Shown here: one piece after another, positions 1 through 64,000 of the stretch | Numbering within the stretch: the stretch's first letter is position 1 | How the letters are laid out: each line of letters opens with the position of its first letter | DNA from: Escherichia coli O127:H6 str. E2348/69 | GTDB lineage: Bacteria; Pseudomonadota; Gammaproteobacteria; Enterobacterales; Enterobacteriaceae | Reading direction: 5' to 3' (one strand) | Length of the DNA stretch: 64,000 bases | NCBI RefSeq assembly: GCF_000026545.1 | Contig: NC_011601.1 | Notes under the pieces: model-generated | Databases searched by the model: none | The model's input: the letters and a program-made list of their open reading frames with translations, nothing else | What the model was told of the DNA's origin: nothing | Translations under genes and position numbers: made by a program

Positions 1-950
1 CCGGGGTAAACATGCATTGCCGAAACGGTACATTTCTTTAACTGTTGGCGTAGTAAATCAAGTGCCGCTACCCACGCTTTTGCCGTCGGACGCGCGGTTG
101 CCACGCCACTTTCCGTGAATGCCTGCTGAAACATGGCTTCAACATCGCCCGGTAACATCGACAGCGGAATCGATCGTGGCGGCGGTTTTAAACCACGCCG
201 CTGATTATCTGACGCGTAGGCATAACGGAAATGAGCAATATCCGTCTCCAGCACATTCCCCGCATCAGAGATAAGCGGCACACCAGAATAAGGATGCCGC
301 CCACCAAACAAGACGTGAAAAATCAGCAACGCAAGGCCAAAATTATCGTGATTCGCGGTGCGTTCAAAGCCGACAAATGATGGCAAGGTTTGTAGCTCTG
401 GCGGCGTAAAATGCGACACGCCGACTTCGCATAAATGCAGCGTGCCATTGGCGTTGATCTGAAAGGAGTCGCTATCAATCAACACCACTTTGCTGTCGCG
501 ACCTACCATAAAGCTGTTCTGGTTTACGTCACCCACGACGTGCCCGTGCTCATGAACCGTAGCAAAAGATGAAGCAATATTGCGCGCAACATAGAGTAGA
601 AAATCCCACGCACAATGAGGGTAACTCTGGCGACGATGTGCCGGGCTATAGATCATATGAATCGGTTCTTTACCAGAAACTTTTGGCATCATAAAACCGA
701 TAACTTTTCCGCCTCGTCCACCGTGAAGCGTTGCCTGCGGCCAGGCGACATAATTCAACAACTGCGCGTCAGCTGTCGCAGCCATAAAGGCAAGTTTGTC
801 CTGTTTTAAGGCGGGTGGCGGCGTGTGATAAATCTTTGCGACACTATCGACAAACTCCTCGATATCATAAACCGCACCTTCGCCGCCTTTGCCCAGTTCA
901 CGGCCTGGCGTAACGCACTCACCAGTAGCAGTATATAAAGTGGGTTTCAT
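1..950 (-). CDS. yegI: Ser/Thr protein kinase-like protein YegI (partial, continues beyond window start)
   Basis: Minus-strand ATG at 948-950 gives [30 protein letters not shown]... (kinase glycine-rich loop); ATGA overlap with pphC stop; spot-translated as open toward position 1; not in ORF track because it is truncated by the window edge. Confidence 0.75.
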   Translation of the reverse strand, partial: MKPTLYTATGECVTPGRELGKGGEGAVYDIEEFVDSVAKIYHTPPPALKQDKLAFMAATADAQLLNYVAWPQATLHGGRGGKVIGFMMPKVSGKEPIHMIYSPAHRRQSYPHCAWDFLLYVARNIASSFATVHEHGHVVGDVNQNSFMVGRDSKVVLIDSDSFQINANGTLHLCEVGVSHFTPPELQTLPSFVGFERTANHDNFGLALLIFHVLFGGRHPYSGVPLISDAGNVLETDIAHFRYAYASDNQRRGLKPPPRSIPLSMLPGDVEAMFQQAFTESGVATARPTAKAWVAALDLLRQQLKKCTVSAMHVYP

Positions 951-1708
951 GGTAACCACATAGCCAGTGCCAACGTTTTATCATCATCCGTACGCTCGTT
1001 TACCGCCGGGCTGGACAAAAACTGCTTTAACAATTCAGGTAATAAATCGAGTTGTTCCTGCGTTGCTGACGCCAGTCCATTGAAAAACGGGGTAAAGAAA
1101 GGCACATGCGGAGAATTATCCAGCATATTTAACGCCAGTCGCTGAATACCATCCGTAAATGCTGCAACTTTATGCGCACGCTCAGTGCTGGTGAAAGTTT
1201 CCAGTCTGGAAACGGCATCTTCATCGGTAATGAAGTGCGTCATATTGGCATATTCACCCACCATCGGCGTGAGCGGCAGTTGCAAACCGTGACCCAAATC
1301 TACCACCACGCCGCCATCGCCAATCTGCATAATCAAGGTGCCATTAGCTGATGAAATCAATCCCAAAAACGTGCAGGCAAAATCGCGAACCGCTAATTCT
1401 TTGGCTTCCGCCTCGGCAAAAAGTCGCTGACGAATGGTCAGCACAATGTCCGTTGCGAGAACATCATTAAGCCCCAATTCCCCGCCCTGCACTTTTTGCG
1501 ACATATAAGCCATCGCTTCATTGACGGCGAGCATCGCACCTTCGCCTCCCTGCGAGGCGCTACCTGCGCCATCAGCGACAAATACCGACAATAATGGCTG
1601 CTGGTCATTTAACCAGGCAACCTGCATCTGGCAGGCATCCTGGCAAGGCAAGTCCGCGCTGATGTGCGACGTTCCAACGGCTGATGCATAGACCAGACGC
1701 CAGCTCAC
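947..1708 (-). CDS. pphC: PP2C-family protein phosphatase
   Basis: 253-aa ORF, PP2C-like motif [16 protein letters not shown], overlaps yegL stop by 4 nt. Confidence 0.85.
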
Positions 1709-2364
1709 ACTGACGTCCAGCCTTTTGGCGCTTCCAGCACAACTTCCGTTCCCGGCGTGGAGCGGGAAACCGAACGCAGCGAACTGGATAACCAGCTAAA
1801 CAGTTCACGGAATTGTAACCCCTGCAGAGACAAAGGCTGACGGACGCTGATTTGAGCCAGCGTCTTCATATCCGCCCCCTGAACACCGATGGAAAAGAAG
1901 GCAAACTTCTTATCTTCTTCCCCCTGAAACACTTTGTTGGCGGCAGCCTGCCACTCATCGGTTGGTGCACCATCGGTGATCAGGAAAATCCACGGACGAT
2001 AATAGGAAATACCATTGGCACGATATTCACGTTTCCGCTCCTCAACCATATCCAGGGCTTTGGTAATGGCAGCGCCCATTGGTGTATCGCCCTGGGCAAA
2101 CAGGATGGGCGGGAAAAAATTAGCGGCGCTGGTAAAGGGTTGTTCCACATGCACCGGGCCGAACGTCACAATGCCGAGTTCCACTCTTTTTAAGGCCAGC
2201 GAATCGGCAAGCAGCTCATCGCGAAAGGTAATCAATCCGGCGTTAAGTTCATTAATGGGTCTGCCGCTCATCGAGCCAGAAACATCCAGCAGCAAAATGC
2301 AGGGGCAACGAGGTTCCGGGTTACTGGCAAAATCGCTGGTGGCAAACGTGATTTGTTCGCTCAT
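1705..2364 (-). CDS. yegL: von Willebrand factor A-domain protein
   Basis: 219-aa ORF with MIDAS-type motif [11 protein letters not shown]. Confidence 0.85.
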
Positions 2365-2529
2365 AAGAAATCCTTTCTTAGAGTATTATTGAGATCCGGT
2401 ATCATACCGACTGCAATAATGAAATAAGAGCAAACGAAGAAACTTTCAGAATTAGGCCCGGCGGCGCAGAAAATTTTGCTATTCGCCTCGCAAGAACGAA
2501 GAGCCGTCGATTGACACTAAGGGCGGAGT

Positions 2530-2671
2530 GACATAATTTCAGGAGTGAGGGTAGAGCGGGGTTTCCCCCGCCCTGGTAGTCTTAGTAAGCTGGCCAGCTA
2601 ATGACTAAGAGCACCACAATGATGAGTAGCTTCATCATGACCCTTTCCTTATTTAAGGCCCCTTCCTCGGG
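2530..2671 (+). ncRNA. Sib-type antisense antitoxin RNA, approximate bounds; 3' end may be cut by the IS
   Basis: Inferred only from position antisense to the Ibs toxin ORF; ends not defined from sequence. Confidence 0.3.
2582..2638 (-). CDS. Ibs-family type I toxin peptide (18 aa, MMKLLIIVVLLVISWPAY)
   Basis: Minus-strand ATGATG start, hydrophobic 18-codon ORF ending TAA at 2582-2584, in the yegL-mdtA spacer where K-12 carries ibs/sib; too short for the ORF track. Confidence 0.7.
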   Translation of the reverse strand: MMKLLIIVVLLVISWPAY

Positions 2672-4221
2672 CTGTCTCTTATACACAAATCCCCACCCGG
2701 GGATTTGTGATGTCTGTCAGTCTGCTTTAGGGGGACTCTTTCCATCCGGTAGTTTCCTTCCTCCCCGGCAGCGATTTTTTGAACTTTTTCCTCACCCGTT
2801 GATCTTCTCTTATATTTCATTTTCTTCGGGTCTGTTATGGTACTTTCTGATTGTTATTCATGGGCTAACGAGCAGTTTGGACATGCCCGTCTCGGTGATC
2901 CGCGTCGTACACGACGCCTTGTGTCACTGGCCTCTTCTCTCGCTCAGCATGCAGGTCTTTCTATTGTGAAATCATCCCAGTCCACTGCTCAGGTTGAAGG
3001 TGCGTACCGCCTGATACGTAACCCGTCTGTGTCCCCGCAAGCCATTGCCGAAGCCGGATTTACCGCCACTGTAAGGGCATGTGAGGCTCATCCGCTGCTC
3101 CTCGCGCTGGAAGACACCACCACCATTAACTTCAGTCACAGTACGGCATCTGATGACCTGGGGAATACCACCACTAACCCGAAGACGCGCGGGCTGCTGG
3201 CTCACTCTGTCCTGATGTACGCCCCCGACAGCGCCCTGCCAGTCGGTCTTATCGAACAGCAGCGCTGGAGTCGTGCCACGGACACCTACGGTGTTAAGCA
3301 CCAGCGAAAAGAACGTCCCTATGAAGAAAAAGAAAGTTACCGCTGGCAGCAGGCTTCGGAGCGCATGGCCGAACGGCTGGGGGAGATACAGAAACGGGTA
3401 ATCACTGTCTGTGACCGGGAAGCGGATATCTGGCATTACCTGCATTATAAAGTCAGCCACGGGCAGCGCTTCGTGGTGCGTGCAGCACAGAATCGCCGGC
3501 TGGAAGAAGCACCCGGCAAGCTCTTCGAACTGCCGGAAGTCCTGGCAACCGCGGGAAGCCACACGCTGAATGTGATGCAAAAAGGCGGGCGGGCAGCCCG
3601 CCAGGCCCGGATGTTCATCAGTTACAGCGAAGTCAGCATAAAAAATCCCGACAACAGCGGCCAGGCGCTCCCGCTCACGTATGTCTGTTGCCGGGAGCAG
3701 GCAGAGGACGGCGCCTGCTGGCATCTGCTGACGTCAGAAAAAGTGGCGAGTGCCGCCGATGCGCGACGTATCGTCAGCCATTACGAGCGACGCTGGCTGA
3801 TAGAGGAATACCACAAGGCGTGGAAAAGTGGTGGTACATGTGTGGAATCGCTGCGAATGCAGACCCGGGATAACCTCGAGCGCATGGTGGTTATCAAGGC
3901 GTTTATCGCGGTGCGGGTGCTGGGCCTGCGGCAGGGCGGTATCAGTGAAGAAACACAAAATGACAGCTGTGAGAAAATACTGACGCCGACAGAGTGGAAA
4001 CTGCTGTGGGTTAAGCTGGAAGGAAAACCGCTTCCGTCACAGATGCCGACACTGAAATGGGCCTGTCTGAAACTGGCGAAACTGGGGCGATGGCATGACA
4101 GCAAACGCACCGGTCGCCCCGGTTGGGTAGTCATGTGGGATGGCTGGTTCAGACTTCAGGATATGGTTGAGGGTTACCTGGTGATGAAGTCTCTTGATCA
4201 GGAGATCTGATCAAGAGACAG
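2672..4221 (+). mobile_element. IS50/Tn5-like insertion sequence (IS4 family), copy 1, 1550 bp
   Basis: Ends CTGTCTCTTATACACAAAT (left, Tn5 outside-end-like) and CTGTCTCTTGATCAGATCT (right, inverted; identical to Tn5 inside end); flanked by 8/9-bp direct repeat tcctcggg; carries the 457-aa transposase. Confidence 0.9.
2837..4210 (+). CDS. IS50/Tn5-like DDE transposase (457 aa)
   Basis: N-terminus ...GDPRRTRRLV...EGAYRLIRNPSVS and C-terminal ...YERRWLIEEYHKAWKSG...DSKRTG motifs recall Tn5 Tnp; identical to the copy at 44194-45567. Confidence 0.9.
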   Translation: MVLSDCYSWANEQFGHARLGDPRRTRRLVSLASSLAQHAGLSIVKSSQSTAQVEGAYRLIRNPSVSPQAIAEAGFTATVRACEAHPLLLALEDTTTINFSHSTASDDLGNTTTNPKTRGLLAHSVLMYAPDSALPVGLIEQQRWSRATDTYGVKHQRKERPYEEKESYRWQQASERMAERLGEIQKRVITVCDREADIWHYLHYKVSHGQRFVVRAAQNRRLEEAPGKLFELPEVLATAGSHTLNVMQKGGRAARQARMFISYSEVSIKNPDNSGQALPLTYVCCREQAEDGACWHLLTSEKVASAADARRIVSHYERRWLIEEYHKAWKSGGTCVESLRMQTRDNLERMVVIKAFIAVRVLGLRQGGISEETQNDSCEKILTPTEWKLLWVKLEGKPLPSQMPTLKWACLKLAKLGRWHDSKRTGRPGWVVMWDGWFRLQDMVEGYLVMKSLDQEI

Positions 4222-4403
4222 TCCTCGGGAGGGGTTTTCCCGTTTCAGCGTCCCGCTGAAATCATCGGCTTACCTCCTTTCGCCATGCACGTAGTCTATC
4301 GCTAACGCGTAGATAAAATAGTTTCATGTGTTATTACTGGATGCGTGCTCGCAAATGTGCCCGCCATTCAGACGATTCCCGATAGTGTTTCATAATTCCT
4401 CCA

Positions 4404-4421
4404 TTTTTCTCCCTTATTGGC
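4404..4421 (+). promoter_or_regulatory. BaeR box upstream of mdtA
   Basis: TTTTTCTCCCTTATTGGC matches the BaeR consensus TTTTTCTCCATDATTGGC, about 55 bp upstream of the mdtA start. Confidence 0.6.
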
Positions 4422-4474
4422 TGGCTACACTAGTATCATTCCGCGAAACGTTTCAGGAAGAGAAACTCTTAACG

Positions 4475-5722
4475 ATGAAAGGCAGTTATAAATCCCGTTG
4501 GGTAATCGTAATCGTGGTGGTTATCGCCGCCATCGCCGCATTCTGGTTCTGGCAAGGCCGCAATGACTCCCGGAGTGCAGCCCCAGGGGCGACGAAACAA
4601 GCGCAGCAATCGCCAGCGGGTGGTCGCCGTGGTATGCGTTCCGGCCCATTAGCCCCGGTTCAGGCGGCGACCGCCGTAGAACAGGCAGTTCCGCGTTACC
4701 TCACCGGGCTTGGCACCATTACCGCCGCTAATACCGTTACGGTGCGCAGCCGCGTGGACGGCCAACTGATAGCGTTACATTTCCAGGAAGGCCAGCAGGT
4801 CAAAGCAGGCGATTTACTGGCAGAAATTGACCCCAGCCAGTTCAAAGTTGCATTAGCACAAGCCCAGGGCCAACTGGCAAAAGATAAAGCCACGCTTGCC
4901 AACGCCCGCCGTGACCTGGCGCGTTATCAGCAACTGGCAAAAACCAATCTCGTATCTCGTCAGGAACTGGATGCCCAACAAGCGCTGGTCAGTGAAACCG
5001 AAGGCACCATTAAGGCTGATGAAGCAAGCGTCGCCAGCGCGCAGCTGCAACTCGACTGGAGCCGTATCACCGCACCAGTTGATGGTCGCGTTGGTCTCAA
5101 GCAGGTTGATGTTGGTAACCAAATCTCCAGTGGCGACACCACCGGGATTGTGGTGATCACCCAAACACATCCTATCGATCTGGTCTTTACTTTGCCGGAA
5201 AGCGATATCGCCACCGTTGTACAGGCACAAAAAGCCGGAAAACCGCTGGTGGTAGAAGCCTGGGATCGCACCAACTCGAAGAAGTTAAGTGAAGGCACGC
5301 TGTTAAGCCTTGATAACCAAATCGATGCCACTACCGGTACGATTAAAGTGAAAGCACGCTTTAATAATCAGGATGATGCGCTGTTTCCCAATCAGTTTGT
5401 TAACGCGCGCATGTTAGTCGACACAGAGCAAAACGCTGTGGTGATCCCAACAGCCGCCCTGCAAATGGGCAATGAAGGCCATTTTGTCTGGGTGCTGAAT
5501 AGCGAAAACAAGGTCAGCAAACATCTGGTGACGCCGGGCATTCAGGACAGTCAGAAAGTGGTGATCCGCGCAGGTATTTCTGCGGGCGACCGCGTAGTGA
5601 CAGACGGCATTGATCGCCTGACCGAAGGGGCGAAAGTGGAAGTAGTGGAAGCCCAGAGCGCCACCACTCCGGAAGAGAAAGCCACCAGCCGCGAATACGC
5701 GAAAAAAGGAGCACGCTCCTGA
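4475..5722 (+). CDS. mdtA: RND efflux membrane fusion protein MdtA
   Basis: 415-aa reading from [16 protein letters not shown] (ATG 4475, preceded by the BaeR box); the 464-aa track ORF is an upstream in-frame extension. Confidence 0.92.
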
Positions 5723-8700
5723 TGCAGGTGTTACCCCCGAGCAGCACAGGCGGCCCGTCGCGCCTGTTTATTATGCGTCCTGTCGCCACCACGCTGCTGA
5801 TGGTGGCGATCTTACTCGCCGGGATTATCGGTTATCAAGCCCTGCCCGTTTCGGCGCTGCCGGAAGTGGACTATCCGACCATTCAGGTAGTCACGCTCTA
5901 CCCAGGTGCGAGCCCGGATGTCATGACCTCTGCCGTTACCGCGCCGCTTGAACGCCAGTTTGGGCAGATGTCTGGCCTGAAACAGATGTCGTCGCAAAGT
6001 TCCGGCGGTGCGTCAGTTATCACTTTGCAGTTCCAGCTAACATTACCGCTCGATGTCGCCGAGCAGGAAGTGCAGGCTGCGATTAACGCTGCGACCAACT
6101 TGTTGCCGAGCGATCTGCCTAACCCGCCGGTTTACAGCAAAGTGAACCCGGCAGATCCGCCGATCATGACGCTCGCTGTCACCTCAACCGCCATGCCGAT
6201 GACGCAAGTGGAAGATATGGTGGAAACCCGCGTCGCGCAGAAAATCTCGCAGATTTCCGGCGTCGGCCTGGTGACACTTTCCGGCGGTCAGCGTCCGGCT
6301 GTTCGCGTCAAACTTAACGCTCAGGCGATTGCCGCCCTCGGCCTGACCAGCGAAACCGTGCGCACCGCCATTACCGGCGCTAACGTCAACTCGGCAAAAG
6401 GTAGCCTCGACGGCCCTTCTCGTGCGGTTACGCTTTCCGCGAACGACCAGATGCAATCCGCCGAAGAGTATCGCCAGCTAATCATCGCCTACCAGAACGG
6501 CGCGCCGATTCGTCTGGGCGATGTCGCAACCGTAGAGCAAGGTGCAGAAAACAGCTGGCTTGGCGCATGGGCTAACAAAGAACAGGCCATTGTGATGAAT
6601 GTTCAGCGCCAGCCCGGTGCTAACATTATCTCCACCGCCGACAGCATTCGGCAGATGCTGCCACAGCTCACCGAGAGTCTGCCGAAATCGGTGAAGGTGA
6701 CGGTACTTTCTGACCGTACCACCAATATTCGCGCATCCGTGGATGATACTCAGTTTGAATTGATGATGGCTATCGCGCTGGTAGTCATGATTATCTATCT
6801 GTTTTTGCGTAATATTCCGGCGACCATCATTCCCGGCGTCGCAGTGCCGCTGTCGTTAATCGGCACCTTCGCGGTCATGGTGTTTCTCGATTTTTCAATC
6901 AATAACCTGACGCTGATGGCGTTAACTATCGCCACCGGATTTGTGGTCGATGACGCCATCGTGGTGATCGAAAACATTTCCCGCTATATCGAAAAAGGCG
7001 AAAAACCGCTGGCGGCGGCGCTCAAAGGCGCAGGTGAAATCGGTTTTACCATTATCTCGCTGACCTTCTCGCTGATTGCAGTGCTGATCCCGCTACTGTT
7101 TATGGGCGATATCGTCGGGCGACTGTTCCGCGAATTTGCTATTACTCTGGCAGTCGCGATTTTGATCTCAGCCGTGGTGTCGCTGACCCTGACACCAATG
7201 ATGTGCGCGCGGATGCTCAGCCAGGAGTCGCTGCGTAAACAGAACCGCTTCTCCCGTGCCTCGGAAAAAATGTTCGAAAGGATAATCGCCGCCTATGGTC
7301 AGGGACTTGCGAAAGTGCTGAATCATCCGTGGCTGACCTTAAGCGTGGCACTCAGCACGCTGCTGCTTAGTGTTCTCTTGTGGGTGTTCATTCCGAAAGG
7401 TTTCTTCCCGGTACAGGACAACGGCATTATTCAGGGCACTTTGCAGGCACCGCAATCCAGCTCCTTTGCCAATATGGCCCAGCGGCAACGCCAGGTCGCG
7501 GATGTGATTTTGCAAGATCCGGCGGTGCAAAGTCTGACCTCATTTGTTGGCGTTGATGGCACTAACCCGTCGCTGAACAGTGCGCGTTTGCAGATCAACC
7601 TCAAACCGTTGGATGAACGTGATGATCGGGTGCAAAAAGTCATCGCCCGTCTGCAAACGGCGGTGGATAAAGTGCCGGGCGTCGATCTCTTCCTGCAACC
7701 AACGCAGGACCTGACCATCGATACTCAGGTCAGCCGCACCCAGTACCAGTTTACCTTGCAGGCCACGTCACTGGATGCGCTCAGTACCTGGGTGCCACAG
7801 TTGATGGAAAAACTCCAGCAACTGCCACAGCTTTCTGATGTCTCCAGCGACTGGCAGGACAAAGGGCTGGTGGCGTATGTCAATGTTGATCGCGACAGCG
7901 CCAGCCGTCTGGGGATCAGCATGGCGGACGTCGATAACGCCCTTTACAACGCGTTTGGTCAGCGACTGATTTCCACTATTTATACTCAGGCCAACCAGTA
8001 TCGCGTGGTGCTGGAGCACAACACCGAAAATACTCCTGGGCTTGCGGCGCTGGATACTATTCGCCTGACCAGCAGCGACGGCGGCGTGGTACCGCTAAGC
8101 TCAATTGCCAAAATTGAGCAGCGTTTTGCGCCGCTTTCCATCAACCATCTGGATCAGTTCCCGGTAACGACCATCTCCTTTAACGTGCCGGATAACTATT
8201 CGCTGGGCGATGCGGTGCAGGCGATTATGGACACCGAAAAGACGCTGAATCTGCCGGTGGATATCACCACGCAGTTCCAGGGCAGCACCCTCGCCTTCCA
8301 GTCGGCGTTGGGCAGCACTGTCTGGCTGATTGTCGCGGCGGTGGTGGCGATGTATATCGTGCTCGGCATTCTGTACGAGAGCTTTATTCACCCGATCACC
8401 ATTCTCTCGACGCTACCCACCGCAGGGGTCGGCGCACTGCTGGCGTTACTGATTGCCGGTAGCGAGCTGGATGTGATTGCGATTATCGGCATTATTTTGC
8501 TGATCGGTATCGTGAAGAAGAACGCCATCATGATGATCGACTTCGCGCTGGCTGCTGAGCGCGAGCAAGGCATGTCGCCGCGCGATGCAATCTACCAGGC
8601 TTGTCTGTTGCGTTTTCGTCCGATCCTGATGACCACCCTGGCGGCTCTGCTTGGCGCGCTGCCGCTGATGTTGAGTACCGGGGTCGGCGCGGAACTGCGT

Positions 8701-8844
8701 CGTCCGTTAGGTATCGGCATGGTCGGCGGTCTGATTGTCAGCCAGGTGCTGACGCTGTTCACCACGCCGGTGATTTATCTGCTATTCGACCGCCTGGCAT
8801 TGTGGACCAAAAGCCGCTTTGCTCGTCATGAAGAGGAGGCGTAA
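5722..8844 (+). CDS. mdtB: RND multidrug efflux transporter MdtB
   Basis: 1040-aa ORF, 12-TM RND architecture, start overlaps mdtA stop. Confidence 0.95.
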
Positions 8845-11800
8845 GTGAAGTTTTTTGCCCTCTTCATTTACCGCCCGGTGGCGACGATTTTACTGTCGGT
8901 CGCCATTACCCTGTGCGGCATACTGGGCTTCCGTATGCTGCCGGTCGCCCCACTGCCGCAGGTCGATTTTCCGGTGATTATGGTCAGCGCCTCGCTGCCC
9001 GGTGCGTCACCAGAAACAATGGCGTCTTCCGTTGCCACGCCGCTGGAACGTTCGCTTGGGCGCATTGCCGGGGTTAGTGAAATGACCTCCAGTAGTTCGC
9101 TCGGCAGCACGCGCATTATTTTGCAGTTTGATTTTGACCGCGATATCAACGGCGCAGCGCGTGATGTGCAGGCGGCGATCAACGCTGCACAAAGTTTGCT
9201 GCCCAGTGGGATGCCCAGCCGTCCGACCTATCGCAAAGCGAACCCGTCGGATGCGCCAATTATGATCCTCACGCTGACATCCGATACTTATTCGCAGGGT
9301 GAACTGTACGATTTCGCCTCGACGCAGTTGGCTCCGACGATTTCGCAAATCGACGGTGTCGGTGATGTCGATGTTGGCGGCAGCTCGCTGCCCGCCGTAC
9401 GCGTCGGGCTGAATCCTCAGGCGCTGTTTAATCAGGGCGTCTCGCTGGACGACGTACGCACCGCCATCAGCAATGCCAACGTGCGTAAACCGCAGGGGGC
9501 GCTGGAAGATGGTACTCACCGCTGGCAGATCCAGACTAACGATGAACTGAAAACCGCCGCTGAATATCAGCCGCTGATTATTCATTACAACAACGGCGGC
9601 GCGGTTCGTCTGGGCGATGTGGCGACGGTGACCGACTCTGTACAAGATGTACGTAACGCCGGGATGACCAACGCCAAACCGGCTATTTTGCTGATGATCC
9701 GCAAGCTGCCGGAAGCCAATATTATCCAGACGGTAGACAGCATCCGCGCCCGTCTGCCGGAATTACAATCCACCATTCCGGCGGCGATTGATCTGCAAAT
9801 TGCCCAGGATCGCTCCCCTACTATCCGCGCGTCGCTGGAAGAGGTTGAGCAGACGCTGATTATCTCGGTGGCGCTGGTGATTCTGGTGGTGTTTTTGTTC
9901 CTGCGTTCGGGTCGCGCCACCATTATTCCCGCCGTTGCGGTGCCGGTTTCGCTGATTGGTACGTTTGCGGCGATGTACCTGTGTGGTTTCAGTCTCAATA
10001 ATCTTTCGTTAATGGCGCTCACCATCGCCACTGGCTTTGTGGTGGATGACGCCATCGTGGTGCTGGAAAACATTGCCCGTCATCTGGAGGCGGGGATGAA
10101 ACCGTTACAGGCCGCGCTGCAAGGTACTCGCGAAGTCGGCTTTACGGTGCTGTCGATGAGTCTGTCACTGGTGGCGGTGTTCCTGCCGCTGCTGTTGATG
10201 GGCGGATTGCCGGGTCGCCTGTTACGCGAGTTTGCCGTGACGCTTTCTGTCGCCATTGGTATTTCGCTGCTGGTTTCCCTGACGTTAACGCCGATGATGT
10301 GCGGCTGGATGCTAAAAGCCAGCAAGCCGCGCGAGCAAAAGCGACTGCGTGGCTTTGGTCGCATGTTGGTAGCCCTGCAACAAGGCTATGGCAAGTCGCT
10401 GAAATGGGTGCTCAATCATACCCGTCTGGTGGGCGTGGTGCTGCTTGGCACCATTGCGCTGAATATCTGGCTGTATATCTCGATCCCGAAAACCTTCTTC
10501 CCGGAGCAGGACACCGGCGTACTGATGGGTGGGATACAGGCTGACCAGAGTATTTCGTTTCAGGCGATGCGCGGTAAGTTGCAGGACTTCATGAAAATTA
10601 TCCGTGACGATCCGGCGGTGGATAATGTCACCGGCTTTACCGGCGGTTCACGGGTGAACAGTGGAATGATGTTTATCACCCTTAAACCACGCGGCGAGCG
10701 GAGCGAAACGGCCCAACAGATTATCGATCGCTTGCGTAAAAAACTGGCTAAAGAACCGGGAGCGAATCTGTTCCTGATGGCGGTACAGGATATTCGCGTT
10801 GGCGGACGTCAGGCTAACGCCAGTTACCAGTACACGTTGTTATCCGACGACCTGGCGGCACTGCGCGAATGGGAGCCGAAAATCCGCAAAAAACTGGCGA
10901 CATTGCCAGAGCTGGCTGATGTTAACTCCGATCAGGAAGATAATGGCGCGGAGATGAACCTTATTTACGATCGCGACACCATGGCGCGACTGGGAATTGA
11001 CGTGCAAGCCGCCAACAGCCTGTTAAATAACGCCTTCGGTCAGCGGCAAATCTCGACCATTTACCAGCCGATGAACCAGTACAAAGTGGTGATGGAAGTT
11101 GATCCGCGCTATACCCAGGACATCAGTGCACTGGAAAAAATGTTCGTTATCAATAACGAAGGAAAAGCGATCCCGCTGTCATATTTCGCTAAATGGCAAC
11201 CGGCGAACGCTCCACTGTCGGTGAATCATCAGGGATTATCGGCGGCCTCGACCATTTCGTTCAACCTGCCGACCGGGAAATCGCTCTCGGACGCCAGTGC
11301 GGCGATCGATCGCGCAATGACCCAGCTTGGTGTGCCTTCGACGGTGCGCGGCAGTTTTGCCGGAACAGCGCAGGTGTTCCAGGAGACGATGAACTCACAG
11401 GTGATCCTGATTATCGCCGCCATCGCCACGGTATATATCGTACTGGGTATCCTTTACGAGAGTTATGTGCATCCACTGACGATTCTCTCCACCCTACCCT
11501 CGGCGGGCGTCGGAGCGCTGTTGGCGCTGGAGCTGTTCAATGCCCCGTTCAGCCTAATTGCGCTGATAGGGATCATGTTATTAATCGGCATCGTGAAGAA
11601 AAACGCCATTATGATGGTCGATTTTGCACTTGAAGCCCAACGGCACGGTAACCTGACGCCGCAGGAAGCTATTTTCCAGGCCTGTCTGCTGCGTTTTCGC
11701 CCGATTATGATGACTACCCTGGCGGCGCTGTTTGGTGCGCTGCCGCTGGTATTGTCGGGCGGTGACGGCTCGGAGTTGCGGCAACCATTGGGGATCACCA

Positions 11801-11922
11801 TTGTCGGCGGTCTGGTCATGAGCCAGCTTCTGACGCTGTATACCACGCCGGTGGTGTATCTCTTTTTCGACCGTCTGCGGCTGCGTTTTTCGCGTAAACC
11901 TAAACAAGCGGTAACCGAGTAA
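8845..11922 (+). CDS. mdtC: RND multidrug efflux transporter MdtC
   Basis: 1025-aa ORF, GTG start immediately after mdtB stop, RND paralog of MdtB. Confidence 0.95.
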
Positions 11923-13338
11923 ATGACAGATCTTCCCGACAGCACCCGCTGGCAATTGTGGATTGTGGCTTTCGGCTTCTTTATGCAGTCGCTGGACACC
12001 ACCATCGTTAACACCGCGCTTCCCTCAATGGCGCAAAGCCTCGGGGAAAGTCCGTTGCATATGCACATGGTCATTGTCTCTTATGTACTGACCGTGGCGG
12101 TGATGCTGCCCGCCAGCGGCTGGCTGGCGGACAAAGTCGGCGTGCGCAATATTTTCTTTACCGCCATCGTGCTGTTTACTCTCGGTTCACTGTTTTGCGC
12201 GCTTTCCGGCACGCTGAACGAACTGTTGCTGGCACGCGCGTTACAGGGCGTTGGCGGCGCGATGATGGTGCCGGTCGGCAGGTTGACGGTGATGAAAATC
12301 GTACCGCGCGAGCAATATATGGCGGCGATGACCTTTGTCACGCTGCCCGGTCAGGTCGGGCCGCTGCTTGGCCCGGCGCTCGGCGGTCTGCTGGTGGAGT
12401 ACGCATCGTGGCACTGGATCTTTTTGATCAACATTCCGGTGGGGATTATTGGGGCGATCGCCACACTGATGTTAATGCCGAACTACACCATGCAGACGCG
12501 GCGCTTTGATCTTTCCGGCTTTTTATTGCTGGCGGTTGGCATGGCGGTATTAACCCTGGCGCTGGACGGCAGTAAAGGTACAGGTTTATCGCCGCTGGCG
12601 ATTACTGGCCTGGTCGCAGTTGGTGTGGTGGCACTGGTGCTTTATCTGCTGCACGCCAGAAATAACCACCGCGCTCTTTTCAGTCTGAAACTGTTCCGCA
12701 CCCGTACCTTTTCGCTGGGTCTGGCGGGGAGTTTTGCCGGACGTATTGGCAGCGGTATGTTGCCCTTTATGACGCCGGTTTTCTTGCAAATTGGCCTTGG
12801 TTTCTCACCGTTCCATGCCGGACTGATGATGATCCCGATGGTGCTTGGCAGCATGGGAATGAAGCGAATTGTGGTACAGGTGGTGAATCGCTTTGGTTAT
12901 CGTCGGGTGCTGGTGGCAACCACGCTGGGTCTGTCGCTGGTCACCCTGTTGTTTATGACCACCGCGCTGCTGGGCTGGTACTACGTTTTGCCGTTCGTCC
13001 TGTTTTTACAAGGAATGGTCAACTCGACGCGTTTCTCCTCCATGAACACCCTGACGCTGAAAGATCTCCCGGACAATCTGGCGAGCAGCGGCAACAGTCT
13101 GCTGTCGATGATTATGCAATTGTCGATGAGTATCGGCGTCACCATCGCCGGGCTGTTGCTGGGACTTTTTGGTTCACAGCATGTCAGCGTTGACAGCGGC
13201 ACCACACAAACCGTCTTTATGTACACCTGGCTTAGCATGGCGTTTATCATCGCCCTTCCGGCGTTCATCTTTGCCAGAGTGCCGAACGATACGCATCAAA
13301 ATGTAGCTATTTCGCGGCGAAAAAGGAGCGCGCAATGA
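11923..13338 (+). CDS. mdtD: MFS transporter MdtD
   Basis: 471-aa MFS ORF contiguous with mdtC. Confidence 0.93.
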
Positions 13339-14738
13339 AGTTCTGGCGACCCGGTATTACCGGCAAACTGTTTCTGGCGATTTTCGCCACCTGCATTGTC
13401 TTGCTGATCAGTATGCACTGGGCGGTGCGTATCAGTTTTGAGCGTGGCTTTATTGATTACATCAAGCATGGTAATGAACAGCGATTACAACTGTTAAGTG
13501 ATGCGCTTGGCGAGCAGTATGCGCAGCATGGCAACTGGCGCTTCCTGCGCAACAATGATCGCTTTGTCTTTCAGATCCTGCGTTCATTTGAACACGATAA
13601 TTCGGAAGATAAACCCGGCCCGGGTATGCCACCGCACGGCTGGCGTACCCAGTTCTGGGTGGTTGATCAAAACAACAAAGTGCTGGTTGGTCCGCGAGCG
13701 CCGATTCCACCTGACGGTACACGGCGACCCATTCTGGTCAACGGTGCGGAAGTTGGCGCGGTGATCGCCTCCCCCGTTGAGCGGTTAACGCGCAATACTG
13801 ATATCAACTTCGATAAACAACAGCGGCAAACCAGCTGGTTGATTGTCGCTCTGGCAACGTTACTCGCGGCACTCGCTACTTTTCTGCTGGCGCGCGGTTT
13901 GCTGGCACCGGTAAAACGACTTGTCGATGGCACGCACAAACTGGCGGCGGGCGATTTCACTACCCGCGTAACGCCCACCAGTGAAGATGAACTGGGCAAA
14001 CTGGCGCAAGACTTCAACCAGCTCGCCAGCACGCTGGAGAAAAACCAGCAAATGCGGCGCGATTTTATGGCCGATATTTCTCACGAACTGCGTACGCCAT
14101 TAGCGGTGCTGCGCGGTGAACTGGAAGCCATTCAGGATGGCGTGCGCAAATTCACGCCGGAGACGGTGGCGTCTTTACAGGCGGAGGTCGGTACACTGAC
14201 CAAACTGGTTGACGATCTTCATCAGTTGTCGATGTCTGATGAAGGCGCTCTCGCCTATCAAAAAGCACCGATAGATTTGATCCCACTGCTGGAAGTGGCG
14301 GGAGGCGCATTTCGCGAACGATTCGCCAGCCGTGGCCTGAAATTGCAATTTTCCCTGCCAGACAGTATTACCGTATTTGGCGATCGCGATCGTTTAATGC
14401 AGTTGTTCAATAACTTACTGGAAAACAGCCTGCGCTACACTGACAGCGGCGGCAGCCTGAAAATCTCTGCCGAGCAGCACGACAAAACGGTGCGCCTGAC
14501 CTTTGCCGACAGTGCGCCGGGTGTCAGTGACGATCAGCTACAAAAATTGTTTGAACGTTTTTATCGCACCGAAGGTTCCCGCAACCGCGCCAGCGGTGGT
14601 TCCGGGCTGGGGCTGGCGATTTGCCTGAACATTGTTGAAGCACATAACGGCCGCATTATTGCCGCCCATTCGCCTTTTGGCGGGCTTAGCATTACAGTAG
14701 AGTTACCGCTGGAACGGGATTTACAGAGAGAAGTATGA
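13335..14738 (+). CDS. baeS: Envelope-stress sensor histidine kinase BaeS
   Basis: 467-aa ORF with H-box [11 protein letters not shown] and HATPase region; 4-nt overlap with mdtD. Confidence 0.95.
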
Positions 14739-15457
14739 CCGAGTTACCAATCGACGAAAACACACCGCGTATTTTGATCGTGGAAGATGAACCGAAGCTG
14801 GGGCAGTTGCTCATTGATTATCTGCGTGCTGCGAGCTATGCGCCAACGTTGATTAGCCACGGCGATCAGGTACTGCCATATGTGCGCCAGACACCACCGG
14901 ATCTGATCCTGTTGGATCTGATGCTCCCTGGCACCGATGGCCTGACGCTGTGCCGGGAAATTCGTCGTTTTTCTGACATTCCGATCGTGATGGTGACGGC
15001 AAAAATCGAAGAGATCGACCGCCTGCTGGGGTTGGAGATTGGCGCAGATGACTATATCTGCAAGCCGTACAGCCCACGGGAAGTGGTAGCGCGCGTCAAA
15101 ACCATTTTGCGCCGTTGCAAACCACAGCGTGAGTTGCAGCAACAGGATGCTGAAAGCCCGTTGATTATCGACGAAGGTCGTTTTCAGGCTTCCTGGCGCG
15201 GTAAAATGCTTGACCTGACGCCTGCAGAATTTCGTCTGCTGAAAACGCTCTCTCATGAACCAGGAAAAGTGTTCTCCCGCGAGCAGTTGCTGAACCATCT
15301 TTATGACGACTACCGCGTGGTAACCGACCGTACCATCGACAGCCACATTAAAAACCTGCGCCGCAAGCTGGAATCTCTCGACGCCGAACAGTCATTTATC
15401 CGCGCCGTTTACGGCGTCGGTTACCGCTGGGAAGCCGACGCCTGCCGCATCGTTTAA
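14735..15457 (+). CDS. baeR: OmpR-family response regulator BaeR
   Basis: 240-aa ORF with receiver domain and winged-helix C-terminus; overlaps baeS stop. Confidence 0.95.
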
Positions 15458-15636
15458 CATTTTTACCTGCCGGAGATGGCCTTCAGACCAGATCCGGCAA
15501 CATTATCCCACGCATGGTCAGCAAACTGACATTATCTCTCCGCCCTGGCAGGCACCAGAAAATCGCTCATACTTTGATTGGCAAACAGTACCTTTAGATG
15601 CTGTTTTCGATACGCAATTTCAATCAAGGAGTCATT

Positions 15637-15969
15637 ATGGCTGGTTGGTTTGAACTCAGTAAGAGCAGTGATAATCAGTTCCGGTTTGTGCTAAAAGCGG
15701 GCAATGGTGAGACTATCCTCACCAGCGAGCTGTATACCTCAAAAGCCTCTGCGGAAAAGGGCATCGCGTCGGTGCGTAGCAACAGCCCGCAAGAAGAACG
15801 CTATGAGAAAAAAACGGCAAGCAATGGCAAATTCTATTTCAATCTGAAAGCCGCCAATCATCAAATTATCGGCTCCAGCCAGATGTATGCCACCGCGCAA
15901 TCTCGTGAAACCGGAATTGCCTCCGTTAAAGCAAATGGCACAAGCCAGACGGTGAAAGACAATACGTAA
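15637..15969 (+). CDS. yegP: UPF0339 family protein YegP
   Basis: 110-aa reading from MAGWFELSKSSDNQFRF with AGGAG ribosome-binding site 7 nt upstream; two tandem DUF1508-like halves. Confidence 0.85.
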   Translation: MAGWFELSKSSDNQFRFVLKAGNGETILTSELYTSKASAEKGIASVRSNSPQEERYEKKTASNGKFYFNLKAANHQIIGSSQMYATAQSRETGIASVKANGTSQTVKDNT

Positions 15970-16115
15970 TGACGATGCCGGGCGTAGGTTGTTGGCGTCC
16001 GGCGCTTTACCAGTTACCCCCACAGCGCTACAATGCCCGCCCTTAAAGTGGGGGCACTCCCCTAACCGCTTCATCAGGTGAAGCGGCTCTGACCTGTCAT
16101 CAGAACGAGAGAATT

Positions 16116-17477
16116 ATGTTTAAACCGGAACTCCTTTCCCCGGCGGGAACGCTGAAAAATATGCGTTACGCTTTCGCTTATGGCGCAGATGCTGTTTATG
16201 CGGGCCAGCCGCGTTACTCCCTGCGTGTGCGCAACAACGAATTCAACCACGAAAATCTTCAGCTCGGCATCAATGAAGCCCACGCGCTGGGGAAAAAGTT
16301 TTATGTCGTGGTCAACATTGCACCGCACAACGCCAAGCTGAAAACCTTTATCCGTGACCTGAAACCGGTGGTGGAAATGGGGCCGGATGCGCTGATTATG
16401 TCCGATCCAGGGCTGATTATGCTGGTGCGTGAGCACTTCCCGGAAATGCCAATCCACCTCTCGGTACAGGCTAACGCCGTAAACTGGGCGACGGTGAAAT
16501 TCTGGCAGCAAATGGGTCTGACCCGCGTGATCCTCTCTCGCGAACTGTCACTGGAAGAGATTGAAGAGATCCGCAATCAGGTGCCGGATATGGAGATCGA
16601 AATCTTCGTTCACGGCGCGCTGTGCATGGCCTACTCCGGTCGCTGCCTGCTCTCTGGCTATATCAACAAGCGCGACCCGAACCAGGGCACCTGCACCAAC
16701 GCCTGCCGCTGGGAGTATAACGTCCAGGAAGGGAAAGAAGATGACGTCGGCAACATCGTACACAAGTACGAGCCGATTCCGGTGCAAAATGTTGAGCCGA
16801 CGCTGGGTATCGGCGCGCCAACCGACAAAGTGTTTATGATCGAAGAAGCCCAGCGTCCGGGCGAATATATGACCGCGTTTGAAGATGAGCACGGCACTTA
16901 CATCATGAACTCAAAAGATCTGCGCGCCATCGCCCATGTTGAACGCCTGACCAAAATGGGCGTGCATTCGCTGAAAATCGAAGGCCGTACCAAATCTTTC
17001 TACTATTGCGCACGCACCGCGCAGGTTTACCGTAAAGCTATCGATGACGCCGCTGCGGGCAAACCGTTCGATACCAGCCTGCTGGAAACGCTGGAAGGTC
17101 TGGCGCATCGTGGCTATACCGAAGGTTTCCTGCGTCGTCATACCCACGACGATTATCAGAACTACGAATACGGTTATTCGGTTTCTGACCGTCAGCAGTT
17201 TGTTGGTGAGTTTACCGGTGAGCGCAAGGGGGAGCTCGCGGCGGTAGCGGTGAAAAATAAATTCTCCGTTGGCGACAGCCTTGAGCTGATGACGCCGCAA
17301 GGCAACATTAACTTTACCCTTGAGCACATGGAAAACGCCAAAGGTGAAGCAATGCCGGTCGCACCAGGCGATGGTTATACTGTGTGGCTCCCGGTGCCGC
17401 AGGATCTTGAGCTAAATTACGCGCTGCTGATGCGTAATTTCTCCGGGGAAACCACGCGTAACCCCCACGGTAAGTGA
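16116..17477 (+). CDS. yegQ: U32-family peptidase-like protein YegQ
   Basis: 453-aa ORF, U32 peptidase family features (Cys-rich GALCMAYSGRCLLS region). Confidence 0.9.
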   Translation: MFKPELLSPAGTLKNMRYAFAYGADAVYAGQPRYSLRVRNNEFNHENLQLGINEAHALGKKFYVVVNIAPHNAKLKTFIRDLKPVVEMGPDALIMSDPGLIMLVREHFPEMPIHLSVQANAVNWATVKFWQQMGLTRVILSRELSLEEIEEIRNQVPDMEIEIFVHGALCMAYSGRCLLSGYINKRDPNQGTCTNACRWEYNVQEGKEDDVGNIVHKYEPIPVQNVEPTLGIGAPTDKVFMIEEAQRPGEYMTAFEDEHGTYIMNSKDLRAIAHVERLTKMGVHSLKIEGRTKSFYYCARTAQVYRKAIDDAAAGKPFDTSLLETLEGLAHRGYTEGFLRRHTHDDYQNYEYGYSVSDRQQFVGEFTGERKGELAAVAVKNKFSVGDSLELMTPQGNINFTLEHMENAKGEAMPVAPGDGYTVWLPVPQDLELNYALLMRNFSGETTRNPHGK

Positions 17478-17505
17478 TTAATTTCGATTATTTTTCCCGG
17501 ATGGA

Positions 17506-17555
17506 AAATTCTTAGAAACCGATCACATACAGCTGCATTTATTAAGGTTATCATC
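17506..17555 (+). promoter_or_regulatory. cyaR promoter region with CRP-like half-site
   Basis: TCACA half-site at 17523-17527 and TATCAT -10-like hexamer ending about 7 nt before the cyaR 5' end; upstream half-site is degenerate. Confidence 0.35.
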
Positions 17556-17561
17556 CGTTTC

Positions 17562-17648
17562 GCTGAAAAACATAACCCATAAAATGCTAGCTGTACCAGG
17601 AACCACCTCCTTAGCCTGTGTAATCTCCCTTACACGGGCTTATTTTTT
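17562..17648 (+). ncRNA. cyaR: CyaR (RyeE) Hfq-dependent small RNA
   Basis: GCTGAAAAACATAACCCATAAAATGCTAGCTGTACCAGGAACCACCTCCTTAGCCTGTGTAATCTCCCTTACACGGGCTTATTTTTT matches the CyaR sequence from memory, ending in its own terminator hairpin and U-tract. Confidence 0.9.
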
Positions 17649-17806
17649 ATGCATAAGCCCTATCCCTGGTCACCGTCTTCCATTGACCACATCGATAGAA
17701 TCCTCCTTCATAGCACGATGCCTTTTACTTATCGACATCGTACTCGCACAGGTTCCGGTTACGCACAGCCAGAACGCGCATGTTTGACGCTTACCAAAAA
17801 ATATTC

Positions 17807-18124
17807 TCACTCTCCACATTTGAATGTCAGACGAGCGACGCCATGTAATCCTGCACCTTCTGTCTTCAGGTCAACTATCTGCATTTTTTTGCCCTGAGTA
17901 ACACAGAAATGAGTTGCATCATTTTTTACTATATTTTCTGCACCAGATATTCTACCCCTGGCTAAAGAAGCTTCGGCTTCGGTGTAGTATTGGTTATCGA
18001 GTTTACGCTGAATATTACTTTTATATGCAAGGCCAAAATTACCGATACTTGTCTCATCATTATGCACAGCACAACCAGACATAAGAAAAACACTAATTAA
18101 TGATATAGCAGCTATCTTTTTCAC
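17807..18124 (-). CDS. yegR: Lipoprotein YegR
   Basis: 105-aa reading from MKKIAAISLISVFLMSGC (lipobox) within the 110-aa track ORF. Confidence 0.8.
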   Translation of the reverse strand: MKKIAAISLISVFLMSGCAVHNDETSIGNFGLAYKSNIQRKLDNQYYTEAEASLARGRISGAENIVKNDATHFCVTQGKKMQIVDLKTEGAGLHGVARLTFKCGE

Positions 18125-18538
18125 CTTACCTTCCCCCATTAATTACCAACGACATTCTCTAGTGTTTAAATATAATAATGGCATGATTATTATAATTGAA
18201 TAGGATTATAATAAATGTTCTGTACAACATTTCCTACATAAGTAGGAATTACAGACATGGAGGCCCTTCCGGGTAACCCCATGGGGGACTTTAATATATT
18301 TTGAATAGTATATTGAAGATGCCACTGTTTAGTTGAATATTAGGTATATTCTCTTTTTTAAAATTTATCAGTGGCTACCGTTAATATTCGCTGTCCCCAT
18401 TGTAAGCTCCTGGTGGTAAGCACTGAATCCCCATACCTGAACTGACTTTTTATCCTCCGACTTTCATCCTGTTCTGACTCCACCTTTTCTTTTCTGCTCT
18501 ACACTATCTACAGACCAATCATAAAGGCACATACGATC

Positions 18539-19438
18539 ATGGCAGAATTTCCCGCCAGCTTACTGATTCTTAATGGCAAAAGTACTGACAATCTACCCTT
18601 GCGCGAAGCAATTATGCTGTTGCGTGAGGAAGGAATGACGATCCATGTGCGGGTTACCTGGGAGAAAGGTGATGCCGTACGATTTGTAGAGGAGGCCCGG
18701 AAGTTAGGTGTCGCAACAGTGATTGCCGGTGGTGGCGATGGCACCATTAATGAAGTTTCTACGGCATTGATTCAATGTGAGGGGGATGACATACCCGCGC
18801 TGGGAATTTTACCATTAGGAACTGCCAATGATTTTGCCACCAGTGTAGGGATTCCTGAGGCACTGGATAAGGCGCTGAAACTGGCAATTGCCGGTAACGC
18901 CATTGCGATAGATATGGCGCAGGTCAACAAACAAACCTGTTTTATTAATATGGCGACAGGCGGATTTGGGACGCGTATTACCACAGAAACGCCGGAAAAA
19001 TTAAAAGCCGCGCTGGGTGGCGTCTCTTACATCATTCATGGCTTAATGCGCATGGACACTCTGCAACCGGACCGTTGTGAAATCCGCGGTGAAAACTTTC
19101 ACTGGCAAGGTGACGCCCTGGTCATTGGTATTGGTAACGGGCGTCAGGCCGGTGGCGGTCAACAATTGTGCCCGAACGCATTAATTAACGATGGCTTGCT
19201 GCAACTGCGCATTTTTACCGGCGATGAAATTATTCCGACTCTCGTATCAACCTTAAAATCTGACGAAGATAACCCGAATATTATCGAAGGTGCTTCGTCG
19301 TGGTTTGATATACAAGCCCCACACGAAATCACTTTTAATCTTGATGGCGAACCGTTGAGTGGGCAAAACTTCCATATTGAAATACTTCCGGCGGCGTTGC
19401 GTTGTCGATTACCACCAGATTGTCCATTGTTAAGGTAA
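18539..19438 (+). CDS. yegS: Lipid kinase YegS (DAG-kinase-like)
   Basis: 299-aa ORF with diacylglycerol-kinase catalytic-domain motif GGDGT. Confidence 0.92.
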
Positions 19439-19518
19439 GTACAAAACAAACGCAGAAGCAGGATCCGCAGGCCGGCATCATCCCTGGATTCTTCTGCACT
19501 TACAATTTTTTCATGCAG

Positions 19519-20160
19519 TCACCCCGTTGCCATTAACTCTTCAAGTGATGCATACCCGACTACCGCAGAGTTAAAGCACGGCTGTTGAAAATCCTCGGCG
19601 ACAACAATCGTTTTAATTCCCGCTGCCTGTGCAGCTTTAAAACCACTCAGACTGTCTTCTATAACCAGACAATCTGCGGCGGGCAGGCGTAATTTTCGTA
19701 GTGCGGAGAGGTAAACTGCCGGATGTGGTTTGCCGTGGCTTTCGTCGTCAGCACTGCAAATCACCGAAAAACAGTGTTCAATTTTGAGTTTTGTCAGCAC
19801 CGCATCAATCACCTGATAAGATGAAGAGGTCGCCAGTGCCAGTTGGTATCCTGACTGGCATAAAAAAGTGAGCACATTCTTTACCCCCGGCATGGCCTCG
19901 CCTTTTTCAGCAATTAACGTGGTTATCAGGCGACGGATCTCCGCTTCCAGTTCCGTGGGCGTAATAGACAGATGACAGTATTCGCACCAGGTTCGGGCTA
20001 TCTCATCAAGCCTTTTCCCTTTCGTCAGTTGGATACACTCTTCATCGCTAACGCTGGCACCCCATCGTGCCAGCGCTCCTTGTTGCGCCTGACGCCATAA
20101 TCCTTCCGAATCAATAATGACGCCGTCCATATCAAAAATAACTGCTTTGCAATTAAACAT
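19519..20160 (-). CDS. HAD-superfamily sugar phosphatase
   Basis: 213-aa ORF with HAD motif I FDMDGVIIDSE; last gene of the minus-strand dal cluster. Confidence 0.75.
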   Translation of the reverse strand: MFNCKAVIFDMDGVIIDSEGLWRQAQQGALARWGASVSDEECIQLTKGKRLDEIARTWCEYCHLSITPTELEAEIRRLITTLIAEKGEAMPGVKNVLTFLCQSGYQLALATSSSYQVIDAVLTKLKIEHCFSVICSADDESHGKPHPAVYLSALRKLRLPAADCLVIEDSLSGFKAAQAAGIKTIVVAEDFQQPCFNSAVVGYASLEELMATG

Positions 20161-20204
20161 CGTTCCTCACATTAAAGCCTGGCATTACACCAGGCTTGCC
20201 TCCA

Positions 20205-21482
20205 TCAGGAAACCGTCGCGGCTTCACCTGCTCTTAATTTCTGGGTTGAGAATCCTGGTTGTTCAACCCGAATAAACGGGCAAATAATAAACGCGATAAT
20301 GTACAGGGTTGTATAAGCTATAACCACACCAATTGCACTGAAATAAGGTAACAGCACCACGGCTATCGCAGGGGCAAGAAAGTTAGACAGACCGGCAGAG
20401 AGGTTATAAACCGAAATCGCCGCGCCTTTGTGTTTTGGCTCCAGCGCCGGGAAAACCGCCGCCATCGGCACGAACGCTGCAACAAAGATCCCCAGCGCAA
20501 CGGCGGGCACCATTGCCATCCAATAGTTATGCCCGAAGTATTGCGGCATGTAGTAGAAAGCCAGACTGGAAAGTGCCATTCCCACACAGCCGAACCAGCG
20601 AACAACTTTCATCCAGCCAATCTTCTCTGCCAGTACGCCCCAGAAAATGTTGGTAAAAATCGTCGTGAAGAAGAAGACCGCCCACACCTGTAGCCACTCG
20701 GACGTAGTAAAGCCCAGTTCATCGACAAACATCATCGGCATAATCACCGCAAAGCCAAACAGTGACAATGTATTGATAATTCGCACAATACTGGAGAGCA
20801 AAATGTTGCGGTTGGTGTAGAGTAAGGTGACAGCACGGCCGAGCTCGCTGAACTTCTCTTTGGTCGTCAGATTTTGCATATGATGCGGAGTCTGAACTTT
20901 ACGCATCGAAACCAACGCAAGAATGCCGCCAGTTACGCAAAATCCCAGCGCCAGCCACAGGGTGCCCATTTCGCCGATAACCGGAATGGTAAAGCTGGGA
21001 ATGTAACTACCGAAAACGCCAATACCAATGGAGTAAACCGCCCAGAACCAGCCCAGCGCGGCACTGGTACTGTCGCTGCGCACGTTATGCACAACGGCAA
21101 CGATAAAGGCGTAAAGGAAGAGAGGATATGCCAGACCACGAATGCCGTAGAACAGCAGAATTAATGCATAGTTCGCCTGCCCCAGACCGAAGACCAGAAA
21201 CAGCACATGGAAAATACACCACAGTACAAAACCGATGAACATGGTCTTTTGCGGCGTAATAATTTCCGCCACCACGCCGGATACCCATGCAGAGAGTGCC
21301 GCCGCCAGACCATACAGCGTGAAAGCAAATGAAGCTTCCGCAGGCGTAAAGCCCAGCGCCTTAATATAGTGCGATAGGAATGCCAGTTCAAAACCATCGC
21401 CGGTCATAAAGATAGCAATCGCTATATATCCCCAGACCAGATTTAAAGGTAATCCCAGCCATTGTTTATTGGTTAACGACAT
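20205..21482 (-). CDS. dalT: MFS polyol transporter (DalT-like)
   Basis: 425-aa reading from MSLTNKQWLGL with GAGG ribosome-binding site; 12-TM MFS; track ORF extends 8 codons upstream. Confidence 0.7.
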   Translation of the reverse strand: MSLTNKQWLGLPLNLVWGYIAIAIFMTGDGFELAFLSHYIKALGFTPAEASFAFTLYGLAAALSAWVSGVVAEIITPQKTMFIGFVLWCIFHVLFLVFGLGQANYALILLFYGIRGLAYPLFLYAFIVAVVHNVRSDSTSAALGWFWAVYSIGIGVFGSYIPSFTIPVIGEMGTLWLALGFCVTGGILALVSMRKVQTPHHMQNLTTKEKFSELGRAVTLLYTNRNILLSSIVRIINTLSLFGFAVIMPMMFVDELGFTTSEWLQVWAVFFFTTIFTNIFWGVLAEKIGWMKVVRWFGCVGMALSSLAFYYMPQYFGHNYWMAMVPAVALGIFVAAFVPMAAVFPALEPKHKGAAISVYNLSAGLSNFLAPAIAVVLLPYFSAIGVVIAYTTLYIIAFIICPFIRVEQPGFSTQKLRAGEAATVS

Positions 21483-21550
21483 AGTGACCTCGTTTGTAGG
21501 GTACAAAACGCCGCTCCGGTGTCACCACCGGAGAGCATTAATGACAGTTG

Positions 21551-23014
21551 TTATTGGTTGCGATAGTTAAGATCGTTGTTGTATAGCGCGTTAAACTGTT
21601 GATAACGTTGCATCAAAGCCTGATGGCGTTCAGCATCGCTGTGCCAGGTTTGGTAGATTTCCGGTTTTTCGCAGACCGCCGTCAGCGGTTTACCTGCGGC
21701 TAGACAAGCCAGACGCGCCGCGCCAAGCGCACCACCGGTTTCCCCACCTTTATGCGTTACAACCGGCATGTTGAGAATATCCGCCAGCAGTTGCGCCCAG
21801 AACGGACTTCTCGCCCCTCCCCCCACCAGCGAACATTGTTCAATAGCCGTTCCACTCTCTTGCAGAACACGCAGTCCGTCAGCAATACCAAAACTCACAC
21901 CTTCCAGTACGGCATAGCCCATCAGTGCTCGCTGGCTGGAATGGGTCAGTCCCCAGAACATCCCTCTGGCATCCGAGTCGTTATGGGGAGTCCGTTCTCC
22001 GGAAAGATATGGCAGAAACATCGGGGCACTGGCTTTTTCTGCTGGCGAAAGCTGGGCTATCTCTTCGAGTAATTCTGTTTCGGTAACGCCCACCAGACGG
22101 CAAAACCATTGCAAGCAACTTGCGGCGCTAAGCATGACGCTCATCTGATGCCATAAATTCGGCAGCACATGGCAAAATGCGTGGACGGCTGATTGCGGGG
22201 CCGGACGATAAGCATCAGTCACCACAAACAGAACGCCCGATGTCCCCAGAGAAATAAACGCATCGCCGGGAGATACTGCGCCCACACCGATGGCGCTAAC
22301 CGCGTTATCCCCTCCGCCACCAGCCACCATCACCGAAGGCGTCAGCCCCCAGCGTTCGGCTACACACGGTTCGAGCGTGGCAGAGACATCACAACCTTCC
22401 ACCAGTTCCGGCATATTTGCCCGCGTCAGGCCACACTTTTGCAATAGCGAGTCTGACCAGTCACGTTTTTCCACGTCGAGCCACAACGTGCCCGCCGAAT
22501 CCGACATATCGGAGACTTTTTTGCCAGTCATTTTGAAGCGCAAATAGTCTTTCGGCAGTAACACCGTCGCAATACGTGCAAAATGCTGCGGTTCATGGTT
22601 CCGTACCCACAACAGTTTCGGCGCGGTAAATCCGGGCATCGCCAGGTTGCCAGCCACTTGATGCAGCTCTGGTGCAATCTCTTCCAGTTCCGTACACTCA
22701 AGAGCACTGCGGGTATCGTTCCATAAAATCGCCGGACGAATCACCTTCCCGGCCTCATCCAGCAGCACTGCGCCGTGCATCTGACCAGAAAGGCCAATCG
22801 CTTTAATCGCTTGCCAGTGCTGACCGCATTTTTCCCGTAGCGTTGACATCAGGTATTCCGTCGCCTCCCACCAGGCCTGCGGCGATTGTTCTGACCAGTG
22901 TGGATGGGGCCGCTGAATAGTCAGCGGCGCGCTATGTGTGGCGACTATTTCATTGTTTTCATCAATGACCAGCGCCTTAACTTCCGATGTTCCCAGATCG
23001 ATACCCAGATACAT
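21551..23014 (-). CDS. dalK: D-xylulokinase (FGGY family, DalK-like)
   Basis: 487-aa ORF, MYLGIDLGTSEVKA N-terminus and FGGY C-terminal motifs. Confidence 0.8.
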   Translation of the reverse strand: MYLGIDLGTSEVKALVIDENNEIVATHSAPLTIQRPHPHWSEQSPQAWWEATEYLMSTLREKCGQHWQAIKAIGLSGQMHGAVLLDEAGKVIRPAILWNDTRSALECTELEEIAPELHQVAGNLAMPGFTAPKLLWVRNHEPQHFARIATVLLPKDYLRFKMTGKKVSDMSDSAGTLWLDVEKRDWSDSLLQKCGLTRANMPELVEGCDVSATLEPCVAERWGLTPSVMVAGGGGDNAVSAIGVGAVSPGDAFISLGTSGVLFVVTDAYRPAPQSAVHAFCHVLPNLWHQMSVMLSAASCLQWFCRLVGVTETELLEEIAQLSPAEKASAPMFLPYLSGERTPHNDSDARGMFWGLTHSSQRALMGYAVLEGVSFGIADGLRVLQESGTAIEQCSLVGGGARSPFWAQLLADILNMPVVTHKGGETGGALGAARLACLAAGKPLTAVCEKPEIYQTWHSDAERHQALMQRYQQFNALYNNDLNYRNQ

Positions 23015-23027
23015 AACCGCCTCCTGG

Positions 23028-35685: not shown

Positions 35686-36963
35686 ATGAAAACAACAGCA
35701 AAGCTGTCGTTCATGATGTTTGTTGAATGGTTTATCTGGGGCGCGTGGTTTGTGCCATTGTGGTTGTGGTTAAGTAAAAGCGGTTTTAGTGCCGGAGAAA
35801 TTGGCTGGTCGTATGCCTGTACCGCCATTGCGGCGATCCTGTCGCCGATTCTGGTTGGCTCCATCACTGACCGCTTTTTCTCGGCGCAGAAAGTGCTGGC
35901 GGTATTGATGTTCGCTGGTGCGGTGCTGATGCATTTCGCTGCGCAACAGACCACTTTTGCCGGGTTCTTCCCGTTACTGCTGGCCTACTCACTAACCTAT
36001 ATGCCGACCATTGCGCTGACTAACAGTATCGCTTTTGCCAACGTGCCGGATGTGGAGCGTGATTTCCCGCGCATTCGTGTGATGGGCACTATCGGCTGGA
36101 TTGCCTCTGGTCTGGCATGTGGTTTCTTGCCGCAAATGCTGGGGTATGCCGATATCTCACCGACGAACATCCCGCTGCTGATTACCGCCGGAAGTTCTGC
36201 TCTGCTTGGTGTGTTTGCGTTTTTCCTGCCAGACACGCCACCAAAAAGCACCGGCAAAATGGATATTAAAGTCATGCTCGGCCTGGATGCGCTGATCCTG
36301 CTGCGCGATAAGAACTTCCTCGTCTTTTTCTTCTGTTCATTCCTGTTTGCGATGCCACTGGCGTTCTATTACATCTTTGCCAACGGTTATCTGACCGAAG
36401 TTGGCATGAAAAACGCCACTGGCTGGATGACGCTCGGCCAGTTCTCTGAAATCTTCTTTATGCTGGCATTGCCGTTTTTCACTAAACGCTTTGGTATCAA
36501 AAAGGTATTGTTGCTTGGTCTGGTCACCGCTGCGATCCGCTATGGCTTCTTTATTTACGGTAGTGCGGATGAATATTTCACCTACGCGTTACTGTTCCTC
36601 GGTATTTTGCTGCACGGCGTAAGTTACGATTTTTACTACGTTACCGCTTACATCTATGTCGATAAAAAAGCTCCCGTGCATATGCGTACCGCCGCGCAGG
36701 GGCTGATCACGCTCTGCTGCCAGGGCTTCGGCAGTTTGCTCGGCTATCGTCTTGGCGGTGTGATGATGGAAAAGATGTTCGCTTATCAGGAACCGGTAAA
36801 CGGACTGACTTTCAACTGGGCCGGGATGTGGACTTTCGGCGCGGTGATGATTGCCATTATCGCCGTGCTGTTCATGATTTTTTTCCGCGAATCCGACAAC
36901 GAAATTACGGCTATCAAGGTCGATGATCGCGATATTGCGTTGACACAAGGGGAAGTTAAATGA
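35686..36963 (+). CDS. yegT: Nucleoside-permease-like MFS transporter
   Basis: 425-aa 12-TM ORF. Confidence 0.88.
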   Translation: MKTTAKLSFMMFVEWFIWGAWFVPLWLWLSKSGFSAGEIGWSYACTAIAAILSPILVGSITDRFFSAQKVLAVLMFAGAVLMHFAAQQTTFAGFFPLLLAYSLTYMPTIALTNSIAFANVPDVERDFPRIRVMGTIGWIASGLACGFLPQMLGYADISPTNIPLLITAGSSALLGVFAFFLPDTPPKSTGKMDIKVMLGLDALILLRDKNFLVFFFCSFLFAMPLAFYYIFANGYLTEVGMKNATGWMTLGQFSEIFFMLALPFFTKRFGIKKVLLLGLVTAAIRYGFFIYGSADEYFTYALLFLGILLHGVSYDFYYVTAYIYVDKKAPVHMRTAAQGLITLCCQGFGSLLGYRLGGVMMEKMFAYQEPVNGLTFNWAGMWTFGAVMIAIIAVLFMIFFRESDNEITAIKVDDRDIALTQGEVK

Positions 36964-37964
36964 AAACAGAACGTATTCTCGGTGCTCTTTATGGGCAGGC
37001 GTTAGGGGATGCGATGGGGATGCCCTCCGAGCTTTGGCCGCGCAGTCGCGTCAAAGCACACTTTGGCTGGATTGACCGTTTTCTGCCTGGGCCAAAGGAG
37101 AATAACGCGGCCTGTTATTTTAACCGCGCCGAATTCACCGACGATACCTCGATGGCGCTGTGTCTGGCGGATGCGTTACTGGAACGTAAAGGCAAGATCG
37201 ATCCGGATCTGATTGGGCGTAATATTCTCGACTGGGCGCTGCGTTTCGACGCCTTTAACAAAAACGTACTAGGTCCGACCTCGAAGATTGCTCTCAACGC
37301 CATTCGCGACGGTAAACCCGTTGCTGAACTGGAAAACAACGGCGTGACCAACGGCGCAGCGATGCGCGTCTCGCCATTAGGTTGTTTGCTTCCGGCGCGT
37401 GATGTTGATTCCTTTATTGATGATGTGGCGCTGGCGTCGAGCCCGACCCATAAATCCGATCTGGCAGTTGCAGGTGCGGTAGTCATCGCATGGGCGATTT
37501 CTCGTGCCATTGACGGAGAAAGCTGGTCAGCGATTGTTGATTCACTGCCTTCAATTGCGCGACATGCACAGCAAAAACGCATCACTACCTTCAGTGCCTC
37601 ACTGGCAGCACGTCTGGAGATTGCGCTGAAAATTGTGCGCAATGCCGACGGCACCGAATCCGCCAGCGAACAGCTGTATCAGGTCGTTGGCGCAGGTACC
37701 AGCACTATTGAGTCCGTTCCGTGCGCCATTGCGCTGGTTGAACTGGCACAAACCGACCCGAATCGCTGCGCCGTCCTGTGCGCTAACCTTGGCGGCGACA
37801 CAGACACCATAGGTGCTATGGCGACGGCAATTTGCGGCGCGTTGCATGGCGTTAACGCTATCGATCCTGCGTTAAAGGCGGAGCTGGATGCGGTAAATCA
37901 GCTTGATTTCAACCGCTATGCCACAGCGCTGGCGAAATATCGTCAACAACGGGAGGTGGTATGA
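36960..37964 (+). CDS. yegU: ADP-ribosylglycohydrolase-family protein
   Basis: 334-aa ORF with N-terminal GALYGQALGDAMGMP motif; overlaps yegT stop. Confidence 0.88.
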   Translation: MKTERILGALYGQALGDAMGMPSELWPRSRVKAHFGWIDRFLPGPKENNAACYFNRAEFTDDTSMALCLADALLERKGKIDPDLIGRNILDWALRFDAFNKNVLGPTSKIALNAIRDGKPVAELENNGVTNGAAMRVSPLGCLLPARDVDSFIDDVALASSPTHKSDLAVAGAVVIAWAISRAIDGESWSAIVDSLPSIARHAQQKRITTFSASLAARLEIALKIVRNADGTESASEQLYQVVGAGTSTIESVPCAIALVELAQTDPNRCAVLCANLGGDTDTIGAMATAICGALHGVNAIDPALKAELDAVNQLDFNRYATALAKYRQQREVV

Positions 37965-38926
37965 GCAGCGCTCGATTACACACGCTGCTGCCTGAATTAA
38001 CCCCGCGTCAGCCAGTTATGGTGATTGGCGCGGCGGTCATTGATGTGATCGCCGACGCTTATGCCCTCCCCTGGCGTGGGTGCGATATCGAACTGAAACA
38101 GCAGAGCGTTAACGTTGGCGGCTGCGCACTGAATATTGCCGTGGCGTTAAAGCGCCTCGGCATCGAAGCGGGTAATGCCTTGCCGCTCGGTCAGGGGGTG
38201 TGGGCGGAGATTATTCGCAACCGGATGGCAAAAGAGGACTTAATCAGCCTGATCGATAACGCCGAAGGTGATAACGGCTGGTGTCTGGCGCTGGTTGAGC
38301 CTGATGGCGAACGCACTTTTATGTCATTCAGCGGTGTGGAAAATCAGTGGAATCGCCAGTGGCTGGCGCGATTAACCGTTGCGCCTGGCAGCCTGCTCTA
38401 TTTTTCCGGTTATCAACTGGCCTCGCCCTGCGGCGAATTGTTAGTGGAATGGCTGGAAGAGCTGCAAGACGTGACGCCATTTATCGATTTTGGCCCACGT
38501 ATTGGCGATATCCCGGATGCATTACTGGCGCGGATCATGGCCTGTCGACCTTTAGTGTCACTCAATCGTCAAGAGGCTGAGATTGCCGCCGAACGTTTTG
38601 CTCTATCCGCAGAGATAACAACACTAGGCAAGCAATGGCAGGAGAAATTTGCCGCGCCGTTGATCGTTCGTCTCGATAAAGAGGGCGCATGGTATTTCAG
38701 CAACGACGCTTCTGGCTGCATTCCGGCATTTCCAACGCAAGTTGTAGACACCATTGGGGCGGGCGACAGTCATGCCGGCGGCGTACTTGCCGGGCTGGCC
38801 TCTGGTCTGCCACTGGCGGATGCCGTATTACTGGGCAATGCAGTGGCGTCGTGGGTTGTCGGGCATCGGGGTGGTGATTGTGCGCCAACGCGCGAGGAAC
38901 TACTCCTCGCACACAAAAACGTATAG
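37961..38926 (+). CDS. yegV: PfkB-family carbohydrate/nucleoside kinase
   Basis: 321-aa ORF with PfkB signature DTIGAGDSHAGG; overlaps yegU stop. Confidence 0.88.
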   Translation: MSSARLHTLLPELTPRQPVMVIGAAVIDVIADAYALPWRGCDIELKQQSVNVGGCALNIAVALKRLGIEAGNALPLGQGVWAEIIRNRMAKEDLISLIDNAEGDNGWCLALVEPDGERTFMSFSGVENQWNRQWLARLTVAPGSLLYFSGYQLASPCGELLVEWLEELQDVTPFIDFGPRIGDIPDALLARIMACRPLVSLNRQEAEIAAERFALSAEITTLGKQWQEKFAAPLIVRLDKEGAWYFSNDASGCIPAFPTQVVDTIGAGDSHAGGVLAGLASGLPLADAVLLGNAVASWVVGHRGGDCAPTREELLLAHKNV

Positions 38927-39646
38927 ATCGCTGCGACAGTGGCTTATGCTGTACTCAATAGGCCGTTGCTGTTGGTCAAGCGCCACTTGCTTGATCACCA
39001 GCACCGGTATTTTGCTATCTAACTGAATATGTGACTGAAACTCGGCATCCGGCATCCGGGCGCTAACGCGGGAACGCGTACGTTGTGGGTAAATGTGCTG
39101 GCTGCGGAAGTAGTCATAAAGAGAAATTCCGATGGCATCAACATCATGAATTAAATGCGCCGGAACCCACGATTCCTCAATCGATACCGCCTCTTCATCG
39201 ACATAGCGAATACGCTTAAGCAAAAAGACATCACTTCCCGCTTCGACCGCCAGCTGTTGCGCGACTTCTTCGGGACATTTCACGACACGCTTGTTAACCC
39301 ATAGCGTATCGGGCTTTTTCCCGCGCAATACCACCTGCTGAGAAAACCCCCGCGCTTCTTTCAGCGAGTATTCGAAGATGTTGTTGATCTGCGTGCCGTA
39401 ACCACGCGAACGCGTCACCACGCCCTCTTCTTCCAGCGACTGCATCGCCTTGCGCACCGTAATGCGCGAAACGCCGGTTAACTGACTTAAATCACGCTCA
39501 CCGGGCAAAATATTGCCATGCTCCAGCACCCCGCTGCGCACGGCATTTTTTACCGTTTCGGCAAACTTAATATAAAGCGGCGTGTTATCCGCCGCTAAAA
39601 TACGCTCGTTCAGTTGGGCAATCAGCTGGGTATGCGCTTGTTCCAT
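38900..39646 (-). CDS. yegW: GntR-family transcriptional regulator
   Basis: 248-aa ORF, N-terminal GntR HTH and UTRA-like C-terminus; 3' end overlaps yegV 3' end by 27 bp (convergent). Confidence 0.88.
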   Translation of the reverse strand: MEQAHTQLIAQLNERILAADNTPLYIKFAETVKNAVRSGVLEHGNILPGERDLSQLTGVSRITVRKAMQSLEEEGVVTRSRGYGTQINNIFEYSLKEARGFSQQVVLRGKKPDTLWVNKRVVKCPEEVAQQLAVEAGSDVFLLKRIRYVDEEAVSIEESWVPAHLIHDVDAIGISLYDYFRSQHIYPQRTRSRVSARMPDAEFQSHIQLDSKIPVLVIKQVALDQQQRPIEYSISHCRSDLYVFVCEE

Positions 39647-39697
39647 TTGTCTTTTTCCTGCCGGGGAATCTGGTGGGAGTATATCACTGCTTCATAT

Positions 39698-40525
39698 TTA
39701 AGGCGTTTCTTTAATCCCATCAACGAATCCCTGCAACTCCTCCACCGTGCCATTAAACACATTAAAATCCACCGGACCATTAATGCCATCGACCTGTCCA
39801 CGGTCGGAATGCTGCCAGAAGCGCCAGGCCATACCGTCATTGTCCGGGCGACGTTGATAATAGTGAGCCACCCACCACGGATATTCATTGAAATAGCCCG
39901 CCAGATTGGTGTGATAAAAAACGGCTCCTGAGTAAATAATTGGCTTTTTACCCGTACGTTTTTCGACCATTTTTAGCCACTGACTTACCCGCTTGCGTAA
40001 TTCTTTTGCCGATAATTTTCCCCGTTCTTCTACGTCCAGCACGGCAGGGAAATCGCCTTGTGAGAAATCCACCGTTTGCAGAAATAATCTCGCCTGAACT
40101 GAAGCAGATACCGACGGGGAAAAATAATGATACGCCCCGCGCAGCAGGCCATTTTCGCGGCTTAGTTGCCAGTTACGCGAAAAATAGGGGTCCACCAGCT
40201 TTTCGCCTTCCGTCGCCTTAATAAAGGCAAATTGTAAGCGAATACCGTTATCGCGCATTTTTGTCACCCGCTGCCAGTCGATCCGCTCCTGCCAGCGCGA
40301 AACATCTATTCCGTGAATGGTGTAACTGGCAGGAATGCGAATAGCGAAAGATTTAACCGGGCGATAACCGTAGAAGTGAATGTAGTCTTTAATCTGAATT
40401 GCTGTCGAATAGAAAAAGTTCACCGTCTGACGCGGATAAATTGCAACGATGGAAATTAGCCCAAGAGCGCATAATAAAACGGTGAATTTTTTTCGACTGG
40501 TGATTCTCAACTGCATTGGTTTCAT
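39698..40525 (-). CDS. yegX: GH25 (lysozyme-like) family protein with N-terminal membrane anchor
   Basis: 275-aa ORF, GH25-like core; start could also be the Met 3 codons downstream. Confidence 0.82.
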   Translation of the reverse strand: MKPMQLRITSRKKFTVLLCALGLISIVAIYPRQTVNFFYSTAIQIKDYIHFYGYRPVKSFAIRIPASYTIHGIDVSRWQERIDWQRVTKMRDNGIRLQFAFIKATEGEKLVDPYFSRNWQLSRENGLLRGAYHYFSPSVSASVQARLFLQTVDFSQGDFPAVLDVEERGKLSAKELRKRVSQWLKMVEKRTGKKPIIYSGAVFYHTNLAGYFNEYPWWVAHYYQRRPDNDGMAWRFWQHSDRGQVDGINGPVDFNVFNGTVEELQGFVDGIKETP

Positions 40526-40580
40526 CCCTGAATGTCAGCACCAAAGGCTGACAATAACCAAAGCAGCTATAGTACGGTGC

Positions 40581-41381
40581 TCACCACCAGGCGTGGAAGT
40601 GGTGAACCGGACCAATACCGTGACCAACTTCCAGCGTGTCGGCCTGGGCTAATGCCGATGAAAGCCAGCTTTTTGCCTCCTGTACGGTGTCAGCCCAGTT
40701 TGTATGGCGCGGGCGTAGTGCAGCCAACGCCGCAGAGAGCGTACAACCAGTGCCGTGAGTGTTTTTGGTCATAATGCGCTGTGCGGTAAACCGTTGTTCA
40801 CCCTCGCGGGTAAACAGCCAGTCCGGGCTTTGCTCATCATCCAGATGACCACCTTTCATTAGCACTGCGCCACAGCCCATCGCCAACAGCGATCGCCCTT
40901 GTTCCAGCATTTCCTGTTCGGTGCGCGCGTGTGGCGCGTCGAGCATGGCGGCTGCTTCGGGCAAGTTTGGTGTTATTAATGAAACCTGTGGCAATAATCG
41001 ACTGCGTAGCGTGGCAACTGCCGAAGGTGAAAGCAGCGGGTCGCCGCTTTTTGCCAGCATAACGGTGTCGAGTACCACGTTTTGGATCTGATAACGTTGC
41101 AACCGTTCTGCCACCGCTTCAACAATATCGGTTTCCGCCAACATACCGATTTTAGTGGTGTCGATTCGCACATCGCTGAACACCGAATCGAGCTGGGCGG
41201 CGACAAAATCAGGCTCAATGCGATACACCGACTGTACGCCACGGGTATTTTGCGCCACCAGTGCAGTAATAACTGAGCAACCATAAGCGCCAAGTGCCGA
41301 GAAGGTTTTAAGATCGGCCTGAATCCCCGCACCACCACTCGGATCAGTACCGGCAATCGTCAGAGCGTTAATTCGTTTCAT
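40581..41381 (-). CDS. thiD: Hydroxymethylpyrimidine/phosphomethylpyrimidine kinase
   Basis: 266-aa ORF, PfkB-like ThiD motifs. Confidence 0.93.
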
Positions 41382-42157
41382 GCCTGCACCTCCTGCGCCA
41401 ATTGCCAGAGCGCATCAAGGAAATGTGGAACAAAACTACCTGGCCCCTCGCTTCTGGCGACTGCGCGTTCTCCGGCTTGTTTCATCCAGTGACAGGCAGA
41501 TGCGACATTTTCCAGCGTATCGCCTGGTAGCGCACAACAGGCAGCGACAACCGCCGATAATGCACAGCCAGTTCCTACCACTTTGGTCATTAGCGGATCG
41601 CCACCGTGAATGCCAACGATACGATGTCCATCGGTAACATAATCCACCTCGCCAGTGACCACGACGATTGCGCCAGTTTCCCGTGCCAGTGTTTGTGCAG
41701 CAGGTATCGCGTTAGCTGCGGCATCAGTGGTATCCACTCCCCGTCCACCATTAGCAACGCCAGCTAATGCCATGATTTCCGAAGCATTACCACGTATGGC
41801 GGTTGGCTTATGGGACAGAAGTTCCACACAAAAACGGCGGCGATAATCGAGCGCACCAACCGCAACCGGATCAAGCGTCCAGGGCGTTTGTGCTTGCTCA
41901 ACGGCAGCACTCATCGCTTGCGCTCGTGGCTGCGTCAGCGTGCCAACGTTAATCAACAAGGCACTGGCGATAGCCGCAAACTGACTGGCCTCTTCGGTTT
42001 CGATAACCATTGCTGGCGATGCACCGAGCGCCAGCAATGTATTGGCAGTAAAGGTTTGCACCACATCGTTGGTCATACAGTGCACAAGAGGGGAATGTTG
42101 GTGAAAAAGGTGTAACGCGTGCGCAGATTGCGCTGAACTCAGCAGGTCGACTTGCAT
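41378..42157 (-). CDS. thiM: Hydroxyethylthiazole kinase
   Basis: 259-aa ORF, overlaps thiD start; TPP riboswitch immediately upstream. Confidence 0.93.
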
Positions 42158-42164
42158 AGTTTGC

Positions 42165-42300
42165 TCCTGCCATAACGTGAAGAAGCAATGACCTGGTGGT
42201 CCGTGACTTCCCTACGCTGGCATTATCCAGATCAGGTGATACGGGTATTTCTCAGCCTTCACGCAGAAGGGCACCCCGAGTCGTTTGGTTGCGATGATAA
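42165..42300 (-). promoter_or_regulatory. TPP riboswitch (thi-box) in thiM leader
   Basis: Minus strand reads GGGGTGCCC...CTGAGAAATACCCGTATCACCTGATCTGGATAATGCCAGCGTAGGGAAGTCACGGACCACCAGGTCATTGCTTCTTCACG, the conserved thiM aptamer and expression platform. Confidence 0.88.
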
Positions 42301-42379
42301 ATCGCAGAGGAGGATGGTAATGTCCAGCGCACGCGTTGTAAACGAAGAAAAACGGCGGTATTACAATAACGTTGTGAAA

Positions 42380-42652
42380 TTATTTGATATAAGAATCCAG
42401 CACCTTCAGAACGACATCCAGATCTTCTTCACGTTTTAGCTCATCCCCCTGGTGAACGATGTGTTCCGTCAGATGGCCTTTAATCACTTCCCGCATCAGA
42501 CCGTTTACCGCGCCACGGATAGCAGCAATCTGTTGTAAAACTGCAGCGCATTCATGCGGTTCGTCGAGCATTTTCTTGAGCGCCACGACCTGGCCCTGAA
42601 TCTTACTGGCACGCGCTTTCAGTTTCTGTTTATCACGGATTGTATGAGACAT
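42380..42652 (-). CDS. rcnR: Ni/Co-responsive repressor RcnR (CsoR/RcnR family)
   Basis: 90-aa ORF, divergent from rcnA. Confidence 0.93.
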
Positions 42653-42700
42653 GGCAACACCTGGTTAACAAGAATATGAAAAATCATAGCACTATTAATC

Positions 42701-42735
42701 TACTGGGGGGTAGTATCAGGTACTGGGGGGGAGTA
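42701..42735. promoter_or_regulatory. RcnR operator, two TACT-G6/7-N-AGTA sites
   Basis: TACTGGGGGGTAGTA and TACTGGGGGGGAGTA in the rcnR-rcnA spacer. Confidence 0.8.
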
Positions 42736-42772
42736 GAATCAGATTGCCGAATTAATACTAAGAATTATTATC

Positions 42773-43603
42773 ATGACCGAATTTACAACACTTCTTCAGC
42801 AAGGAAACGCCTGGTTCTTCATCCCCAGCGCCATCTTACTTGGTGCGCTTCATGGCCTAGAACCGGGGCACTCAAAAACGATGATGGCGGCGTTTATCAT
42901 CGCCATCAAAGGCACCATTAAACAGGCGGTGATGCTCGGACTGGCAGCAACCATTTCGCATACCGCAGTGGTCTGGTTAATTGCCTTTGGCGGGATGGTG
43001 ATCAGCAAACGCTTTACTGCTCAATCAGCAGAACCGTGGCTCCAGTTGATTTCCGCAGTGATCATTATTAGCACCGCGTTCTGGATGTTCTGGCGTACCT
43101 GGCGCGGCGAACGCAACTGGCTGGAGAATATGCACGAGCATGATCATGATCATGAGCATCATCACCACGATCACGAAGATCACCACGACCATGGACATCA
43201 TCACCATCACGAACATGGCGAGTATCAGGATGCCCATGCACGAGCCCATGCCAATGACATTAAACGACGCTTTGATGGTAGAGAGGTCACCAACTGGCAA
43301 ATTTTGCTATTTGGCTTAACCGGTGGCCTTATCCCCTGCCCGGCAGCAATTACCGTGCTGTTGATTTGCATTCAGTTGAAAGCCCTGACACTGGGCGCAA
43401 CACTGGTCGTCAGTTTCAGCCTCGGCCTGGCGTTAACGCTTGTCACCGTAGGCGTTGGCGCAGCAATCAGCGTTCAGCAGGTCGCAAAACGCTGGAGCGG
43501 ATTTAACACTCTCGCTAAACGCGCTCCCTATTTTTCCAGTCTGTTGATTGGCTTAGTTGGTGTGTATATGGGCGTACATGGCTTCATGGGCATAATGCGA
43601 TAA
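42773..43603 (+). CDS. rcnA: Nickel/cobalt efflux protein RcnA
   Basis: 276-aa membrane ORF with His-rich loop HEHDHDHEHHHHDHEDHHDHGHHHHHEH. Confidence 0.93.
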   Translation: MTEFTTLLQQGNAWFFIPSAILLGALHGLEPGHSKTMMAAFIIAIKGTIKQAVMLGLAATISHTAVVWLIAFGGMVISKRFTAQSAEPWLQLISAVIIISTAFWMFWRTWRGERNWLENMHEHDHDHEHHHHDHEDHHDHGHHHHHEHGEYQDAHARAHANDIKRRFDGREVTNWQILLFGLTGGLIPCPAAITVLLICIQLKALTLGATLVVSFSLGLALTLVTVGVGAAISVQQVAKRWSGFNTLAKRAPYFSSLLIGLVGVYMGVHGFMGIMR

Positions 43604-43821
43604 CTCAATCCTTTAGGCTTGCATGTTATCTTCAGCCCAGGATGATTCTTAAATCAGCTATTTCCGCTGACTCTCTGCTCGCTAAGGATGCTTTTAGGGC
43701 ATCCTTTCATTTACACTTTTTACGAAATCATGGGATCACTAACAAAATATCGCTTGTCAGTTATATTGTATGGCAGGAAAGATATGCGACTGATATTACA
43801 GATCCCCAAAGTGGAGAGTTT

Positions 43822-44160
43822 ATGACCATTAAAAATAAGATGTTGCTGGGTGCGCTTTTGCTGGTTACCAGTGCCGCCTGGGCCGCACCAGCCACCGCGG
43901 GTTCGACCAATACCTCGGGAATTTCTAAGTATGAGTTAAGCAGTTTCATTGCTGACTTTAAGCATTTCAAACCAGGTGACACCGTCCCAGAGATGTACCG
44001 CACCGATGAGTACAACATTAAGCAGTGGCAGTTACGTAACCTGCCCGCGCCTGATGCCGGGACGCACTGGACCTATATGGGTGGCGCGTACGTGTTGATC
44101 AGCGACACCGACGGTAAAATCATTAAAGCCTACGACGGTGAGATTTTTTATCATCGCTAA
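43822..44160 (+). CDS. rcnB: Periplasmic Ni/Co homeostasis protein RcnB (YohN)
   Basis: 112-aa reading from MTIKNKMLLGALLLVTSAAWA (signal peptide); track ORF carries an upstream extension. Confidence 0.88.
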   Translation: MTIKNKMLLGALLLVTSAAWAAPATAGSTNTSGISKYELSSFIADFKHFKPGDTVPEMYRTDEYNIKQWQLRNLPAPDAGTHWTYMGGAYVLISDTDGKIIKAYDGEIFYHR

Positions 44161-44182
44161 AAAAAAGCCCCCTCGGAGAGAG

Positions 44183-45732
44183 CTGTCTCTTGATCAGATC
44201 TCCTGATCAAGAGACTTCATCACCAGGTAACCCTCAACCATATCCTGAAGTCTGAACCAGCCATCCCACATGACTACCCAACCGGGGCGACCGGTGCGTT
44301 TGCTGTCATGCCATCGCCCCAGTTTCGCCAGTTTCAGACAGGCCCATTTCAGTGTCGGCATCTGTGACGGAAGCGGTTTTCCTTCCAGCTTAACCCACAG
44401 CAGTTTCCACTCTGTCGGCGTCAGTATTTTCTCACAGCTGTCATTTTGTGTTTCTTCACTGATACCGCCCTGCCGCAGGCCCAGCACCCGCACCGCGATA
44501 AACGCCTTGATAACCACCATGCGCTCGAGGTTATCCCGGGTCTGCATTCGCAGCGATTCCACACATGTACCACCACTTTTCCACGCCTTGTGGTATTCCT
44601 CTATCAGCCAGCGTCGCTCGTAATGGCTGACGATACGTCGCGCATCGGCGGCACTCGCCACTTTTTCTGACGTCAGCAGATGCCAGCAGGCGCCGTCCTC
44701 TGCCTGCTCCCGGCAACAGACATACGTGAGCGGGAGCGCCTGGCCGCTGTTGTCGGGATTTTTTATGCTGACTTCGCTGTAACTGATGAACATCCGGGCC
44801 TGGCGGGCTGCCCGCCCGCCTTTTTGCATCACATTCAGCGTGTGGCTTCCCGCGGTTGCCAGGACTTCCGGCAGTTCGAAGAGCTTGCCGGGTGCTTCTT
44901 CCAGCCGGCGATTCTGTGCTGCACGCACCACGAAGCGCTGCCCGTGGCTGACTTTATAATGCAGGTAATGCCAGATATCCGCTTCCCGGTCACAGACAGT
45001 GATTACCCGTTTCTGTATCTCCCCCAGCCGTTCGGCCATGCGCTCCGAAGCCTGCTGCCAGCGGTAACTTTCTTTTTCTTCATAGGGACGTTCTTTTCGC
45101 TGGTGCTTAACACCGTAGGTGTCCGTGGCACGACTCCAGCGCTGCTGTTCGATAAGACCGACTGGCAGGGCGCTGTCGGGGGCGTACATCAGGACAGAGT
45201 GAGCCAGCAGCCCGCGCGTCTTCGGGTTAGTGGTGGTATTCCCCAGGTCATCAGATGCCGTACTGTGACTGAAGTTAATGGTGGTGGTGTCTTCCAGCGC
45301 GAGGAGCAGCGGATGAGCCTCACATGCCCTTACAGTGGCGGTAAATCCGGCTTCGGCAATGGCTTGCGGGGACACAGACGGGTTACGTATCAGGCGGTAC
45401 GCACCTTCAACCTGAGCAGTGGACTGGGATGATTTCACAATAGAAAGACCTGCATGCTGAGCGAGAGAAGAGGCCAGTGACACAAGGCGTCGTGTACGAC
45501 GCGGATCACCGAGACGGGCATGTCCAAACTGCTCGTTAGCCCATGAATAACAATCAGAAAGTACCATAACAGACCCGAAGAAAATGAAATATAAGAGAAG
45601 ATCAACGGGTGAGGAAAAAGTTCAAAAAATCGCTGCCGGGGAGGAAGGAAACTACCGGATGGAAAGAGTCCCCCTAAAGCAGACTGACAGACATCACAAA
45701 TCCCCGGGTGGGGATTTGTGTATAAGAGACAG
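44183..45732 (-). mobile_element. IS50/Tn5-like insertion sequence (IS4 family), copy 2, 1550 bp, inverted relative to copy 1
   Basis: Same terminal sequences as copy 1; perfect 9-bp target-site duplication CGGAGAGAG at 44174-44182 and 45733-45741. Confidence 0.92.
44194..45567 (-). CDS. IS50/Tn5-like DDE transposase (457 aa)
   Basis: Protein identical to the ORF at 2837-4210. Confidence 0.9.
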   Translation of the reverse strand: MVLSDCYSWANEQFGHARLGDPRRTRRLVSLASSLAQHAGLSIVKSSQSTAQVEGAYRLIRNPSVSPQAIAEAGFTATVRACEAHPLLLALEDTTTINFSHSTASDDLGNTTTNPKTRGLLAHSVLMYAPDSALPVGLIEQQRWSRATDTYGVKHQRKERPYEEKESYRWQQASERMAERLGEIQKRVITVCDREADIWHYLHYKVSHGQRFVVRAAQNRRLEEAPGKLFELPEVLATAGSHTLNVMQKGGRAARQARMFISYSEVSIKNPDNSGQALPLTYVCCREQAEDGACWHLLTSEKVASAADARRIVSHYERRWLIEEYHKAWKSGGTCVESLRMQTRDNLERMVVIKAFIAVRVLGLRQGGISEETQNDSCEKILTPTEWKLLWVKLEGKPLPSQMPTLKWACLKLAKLGRWHDSKRTGRPGWVVMWDGWFRLQDMVEGYLVMKSLDQEI

Positions 45733-45800
45733 CGGAGAGAGGGGGGAATGCAGACACCTTAATATTTTTATTATTAGCCACTTGCTCGTCTTGCTTGTTA

Positions 45801-64000: not shown

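Follow-up and report, generated by a model that had tools for sequence, protein, structure and literature searches.

In Escherichia coli K-12, the spacer between yegL and mdtA harbors two tandem units of the Ibs/Sib type I toxin-antitoxin (TA) family, ibsB-sibB and ibsA-sibA (Fozo et al. 2008; Han et al. 2010, PMC2943612). A unit of this family comprises the ORF of a hydrophobic Ibs toxin of 18-19 amino acids, transcribed from a contiguous promoter with a leader of approximately 60-65 nt, and the antisense Sib RNA, which is made from its own promoter and ends at its own intrinsic terminator. Insertion sequences of the IS50 subgroup measure 1,350-1,550 bp, possess terminal inverted repeats beginning with CT and generate target duplications of 8-9 bp (Table 1 in De Palmenaer et al. 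2008, PMC2266710). In the locus presented here, a known TA family is broken by a known insertion sequence. It lies in the yegL-mdtA spacer of E. coli E2348/69, to which the window (the whole stretch of 64,000 nt that was analyzed) is 100% identical. Unlike the K-12 ibsA and ibsB loci, it consists of one hybrid unit whose Sib terminator is split and whose ibs promoter, together with half of the leader, is presumably 1.56 kb away. Due to the split terminator and the displaced promoter, the locus would lack what makes a module functional, namely a contiguous pair of fully overlapping transcripts. The Ibs/Sib locus of E2348/69 is best regarded as a case of ordinary gene decay by IS insertion, and its modest novelty resides in the target preference of the element.

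The features of the locus are compiled in Table 1. Three assemblies of E2348/69 / O127:H6, obtained independently, agree at 100% identity over the junction between the IS and ibs/sib. Since these assemblies are concordant, an assembly artefact was ruled out. All features named in the earlier note, which had been made from the DNA alone, were found where that note had placed them.

Table 1. Features of the yegL-mdtA spacer in the window and the basis of their assignment
Feature	Position	Strand	Basis or remark
yegL (vWA-domain protein), left spacer boundary	1705..2364	-	RefSeq annotation of the identical E2348/69 record; ORF list
Sib promoter	2511..2537	+	-35 TTGACA (2511-2516), 15-nt spacer, TG-extended -10 CATAAT (2532-2537)
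Sib RNA body, nt 1-125 of about 136	2547..2671	+	RF00113; alignment to K-12 sibB
ibs toxin ORF, 18 aa, IbsB-like with F15W, intact	2582..2638	-	translation; comparison with K-12 IbsA/IbsB; RefSeq
ibs 5' leader, retained 3' half, 33 nt, with Shine-Dalgarno AAGGAAAGGG	2639..2671	-	sequence; five K-12 units aligned
Junction hairpin, GGCCC-CTTCCTC-GGGCT then GTCTCTTATA	2657..2683	+	terminator-like in scan; 5-bp stem
Target-site duplication, left copy, 8 bp, TCCTCGGG	2664..2671	.	sequence; empty site in IS-free genomes
ISEc13 (IS4 family, IS50 subgroup), 1,550 bp	2672..4221	+	sequence; RefSeq; transposase homology
Perfect 11-bp hairpin just inside IRL, CACAAATCCCC-ACCC-GGGGATTTGTG	2684..2709	+	
ISEc13 transposase gene, 457 aa, co-directional with Sib	2837..4210	+	ORF list; RefSeq; homology
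Target-site duplication, right copy, 8 bp, TCCTCGGG	4222..4229	.	sequence
Sib terminator 3' arm and U-run (AGGGGTTTTC), displaced	4230..4239	+	
ibs leader, displaced 5' half	about 4230-4259	-	homology to ibsC/ibsD +1
ibs +1, predicted	about 4259-4260	-	homology to ibsC/ibsD +1; expected to be good within a few nt
ibs promoter region, displaced (putative)	about 4261-4300 (entry 4230..4300)	-	homology to ibsC/ibsD +1
mdtA, right spacer boundary	4475..5722	+	RefSeq annotation; sequence

The spacer contains a single ibs/sib unit where K-12 and UTI89 have two. Alignment with both strains, which agrees with the single copy noted earlier, revealed that the promoter and ORF of unit 1 are joined to the right flank of unit 2, i.e. 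the unit is a hybrid. Among 5,426 genomes, 90 carry a single-unit allele without the IS that corresponds to the reconstructed empty site, strain 382634_2f being an example of such a natural allele; at best, the alignment covers 552/552 nt without a gap and with 99.1% identity. Most likely, the hybrid unit predates the IS; this order, unit loss followed by insertion, is based on these IS-free alleles at 99.1% identity and not on a phylogeny.

The toxin gene itself is undamaged. Its translation (MMKLLIIVVLLVISWPAY*) matches K-12 IbsB (MMKLLIIVVLLVISFPAY) in 17 of 18 residues, the product is labeled Ibs family toxin (WP_100249772.1) in RefSeq, and the Ibs protein of UTI89 bears the same accession; relative to UTI89 the ORF has not decayed. 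Between the ATG (2638) and the IS there are 33 nt (2639-2671). The transcription start of ibsC was placed at -60 and that of ibsD at -65 from the ATG, as read from the in-vitro-transcription primers, which were based on primer-extension mapping (Han et al. 2010, PMC2943612). The start in the window was transferred by alignment from ibsC and ibsD, not from the A/B units or from E2348/69, and by this homology the insertion falls at about +31 of a leader of approximately 64 nt. Therefore, the ibs promoter and about 31 nt of leader should now reside 1.56 kb off on the mdtA side, beyond the IS, 1,558 bp separating the ORF with its Shine-Dalgarno sequence from the promoter side. Judged by the ibsC/ibsD homology, ibs has no contiguous promoter and leader of 60-65 nt. 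The earlier note had described an intact ORF, an IS starting 33 bp before the toxin start codon and a toxin gene probably severed from its native promoter and 5' leader. The first two statements hold as written and the third is borne out by the predicted +1 beyond the IS. Alignment with the K-12 spacer, proposed there as a check, did not place both the ibs promoter and a complete sib gene on the yegL side.

For the Sib RNA, the Rfam model RF00113 (SIB_RNA) was matched over its full length at 2511-2653 on the plus strand with 138 bits (gathering score 56, E 4e-29). The RNA has its own, intact promoter, which matches the consensus at 11 of 12 positions with an extended -10 element (TTGACA-15-TGaCATAAT) and is identical to the unit-1 promoter of K-12 and UTI89. 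A first promoter scan that allowed only spacers of 16-18 nt missed it, and it was found in a rescan with a custom script. The Sib start was set by homology to the annotation of K-12 sibA and sibB. Like the toxin, the Sib body is close to ibsB-sibB, being near-identical to SibB, and its 5' 98 nt have the same predicted fold. K-12 sibB is annotated with 136 nt, its 3' end ...CCTCGGGAGGGGCTTTCC including the terminator hairpin, for which a stem of 9-11 bp is predicted (CCCCTTC-CTCG-GGAGGGG-TTTT). In the window, the IS splits this intrinsic terminator in its loop after Sib nt 125, so that the 3' arm and the U-run are lost from the gene, in agreement with the truncated antisense RNA suspected in the earlier reading, and Sib should no longer end at its own terminator. 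Thus, the full-length Rfam hit does not mean a complete sib gene, because the model covers the promoter and not the terminator. The fold predicted after the insertion comprises a 5-bp stem at 2657-2673 and the 11-bp hairpin of the IS, which has no U-run. The former, to which the Sib terminator contributes its left half and the IS its end, may serve as a weak surrogate terminator.

The inserted element, previously recognised as IS50-like, is named ISEc13 in RefSeq. Its single-ORF DDE transposase is a full-length homologue of the Tn5 transposase (PDB 1MUH/4DM0; E 6e-84, residues 6-453) and reached 514 bits with NCBIfam NF033590 (cut-off 160). The left inverted repeat (IRL) is CTGTCTCTTATACACAAAT, the right one (IRR), read as its reverse complement, CTGTCTCTTGATCAGATCT; IRR is the same as the IS50 inside end, and between IRL and the outside end there are two mismatches. 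With its 1,550 bp, CTGTCTCTT at both ends and target duplications of 8 bp at seven sites and 9 bp at one, ISEc13 fits the subgroup traits and resembles IS50/Tn5 (De Palmenaer et al. 2008, PMC2266710). Between strains, the element is identical at 1549 of 1550 positions. E2348/69 contains roughly 28 copies, the highest copy number among the 5,426 genomes.

The best explanation, which we regard as probable, is a decayed TA locus in which two units collapsed into one before ISEc13 inserted into the Sib terminator. Recombination between the repeats would have converted the tandem units to the hybrid unit, and ISEc13 would then have entered the terminator loop, duplicating the 8 bp TCCTCGGG. Since the antisense genes ibs and sib overlap completely, one insertion cuts both transcripts. 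The ibs promoter and ORF would now be separated by the IS read in antisense with several terminator-like hairpins; the scan detected four of them on the minus strand inside the element. In this position, ibs is likely to be a transcriptional orphan with little or no expression. Sib would lose the 3' arm and U-run of its terminator, its promoter and both target-recognition regions staying intact, and is likely still made, ending at the weak junction hairpin or deeper in the IS. The insertion may have been tolerated because the loss of toxin expression was no smaller than that of antitoxin function. A literature search on Sib expression in E2348/69 returned nothing relevant. The locus itself matters little: it can be viewed as a naturally occurring knock-down of a single Ibs/Sib module in a reference strain of EPEC, and this is useful for work on type I toxins and sRNAs in E2348/69 because annotation from sequence, with an Ibs coding sequence and a full Rfam hit, suggests an intact module. 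More generally, where genes overlap as an antisense pair, one insertion can disable the genes of both strands at once.

The choice of the insertion site was analyzed by comparing ISEc13 flanks. In 14 of 15 distinct left flanks a C-run stops 7-9 nt short of the IS, compared to 6% in the background (binomial P about 1e-16, for a motif defined post hoc from the sites themselves); the sample comprised about 15 distinct sites, while E2348/69 alone has roughly 28 copies. To judge from these flanks, ISEc13 evidently selects palindromes of the type CCCCY-N8/9-RGGGG, typically GC-rich terminator hairpins, and the conserved Sib terminators are, by their sequence, among the few full-consensus target sites of an E. 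coli genome. This preference accounts for the repeated strikes at the same Sib hairpin in other strains. Sib terminators contain ISEc13 at an identical position in six combinations of site and orientation and in at least 14 strains besides E2348/69. In the single-unit yegL-mdtA allele it is inserted in plus orientation in E2348/69 and in minus orientation in A25; at sibB in plus orientation in Z1322HEC0010; at sibA in minus orientation in A21 and three other strains; and at sibE in plus orientation in five and in minus orientation in three strains. The duplication is TCTCCGGG at sibA and TCCTCGGG at sibB and sibE. Hence, independent insertions share non-random flanks, and a single site has been entered in both orientations. 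The same C-run/G-run architecture also occurs at ISEc13 sites outside Sib. After reconstruction, the window contained two consensus sites, both of which are occupied by an IS, and no unoccupied consensus site was detected in the window. The E2348/69 copy at 3.48 Mb has no duplication and adjoins a truncated PTS gene; it was counted only as two half-sites.

Other explanations have to be weighed against decay by target-driven insertion. The locus might still be a working TA pair, with ibs transcribed through a short chimeric leader from an outward or hybrid promoter at the left end of the IS or by read-through, and with Sib still repressing it by pairing of its recognition regions with the ORF and the translation-initiation region. 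Outward promoters are known at the ends of other IS4-family elements, e.g. pOUT of IS10. The insertion has spared the ORF with its Shine-Dalgarno sequence and 33 nt of leader, the Sib body is intact, the toxin is the same as in UTI89, and a TATAAG hexamer is situated on the ibs strand 7-12 nt inside IRL. This hexamer, however, lacks the conserved T6 and a recognisable -35 element, and on the minus strand between 2600 and 2950 no sigma-70-like -35/-10 pair matching at least 8 of 12 positions with A2 and T6 was detected, in a crude consensus scan that a weak outward or hybrid promoter such as TATAAG could escape. IS-driven expression of ibs is therefore not claimed. Moreover, an intact ORF of 57 nt says little if the insertion happened recently, and the IS is almost identical between strains. 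Altogether, a working pair appears unlikely.

The association of ISEc13 with Sib could also stem from one ancestral insertion that spread by homologous recombination or gene conversion among repeats and strains. Recombination is frequent in E. coli, the Sib units are homologous to each other over about 150 bp on one side and over 60-100 bp on the other, and the spacer allele is identical in E2348/69 and A25. On the other hand, both orientations at the same site are impossible to obtain by recombination, and because they occur, such spread was rejected as the main explanation. The duplications fit the local sequence at sibA as well as at sibB/sibE, the flanks are locus-specific on either side, and the sites outside Sib have the same architecture, all of which makes this origin very improbable. 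We consider it hardly more credible, if not slightly less, that the insertion was kept by selection on its neighbors, either on the BaeR-regulated efflux genes mdtABCD or on read-through from the Sib promoter into the transposase gene. Only 253 bp separate the right end of the IS from the ATG of mdtA downstream, the strong Sib promoter reads in the direction of the transposase gene and is deprived of its terminator, and E2348/69 has the top ISEc13 copy number. Yet neither a promoter-like site of mdtA (4367-4396) nor the sequence that follows the IS has changed compared to UTI89 and K-12, and no more than 8-11 copies are present in other strains whose IS at sibE is likewise co-directional.

With the preferred reading, decay by insertion into a favored target, ISEc13 emerges as a Tn5-like element with a sharp and predictable target, the terminator palindrome C-run/N8-9/G-run. 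This target explains why Sib terminators have been hit repeatedly and independently, in both orientations, and, therefore, makes ISEc13 insertions poor phylogenetic markers. By contrast to the loose target consensus of Tn5, the preference of ISEc13 is strong, and through it the reading of target structure by a Tn5-family transposase could be studied in a natural setting. Another member of the IS4 family, IS186, reportedly prefers targets composed of a G-run, N and a C-run, e.g. the hot spot in the lon promoter. Both elements use short, GC-rich palindromic targets and, as a result, have a few strong hot spots in each genome; their runs differ in polarity (G...C for IS186, C...G for ISEc13), the duplication of IS186 is longer, and the link to terminators and to a TA repeat family is specific to ISEc13. 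Elements that target REP sequences or hairpins are IS1397/ISKpn1, IS621, ISPpu9/10 and ISRm22 (Tobes & Pareja 2006, PMC1525189), ISRm22 being an IS4-family member that is also able to target repeated palindromes (PMC1525189). Like these, ISEc13 uses repeated extragenic palindromes, i.e. "safe" intergenic sites, but its targets are intrinsic terminator hairpins and Sib repeats instead of REP/BIME. Our literature searches on IS targeting of terminators yielded only the work on REP, those on ISEc13 only mentions in resistome or mobilome lists, and the text of the IS4-family review describes no terminator preference for the IS50 subgroup (PMC2266710).

Relatives with approximately 50% identical transposases exist in marine bacteria and appear to enter terminator hairpins as well. 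At 77 distinct sites these elements adjoin an A-run, a GC stem and a loop, with an orientation bias, the A-run being on the left in 78%; the loci analyzed contained only three complete copies with a recognisable duplication. Unlike in Tn5, IRL of the relatives is directly followed on its inner side by a hairpin with a T-run, where ISEc13 has the hairpin with a degraded T-run. It is conceivable, if somewhat doubtful, that ISEc13 and these relatives (Vibrio, Shewanella, Neiella and similar) form a Tn5-like clade specific for the loops of intrinsic terminators, with recurrent decapitation of Ibs genes as a consequence. In the openly searchable literature, no description of such a clade was found. 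The hairpin and T-run inside the left end might shield the transposase gene from read-through and could substitute for the destroyed terminator, and the Sib terminators of E. coli would be prime landing pads. If so, this would be a recurrent, target-driven route of type I TA decay.

Between yegL and mdtA the window, which matches the chromosome of enteropathogenic E. coli O127:H6 E2348/69 at 100% identity, carries a single ibs/sib unit interrupted by an insertion sequence. An intact 18-aa Ibs-family ORF with an IS50-like element 33 nt upstream of its ATG, as described in the earlier note, was recovered. The translated ORF (MMKLLIIVVLLVISWPAY) equals K-12 IbsB with one substitution, and RefSeq labels it Ibs family toxin. 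The element, ISEc13 in the RefSeq annotation, comprises 1,550 bp with the ends CTGTCTCTTATACACAAAT and (reverse complement) CTGTCTCTTGATCAGATCT, and the 8-bp direct repeat TCCTCGGG is present on both sides. Its 457-aa transposase is a Tn5 transposase homologue over the full length (E 6e-84; NF033590, 514 bits), and ISEc13 agrees with the IS50 subgroup (PMC2266710) in all points tested. The ibs/IS junction has the same sequence in three independent assemblies of E2348/69.

Coordinates of the ibs/sib locus and of the ISEc13 copies in the window
Feature	Position	Strand	Remark
yegL	1705-2364	-	one border of the spacer
Sib	2511-2653	+	full-length Rfam SIB_RNA match, 138 bits (gathering score 56)
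Sib promoter	2511-2537		TTGACA-15-TGaCATAAT, intact
Sib +1	2547		by homology
ibs ORF	2582-2638	-	18 codons, opposite strand to Sib
GTG-start ORF	2582-2686	-	34 codons, GTG at 2686-2684
ISEc13	2672-4221	+	
ISEc13 left end	2672-2690		
Hairpin within IS	2684-2709		perfect, 11 bp
Three GATC Dam sites	4195-4215		at the ISEc13 right end
ISEc13 right end	4203-4221		
Sib terminator 3′ arm and U-run	4230-4239		displaced
ibs +1	about 4259-4260	-	by alignment
mdtA	from 4475	+	other border of the spacer
Second ISEc13 copy	44183-45732	-	length identical; between convergent yehA and rcnB

The starts of ibsC and ibsD were mapped by primer extension (Han et al. 2010, PMC2943612); the in-vitro-transcription primers of that study place +1 at -60 (ibsC) and -65 (ibsD) relative to the ATG, beyond the Sib 3′ end. 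When the window unit is aligned with all five K-12 units, the ibs +1 falls on the mdtA side of the IS, so that the insertion point comes at about +31 in a leader of roughly 64 nt. By homology, the mdtA side retains the promoter and the 5′ half of the leader, and the yegL side the ORF and the 33 nt of leader that include the Shine-Dalgarno sequence. The K-12 sibA/sibB annotation runs from GAGGG... to ...GGGAGGGGCTTTCC and therefore takes in the intrinsic terminator. Of the roughly 136 nt of Sib, the first 125 precede the IS, which splits the loop of the hairpin CCCCTTC-CTCG-GGAGGGG. Hence the toxin ORF is parted from its promoter and half of its 5′ leader and the Sib 3′ end is truncated, as the earlier note had proposed; the alignment with the K-12 spacer, its suggested check, does not place the promoter and a complete sib together on the yegL side. 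The observation was correct in all details and its interpretation stands. As the Rfam model extends from the -35 box to a point short of the terminator, a high-scoring match over its full length is no proof of a complete sib gene or 3′ end.

A transcript from the displaced promoter would reach the ORF only after 1.55 kb of antisense IS sequence with four terminator-like hairpins, and a promoter scan found no outward sigma-70-like promoter at the IS left end; from these sequence features, the toxin gene is most likely orphaned. A TATAAG hexamer occurs 7-12 nt inside the left end, and there is a small possibility that it might drive ibs. The ibs frame is also open upstream into the IS end, but the resulting GTG-initiated extension lacks a Shine-Dalgarno sequence and probably has no significance.

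For Sib, the promoter and the predicted fold of the 5′ 98 nt are kept. The regions of SibC sufficient for repression lie in the corresponding 5′ part (PMC2943612) and, by analogy, would be held by these 98 nt. The native terminator stem of 9-11 bp is reduced to a 5-bp junction hairpin (GGCCC-CTTCCTC-GGGCT, then GUCUCUUAUA), which was called terminator-like by the scan; 12 nt past it follows the IS hairpin, which has no U-run. Given the weak junction stem and the IS hairpin without U-run, a heterogeneous or extended Sib 3′ end is predicted. The strong Sib promoter faces into the IS, where the transposase ATG follows after 290 nt (2547-2837, +), and the Sib terminator is destroyed; read-through may raise transposase expression of this copy. 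Due to the overlapping antisense layout, a single insertion strikes ibs and sib together, which is probably why it was tolerated. Toxin and RNA belong to the Ibs/Sib family by sequence, but the locus lacks two defining features of the module, a contiguous ibs promoter with leader and a complete Sib terminator. It represents an ordinary case in which an IS has led to the decay of a redundant toxin-antitoxin copy.

Variation of ibs copy number among strains is already on record (PMC2887945). The empty site was rebuilt by taking out the IS and one repeat copy, and the spacer was aligned with K-12 and with UTI89, a close B2 relative. Units of about 330 bp occur twice in UTI89 and in K-12 and once in E2348/69, confirming the single ibs copy stated in the earlier note. 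The remaining unit is a hybrid of the yegL-proximal flank, Sib promoter and ORF of unit 1 and the mdtA-proximal flank of unit 2, and the crossover lies in the interval from the ORF to about 60 nt beyond the terminator. Among 5,426 complete E. coli genomes, 90 have a single-unit spacer that aligns in one piece, and the best natural IS-free matches to the rebuilt spacer cover 552/552 nt gap-free at 99.1%. The existence of such IS-free spacers suggests that the loss of one unit probably preceded the insertion.

ISEc13 has entered Sib terminators repeatedly, at the same position in all cases: the sibA terminator (-; A21, FDAARGOS_144 and two others), the sibB terminator of a two-unit allele (+; Z1322HEC0010) and the sibE terminator (+ in five strains, - in three). 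Spread by recombination alone is ruled out by the occurrence of both orientations and by duplications that agree with the local sequence of each site. A25 (NZ_CP028750.1, 2844000-2848500) possesses a single-unit hybrid allele identical to that of the window, with the same 8-bp duplication and an IS identical at 1549/1550 positions, but inverted; this may reflect a separate transposition into the identical site or inversion of the element in place. In A25 a further ISEc13 occupies the sibE terminator. The sibB copy of Z1322HEC0010 (1,549 bp; 2613-4161 of the locus sequence) is decaying at the shared insertion position, since its transposase is annotated as split or frameshifted.

The aspect that merits further work is the target preference of ISEc13. 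Sites outside sib have the same architecture. The second window copy, its transposase gene co-directional with yehA, lies in the hairpin of the yehA/rcnB terminator TTCCCCC[CTCTCTCCG]AGGGGGCTTTTTTTT with a 9-bp duplication; a plasmid site reads GTCCCCT[CCTTCGGG]AGGGTGTTTTTT and a third non-Sib site CTCCCC[CTATCAGG]GGGGG. When 13 extra left flanks from metagenomes were pooled with the E. coli sites, 14 of 15 distinct flanks had a C-run whose end lay 7-9 nt away from the IS (background 6%). For the consensus CCCCY-N8/9-RGGGG, defined after looking at the sites, about 19 matches per 5 Mb are expected by chance; against this number, the three to five Sib terminators weigh heavily among the available targets, enough to account for the recurrence. 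Near-identical ISEc13 (at least 99%) is rare (19 of 20,395 records), with the highest copy number, about 28, in E2348/69. No unoccupied consensus site was found in the 64-kb window and its only two reconstructed sites both hold ISEc13, which suggests that this strain is near saturation of its consensus targets. Elsewhere on the E2348/69 chromosome (within 3478116-3483249), a copy without target duplication adjoins a truncated fructose-PTS IIA pseudogene; its flanks resemble half-sites of different targets, which points to a possible IS-mediated rearrangement or deletion.

No description of ISEc13 targeting or of IS insertion in Sib terminators was found in the open-access literature. The choice of a GC-rich palindromic target resembles that of IS186. 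It is also similar to that of REP-targeting elements, including ISRm22 of the IS4 family (PMC1525189).

The exact 23-nt left end was detected in 81 loci of Vibrio, Neiella, Shewanella, Aliagarivorans, Alishewanella, Rheinheimera and Photobacterium, marine gammaproteobacteria whose transposases are about 50% identical to that of ISEc13. In 78% of 77 distinct left flanks (controls 8%), an A-run precedes a GC-rich stem and then an AT-rich loop, a terminator-like arrangement and an orientation bias with the A-run on the left. The three complete copies lie in hairpin loops, the duplication comprising the loop and two stem pairs on each side. Directly inside the left inverted repeat, all relatives have AAATCCCC-loop-GGGGATTTTTTT, a hairpin with T-run that may be a built-in terminator; in the ISEc13 counterpart the T-run has decayed. 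Regarding the termini, the ISEc13 right end equals the IS50 inside end; the left end departs from the outside end at two positions and resembles the engineered Tn5 'mosaic end'.

Follow-up and report, generated by a model that had tools for sequence, protein, structure and literature searches.

The window analysed here is a 64,000-nucleotide stretch of Escherichia coli O127:H6 strain E2348/69 (contig NC_011601.1) that holds the mdtABCD-baeSR efflux operon and, upstream of mdtA, an insertion sequence (IS) of 1,550 bp, ISEc13. The element is present twice in the window as inverted, 100% identical copies, which appear as matched stretches at 2671-4226 and 44178-45733; reading the junctions fixes the limits of copies 1 and 2 as given in Table 1. 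RefSeq annotation of E2348/69 shows the same layout, with the ISEc13 transposase beside ibs and mdtA. By its transposase signature, its ends and the length of its target duplication, copy 1 belongs to the IS50 subgroup of the IS4 family. The transposase scores 514 bits against its NCBIfam model (cut-off 160) and aligns over its full length with the Tn5 transposase (E = 6e-84), and the alignment includes the Y-(2)-R-(3)-E-(6)-K signature of DDE transposases (hYerRwliEeyhkawK). As in IS50, the gene runs from the outside-end to the inside-end side and its stop falls within the terminal repeat, 11 bp short of the IS end. The right repeat, read as its reverse complement, is identical at 19 of 19 positions to what we take to be the Tn5 inside end. 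The same 19-mer, CTGTCTCTTGATCAGATCT, also terminates a Tn5 PnptII primer (PMC5458577), and the left repeat was compared with the Tn5 outside-end sequence in PMC3347997. Both ends of ISEc13 begin with 5'-CT, and they match each other at 13 of 19 positions. The perfect hairpin covering the right end is followed by no T-run and has GATC three times (at 4196, 4204 and 4209); GATC in the inside-end-like end and a duplication of about 9 bp are further likenesses to IS50/Tn5. No paper on ISEc13 biology was found in a literature search.

Copy 1 is flanked by an 8-bp target duplication, TCCTCGGG, and its in-silico excision gives sequence colinear with K-12; together, these observations identify a genuine insertion, not a chance likeness. 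After precise removal of the IS, the uninterrupted site reads GGCCCCTTCCTCGGGAGGGG. The K-12 sibB RNA has the 3' end ...GGCCCCTTCCTCGGGAGGGGCTTTCC, and it is precisely this hairpin that copy 1 splits, at 2671/2672. Copy 1 thus interrupts the terminator of a Sib antitoxin RNA, at the hairpin tip, between yegL and mdtA. RNAfold gives -22.5 kcal/mol for the intact K-12 Sib hairpin and -16.4 kcal/mol for the reconstructed enteropathogenic E. coli (EPEC) hairpin. The hybrid hairpin now at 2657-2673 was rejected as a working terminator, having five pairs by scan, three by RNAfold and about -3 kcal/mol.

Table 1 Features of the ISEc13 insertion locus and of the second ISEc13 copy, in window coordinates.
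Feature	Position	Strand	Details
Sib promoter	2511..2539	+	TTGACA-15-CATAAT with TG extension, or TTGACA-17-TAATTT
Sib antitoxin RNA gene, first ~125 nt	2547..2671	+	Cut inside the terminator by the IS
ibs toxin ORF, MMKLLIIVVLLVISWPAY	2582..2638	-	RefSeq annotation; translation
Sib terminator left half (GGCCCCT) and left duplication copy TCCTCGGG (2664-2671)	2657..2671	+	
ISEc13 copy 1	2672..4221	+	1,550 bp; IS4 family, Tn5/IS50-like
Left terminal inverted repeat, CTGTCTCTTATACACAAAT	2672..2690	+	17/19 identical to Tn5 outside end
IS left-end hairpin, 11-bp stem CACAAATCCCC/GGGGATTTGTG	2684..2709	+	RNAfold, -20.4 kcal/mol including tail
AGGGGG within the IS (IS positions 58-63)	2729..2734	+	RNAfold prediction
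Transposase gene	2837..4210	+	457 aa, single ORF; NCBIfam NF033590, E = 2.6e-154
Perfect hairpin, 13-bp stem	4189..4219	+	Covers transposase 3' end and right inverted repeat (RNAfold)
Right terminal inverted repeat	4203..4221	+	Reverse complement CTGTCTCTTGATCAGATCT
Right duplication copy, TCCTCGGG	4222..4229	+	
Sib terminator right half (AGGGG) with T-run	4230..4240	+	Orphaned
Native hairpin TTTCAGCG-TCC-CGCTGAAA	4243..4261	+	8 bp; found after K-12 sibA and sibB too
Putative ibs promoter region	4262..4300	-	Homology with ibsC and ibsD
BaeR box, TTTTTCTCCCTTATTGGC	4404..4421	+	1 mismatch to consensus TTTTTCTCCATDATTGGC
mdtA, first gene of mdtABCD-baeSR	4475..5722	+	NCBIfam NF008589, E = 1.6e-217
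ISEc13 copy 2	44183..45732	-	Identical, inverted; 9-bp duplication CGGAGAGAG

The interrupted unit matches the Rfam covariance model SIB_RNA (RF00113) at 2511-2653 with 138 bits (gathering score 56) and encodes, antisense within Sib, a hydrophobic ibs product of 18 aa. In both respects it resembles the Sib/Ibs units (QUAD repeats), and it differs from them in being a single, chimeric and IS-interrupted unit: EPEC combines a sibA promoter with a sibB-type body, where K-12 has two units. The 5' end of the Sib RNA was placed by aligning it with sibB as annotated in K-12. The Sib promoter aligns colinearly with that of K-12 sibA and, at 11/12 in a relaxed consensus scan, is the strongest plus-strand promoter-like site upstream of mdtA. 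The ibsC mRNA starts 18 nt past the SibC 3' end (PMC2943612), so the loop of the Sib terminator lies within the ibs leader. From the same mapping, ibs transcription would start at about 4258 on the minus strand, within the native hairpin at 4243-4261. A relaxed scan found no consensus promoter at >=7/12 in the putative promoter region (4262-4300), which the IS now parts from the ibs ORF and which faces the IS, where its transcripts would run antisense to the transposase gene. Only 33 bp separate the ibs ATG from the left end of the IS, too short a distance for a promoter. Neither an intact Sib terminator nor an ibs leader joined to its promoter remains at the locus. The Sib/ibs unit would be the direct functional casualty of the insertion, with the ibs toxin severed from its promoter and the Sib antitoxin RNA extended into, or re-terminated in, the left end of the IS.

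The choice of this site follows a rule that we derived from 18 distinct reconstructed ISEc13 sites, 12 of which come from one genome (CP148541.1, ten places). The duplication is 8 bp long in 14 sites and 9 bp in four, and 17 of the 18 have at least three C in the five bases to its left together with at least three G in the five bases to its right. At least four contiguous complementary bases abut the duplication in 11 of the first 14 sites; such arms have a background frequency of 2.7e-4 per window position. Full ISEc13 copies occur in about 870 E. coli genomes, and the sites read here number about 25. It is essentially established that ISEc13 favours a C-rich arm, 8-9 bp and a complementary G-rich arm, that is, the tips of G/C-rich hairpins. 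Many of the target hairpins are intrinsic terminators, and one site lies in coding sequence (dgoD). Copy 2, too, has its duplication at a hairpin tip, and a T8 run comes after this hairpin. A metagenome scan returned 43 loci; most were decayed or truncated relics or lay at contig ends, and one gave a clean two-sided site that was new. The C-run recurs in the left flanks. A scan of genome contigs using the 38-nt ISEc13 left end gave no match. No earlier description of the hairpin-tip preference was found in the literature.

Tn5 shows merely a weak target consensus within its 9-bp duplication, whereas ISEc13 strongly requires complementary C-rich and G-rich arms outside its 8-9-bp duplication. 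Symmetric targets are known in the IS4 family from IS231 (GGG(N)5CCC), IS186 (G>=4(N)3-6C>=4) and IS10 (NGCTNAGCN). The ISEc13 target shares their two-fold symmetry, as expected of a transposase dimer attacking both strands, but differs in its polarity, C-run then G-run, and in having the runs outside the duplication. IS1397 enters the loop of palindromic units, and ISEc13 is similar to such REP-targeting elements in that its insertion is directed to hairpins. Insertion into REP palindromes is described for IS1397 and ISKpn1 (IS3 family), IS621 (IS110 family) and ISRm22 (IS4Sa subgroup) (PMC1525189); unlike these, ISEc13 has a transposase of another family or subgroup and targets assorted G/C-rich hairpins, not REP/BIME sequences. 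Arm specificity is on record for the IS4 and IS4Sa subgroups, with none reported in the same source for the IS50 subgroup (PMC2266710).

The explanation that best joins these observations, and that we hold to be likely, is that hairpin-tip target choice placed the IS, that Sib/ibs was broken and that the pump stays essentially under BaeR control. The position of copy 1 near mdtA follows from the target preference of ISEc13, and its orientation from chance. ISEc13 occupies 30 chromosomal and 2 plasmid places in E2348/69, the maximum among 5,426 genomes (median 1). The insertion near mdtA would have arisen incidentally, as the element picked its targets during a burst in this lineage, and would owe nothing to selection on the pump.

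The left end of the IS may add to this picture. Beyond the left-end hairpin, RNAfold predicts that the internal AGGGGG pairs with the C-rich arm left behind from the target, closing a large structure that is followed by CUCUUUCC; the predicted energies for 13 reconstructed left junctions are -33 to -46 kcal/mol. Whether this structure serves as an insulator or a replacement terminator is a matter of speculation. The full idea, a Tn5 relative that seeks hairpin tips and whose first 64 nt would rebuild a terminator-like block with the C-rich arm, is one that we put forward tentatively and with more doubt than confidence. If true, ISEc13 could reside in terminators without letting transcription run on into itself or into adjacent genes, mdtA among them.

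On the mdtA side, the geometry of the original prediction is confirmed: the IS right end (4221) lies 254 bp from the mdtA ATG (4475) and 183 bp from the BaeR box (about 180 bp had been claimed), and the transposase gene is on the strand of mdtABCD-baeSR. Its claim that regulatory input to mdtA has been displaced is not supported, given that the DNA moved 1.55 kb away is a separate Sib/ibs unit that carries both a promoter and a terminator of its own. The 254 bp 5' of mdtA, BaeR box included, are colinear with and match K-12. No other site in the 64 kb matches the consensus TTTTTCTCCATDATTGGC (PMC3915751), for which 0.02 matches are expected by chance. Downstream of the box, all six genes, mdtA, mdtB, mdtC, mdtD, baeS and baeR, lie intact on the plus strand (415, 1040, 1025, 471, 467 and 240 aa). 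The locus thus has the box and the six intact genes of a BaeR-regulated mdtABCD-baeSR operon, in its usual chromosomal location beside yegL. No CpxR box (GTAAA-N5-GTAAA, <=2 mismatches) was found in 2365-2671 or 4222-4475, and the search overall stayed at chance level (60 matches vs 52 expected). A promoter-like site at 4367-4396, upstream of the BaeR box, was rejected as an IS effect, as it is native and also present in K-12. A literature search for E2348/69 together with mdtA found no paper.

As the original prediction had proposed, the IS could still alter mdtABCD-baeSR independently of BaeR through read-through or an outward promoter, the former from the transposase promoter or the unterminated Sib promoter and the latter at the IS right end; we consider this unlikely. 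Read-through is physically possible: the IS has split the terminator (-16 to -22 kcal/mol) that served the strong, near-consensus Sib promoter, this promoter points, on one and the same plus strand, along the transposase gene and mdtA, and no plus-strand intrinsic-terminator-like site was found between the transposase stop (4210) and mdtA (4475). Sib-derived transcripts would, however, face the predicted structure of -40 kcal/mol at the IS left end and then have 1.55 kb to cross, and the putative ibs promoter runs convergently into the IS right end. The candidates for a transposase promoter reach only 8/12 at best. Tn5 offers a precedent for an outward promoter in PnptII, which lies within IS50 near the inside end and reads outward over it. 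For ISEc13, a consensus-based scan, which misses non-canonical promoters and is thus not proof of absence, found no equivalent of the PnptII of IS50L and no sigma-70-like site at >=9/12 or >=8/12, either within the final 270 nt of the element (3950-4221) or overlapping its junction with the mdtA side. The mdtA-facing end therefore does not appear to hold the promoter through which an outward or hybrid activation of mdtA would proceed.

Precedents for IS-driven efflux come from acrEF, where IS1, IS2 or IS10 inserted upstream activate efflux via an outward or hybrid promoter or by repressor disruption, under drug selection. ISEc13 likewise precedes an RND efflux operon by a few hundred bp and shares its strand, but here no promoter-like element faces mdtA, the native activator site is intact and target choice accounts for the insertion point. 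The present arrangement is found in only 4 of 5,426 genomes, and in strain A25 and a pig isolate ISEc13 occupies the E2348/69 site in reverse. As the same yegL-mdtA gap elsewhere has the element reversed, the mdtA-ward orientation bears no sign of selection. ISEc13 beside mdtA is a real yet ordinary IS-gene juxtaposition; nothing in the sequence indicates activation of the pump, and mdtABCD-baeSR would remain essentially BaeR-controlled, with low-level read-through at most.

Selection might instead have acted on Sib/ibs, the insertion being kept or tolerated because it disarms ibs. Sib terminators have been struck at least five separate times, in both orientations, at equivalent positions of sibA, sibB and sibE. 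Genome Z1322HEC0010 has ISEc13 (98.1% identical) at the same base and in the same orientation as E2348/69, with both Sib units retained; five genomes have it in the sibA terminator, facing away from mdtA (2 inspected), and five in the sibE terminator. A look-up of contigs encoding the 98% variant transposase returned only a widely shared copy at ybaY/ybaZ. An orientation bias of ISEc13 relative to Sib was considered and rejected, with three events co-directional and two opposite. Selection for a toxin-antitoxin effect would fit the proximity of the IS to the ibs ATG (33 bp, within the leader predicted from ibsC mapping), and also the expectation that loss of the antitoxin terminator alone is harmful, given that copy 1 strikes toxin and antitoxin together. 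The recurrence at Sib is, however, wholly accounted for by the target preference, non-Sib hairpins being struck in the same manner. An IS in any Sib terminator amounts to only 16 genome hits among 5,426 (9 + 7, with A25 and FDAARGOS_144 among those counted twice), and ibs at this locus is a putative toxin gene. We regard this reading as improbable, and keep target choice as the preferred account of the recurrence.

The two inverted copies are very unlikely to constitute a composite transposon of the Tn5 type that imported, or could mobilise, the 40-kb stretch with mdtABCD-baeSR. As in Tn5, their inside-end-like ends do face each other and their outside-end-like ends face away, but no single duplication brackets the pair: the target duplication is intact at each copy (8-bp TCCTCGGG at copy 1 and 9-bp CGGAGAGAG at copy 2), so the copies arrived separately. 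The flanks of copy 1 are colinear with K-12, and the operon is at its usual place next to yegL. An inversion between the two copies was rejected as well, as each retains matching duplications.

E2348/69, a widely used EPEC reference strain, has a disrupted Sib/ibs toxin-antitoxin unit. For the pump the insertion probably has little effect, and the sequence gives no ground for BaeR-independent expression in this strain; strains with ISEc13 at the same site in the opposite orientation, A25 and CP090611.1, provide natural comparators, as does FDAARGOS_144, in which the element lies in the sibA terminator. The choice of hairpin tips and terminators by ISEc13 predicts where the element will land and which transcription units will be fused or insulated, and such strong selectivity in a Tn5-like transposase could inform the engineering of Tn5 target choice.

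On the chromosome of enteropathogenic E. coli E2348/69 (O127:H6), the RefSeq gene order is yegL, Ibs toxin, "IS4-like element ISEc13 family transposase", mdtA, and bases 2400-4500 are 100% identical to NZ_CP059840.2. The original prediction placed the element ~250 bp upstream of mdtA and ~180 bp from the BaeR box, with the transposase on the mdtA strand and reading toward the operon, and all of this is correct, given that coordinates, strand, BaeR box and intact operon agree. The box, TTTTTCTCCCTTATTGGC, lies 183 bp from the IS end and is the window's only match to the published consensus (PMC3915751), and 6/6 genes of mdtABCD-baeSR are intact. What had been missed is the exact insertion point, which lies in a Sib terminator.

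Features of the ISEc13 insertions and the yegL-mdtA region
Feature	Position	Strand	Remarks
E2348/69 segment compared with K-12	2365-2671		single Sib/ibs unit
Sib antitoxin RNA	2511-2653		Rfam, 138 bits
ibs toxin ORF	2582-2638		18 aa; antisense to Sib RNA
ISEc13 copy 1	2672-4221		1,550 bp; limits from junction reading
11-bp hairpin in IS left end	2684-2709		
AGGGGG in IS left end	2729-2734		IS positions 58-63
Transposase ORF of copy 1	2837-4210	+	
Antisense terminator-like hairpin starts	3757, 3665, 3602 (twice), 3352	-	
Right inverted repeat of copy 1	4203-4221		
BaeR box	4404-4421		
mdtA ATG	4475		254 bp from copy 1
ISEc13 copy 2	44183-45732		inverted, identical to copy 1; repeat search and junction reading

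With the element and one TCCTCGGG repeat deleted in silico, the sequence is colinear with K-12, where the annotated SibB RNA ends in ...GGCCCCTTCCTCGGGAGGGGCTTTCC, a hairpin with a 9-bp stem and a 4-nt loop (-22.5 kcal/mol). ISEc13 copy 1 entered at the very tip of this SibB-type terminator hairpin, with the loop at the centre of its 8-bp duplication. Whereas K-12 carries two tandem Sib/ibs units (2153129-2153781), E2348/69 has a single chimeric one, with the sibA promoter and the sibB body, the product of a 335-bp deletion by recombination between repeats. The Sib terminator also lies within the ibs leader, since ibsC mRNA begins 18 nt past the SibC 3' end (PMC2943612). The distance from the ibs ATG to the IS is just 33 bp, insufficient for a promoter. 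The insertion has therefore removed the Sib terminator and cut the ibs ORF from its upstream region, with the ibs promoter presumably on the far side of the element. Rfam also matched the CyaR sRNA (17560-17645), a TPP riboswitch (42192-42288, minus strand) and an OrzO-P antitoxin RNA (63224-63297), the window's second type I toxin-antitoxin locus.

The ISEc13 transposase is recognised by NF033590, the NCBIfam IS4 model (E = 2.6e-154), and aligns over its full length with the Tn5 transposase in PDB (E = 6e-84), Y-2-R-3-E-6-K signature included. The right end of ISEc13 is identical at 19/19 positions to the Tn5 inside end. The same 19-mer terminates a Tn5 PnptII primer (PMC5458577), and the left end, CTGTCTCTTATACACAAAT, matches the Tn5 outside end (PMC3347997) at 17/19 positions. 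Transposase homology and Tn5-like ends together mark ISEc13 as closely related to IS50. The right end of copy 1 and its hairpin hold three GATC (Dam) sites (4196-4212), a feature shared with the Tn5 inside end, and by analogy this suggests that end use is under Dam-dependent control.

Copy 2 likewise sits in a hairpin tip, CCCCCT[CTCTCTCCG]AGGGGG, followed by T8. We compared ten places in one genome (exact-protein look-up), one clean metagenome site, six places from other records, and the sibE and sibA sites. Among 18 distinct reconstructed targets the duplication is 8 bp in 14 and 9 bp in 4, and 17/18 have at least three C in the five bases to its left and at least three G in the five to its right. 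Of the first 14 sites, 11 additionally have at least four contiguous complementary bases abutting the duplication; the complementary C-arm/G-arm configuration has a background of 2.7e-4 of window positions. About a third of the sites include a T-run and resemble intrinsic terminators, and one, in dgoD, is gene-internal. Symmetric targets are known in the IS4 family from IS10, IS231 and IS186. Arm specificity has been noted in the IS4 and IS4Sa subgroups (PMC2266710), and IS1397, ISKpn1, IS621 and ISRm22 enter extragenic palindromes (PMC1525189). A search of published papers found none on ISEc13 biology and no description of such a hairpin-tip preference for a relative of Tn5.

For ISEc13, Sib terminators form a hot spot. 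E2348/69 and Z1322HEC0010 carry it at the identical nucleotide of the sibB-type hairpin, the latter with an IS only 98.1% identical and a locus retaining both Sib units, and A25 and a pig isolate carry the element at this position in reversed orientation. Five genomes (two inspected) have an IS pointing away from mdtA in the sibA hairpin of the yegL-mdtA gap, and five have one in the sibE hairpin at hldE/yqiK. This amounts to at least five independent insertions in Sib hairpins, of which three run in the direction of Sib and two against it; the window's arrangement is found in only 4/5,426 genomes. The position near mdtA and the orientation toward it are thus explicable without selection on the pump. 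Insertion sequences upstream of efflux operons are familiar, and the juxtaposition with mdtA is an ordinary one.

It had further been proposed that an outward promoter or read-through could alter BaeR-independent expression of the pump and that upstream regulatory input is displaced. Scans of the IS right end and junction found no promoter-like site at 9/12 or, relaxed, at 8/12, and the best transposase-promoter candidates are weak (8/12, relaxed scan). Nor was input to mdtA moved: the relocated DNA is a self-contained Sib/ibs unit, the mdtA-adjacent region is native with its BaeR box intact, and a box search found no CpxR-like box displaced. Read-through draws support from the near-consensus Sib promoter (2511-2539), which has lost its terminator and points toward mdtA; no plus-strand terminator-like site was found between the transposase stop and mdtA, and the strong hairpins of the IS right end have no U-run. 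An IS50-type element can also carry a promoter reading out across the inside end, as Tn5 PnptII does. Against it, transcripts that run into the IS from Sib are predicted to adopt a structure of -40 kcal/mol. Overall, we consider it unlikely that the IS alters mdtA expression to a meaningful extent.

In the predicted structure of the Sib-side RNA (RNAfold), the C-rich target arm that was retained is paired to AGGGGG around the IS's 11-bp hairpin, followed by CUCUUUCC; the pairing is predicted at 13/13 junctions tested (-33 to -46 kcal/mol). The left end (2672-2745) could be a self-insulating one, serving as a replacement terminator or insulator. The minus strand of 3340-3757, inside the transposase gene and antisense to it, holds five overlapping hairpins that resemble terminators and have T-runs; the region has six such sites against 2.2 expected. 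They would halt transcription coming in through the right end of the IS, such as that started at the ibs promoter.

With 30 chromosomal and 2 plasmid places, E2348/69 has the highest ISEc13 load of 5,426 complete E. coli genomes (median 1); many others have one old copy between ybaY and ybaZ. The window's two copies are placed as in Tn5, with the outside-end-like ends facing away from each other and the inside-end-like ends facing each other, and bracket ~40 kb including mdtABCD-baeSR. They arrived separately, because each has its own duplication, and could act as agents of inversion of this segment. In some copies (loci L052 and L053 in CP148541.1, L063 of plasmid pMAR2, and L067) an exchange of flanks with another copy accounts for the missing duplication, and every half still fits the target rule. 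L052-left matches L053-right and L053-left matches L052-right, which, read from the flanks, indicates an inversion or rearrangement between copies. Two E2348/69-lineage copies split dgoD, encoding galactonate dehydratase (L064, E2348/69 11039-13639), and occupy the lamB-malM gap of the maltose operon (L068, EPEC1 379409-382009); these may have phenotypic consequences, unrelated to mdtA. A self-insulating left end, if true, deserves a short follow-up, as do the hairpin-tip preference of ISEc13 and its recurrent insertion in the terminators of type I antitoxin RNAs.

Follow-up and report, generated by a model that had tools for sequence, protein, structure and literature searches.

The stretch of DNA analyzed here (hereafter the window) comprises 64,000 nucleotides of Escherichia coli O127:H6 str. 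E2348/69 (NC_011601.1), and the part of it considered here contains the gene for the small RNA (sRNA) CyaR together with the divergent genes yegR and yegS. Specifically, cyaR occupies positions 17560–17645 on the plus strand, where the match to Rfam family RF00112 (100.7 bits against a gathering score of 47; E = 1.5e-19) spans the covariance model in full, from position 1 to position 85 of 85; CyaR is the sole RNA family found in an Rfam scan of 10000–26000. The sRNA gene ends in an intrinsic terminator on the same strand (17613–17649), for which a terminator scan and the predicted RNA fold agree on a hairpin at 17613–17640 with an 11-bp stem and a 6-nt loop, followed by a T run. Upstream, a plus-strand open reading frame (ORF) of 453 amino acids (16116–17477) is yegQ, named trhP in the E2348/69 RefSeq annotation, and yegQ/trhP likewise precedes cyaR in nearly all Enterobacterales loci among the matches listed in our scan of other genomes.

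On the other side of cyaR lies yegR, a small lipoprotein gene on the minus strand (17807–18124), whose stop codon is separated from cyaR by 161 nt with no gene between them. That yegR follows cyaR directly, as originally predicted, is borne out both by Rfam and by the RefSeq annotation of the identical E2348/69 sequence. The next gene, yegS (18539–19438, plus strand), encodes a lipid kinase (NCBIfam NF009602, E = 1.2e-147; Pfam DAGK_cat and YegS_C), and an AT-rich tract separates the two divergent genes. Because no minus-strand terminator-like site was found between the yegR stop codon and cyaR (17650–17806), yegR transcripts may run antisense into cyaR. In K-12, yegR and yegZ are given as one transcription unit, yegRZ (PMC3946193).

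Several features of the yegR gene itself bear mention. Its longest ORF extends to an ATG at 18139; the codon that serves as the ATG start in K-12 is a GTG in E2348/69 (18124), and the in-frame upstream ATG would add five residues. Both starts are used in YegR database entries, which are 105 and 110 amino acids long. YegR gave no match against local copies of Pfam and NCBIfam, and a precomputed assignment to PF27694 (YegR) exists in the protein database. The 83 database homologs, where named, are almost all from E. coli or Shigella, and the protein has been detected as a lipoprotein in the O157:H7 proteome (PMC3210124). A plus-strand ORF antisense to yegR (17649–17897, 82 amino acids) has no family match and was judged spurious. 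Beyond yegS (19519–26400), the window holds a HAD hydrolase, a RbtT/DalT-type transporter, xylB, dalD (D-arabinitol) and decayed ribitol-type genes, and the equivalent position in K-12 is taken by gatR and the gat operon, an alternative-cassette polymorphism beside the phage site.

The P2 attachment core at cyaR and its occupants

The 27-nt core annotated as attP in the phage P2 genome (AF063097), AATCTCCCTTACACGGGCTTATTTTTT, matches window positions 17622–17648 at 27/27 positions, and the base that follows matches too. Present once in the window, this core takes in the terminator loop of cyaR along with the 3′ stem and the U run, forming the 3′ half of the terminator; in the P2 record it is flanked by annotated Int, IHF and Cox binding sites. 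Judged by this identity, P2 has its bacterial attachment site (attB) in the 3′ half of the cyaR terminator, and in E2348/69 that site is empty and presumably still competent for recombination. Consistent with an empty site, no trace of P2 Int, C, Cox, Ogr, gpD or gpU came up at the locus in tblastn searches (best E = 0.18); the positive control, the K-12 remnant discussed below, returned values of 5e-54 and 2e-42. A search for attachment-core repeats near 17640–17700 had been proposed along with the prediction that an unoccupied phage attachment region lies at the cyaR 3′ end, and both the P2 core found at 17622–17648 and the P2-like prophages that sit there in other genomes bear that prediction out.

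Integration at this site would proceed by P2 integrase joining the phage's 27-nt core to the identical core in the cyaR terminator, and cyaR is rebuilt intact in the process because the phage brings its own copy of the core. This rebuilding is visible at the left junctions of K-12 and of strain 61_150228. In the latter, a complete P2-like prophage occupies the cyaR site in the order cyaR–core–ogr–D–tail genes…cox–C–int–core–yegR, with the core duplicated at its two ends (attL and attR) and with an int–att region that is 98.7% identical to that of phage P2. There are also E. coli genomes in which the alignment to our query breaks at window position 17622. The core in E2348/69 does not differ from that at the P2 site in other E. 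coli, where it is likewise identical to P2 attP and lies at the same position at the cyaR 3′-end; the site is empty, as it is in most E. coli genomes.

The use of cyaR as a P2 integration site, with a remnant in K-12, is already known and belongs to textbook-level E. coli genomics. We take the site to be locI, the one that P2 prefers in E. coli C, and a description of the K-12 remnant was reportedly published in 1992 by Barreiro and Haggard-Ljungquist. The genome paper on E. coli W gives "cyaR RNA" as a P2 insertion site, with Wphi2 in W, ogr-D' in K-12, P2*B in B and no occupant in Crooks (PMC3032704). More broadly, the arrangement resembles the integration of phages and islands at the 3′-ends of tRNA, tmRNA and sRNA genes, for example P2-type phages at rybB and other elements at ssrA and leuX (PMC3032704, Table 2). 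As in those cases, a phage copy of the gene's end lets the gene survive, and here the loop and 3′ stem of the terminator form the crossover core; unlike tRNA targets, the target at cyaR is the terminator of an Hfq-dependent sRNA.

Comparison with K-12 MG1655 locates the difference between the two strains precisely. The MG1655 annotation places a "cryptic prophage PR-X" (2167183–2167811), consisting of ogrK and the pseudogene yegZ (a D fragment), between cyaR and yegR, just as the original prediction had it. In pairwise BLAST, window 17348–17656 corresponds to K-12 2166900–2167208 and window 17631–18700 to K-12 2167812–2168873; the 26-bp stretch shared by the two alignments (17631–17656) is present as a single copy in the window and flanks a 629-bp insert in K-12. 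The alignment with K-12 that had been suggested as a check therefore puts the 629-bp junction at 17631–17656, and the gene content of the two strains differs here. The K-12 insert is the leftover, ogrK and a D fragment, of a P2-type prophage that had integrated at the cyaR core. At the right end of PR-X (K-12 2167799–2167829), the gpD fragment is fused within the core (GAGAACTCTGC|TACACGGGCTT...) and the first 9 nt of the 27-nt core are gone; this junction looks like a deletion ending inside the crossover region.

The frequency of each state among E. coli genomes was taken from junction-specific queries. A 111-nt query across the empty junction (17590–17700) aligns without a break in 4206 of 5426 complete E. 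coli genomes (77.5%), and about 22% are interrupted at the core. The right junction specific to K-12 occurs in 358 of the 5426 (6.6%), and the roughly 860 genomes that remain have other occupants, full prophages included. Most E. coli genomes thus have an empty cyaR site, K-12 being the exception. An earlier estimate of small versus large insertions was dropped, as the right-hand piece of the query alone passes the 80% coverage filter. A separate length polymorphism lies just past the yegR stop codon, where 948 of the 5426 genomes carry a 170-bp AT-rich indel between the positions equivalent to 17799 and 17800; it is absent from E2348/69 and K-12 and occurs as one copy per genome, and so is not a repeated mobile element.

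The 809-bp block between the attachment core and yegS

Comparison with other members of the genus reveals a second difference at the same place. In the genome CP089930.1, which is labelled E. coli E69 and is a separate species representative (about 89% identical at the start of yegS), the sequence equivalent to 17556–17648 is identical at all 93 of 93 positions and that equivalent to 18458–18527 at 68 of 70, and only TGTACCA (7 nt) lies between them. Escherichia sp. E1V33 has the same boundaries, and the gap between cyaR terminator and spacer is 6–7 nt in both genomes. Since the E69 and E1V33 junctions are without the block, the 809 bp at 17649–18457, which hold yegR and most of the AT-rich tract (GC 0.39), represent an insertion in the E. 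coli lineage. Its start coincides with the end of the att core, and what follows its end (18458–18538, plus strand) is the ancestral cyaR–yegS spacer, conserved upstream of yegS in E69, E1V33 and E. albertii.

The wider distribution points the same way. Scanning species-representative genomes with a conserved cyaR pattern yielded at least 120 loci from many Enterobacterales genera, and among the matches listed yegS starts about 100 bp past the cyaR terminator in many genera; a YegR match was found at none of the 120 cyaR matches listed. Non-coli Escherichia contribute three loci to the matches listed, with E. fergusonii not included. The block is absent from E69 and E1V33, related genomes with an empty site, and its base composition is atypical (GC 0.39 against 0.506 for the window). 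The original prediction that the tract is typical of horizontally derived DNA is supported to the extent that it lies within a lineage-specific, low-GC insertion. The proposal that 18140–18538 is strongly AT-rich and without a convincing ORF holds overall, but its last 81 bp (18458–18538) are conserved core-genome sequence outside the acquired block.

Arm similarities and the origin of the block

Two stretches inside the block resemble the arms that flank the P2 core. On the left, 17661–17700 aligns with the P arm of a P2-like prophage at 32 of 39 positions and includes an exact 15-mer, CATTGACCACATCGA, that falls inside an annotated Int arm-type site; the segment of the P2 record that matches this left arm is annotated as an Int "P arm" binding site. 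The alignment scores 21, compared with 9.15 ± 1.86 under the null (shuffle p = 2e-4), and none of 2544 genomic windows scores as high. On the right, 18368–18452 aligns with the P′ arm and core of a P2-like prophage at 62 of 83 positions, with 13 gap columns, and scores 24 against a null of about 9 ± 1.9; no score as high was seen in 20000 shuffles (p < 5e-5) or in 5097 genomic 100-mers. This right-hand alignment begins where the P2 int gene ends and stops 5 nt before the insertion boundary. The second, degenerate core within it (~18428–18454) is by itself a weak match, at 20/28 and a p of about 0.01–0.02, and it lies directly beside the boundary. Hence the block is bounded by direct repeats of the att core, intact on the left and 20/28 on the right, and inside these repeats the P and P′ arms stand in the correct order and orientation.

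It might be argued that such similarities arise by chance in what is an ordinary AT-rich intergenic promoter region, given that AT-rich divergent promoter regions are common in E. coli and that promoter-like matches occur here at the frequency seen in shuffled sequence. However, the two arm alignments beat all or nearly all shuffles and every other position in the 64-kb window, and the boundaries of the insertion coincide with an att core that is itself matched at 27/27; we find chance resemblance scarcely credible.

The relationship could also run in the other direction, with P2 having captured the chromosomal flanks of cyaR by imprecise excision, such that the flanks are native and there is no scar. 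Phages that integrate into RNA genes always bear host-like sequence, and the similarity beyond the core is short, both of which are compatible with capture. Yet the arms are annotated Int, IHF and Cox binding sites in the P2 record, the block is missing from sister lineages, and the right-hand relic, 800 bp from cyaR and accompanied by a second core, is something that capture by a phage cannot explain. In addition, the same P-arm motif is found in the P2-type elements of hosts that have no E. coli block: a P2-type P arm (...ATGAAATAAAAGGATTTATTTC...) follows cyaR at at least nine loci from Enterobacter, Citrobacter, Trabulsiella and Buttiauxella. The presence of these arms after cyaR in other genera implies that they are native to the phage family instead of having been acquired from E. 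coli, and capture appears very improbable. Likewise, the core variants of these P2-type elements match each host's own cyaR terminator stem (ACGCAGGC versus ACACGGGC), which suggests that phage att core and sRNA terminator co-vary. It appears, then, that the same sRNA terminator has been struck repeatedly by P2-family elements across the Enterobacteriaceae. One further cyaR locus came from a 9688-bp contig (JAIJJM010000051.1) binned as a Collinsella (Actinobacteria) metagenome-assembled genome, in which a P2 attL of exactly the E. coli type comes after the cyaR pattern; this is almost certainly a mis-binned contig from an E. coli lysogen.

We think it likely that an empty P2 attB makes up the 3′ half of the cyaR terminator, that the 809-bp block beside it is the remnant of an older P2-family prophage, and that the AT-rich tract, most of which lies in the block, now acts as a control region. 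The block would have entered as a prophage when a P2-family element integrated at the same core, and all phage genes would since have been lost, leaving a relic of the P arm on the left and relics of the P′ arm and second core on the right, with yegR between them. That gene would be either cargo retained from the old element or DNA that arrived later, and the AT-rich tract would now serve as the divergent control region of yegR and yegS. The original prediction that no P2-like remnant is present here stands for the recent one, PR-X, as there is no ogr or D sequence; it does not stand for the yegR block, which with its decayed att arms is apparently an older remnant. In the literature searched, we came across no account that treats yegR and the adjacent AT-rich spacer as an older scar of P2 type.

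The same site in E. albertii provides a useful comparison. There, cyaR is followed by the core, a P arm, a 3.4-kb block encoding CdtA, CdtB and CdtC, a P′ arm, a core matching at 25/26, TGTACCG, and then sequence that corresponds to the window from 18458 onward. In E. albertii NBRC 107761 (locus L010, 4906–8360), cdtA, cdtB and cdtC are the only genes left between well-preserved P2 att arms, and this layout marks cdtABC as a toxin operon that outlasted the loss of the rest of a P2-family prophage. This E. albertii scar is built like the yegR block (core, P arm, cargo, P′ arm, second core, and no phage genes), and the two share the same right boundary (window 18458). They differ in cargo, which is a toxin in E. 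albertii and a small lipoprotein gene in E. coli, and in preservation, the E. coli arms being far more decayed, at 75–82% identity with gaps, than those of E. albertii with its 25/26 core. Together, yegR in E. coli and cdtABC in E. albertii make an example pair of prophage decay down to the DNA between the att arms, and the yegR block adds one more case to a well-known process instead of representing a new type of element.

The interior of the block is where the assignment of yegR to the old element meets its main challenge. No phage gene is recognisable inside the block (tblastn with Int, C, Cox, Ogr, gpD and gpU; best E = 0.18), and at the DNA level its interior (17701–18366) has only two matches among phage records, both of which include host flank. 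With yegR as putative phage cargo, tblastn against 50,697 phage records likewise returned two matches only, ON470606.1 and AY639599.1, both with host flank; a DNA search with the entire block led to these two records again. A scan of IMG/VR found 80 yegR loci, all of them E. coli yegR at 95–98% identity, the majority no more than about 1.6 kb from the end of a contig; these were set aside as the host flank of predicted P2-like prophages and, like the two phage records, are uninformative on the origin of yegR. One predicted viral contig of this kind, IMGVR_UViG_2565956724_000008 (47,980 bp), carries yegR at both ends, perhaps because the assembly of a P2-like prophage region has been wrapped or duplicated. 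The more divergent yegR homologs come from two settings, an Enterobacter island rich in IS elements and transposons and a metagenomic contig in which the chromosomal site is unrelated; both fit a mobile gene moving between genomes. In the Enterobacter example (Enterobacter sp. BIDMC 29; locus L129, 6001–6318), the YegR homolog is 51% identical and its island contains Tn3-, IS110- and IS3-type transposases, an omptin and an MFS transporter.

These observations leave room for a reading in which the empty P2 attB and the old P2-type scar are both real, but the decayed interior was later replaced by yegR and AT-rich DNA through unrelated recombination or insertion. In its favor, 17701–18366 is without phage genes or phage-like DNA, yegR is found in no independent phage, its divergent homologs sit in IS and transposon contexts rather than in prophages, and the 170-bp single-copy indel beside the gene indicates an interior that is still changing. 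Nonetheless, such a replacement requires an extra event placed exactly between two short relics, and E. albertii shows that cargo alone, in the form of cdtABC, can persist between P2 arms at the cyaR site. We consider later replacement unlikely.

If the block does have this origin, the annotation of a prophage-derived region at the cyaR locus would reach past PR-X to just upstream of yegS. The scar would also account for the origin of yegR, an orphan gene, and of the promoter region through which H-NS and EvgA control it, which is of modest value. A perfect core stands beside a surviving Int arm-type site (17680–17694), and a decayed att site lies 800 bp away; the yegR block might therefore still respond to P2 Int and Cox provided in trans, which could bias P2 toward this site or occasionally excise the block, with yegR as a phage-delivered lipoprotein gene brought under EvgA acid-stress control. 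We regard this combination as rather improbable. Were it to happen, excision would recreate the short cyaR–yegS junction of other Escherichia, ...GGGCTTATTTTTT-(few nt)-CGACTTTCATCC.

The AT-rich yegR/yegS control region

The region between yegR and yegS (18125–18538) has a GC content of 0.351–0.358. For 18140–18538 the value is 0.358, against a window mean of 0.506, and only 1.3% of 399-nt windows in the 64 kb are as AT-rich. This tract contains only ORFs of up to 41 amino acids, no RefSeq gene is annotated there in K-12 or E2348/69, and its sequence is 95% conserved in K-12, where the regulation of the spacer has been studied. Specifically, genomic SELEX in K-12 lists it as "yegRZ < HNS > yegS", an H-NS-bound spacer with promoters in both directions (PMC3946193), and the suggestion that the tract is typical of H-NS-bound DNA is supported by that work. 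The published K-12 promoter on the yegS side, TTTAAA-17-TATTAT (PMC3946193), could be located at 18165–18193. A promoter consensus scan of the region gave sites no more frequent than in shuffled sequence, and the promoter positions therefore follow the K-12 literature only.

Upstream of yegR, at 18231–18248, lies an EvgA box, TTCCTACATAAGTAGGAA, that is identical in K-12 and has one mismatch to the consensus TTCYTACANNTGTARGAA; it is the sole match in the 64 kb, where 0.03 would be expected. The consensus was validated beforehand, matching the upstream regions of K-12 safA, ydeP, emrK/evgA, frc and yfdX far above chance. According to a review, yegR is among the promoters strongly bound by EvgA in K-12 and is a direct target (PMC8147483). 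By analogy with K-12, yegR and yegS share the AT-rich tract as their divergent control region, which contains an EvgA site and for which H-NS binding has been reported in K-12, and H-NS and EvgA probably act in E2348/69 as they do in K-12; control of the yegR promoter by these two proteins is already known from the K-12 literature. The layout is like that of the K-12 acid-response genes that are activated by EvgA and silenced by H-NS (ydeP, safA-ydeO, yfdX, frc and emrKY), in which an 18-bp inverted-repeat EvgA box likewise lies about 100–250 bp upstream in an AT-rich setting.

Some smaller features of the spacer are also apparent. A GC-rich island, GGAGGCCCTTCCGGGTAACCCCATGGGGGAC, containing the palindrome CCCCATGGGG, interrupts the AT-rich spacer midway (18260–18290), some 15 nt from the EvgA box, and is followed at about 18300 by a 9-bp indel relative to K-12. 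The lowest-GC 399-nt stretch of the window lies elsewhere, around 50599–50997 (GC 0.286), far from the cyaR site.

Follow-up and report, generated by a model that had tools for sequence, protein, structure and literature searches.

In the pseudouridine catabolic pathway of Escherichia coli (psuT-psuG-psuK, yeiM-yeiN-yeiC), the kinase acts first and the glycosidase then cleaves the 5′-phosphate, yielding ribose 5-phosphate and a base. The Salmonella operon STM4065-4066-4067 encodes a PfkB kinase and a putative ADP-ribosylglycohydrolase, ARH (Dougherty & Downs 2003, cited in PMC3161100); according to PMC3161100, this kinase phosphorylates an unusual riboside, aminoimidazole riboside (AIRs), and the ARH gene matters for gut persistence. 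The yegTUV operon itself has been described with its regulator GgaR (YegW), a single-target repressor with one ChIP target containing two sites and a constant abundance of ~20-30 molecules per cell (PMC10819704). Probes for yegT and yegV both detect a single mRNA of ~3.3 kb, the level of which rises ~30-fold upon yegW deletion (PMC10819704). GgaR shifts a 190-bp probe containing the candidate operator region of the fbaB-yegT spacer and, at a higher protein concentration, binds a probe covering nt 571-869 of the yegT ORF; the study sets out these two binding regions and defines no operator motif (PMC10819704). ADP-glucose (ADPG) at 10-100 µM releases GgaR from DNA, whereas glucose and ADP are without effect (PMC10819704).

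The locus analyzed here lies within a 64-kb window of the E. coli O127:H6 E2348/69 genome. Its features, with window coordinates taken from the ORF listing and the RefSeq annotation of the 100%-identical record, are:

yegT, 35686-36963, + strand, nucleoside:H+ symporter (NHS) family MFS permease (ORF listing, RefSeq, and Pfam/TIGR00889/PDB matches)
yegU, 36960-37964, + strand, ADP-ribosylglycohydrolase-fold protein retaining the di-metal ligands; start codon overlapping the stop of yegT (ATGA)
yegV, 37961-38926, + strand, PfkB-family kinase; its start overlaps the yegU stop (GGGAGGTGGTATGA)
yegW (ggaR), 38900-39646, − strand, HutC-subfamily GntR repressor (wHTH and UTRA) of yegTUV
shared 3′ coding ends of yegV and yegW, 38900-38926, 27 bp; each TAG stop is the complement of the partner's CTA Leu codon
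candidate GgaR operator, 35610-35657, fbaB-yegT spacer, AAAGGTATT-t-AAAAGGTATT spaced by 11 bp, followed by TGGTATT for a third time and by GTACCTT
possible secondary, weaker GgaR site in yegT, 36493-36521, + strand, internal GGTATcaaaaaGGTAT repeat (11-bp spacing) plus GGTCT

The coordinates and strands of the four genes match the original prediction exactly, and its assignments (permease, ADP-ribosylglycohydrolase-family enzyme, PfkB kinase and GntR regulator) are matched by Pfam domains. The feature as first reported is an annotated, published arrangement: yegTUV with the convergent yegW/ggaR gene is an already published locus, and the gene layout is exactly as reported. What is new here is the conservation and codon basis of the overlap, the association of YegU and YegV in distant genomes, including fusions, and the GGTAT repeats at the GgaR-binding regions. 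Of 5426 complete E. coli genomes, 5424 carry the locus; its synteny recurs together with the exact 27-bp overlap in other Enterobacterales species (73 of 78 informative loci); and of the six convergent gene pairs that the window contains, yegV/yegW alone overlaps. The layout is therefore more than chance.

We propose, with a probability of about 0.5, that yegTUV and yegW/ggaR form a self-contained, repressor-controlled operon for the uptake and catabolism or salvage of a non-canonical riboside, in which the kinase acts first. YegT would bring the compound into the cell by proton symport, YegV would phosphorylate its ribosyl 5′-OH, and YegU, with its Mg2+-dependent ARH fold, would cleave the C1′ bond of the resulting riboside 5′-phosphate, giving ribose 5-phosphate and a free aglycone. 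The arrangement and families of the genes, their co-transcription and repression, the pairing of U with V and the conservation of the overlap are established; within this scheme we infer the substrate class, the order of the steps, the physiological inducer and the operator sequence.

At both the T/U junction (AAATGA, AAGGGGAAGTTAAATGA) and the U/V junction (GGGAGGTGGTATGA), the sequence reads as a 4-nt overlap of start and stop codons, with a Shine-Dalgarno-like run upstream, inside the preceding gene. These overlaps are conserved among 80 related loci, and ATGA is found at the yegT/yegU junction in 70 of them. Co-transcription is established by the published single mRNA of ~3.3 kb (PMC10819704), from which the three proteins would be translated by way of the overlaps; the translational coupling claimed earlier is, on this arrangement of the junctions, a plausible prediction.

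YegW contains GntR (PF00392, 59.5 bits) and UTRA (PF07702, 125 bits) domains, which place it in the HutC subfamily of the GntR family. Its nearest solved structure is that of B. subtilis YvoA/NagR, a regulator that senses sugar phosphates. GGTAT repeats, 11 bp apart, occur in both published GgaR-binding regions. The direct repeat of the fbaB-yegT spacer forms the best-conserved blocks of this spacer among 70 distinct Enterobacterales sequences. The third and last exact copy of AAAGGTAT in the window is at 36501, within the region covered by the yegT nt 571-869 probe, and conservation at the synonymous positions of this internal repeat is only moderate. The GGTAT repeats probably constitute the GgaR operator sequence; GgaR bound to those just upstream of yegT would repress the operon ~30-fold, and a sugar-nucleotide-like ligand (ADP-glucose in vitro) would free it from DNA. 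The inducer in vivo is probably a phosphorylated pathway intermediate.

YegT belongs to the NHS family, with scores far above the cut-offs for PF03825 Nuc_H_symport (609 vs 25.9 bits) and TIGR00889 (651 vs 446 bits). A crystal structure of this protein exists, and the best PDB match, 8ZOJ (‘Putative nucleoside transporter YegT’), covers residues 1-425 (E 6.8e-281, 935 bits). In published assays, isothermal titration (ITC) gave no signal with U, A, C or G, the base-contact residues of NupG are not conserved, and uptake of uridine, cytidine, xanthosine or gemcitabine was not detected. Canonical nucleosides were rejected as YegT substrates on the basis of these ITC and uptake results.

YegU matches ADP_ribosyl_GH (PF03747) over positions 1-285 of the 287 in the profile, with 225 bits against a cut-off of 26.2. 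In an alignment with ARH3, the motifs PSE, FTDDT and GGDTDT occupy the metal and catalytic positions, which we take to be E41, T76-D77-D78 and D314-D316-T317 of ARH3, and all of these are kept. The fold and the di-Mg2+ ligand set are common to YegU, ARH3, DraG, Tri1 and MJ1187 (PDB 1T5J), although sequence identity is low, the ADP-contacting loop differs, and the genomic partners of YegU (kinase and permease) are unlike those of known ARHs. MJ1187, its closest solved relative, is itself uncharacterised. The conserved metal ligands, the Pfam score and weak matches to DraG, Tri1 and ARH3 would fit a true de-ADP-ribosylation enzyme acting on protein, nucleic-acid or small-molecule conjugates or on O-acetyl-ADP-ribose, in an operon handling ADP-ribose derivatives. 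However, no NCBIfam equivalog was reached by YegU (DraG, 80 vs 337 bits; Tri1, 69 vs 490 bits), the KGS-Y149 loop is shortened by three residues, and F143 and Y149, presumably the adenine-contact residues of ARH3, are replaced by N and V. An obligate sugar/nucleoside kinase and a nucleoside/base-type permease would be unexpected partners for a de-modification enzyme, and no ADP-ribosyltransferase gene is annotated nearby in the window. We consider de-ADP-ribosylation very improbable, and an ADP-ribose derivative, one of the substrates originally predicted, is unlikely to be the transported species.

YegV is a member of the PfkB/ribokinase superfamily (PF00294, 190 bits), with VGGCALN (GG) and DTIGAGDSHAGG present and the C-terminal DTIGAGD (the DTxGAGD anion-hole/catalytic Asp motif) retained. 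In 2025 it was still labelled an ‘uncharacterized sugar kinase’. Its scores lie far below the cut-offs of the pseudouridine kinase model (19.5 vs 540 bits) and of a fructokinase/AIRs-kinase-type model (48 vs 450 bits). Its best named matches in NCBIfam and PDB are ribokinases, which suits the order of steps originally predicted, in which YegU frees ribose and the aglycone and a ribokinase-type YegV phosphorylates the ribose; Bacteroidetes ribose loci likewise pair ribokinases with ADP-ribosylglycohydrolases among interchangeable ‘ribose-liberating’ enzymes (bioRxiv 10.1101/574913). The top NCBIfam equivalog, ribokinase, is nevertheless matched with only 81 bits against a cut-off of 300, which sets YegV apart from RbsK proper. 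Alignment to a ribokinase shows that the Asn of GSxNxD and the Lys of GGKG, which we take to line the ribose pocket, are Val and Cys in YegV; both positions are small residues in YegV-like kinases. Moreover, E. coli already possesses RbsK, and all characterised ARH substrates known to us bear a phosphate on C5 of the cleaved ribose (the 5″-phosphate). The kinase encoded by the paralogous operon of Salmonella has the intact riboside as its substrate (PMC3161100). By analogy, STM4065-4067, the pseudouridine pathway, the phosphates of ARH substrates and the ligands of NagR/YvoA may all serve as precedents for initial phosphorylation. That phosphorylation precedes deglycosylation is no less likely than the reverse order, and the complete hydrolase-first scheme, the main alternative to our kinase-first proposal, seems to us possible but on the unlikely side.

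Comparative genomics strongly supports a functional link of the glycohydrolase with the kinase. All six of the unfused distant YegU homologues examined, from three phyla, have an adjacent gene for a YegV-like kinase; these kinases are 32-43% identical to YegV (E 1e-47 to 1e-80), while ribokinases reach only ~1e-14. Fusions of ARH and PfkB domains, in both orders, account for 9 of 10 long YegU homologues. Distant contexts include Photobacterium, Actinomycetaceae, Lentilactobacillus and Pediococcus, and the transporter beside the pair is swapped (NHS vs NCS1/ECF). Among the neighbours are genes for NCS1 permeases, PNP_UDP_1, DeoC, a phosphopentomutase-like protein and an isochorismatase-family protein, as well as a GntR/UTRA regulator 31% identical to YegW. 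This neighbourhood evidence points to a class of compound, not to one compound. The uptake, deglycosylation and phosphorylation of a modified nucleoside or ADP-ribose derivative originally predicted are partly supported: the U-V link (neighbours and fusions) holds and the negative results with canonical nucleosides fit a modified nucleoside, the steps may run in either order, and an ADP-ribose derivative is unlikely to be transported.

Saito et al. 2024 placed the operon in glycogen metabolism: yegTUV would have a direct part in supplying ADP-glucose, by import or formation, and GgaR would sense ADP-glucose and thereby set glycogen accumulation. This model draws on the release of GgaR from DNA by 10-100 µM ADPG, and not by glucose or ADP, on the 2-3 times higher glycogen content and slower growth on glucose minimal medium of a ggaR deletion mutant, and on the lower glycogen reported for a yegV deletion (PMC10819704). 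On the other hand, the ligand panel comprised just three compounds, ADPG, glucose and ADP (PMC10819704). Over-expression (30-fold) of a kinase/nucleotidase-like pair could account indirectly for the effects on glycogen and growth. The kind of bond that ARH enzymes cleave, a conjugate bond at ribosyl C1″, is to our knowledge absent from ADP-glucose. The NHS and NCS1 families are known as carriers of uncharged nucleosides and bases, and the U-V pair of lactobacilli, actinomycetes and vibrios adjoins genes for PNP, DeoC and NCS1. A direct role in ADP-glucose supply is in our opinion improbable. Some observations nonetheless count against the riboside proposal: ADP-glucose, the sole effective GgaR ligand of those tried, is not a riboside of the proposed kind, and the published phenotypes concern glycogen.

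A wider generalization can be offered tentatively, at less than even odds. YegU and YegV may represent a two-enzyme route that is widespread, occurring in three or more phyla and in some cases as one fused protein, in which the ARH-fold enzyme is an N- (or O-/C-) glycosidase of a kinase-made riboside 5′-phosphate and not of ADP-ribose conjugates. Such a route would salvage an unrecognised non-canonical riboside, probably derived from the host or microbiota, and the glycogen phenotype would be a side effect of deregulation.

The yegV stop codon TAG is at 38924-38926 and that of yegW (cta on the + strand) at 38900-38902, so the overlap of the two coding 3′ ends is exactly 27 bp, as had been noted. 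Rare CTA/TTA Leu codons face each stop codon and hold the overlap in place: of 73 loci, 72 use CTA or TTA for Leu241 of YegW, compared with a mean of 12% at 15 further conserved Leu positions. The C-terminus of YegW (CRSDLYVFVCEE) is invariant, and variation in the YegV tail is confined to what the wobble positions of YegW permit. The overlap is apparently kept because of this invariant C-terminus and because loss of the yegV stop would add ~31 residues to YegV. It is not essential, since four loci (C. amalonaticus S646, C. sedlakii and two B. agrestis assemblies) have lost it through insertions of 56-111 bp, with both genes intact; one inserted element is presumably ERIC-like.

The overlap had also been held to imply antisense transcriptional interference. 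Complementary transcripts are indeed forced by the 27-bp overlap of coding sequences, and the pair appears by name among 165 convergent excludons in an RNA-seq-derived list, called in 50% or more of the 58 MG1655 RNA-seq sets (PMC12288877). A search for an intrinsic terminator between yegV and yegW found none, and 73 of 78 loci share the same overlap length. These features would suit a functional excludon, in which induction of yegTUV lowers yegW through convergent transcription, RNase III cleavage at the complementary 3′ ends, or both, creating positive feedback and a switch-like response. Yet the protein constraints (the YegW C-terminus, the YegV tail at wobble positions, and the CTA/TTA codons keeping the YegV stop) explain the conservation, and the four natural loci with separated genes have lost neither gene. 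The stretch between the yegT ATG and the yegV stop alone measures 3.24 kb, so that an mRNA of ~3.3 kb has little room for read-through into yegW; GgaR is constant at ~20-30 molecules per cell, and antisense effects are unmentioned in the same study (PMC10819704). Interference is possible, but the claim was too strong, and a regulatory switch of this kind is doubtful. The overlap would be an old arrangement that guarantees short complementary 3′ ends, any regulatory effect being secondary. Species with and without it offer a clean natural experiment on the regulatory role of a coding 3′ overlap.

The yegTUV genes are a textbook ‘y-gene’ operon, with regulation known ahead of chemistry. The identity of the substrate would give a function to three conserved E. 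coli genes, explain the kinase/ARH pair that enterobacteria, vibrios, lactobacilli and actinomycetes carry as separate or fused proteins, extend ARH-fold catalysis beyond ADP-ribose, and clarify whether the connection with ADP-glucose and glycogen is direct.

Compared with known systems, the locus is the same as that of Saito et al. 2024, studied there in K-12 and here in E2348/69; their paper proposes the ADP-glucose/glycogen role and contains neither a discussion of the 3′ overlap nor an assignment of enzyme activity (PMC10819704). The convergent excludons of ExcludonFinder are pairs with overlapping transcripts (PMC12288877), and the defining property of an excludon is a reciprocal effect on expression; in the yegV-yegW pair, the coding regions of both genes extend into the overlap. 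In the rus loci of Bacteroidetes, kinases of the ribokinase family occur with a transporter and a variable set of ribose-liberating enzymes, ADP-ribosylglycohydrolases among them, but these loci are SusC/D-based PULs with another regulator, true ribokinase-type kinases and a demonstrated ribose response (bioRxiv 10.1101/574913). STM4065-4067 is a paralogous module and not the yegTUV orthologue, as Salmonella also has a YegU orthologue (83-88% identity). With psuT-psuG-psuK, yegTUV has in common the logic of a nucleoside permease, a PfkB kinase and a glycosidase, although the fold of PsuG is not that of ARH and the permease is of the CNT and not the NHS type.

Mechanical ORF calling and the RefSeq annotation agreed to the base with the gene coordinates of the original prediction, and the sequence is 100% identical to that of E. 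coli O127:H6 E2348/69.

Genes of the yegTUV/yegW locus (ORF calling and RefSeq annotation; fbaB, RefSeq annotation)
34376-35428, upstream of and divergent from yegT: fbaB
35686-36963, plus strand: yegT
36960-37964, plus strand: yegU
37961-38926, plus strand: yegV, TAG stop at 38924-38926
38900-39646, minus strand: yegW, stop at 38900-38902

The yegT/yegU and yegU/yegV junctions read ...AAGGGGAAGTTAAATGA... and ...GGGAGGTGGTATGA..., respectively, and yegW is followed by yegX, thiD and thiM, all on the minus strand. The locus was found in 5424 of 5426 complete E. coli genomes. The longest fbaB ORF (34376-35500) encodes 374 aa, its start lying 72 nt 5′ of the annotated one (350 aa); as this extension enters the conserved fbaB-yegT spacer, the annotated start is likelier. 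Judged by Pfam matches, the superfamily-level assignments are unambiguous: YegT is a Nuc_H_symport protein (609 bits), YegU an ADP_ribosyl_GH protein (225 bits), YegV a PfkB protein (190 bits), and YegW combines GntR and UTRA domains. Only YegT reached a curated function-level cut-off (TIGR00889), while YegU and YegV fell far under that of every equivalog model scored.

ChIP-chip analysis of GgaR, as YegW has been renamed, revealed a single target, the fbaB/yegT spacer, with a weaker site at nt 571-869 of the yegT ORF (Saito et al. 2024, PMC10819704). The co-transcription expected of the three genes is documented in the same study: yegTUV forms a single mRNA of ~3.3 kb, undetectable in the wild type and elevated ~30-fold by yegW deletion, which also raises glycogen accumulation. 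Cells contain ~20-30 GgaR molecules, and in gel shifts 10-100 µM ADP-glucose releases the protein from DNA, but glucose and ADP do not (PMC10819704). The crystal structure of YegT is available (PDB 8ZOJ). Isothermal titration calorimetry gave no signal with uridine, adenosine, cytidine or guanosine, the base-contact residues of NupG are not conserved in YegT (PMC11979927), and no transport of uridine, cytidine, xanthosine or gemcitabine was observed (PMC11241209). YegV was labelled an “uncharacterized sugar kinase EC 2.7.1.-” in a 2025 survey, and our literature search on YegU/YegV biochemistry and ARH-PfkB pathways found no assigned activity. Since the arrangement is already published, the observation is real but not new; the feature as reported is known and annotated. 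Moderate interest remains in the chemistry of the conserved ARH/PfkB pair and in any regulatory effect of the constrained 27-bp yegV/yegW overlap.

A search with YegU of 1.84 billion cluster representatives returned 236 matches below 1e-30, including a set of proteins of 600-760 residues. Nine of the ten long proteins scanned were fusions of ARH and PfkB domains (four PfkB-ARH, five ARH-PfkB), whose kinase half shares 26-31% identity with YegV, the LVEPDGERTF block included. Unfused YegU homologues (40-57% identity) from Photobacterium damselae, an Actinomycetaceae MAG, Lentilactobacillus raoultii, Pediococcus stilesii and two metagenomic contigs were adjoined by a PfkB kinase gene in every case examined. 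With YegV these kinases share 32-43% identity (E 1e-47 to 1e-80), compared with the far weaker matches of YegV to ribokinases (about 1e-14). Transporters differ: beyond Enterobacterales, YegT gives way to an unrelated NCS1 permease or ECF system, a classic non-orthologous displacement in which the “import” function is retained. Genes for PNP_UDP_1 phosphorylases, DeoC and HutC-type GntR regulators also recur nearby, as do those for a phosphopentomutase-like enzyme and an isochorismatase-family protein; in Photobacterium, the regulator shares 31% identity with YegW. This analysis shows that the YegU/YegV module extends far beyond E. coli. The kinase pairing, swapped importers and recurrent neighbours support the nucleoside-type uptake and breakdown module of the original prediction, which was thereby upheld in part; its other element, that the overlap implies antisense interference, is too strong. 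We give a riboside module in the general sense about an even chance.

Thiamine genes recur near ARH/PfkB modules, i.e. TenA downstream of the module in Lentilactobacillus raoultii (10365-11192 of locus L091) and thiMD beside yegW in enterobacteria. A paralogous Salmonella kinase, STM4066, is described in the literature as feeding AIR into thiamine synthesis. The recurrence may be a coincidence.

To compare the overlap across species, 80 loci with close YegU relatives were fetched, one genome per species, from genera including Escherichia, Citrobacter, Salmonella, Enterobacter, Raoultella, Pectobacterium, Buttiauxella, Cedecea, Atlantibacter and Mangrovibacter. The order of divergent fbaB, yegT-yegU-yegV and convergent yegW is essentially universal among them. 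The positions of the two stop codons (38924-38926 and 38900-38902) confirm the predicted overlap of 27 bp, and exactly this stop-to-stop length was found in 73 of 78 informative loci, despite a YegV identity of only 62-83%. Its constancy is explained by three features: the YegW C-terminus is invariant (...CRSDLYVFVCEE), variation of the YegV C-terminus (LLLA[HDYNT][KE][NDH][VI]) is confined to YegW wobble positions, and each stop (TAG/TAA) is complementary to a CTA/TTA leucine codon of the partner gene. The YegW Leu241 codon is CTA or TTA in 72 of 73 loci, against a mean of 12% (range 0-40%) at 15 other conserved yegW leucines; read from the sequence, a synonymous CTG would lengthen YegV by ~31 residues. 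On these codon counts, the bias is attributable to codon-level selection preserving the yegV stop.

Five loci deviate, four by insertion and one by a 1-bp deletion. In two Buttiauxella agrestis assemblies (L075, 7966-8078; L080, 7966-8077) an insertion of ~110 bp parts the genes, giving YegV a new C-terminal tail (…EQLCQYPK) and leaving YegW unchanged; this element (...GAACGCAGCCAACAAAGATGC.G.TTGAAGTATGACGGG) resembles the ERIC consensus. C. sedlakii carries a 69-bp insert, and C. amalonaticus S646, the sole locus with CTG at Leu241, a partial duplication. The Yokenella regensburgei deletion (L038, ~7940-7982; CTCGCAACAAAAACG vs CTCGCACACAAAAACG) falls within the 27-bp overlap, frameshifts both gene ends and reflects either an assembly error or decay, i.e. 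incipient loss of the regulator. As all four insertion loci keep the YegW C-terminus while YegV takes a different tail, the overlap is, on this comparative evidence, ancestral and constrained but dispensable.

A consensus intrinsic-terminator scan of 35300-40700 yielded eight sites against 7.2 expected, none of them 3′ of the yegV or yegW stop and none between or just inside the two genes. A perfect 7-bp GC-rich hairpin (GCGAGGA-actac-TCCTCGC, 38892-38910) has its centre at the yegW stop codon and lacks a U-tract on both strands; a longer, imperfect one spans 38939-38986, and the E. coli sequence folds into both (z = -2.2, plus strand). Across 43 species, RNAalifold returned -6.7 kcal/mol with essentially zero covariation near the overlap, so a conserved embedded terminator was rejected, and conservation of the 7-bp hairpin is not supported; likewise, no conserved RNA structure was found 3′ of the yegV stop, and Rfam (34000-43000, E ≤ 0.1) detected only the thiM TPP riboswitch. 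The yegT ATG and the yegV stop delimit 3241 nt, so the published ~3.3 kb mRNA suggests that read-through into yegW is short. RNA-seq of MG1655 yielded 165 convergent “excludons”, one of them yegV-yegW (PMC12288877). Antisense interference can be hypothesized here: it fits the geometry and this listing, and is implied by neither.

On the minus strand, the TPP riboswitch, thiM, thiD, yegX and yegW follow one another (39698-42288). Detection of yegX (GH25 lysozyme-like) was limited to some of the Escherichia loci (L003-L005 and L001, the strain studied here), and in other genera (loci L007-L081) some 40-50 bp lie between the end of thiD and yegW downstream of it. As nothing resembling a terminator was seen behind thiD in E. 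coli, the thiamine-regulated thiMD operon may read through into the repressor gene yegW.

No GgaR motif was defined in the ChIP-chip study (PMC10819704). Among 70 distinct fbaB-yegT spacer sequences, the best-conserved blocks are AAAGGTATT-n-AAAAGGTAT (11-bp spacing), TGGTAT and GTACC, which delimit the following candidate:

35610-35657: candidate GgaR operator (conserved spacer blocks)

Just three exact copies of the 8-mer AAAGGTAT are present in the 64-kb window, two within this block and one at 36501, in the part of yegT bound less tightly by GgaR, where it also forms part of GGTAT-n6-GGTAT. Since the conserved RFGIKKVLLLGL peptide largely accounts for the internal copy, whose synonymous sites show only moderate conservation, we rank it as a possible weak, secondary GgaR site only. 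A sigma-70 promoter scan gave nothing convincing for yegT or yegW.

Other features of the window are as follows:

2837-4210, plus strand: ISEc13 (IS4-like) copy 1, transposase WP_000244358.1
44194-45567, minus strand: ISEc13 (IS4-like) copy 2, identical transposase WP_000244358.1
49347-50022: yehC, annotated frameshifted pseudogene
54898-58694: DUF4132 gene, annotated frameshifted pseudogene
62391-62707: yehK, annotated frameshifted pseudogene

The inverted ISEc13 pair, a potential substrate for inversion, flanks ~40 kb that contain, among others, mdtABCD-baeSR, the dal and gat sugar-alcohol clusters, yegTUVW, thiMD and rcnRAB. Gene remnants at 25546-27841 (a LacI-family fragment, an SDR fragment and a frameshifted FGGY kinase with an internal stop) adjoin the D-arabinitol cluster dalD-xylB-dalT and represent a decayed sugar-utilisation island.

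In an alignment of YegU with ARH3, every metal/catalytic position is kept (the E of GMPSE, TDDT and GGDTDT), hence YegU is probably active and hydrolyses a ribosyl C1 bond in an Mg2+-dependent manner. The S148/Y149 loop of ARH3 is three residues shorter in YegU, which has N and V opposite F143 and Y149. If, as we assume, these ARH3 residues hold adenine and diphosphate in ARH3, the ADP moiety would not be recognised by YegU. In one main rival reading, yegTUV would act directly on ADP-glucose. YegV possesses the PfkB GG and DTIGAGD motifs, with the ribokinase pocket Asn and Lys replaced by Val and Cys. The nearest solved structures, uncharacterised MJ1187 for YegU and generic ribokinases for YegV, assigned no function. 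YegV was rejected as an AIRs kinase orthologue (48 bits vs a 450-bit cut-off; no PDB match at E ≤ 1e-5).

In the mechanism that we tentatively favour (probability roughly 0.35), YegT would import a riboside, YegV would phosphorylate it at the 5′ position, and YegU would then cleave it to ribose 5-phosphate and the aglycone. The phosphorylated intermediate would be the inducer of GgaR, with ADP-glucose a mimic, and over-expression of a kinase/glycosidase pair may indirectly account for the glycogen and growth phenotypes of the ggaR deletion. The other main rival has YegU cleavage precede YegV phosphorylation. The kinase-first order is favoured by comparison with known systems. To our knowledge, all characterised ARH substrates carry a 5′′-phosphate. 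The E. coli pseudouridine pathway is kinase-first, and NagR/YvoA, the nearest solved relative of YegW, senses sugar phosphates. In the Salmonella STM4065-4067 operon, an ARH gene is paired with a proven riboside (AIRs) kinase (PMC3161100).

Follow-up and report, generated by a model that had tools for sequence, protein, structure and literature searches.

Six-base length variation in the His-rich loop of the nickel/cobalt efflux protein RcnA of Escherichia coli, and the allele of strain E2348/69

The rcn locus and the His-rich loop of RcnA

We analyzed a 64,000-nucleotide stretch of Escherichia coli O127:H6 strain E2348/69 (RefSeq assembly GCF_000026545.1, contig NC_011601.1), referred to here as the window and numbered from its first letter. 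The rcn locus within it has the canonical layout, with a divergent rcnR accompanied by operator boxes, then rcnA, and rcnB downstream.

42380..42652, minus strand: rcnR, divergent Ni/Co-responsive repressor (NF011613, 197 bits, and annotation)
42773..43603, plus strand: rcnA coding sequence, 276 aa plus stop; the product is a NicO-family Ni/Co efflux protein
43822..44160, plus strand: rcnB, periplasmic accessory protein (annotation of the E2348/69 record and of K-12)

Between rcnR and rcnA lie two TACT-G6-N-AGTA boxes (42701-42715, TACTGGGGGGTAGTA, and 42721-42735, TACTGGGGGGGAGTA). No such box is expected by chance in this intergenic region, and we take the pair to represent the described RcnR operator type. 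Downstream, an IS4-family transposase (ISEc13 by the E2348/69 annotation; 44194-45567, minus strand) lies between rcnB and yehA, which in K-12 are separated only by a short gap. Two minus-strand open reading frames of 91 and 57 aa that overlap the His-codon tract of rcnA were rejected as genes; both are Met/Val-rich mirror images of the His codons and were without support.

The rcnA open reading frame was matched by NF007454 ("nickel/cobalt efflux transporter") over residues 1-276 at 565 bits (cutoff, 195) and by the Pfam NicO family PF03824 at 237 bits (cutoff, 27.7). RefSeq names it rcnA (WP_000134611.1) in the E2348/69 record, which is 100% identical over the gene, and the exact 276-aa protein (CAS09799.1) is recorded from 47 contigs in several archives. 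These matches identify the product as a predicted NicO-family Ni/Co exporter, with efflux activity itself taken from the literature, where PMC5183578 cites Rodrigue et al. 2005 for Ni/Co efflux by RcnA. PMC11247825 calls unsettled both the role of the loop and the mechanism of the protein, which might be export or chelation via the loop.

A reading of the DNA made from the sequence alone, without database searches (the sequence-only reading), had described a CAT/CAC-rich low-complexity stretch at 43135-43215 encoding the His-rich loop of rcnA. The sequence is as described, and the full tract is slightly wider.

43133..43222, plus strand: His/Asp/Glu-rich loop tract, codons 121-150 of rcnA, HEHDHDHEHHHHDHEDHHDHGHHHHHEHGE

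Histidine accounts for 18 of the 30 loop residues (10 CAT and 8 CAC codons), the remainder being 5 Asp, 5 Glu, and 2 Gly, and for only 6 of the 246 residues outside the loop (Fisher P = 1e-15 for loop enrichment; binomial P = 2e-22 against a background of 2.3% His that we set). The hydrophobic blocks of RcnA span approximately residues 37-110 and 175-276, with the His-rich segment between the two halves of the protein; together with the NF007454, PF03824, and RefSeq assignments, this position bears out the reading of the tract as the RcnA loop. Arg/Lys-rich segments border the loop on both sides (WRTWRGER before and KRRFDGR after), which by the positive-inside rule suggests a cytoplasmic location, as does a DeepTMHMM prediction (PMC11247825). 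The central loop of RcnA is probably cytoplasmic and unstructured, and its composition, read with the literature, suggests that it may bind metal.

Repeat structure in the window allele is modest. Over 43139..43216, Tandem Repeats Finder reported repeats of period 6 (CATGAT, with 85% matches over 4.3 copies), of period 9, and of period 18 (score 72, with 3.2 copies). Periodicity was controlled by shuffling the loop codons and scoring the autocorrelation and the longest matching run at period 6. Against this control, the period-6 signal of the window allele gave P = 0.09 for autocorrelation and P = 0.08 for the longest matching run, and most of that signal is supplied by a single CATGAT duplication. 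The corresponding values were P = 0.2-0.6 for the 274-aa parent of the window allele described below, and P was at most 0.002 for O157-type and HE-type alleles. For the window tract, low-complexity DNA containing cryptic repeats is a better description than a genuine array.

Two minor features of the tract were also observed. Its 90 bp hold four GATC (Dam) sites, at 43142, 43148, 43169, and 43178, where 0.33 would be expected from the density in the window; each is created where an Asp-His pair is encoded as GAT-CAY, and one of the four comes from the CATGAT duplication. The tract also contains a palindromic run, ATGATCATGATCAT.

Allele lengths in E2348/69 and across E. coli

As the sequence-only reading had stated, RcnA is 276 aa in the window and 274 aa in K-12 (825 bp in MG1655). 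Alignment of the window with Nissle 1917 and with K-12 placed the difference in a single gap of 6 bases, at a run of CATGAT CATGAT CATGAG.

43139..43150, plus strand: tandem duplication of CATGAT (two copies, His-Asp-His-Asp), with the 6-base gap relative to Nissle 1917 and K-12

The K-12 loop also differs from that of the window by substitutions (HGHDYE... versus HEHDHE... in the window, and EHHH versus EDHH). At codon 122, where the window has GAG, Nissle 1917 and DA61218 have the synonymous codon GAA; BLAST identity to Nissle-type alleles was 96.9%, and megablast splits the gap in such a way that the GAA at codon 122 is hidden. We searched complete E. coli genomes for a parent allele using 185 bp of window sequence from which one CATGAT had been removed. 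Of 60 ranks sampled at even spacing, 15 matched this sequence at 100% identity, equivalent to about one quarter of 5,363 genomes, and 1,874 genomes matched it at 99% identity or above. The exact window loop, with both copies, occurred in only three complete genomes, all of them O127:H6. The E2348/69 allele thus equals a 274-aa allele that is very common, extended by one exact copy of CATGAT, and its parent is not the K-12 allele.

The sequence-only reading had proposed that the repeat structure makes the loop length-variable and that invariance of loop length across strains would refute this. We compared rcnA alleles from complete E. coli genomes, 5,365 of 5,426 of which carry the gene, and found protein lengths from 265 to 289 aa. 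Annotated coding sequences, followed by lengths implied by BLAST matches, were as follows.

798 bp, 265 aa, annotated coding sequence
804 bp, 267 aa, annotated coding sequence
825 bp, 274 aa, annotated coding sequence
831 bp, 276 aa, annotated coding sequence
837 bp, 278 aa, annotated coding sequence
840 bp, 279 aa, annotated coding sequence
846 bp, 281 aa, annotated coding sequence
852 bp, 283 aa, annotated coding sequence
858 bp, 285 aa, annotated coding sequence
about 810 bp, about 269 aa, implied by BLAST match length
864 bp, 287 aa, implied by BLAST match length, 6 bp above the 858-bp allele
870 bp, 289 aa, implied by BLAST match length, 12 bp above the 858-bp allele

A 277-aa form is also present in the protein collection. 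The 825-bp class made up about 85-86% of genomes in three systematic rank samples (33/39, 51/59, and 51/59). In protein and codon alignments of 19 alleles, all internal indels fell in the loop, between the anchors NWLENM and YQDAHARAH; they were in frame throughout and mostly comprised whole 6-bp His-Asp or His-Glu units, and RcnA outside the loop was nearly invariant. The unit series seen in these alignments were GACCAC in 4, 5, 6, or 7 copies and CACGAG in 3 or 4 copies (AR_0013 and CFSAN061771). The one exception to loop-confined length change was found in a few alleles that lose the last residue via an earlier stop, such that part of the protein-length variation reflects a stop codon change and not the loop. 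This was seen at the 3' end of rcnA in MLI106K2 and SCPM-O-B-9504, which reads ...FMGIM* versus ...FMGIMR*.

Alleles of 831 bp of any kind were found in only about 10 genomes. The four that were fetched were all different, and three of them were single-unit duplications, with the following differences from DA61218 outside the loop.

Window: CATGAT duplication, 2 non-loop differences from DA61218
Z1323HEC0475: CATGAG duplication, 8 non-loop differences from DA61218
95-3322: CACGAG duplication, 0 non-loop differences from DA61218
MS1657: a fourth distinct 831-bp allele

The class to which the window allele belongs is nearly length-stable, with +6 variants in about 10 of about 1,900 genomes; non-modal lengths accounted for approximately 0.5% of this class versus approximately 53% of the O157 class. 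The proposal that repeat structure makes the loop length-variable is thus supported across E. coli, where lengths change mostly in 6-bp units, with the qualification that the window allele itself is weakly repetitive and belongs to a nearly stable class. Considering this weak repeat signal and the single length shared by about 86% of genomes, "length-variable" fits the locus better than the allele.

Only alleles in which at least four hexamers form a perfect array, as in O157:H7, are strongly variable. The copy numbers of GACCAC in the O157-type allele among complete genomes were as follows.

4 copies: 32 complete genomes
5 copies: 21 complete genomes
6 copies: 133 complete genomes
7 copies: 64 complete genomes
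8 copies: 23 complete genomes
9 copies: at least 9 complete genomes

The named matches were mostly O157:H7 and included Sakai (4 copies), EC4115 and TW14359 (7 copies each), and 86-24 (8 copies). Among three strains with 6, 7, and 4 copies, 8.1 kb of flanking sequence showed no more than one SNP and the rest of rcnA was identical, indicating that the array changes far faster than its surroundings. A series of numbered cattle isolates (107-149; CP0285xx-CP0286xx) with near-equal genome sizes carried 4, 7, or 8 units, with 4 in strain 131 and 7 in strains 132-135, which hints that the repeat may have changed among very close relatives.

Between the deep allele classes (K-12, B2, O157, and short HE types), the loop shows substitutions and complex indels, and these differences follow the divergence outside the loop. 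Part of the length diversity is for this reason old, having been inherited or recombined, and does not reflect recent slippage.

Two structural observations were made at the same locus in other strains. In strain 81EVA, an IS3-family element (81EVA 1404-2930; window position approximately 43174) truncates rcnA, with the remnant beginning inside the His-loop tract and flagged by RefSeq as a partial pseudogene. In O157-type genomes, the thiM TPP riboswitch is separated from rcnR by about 2.3 kb of additional DNA (1028-3300 in the compared sequences L017-L019) that E2348/69 and K-12 lack; encoded in it are an HTH-like fragment, a small "outer membrane protein," and a hypothetical protein.

Known typing loci and related loops

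By the published primers, the tract is the site of MLVA locus TR7, also called O157-19. The former name reportedly goes back to Noller et al. 2003 and the latter to Keys et al. 2005. The primers bracket the His tract, with a predicted amplicon of 368 bp in the window and 389 bp in O157:H7 Z869.

43054..43072, plus strand: TR7 forward primer site, exact in the window and in O157:H7 Z869
43402..43421, minus strand: TR7 reverse primer site, one mismatch in the window and exact in O157:H7 Z869

The TR7 repeat GACCAC and its primers are described in PMC2246123. As O157-19, the locus has a 6-bp unit and gave 5 alleles in 15 isolates (D = 0.65; PMC3768571), and its diversity across the two reports is 0.65-0.71 (PMC2246123 and PMC3768571). 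The copy-number polymorphism expected of such a locus was found here as 4 to 9 copies of GACCAC on conserved flanks and, for the window allele, as one versus two copies of CATGAT. The window tract and TR7 of O157:H7 thus share a site and a 6-bp His-Asp unit in the RcnA loop. They differ in that the O157:H7 array is a perfect (GACCAC)4-9 and highly polymorphic, whereas the window tract is degenerate, with CATGAT x 2 as its sole exact tandem.

Comparable repeats are on record from other enterobacterial rcnA genes. The Salmonella enterica VNTR STTR5 is a CACGAC repeat in yohM, which is rcnA, found in the part of YohM lying between two of its domains (PMC5183578 and PMC1781188). It shares with the E. 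coli tract the gene, the protein region, the in-frame hexamer, and use in MLVA, and CACGAC is a rotated GACCAC; unlike the window allele, STTR5, as described in these papers, has far higher copy numbers (dominant alleles of 8-14 units) and a far higher mutation rate. PMC5183578 speculates that extreme repeat lengths could destabilize YohM. In Klebsiella pneumoniae, MLVA locus 27 is a CATGGT repeat in rcnA, whose copy number runs from 0-19 and whose diversity index is 81.7 (PMC3948817). The likeness here, compared by description, is a hexanucleotide VNTR inside rcnA, but the Klebsiella unit encodes His-Gly rather than the His-Asp or His-Glu of E. coli. The variability of this locus is therefore already known, as a standard typing repeat in O157:H7, Salmonella, and Klebsiella, and the window tract is the E. 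coli counterpart of TR7/O157-19 and STTR5. A coding microsatellite could be recognized from raw sequence by the sequence-only reading, and the present result is mainly one of bookkeeping.

Flexible His-rich loops between transmembrane helices, thought to bind or sense metal, are also found in CDF transporters such as plant MTP1 and mammalian ZnT, and these cytoplasmic loops vary in length between homologues. The CDF family is unrelated to NicO, and the resemblance to the RcnA loop is by description. Within NicO, RcnA of cable bacteria has a central, predicted cytoplasmic His-rich loop of lineage-variable length (PMC11247825). That loop is 100-123 aa with 33-53 His and is fixed across the clade, whereas the E. 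coli loop changes in two-residue steps between strains; no VNTR behavior is reported for it in PMC11247825. We also considered whether the generic E. coli MLVA locus CVN014, which spans 2 to 11 repeats within ST131 (PMC3407997), might be the rcnA site, and judged this unlikely because the rcnA class that includes the B2 strains compared here is almost length-invariant.

Probable unit slippage in the loop and its alternatives

We consider it highly probable that the RcnA loop is variable in length through slippage of 6-bp units and that the E2348/69 allele is the 274-aa allele plus one CATGAT. The loop is built of degenerate 6-bp, two-codon units of the form CAY-GAN (His-Asp or His-Glu) together with CAY runs, and whole units would be gained or dropped when strands slip on these short direct repeats in the course of replication. 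Since steps are of 6 bp, the reading frame would always be kept and the loop would shift by two residues per step. Mutability depends on the perfection and length of the array, such that alleles with one or two imperfect copies, including the window allele, change rarely, and perfect arrays of at least four copies, such as (GACCAC)4-9 in O157:H7, mutate fast enough for epidemiological typing. The protein tolerates such changes, probably because the loop is not a folded element but a flexible and redundant segment that chelates metal. The observed pattern of whole-unit steps, constant frame, independent recurrence, and a rate that rises with perfect copy number is the classical signature of a coding microsatellite that changes by replication slippage or by unit-register unequal exchange. 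The footprint of slippage would be indistinguishable from that of unequal recombination between units. The length changes themselves are probably near-neutral.

An alternative reading of the allele comparison is that the length differences mark old, stable allele lineages maintained by descent and homologous recombination, with a site that is hardly mutable today and repeats that are a by-product of composition. The predominance of 825 bp, at about 86% of genomes, is consistent with this, as are the parent allele, which has no significant periodicity beyond its codon composition, and the covariation of loop classes with divergence outside the loop, where O157-type alleles show 30-39 differences from the other alleles. 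Repeat-number changes at TR7 and STTR5 within clonal outbreaks or laboratory lineages are reported in the MLVA literature. In the genomes compared here, O157:H7 strains with at most one SNP in 8.1-kb flanks hold 4, 6, or 7 GACCAC units, and copy numbers from 4 to 9 are all common in the O157 clone. Three different one-unit duplications lead to 276 aa, two of them on near-identical B2 backgrounds, and the locus discriminates as an MLVA marker inside single farms (PMC2246123). With these observations against it, stable old lineages are an improbable account of the length differences as a whole, and slippage of units is preferred.

Neutral slippage was also weighed against an adaptive "tuning knob," in which the number of His-Asp or His-Glu pairs would set metal capacity or the efflux set-point. 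The points in favor of such a knob are indirect. Variation is always in frame and every allele keeps the His-rich character, but a 6-bp unit preserves frame automatically, which makes this uninformative on selection. Hexamer VNTRs arose independently in rcnA of E. coli, Salmonella, and Klebsiella; STTR5 alleles in Salmonella cluster mid-range, which their authors read as a possible functional constraint (PMC5183578); and the RcnA loop is strongly expanded in cable bacteria (PMC11247825). Against a tuning function, no phenotype is tied to loop length in the sources that we read, the commonest E. coli alleles are degenerate and stable, unlike a selected mutable switch, and the window variant is limited to a handful of genomes. 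We regard such tuning as very improbable as an explanation of the variation seen here. That the extra 6 bp in E2348/69 could be a sequencing or assembly artefact has next to no likelihood: low-complexity tracts are generally prone to assembly and polishing errors, but the same loop is found in three separate O127:H6 complete assemblies, the exact 276-aa protein stands on 47 contigs from several archives, and the change is a clean in-frame unit. The presence of the allele in these three genomes and 47 contigs effectively rules out an assembly error.

Taken as a claim about the protein, the proposition that loop length determines quantitatively the capacity of RcnA to buffer Ni/Co or its set-point for export, with selection keeping the hexamer array mutable, strikes us as unlikely. 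If true, it would explain the independent rcnA VNTRs in E. coli O157, Salmonella, and Klebsiella, and the rare additional unit of E2348/69 would reflect not neutral drift but a minor adjustment of function.

A phase-variable on/off switch was considered as well. The tract lies wholly within the coding sequence, and the steps between length classes are multiples of 3, in most cases 6; phase variation was rejected because all indels are in frame, and every fetched rcnA allele translates without an internal stop.
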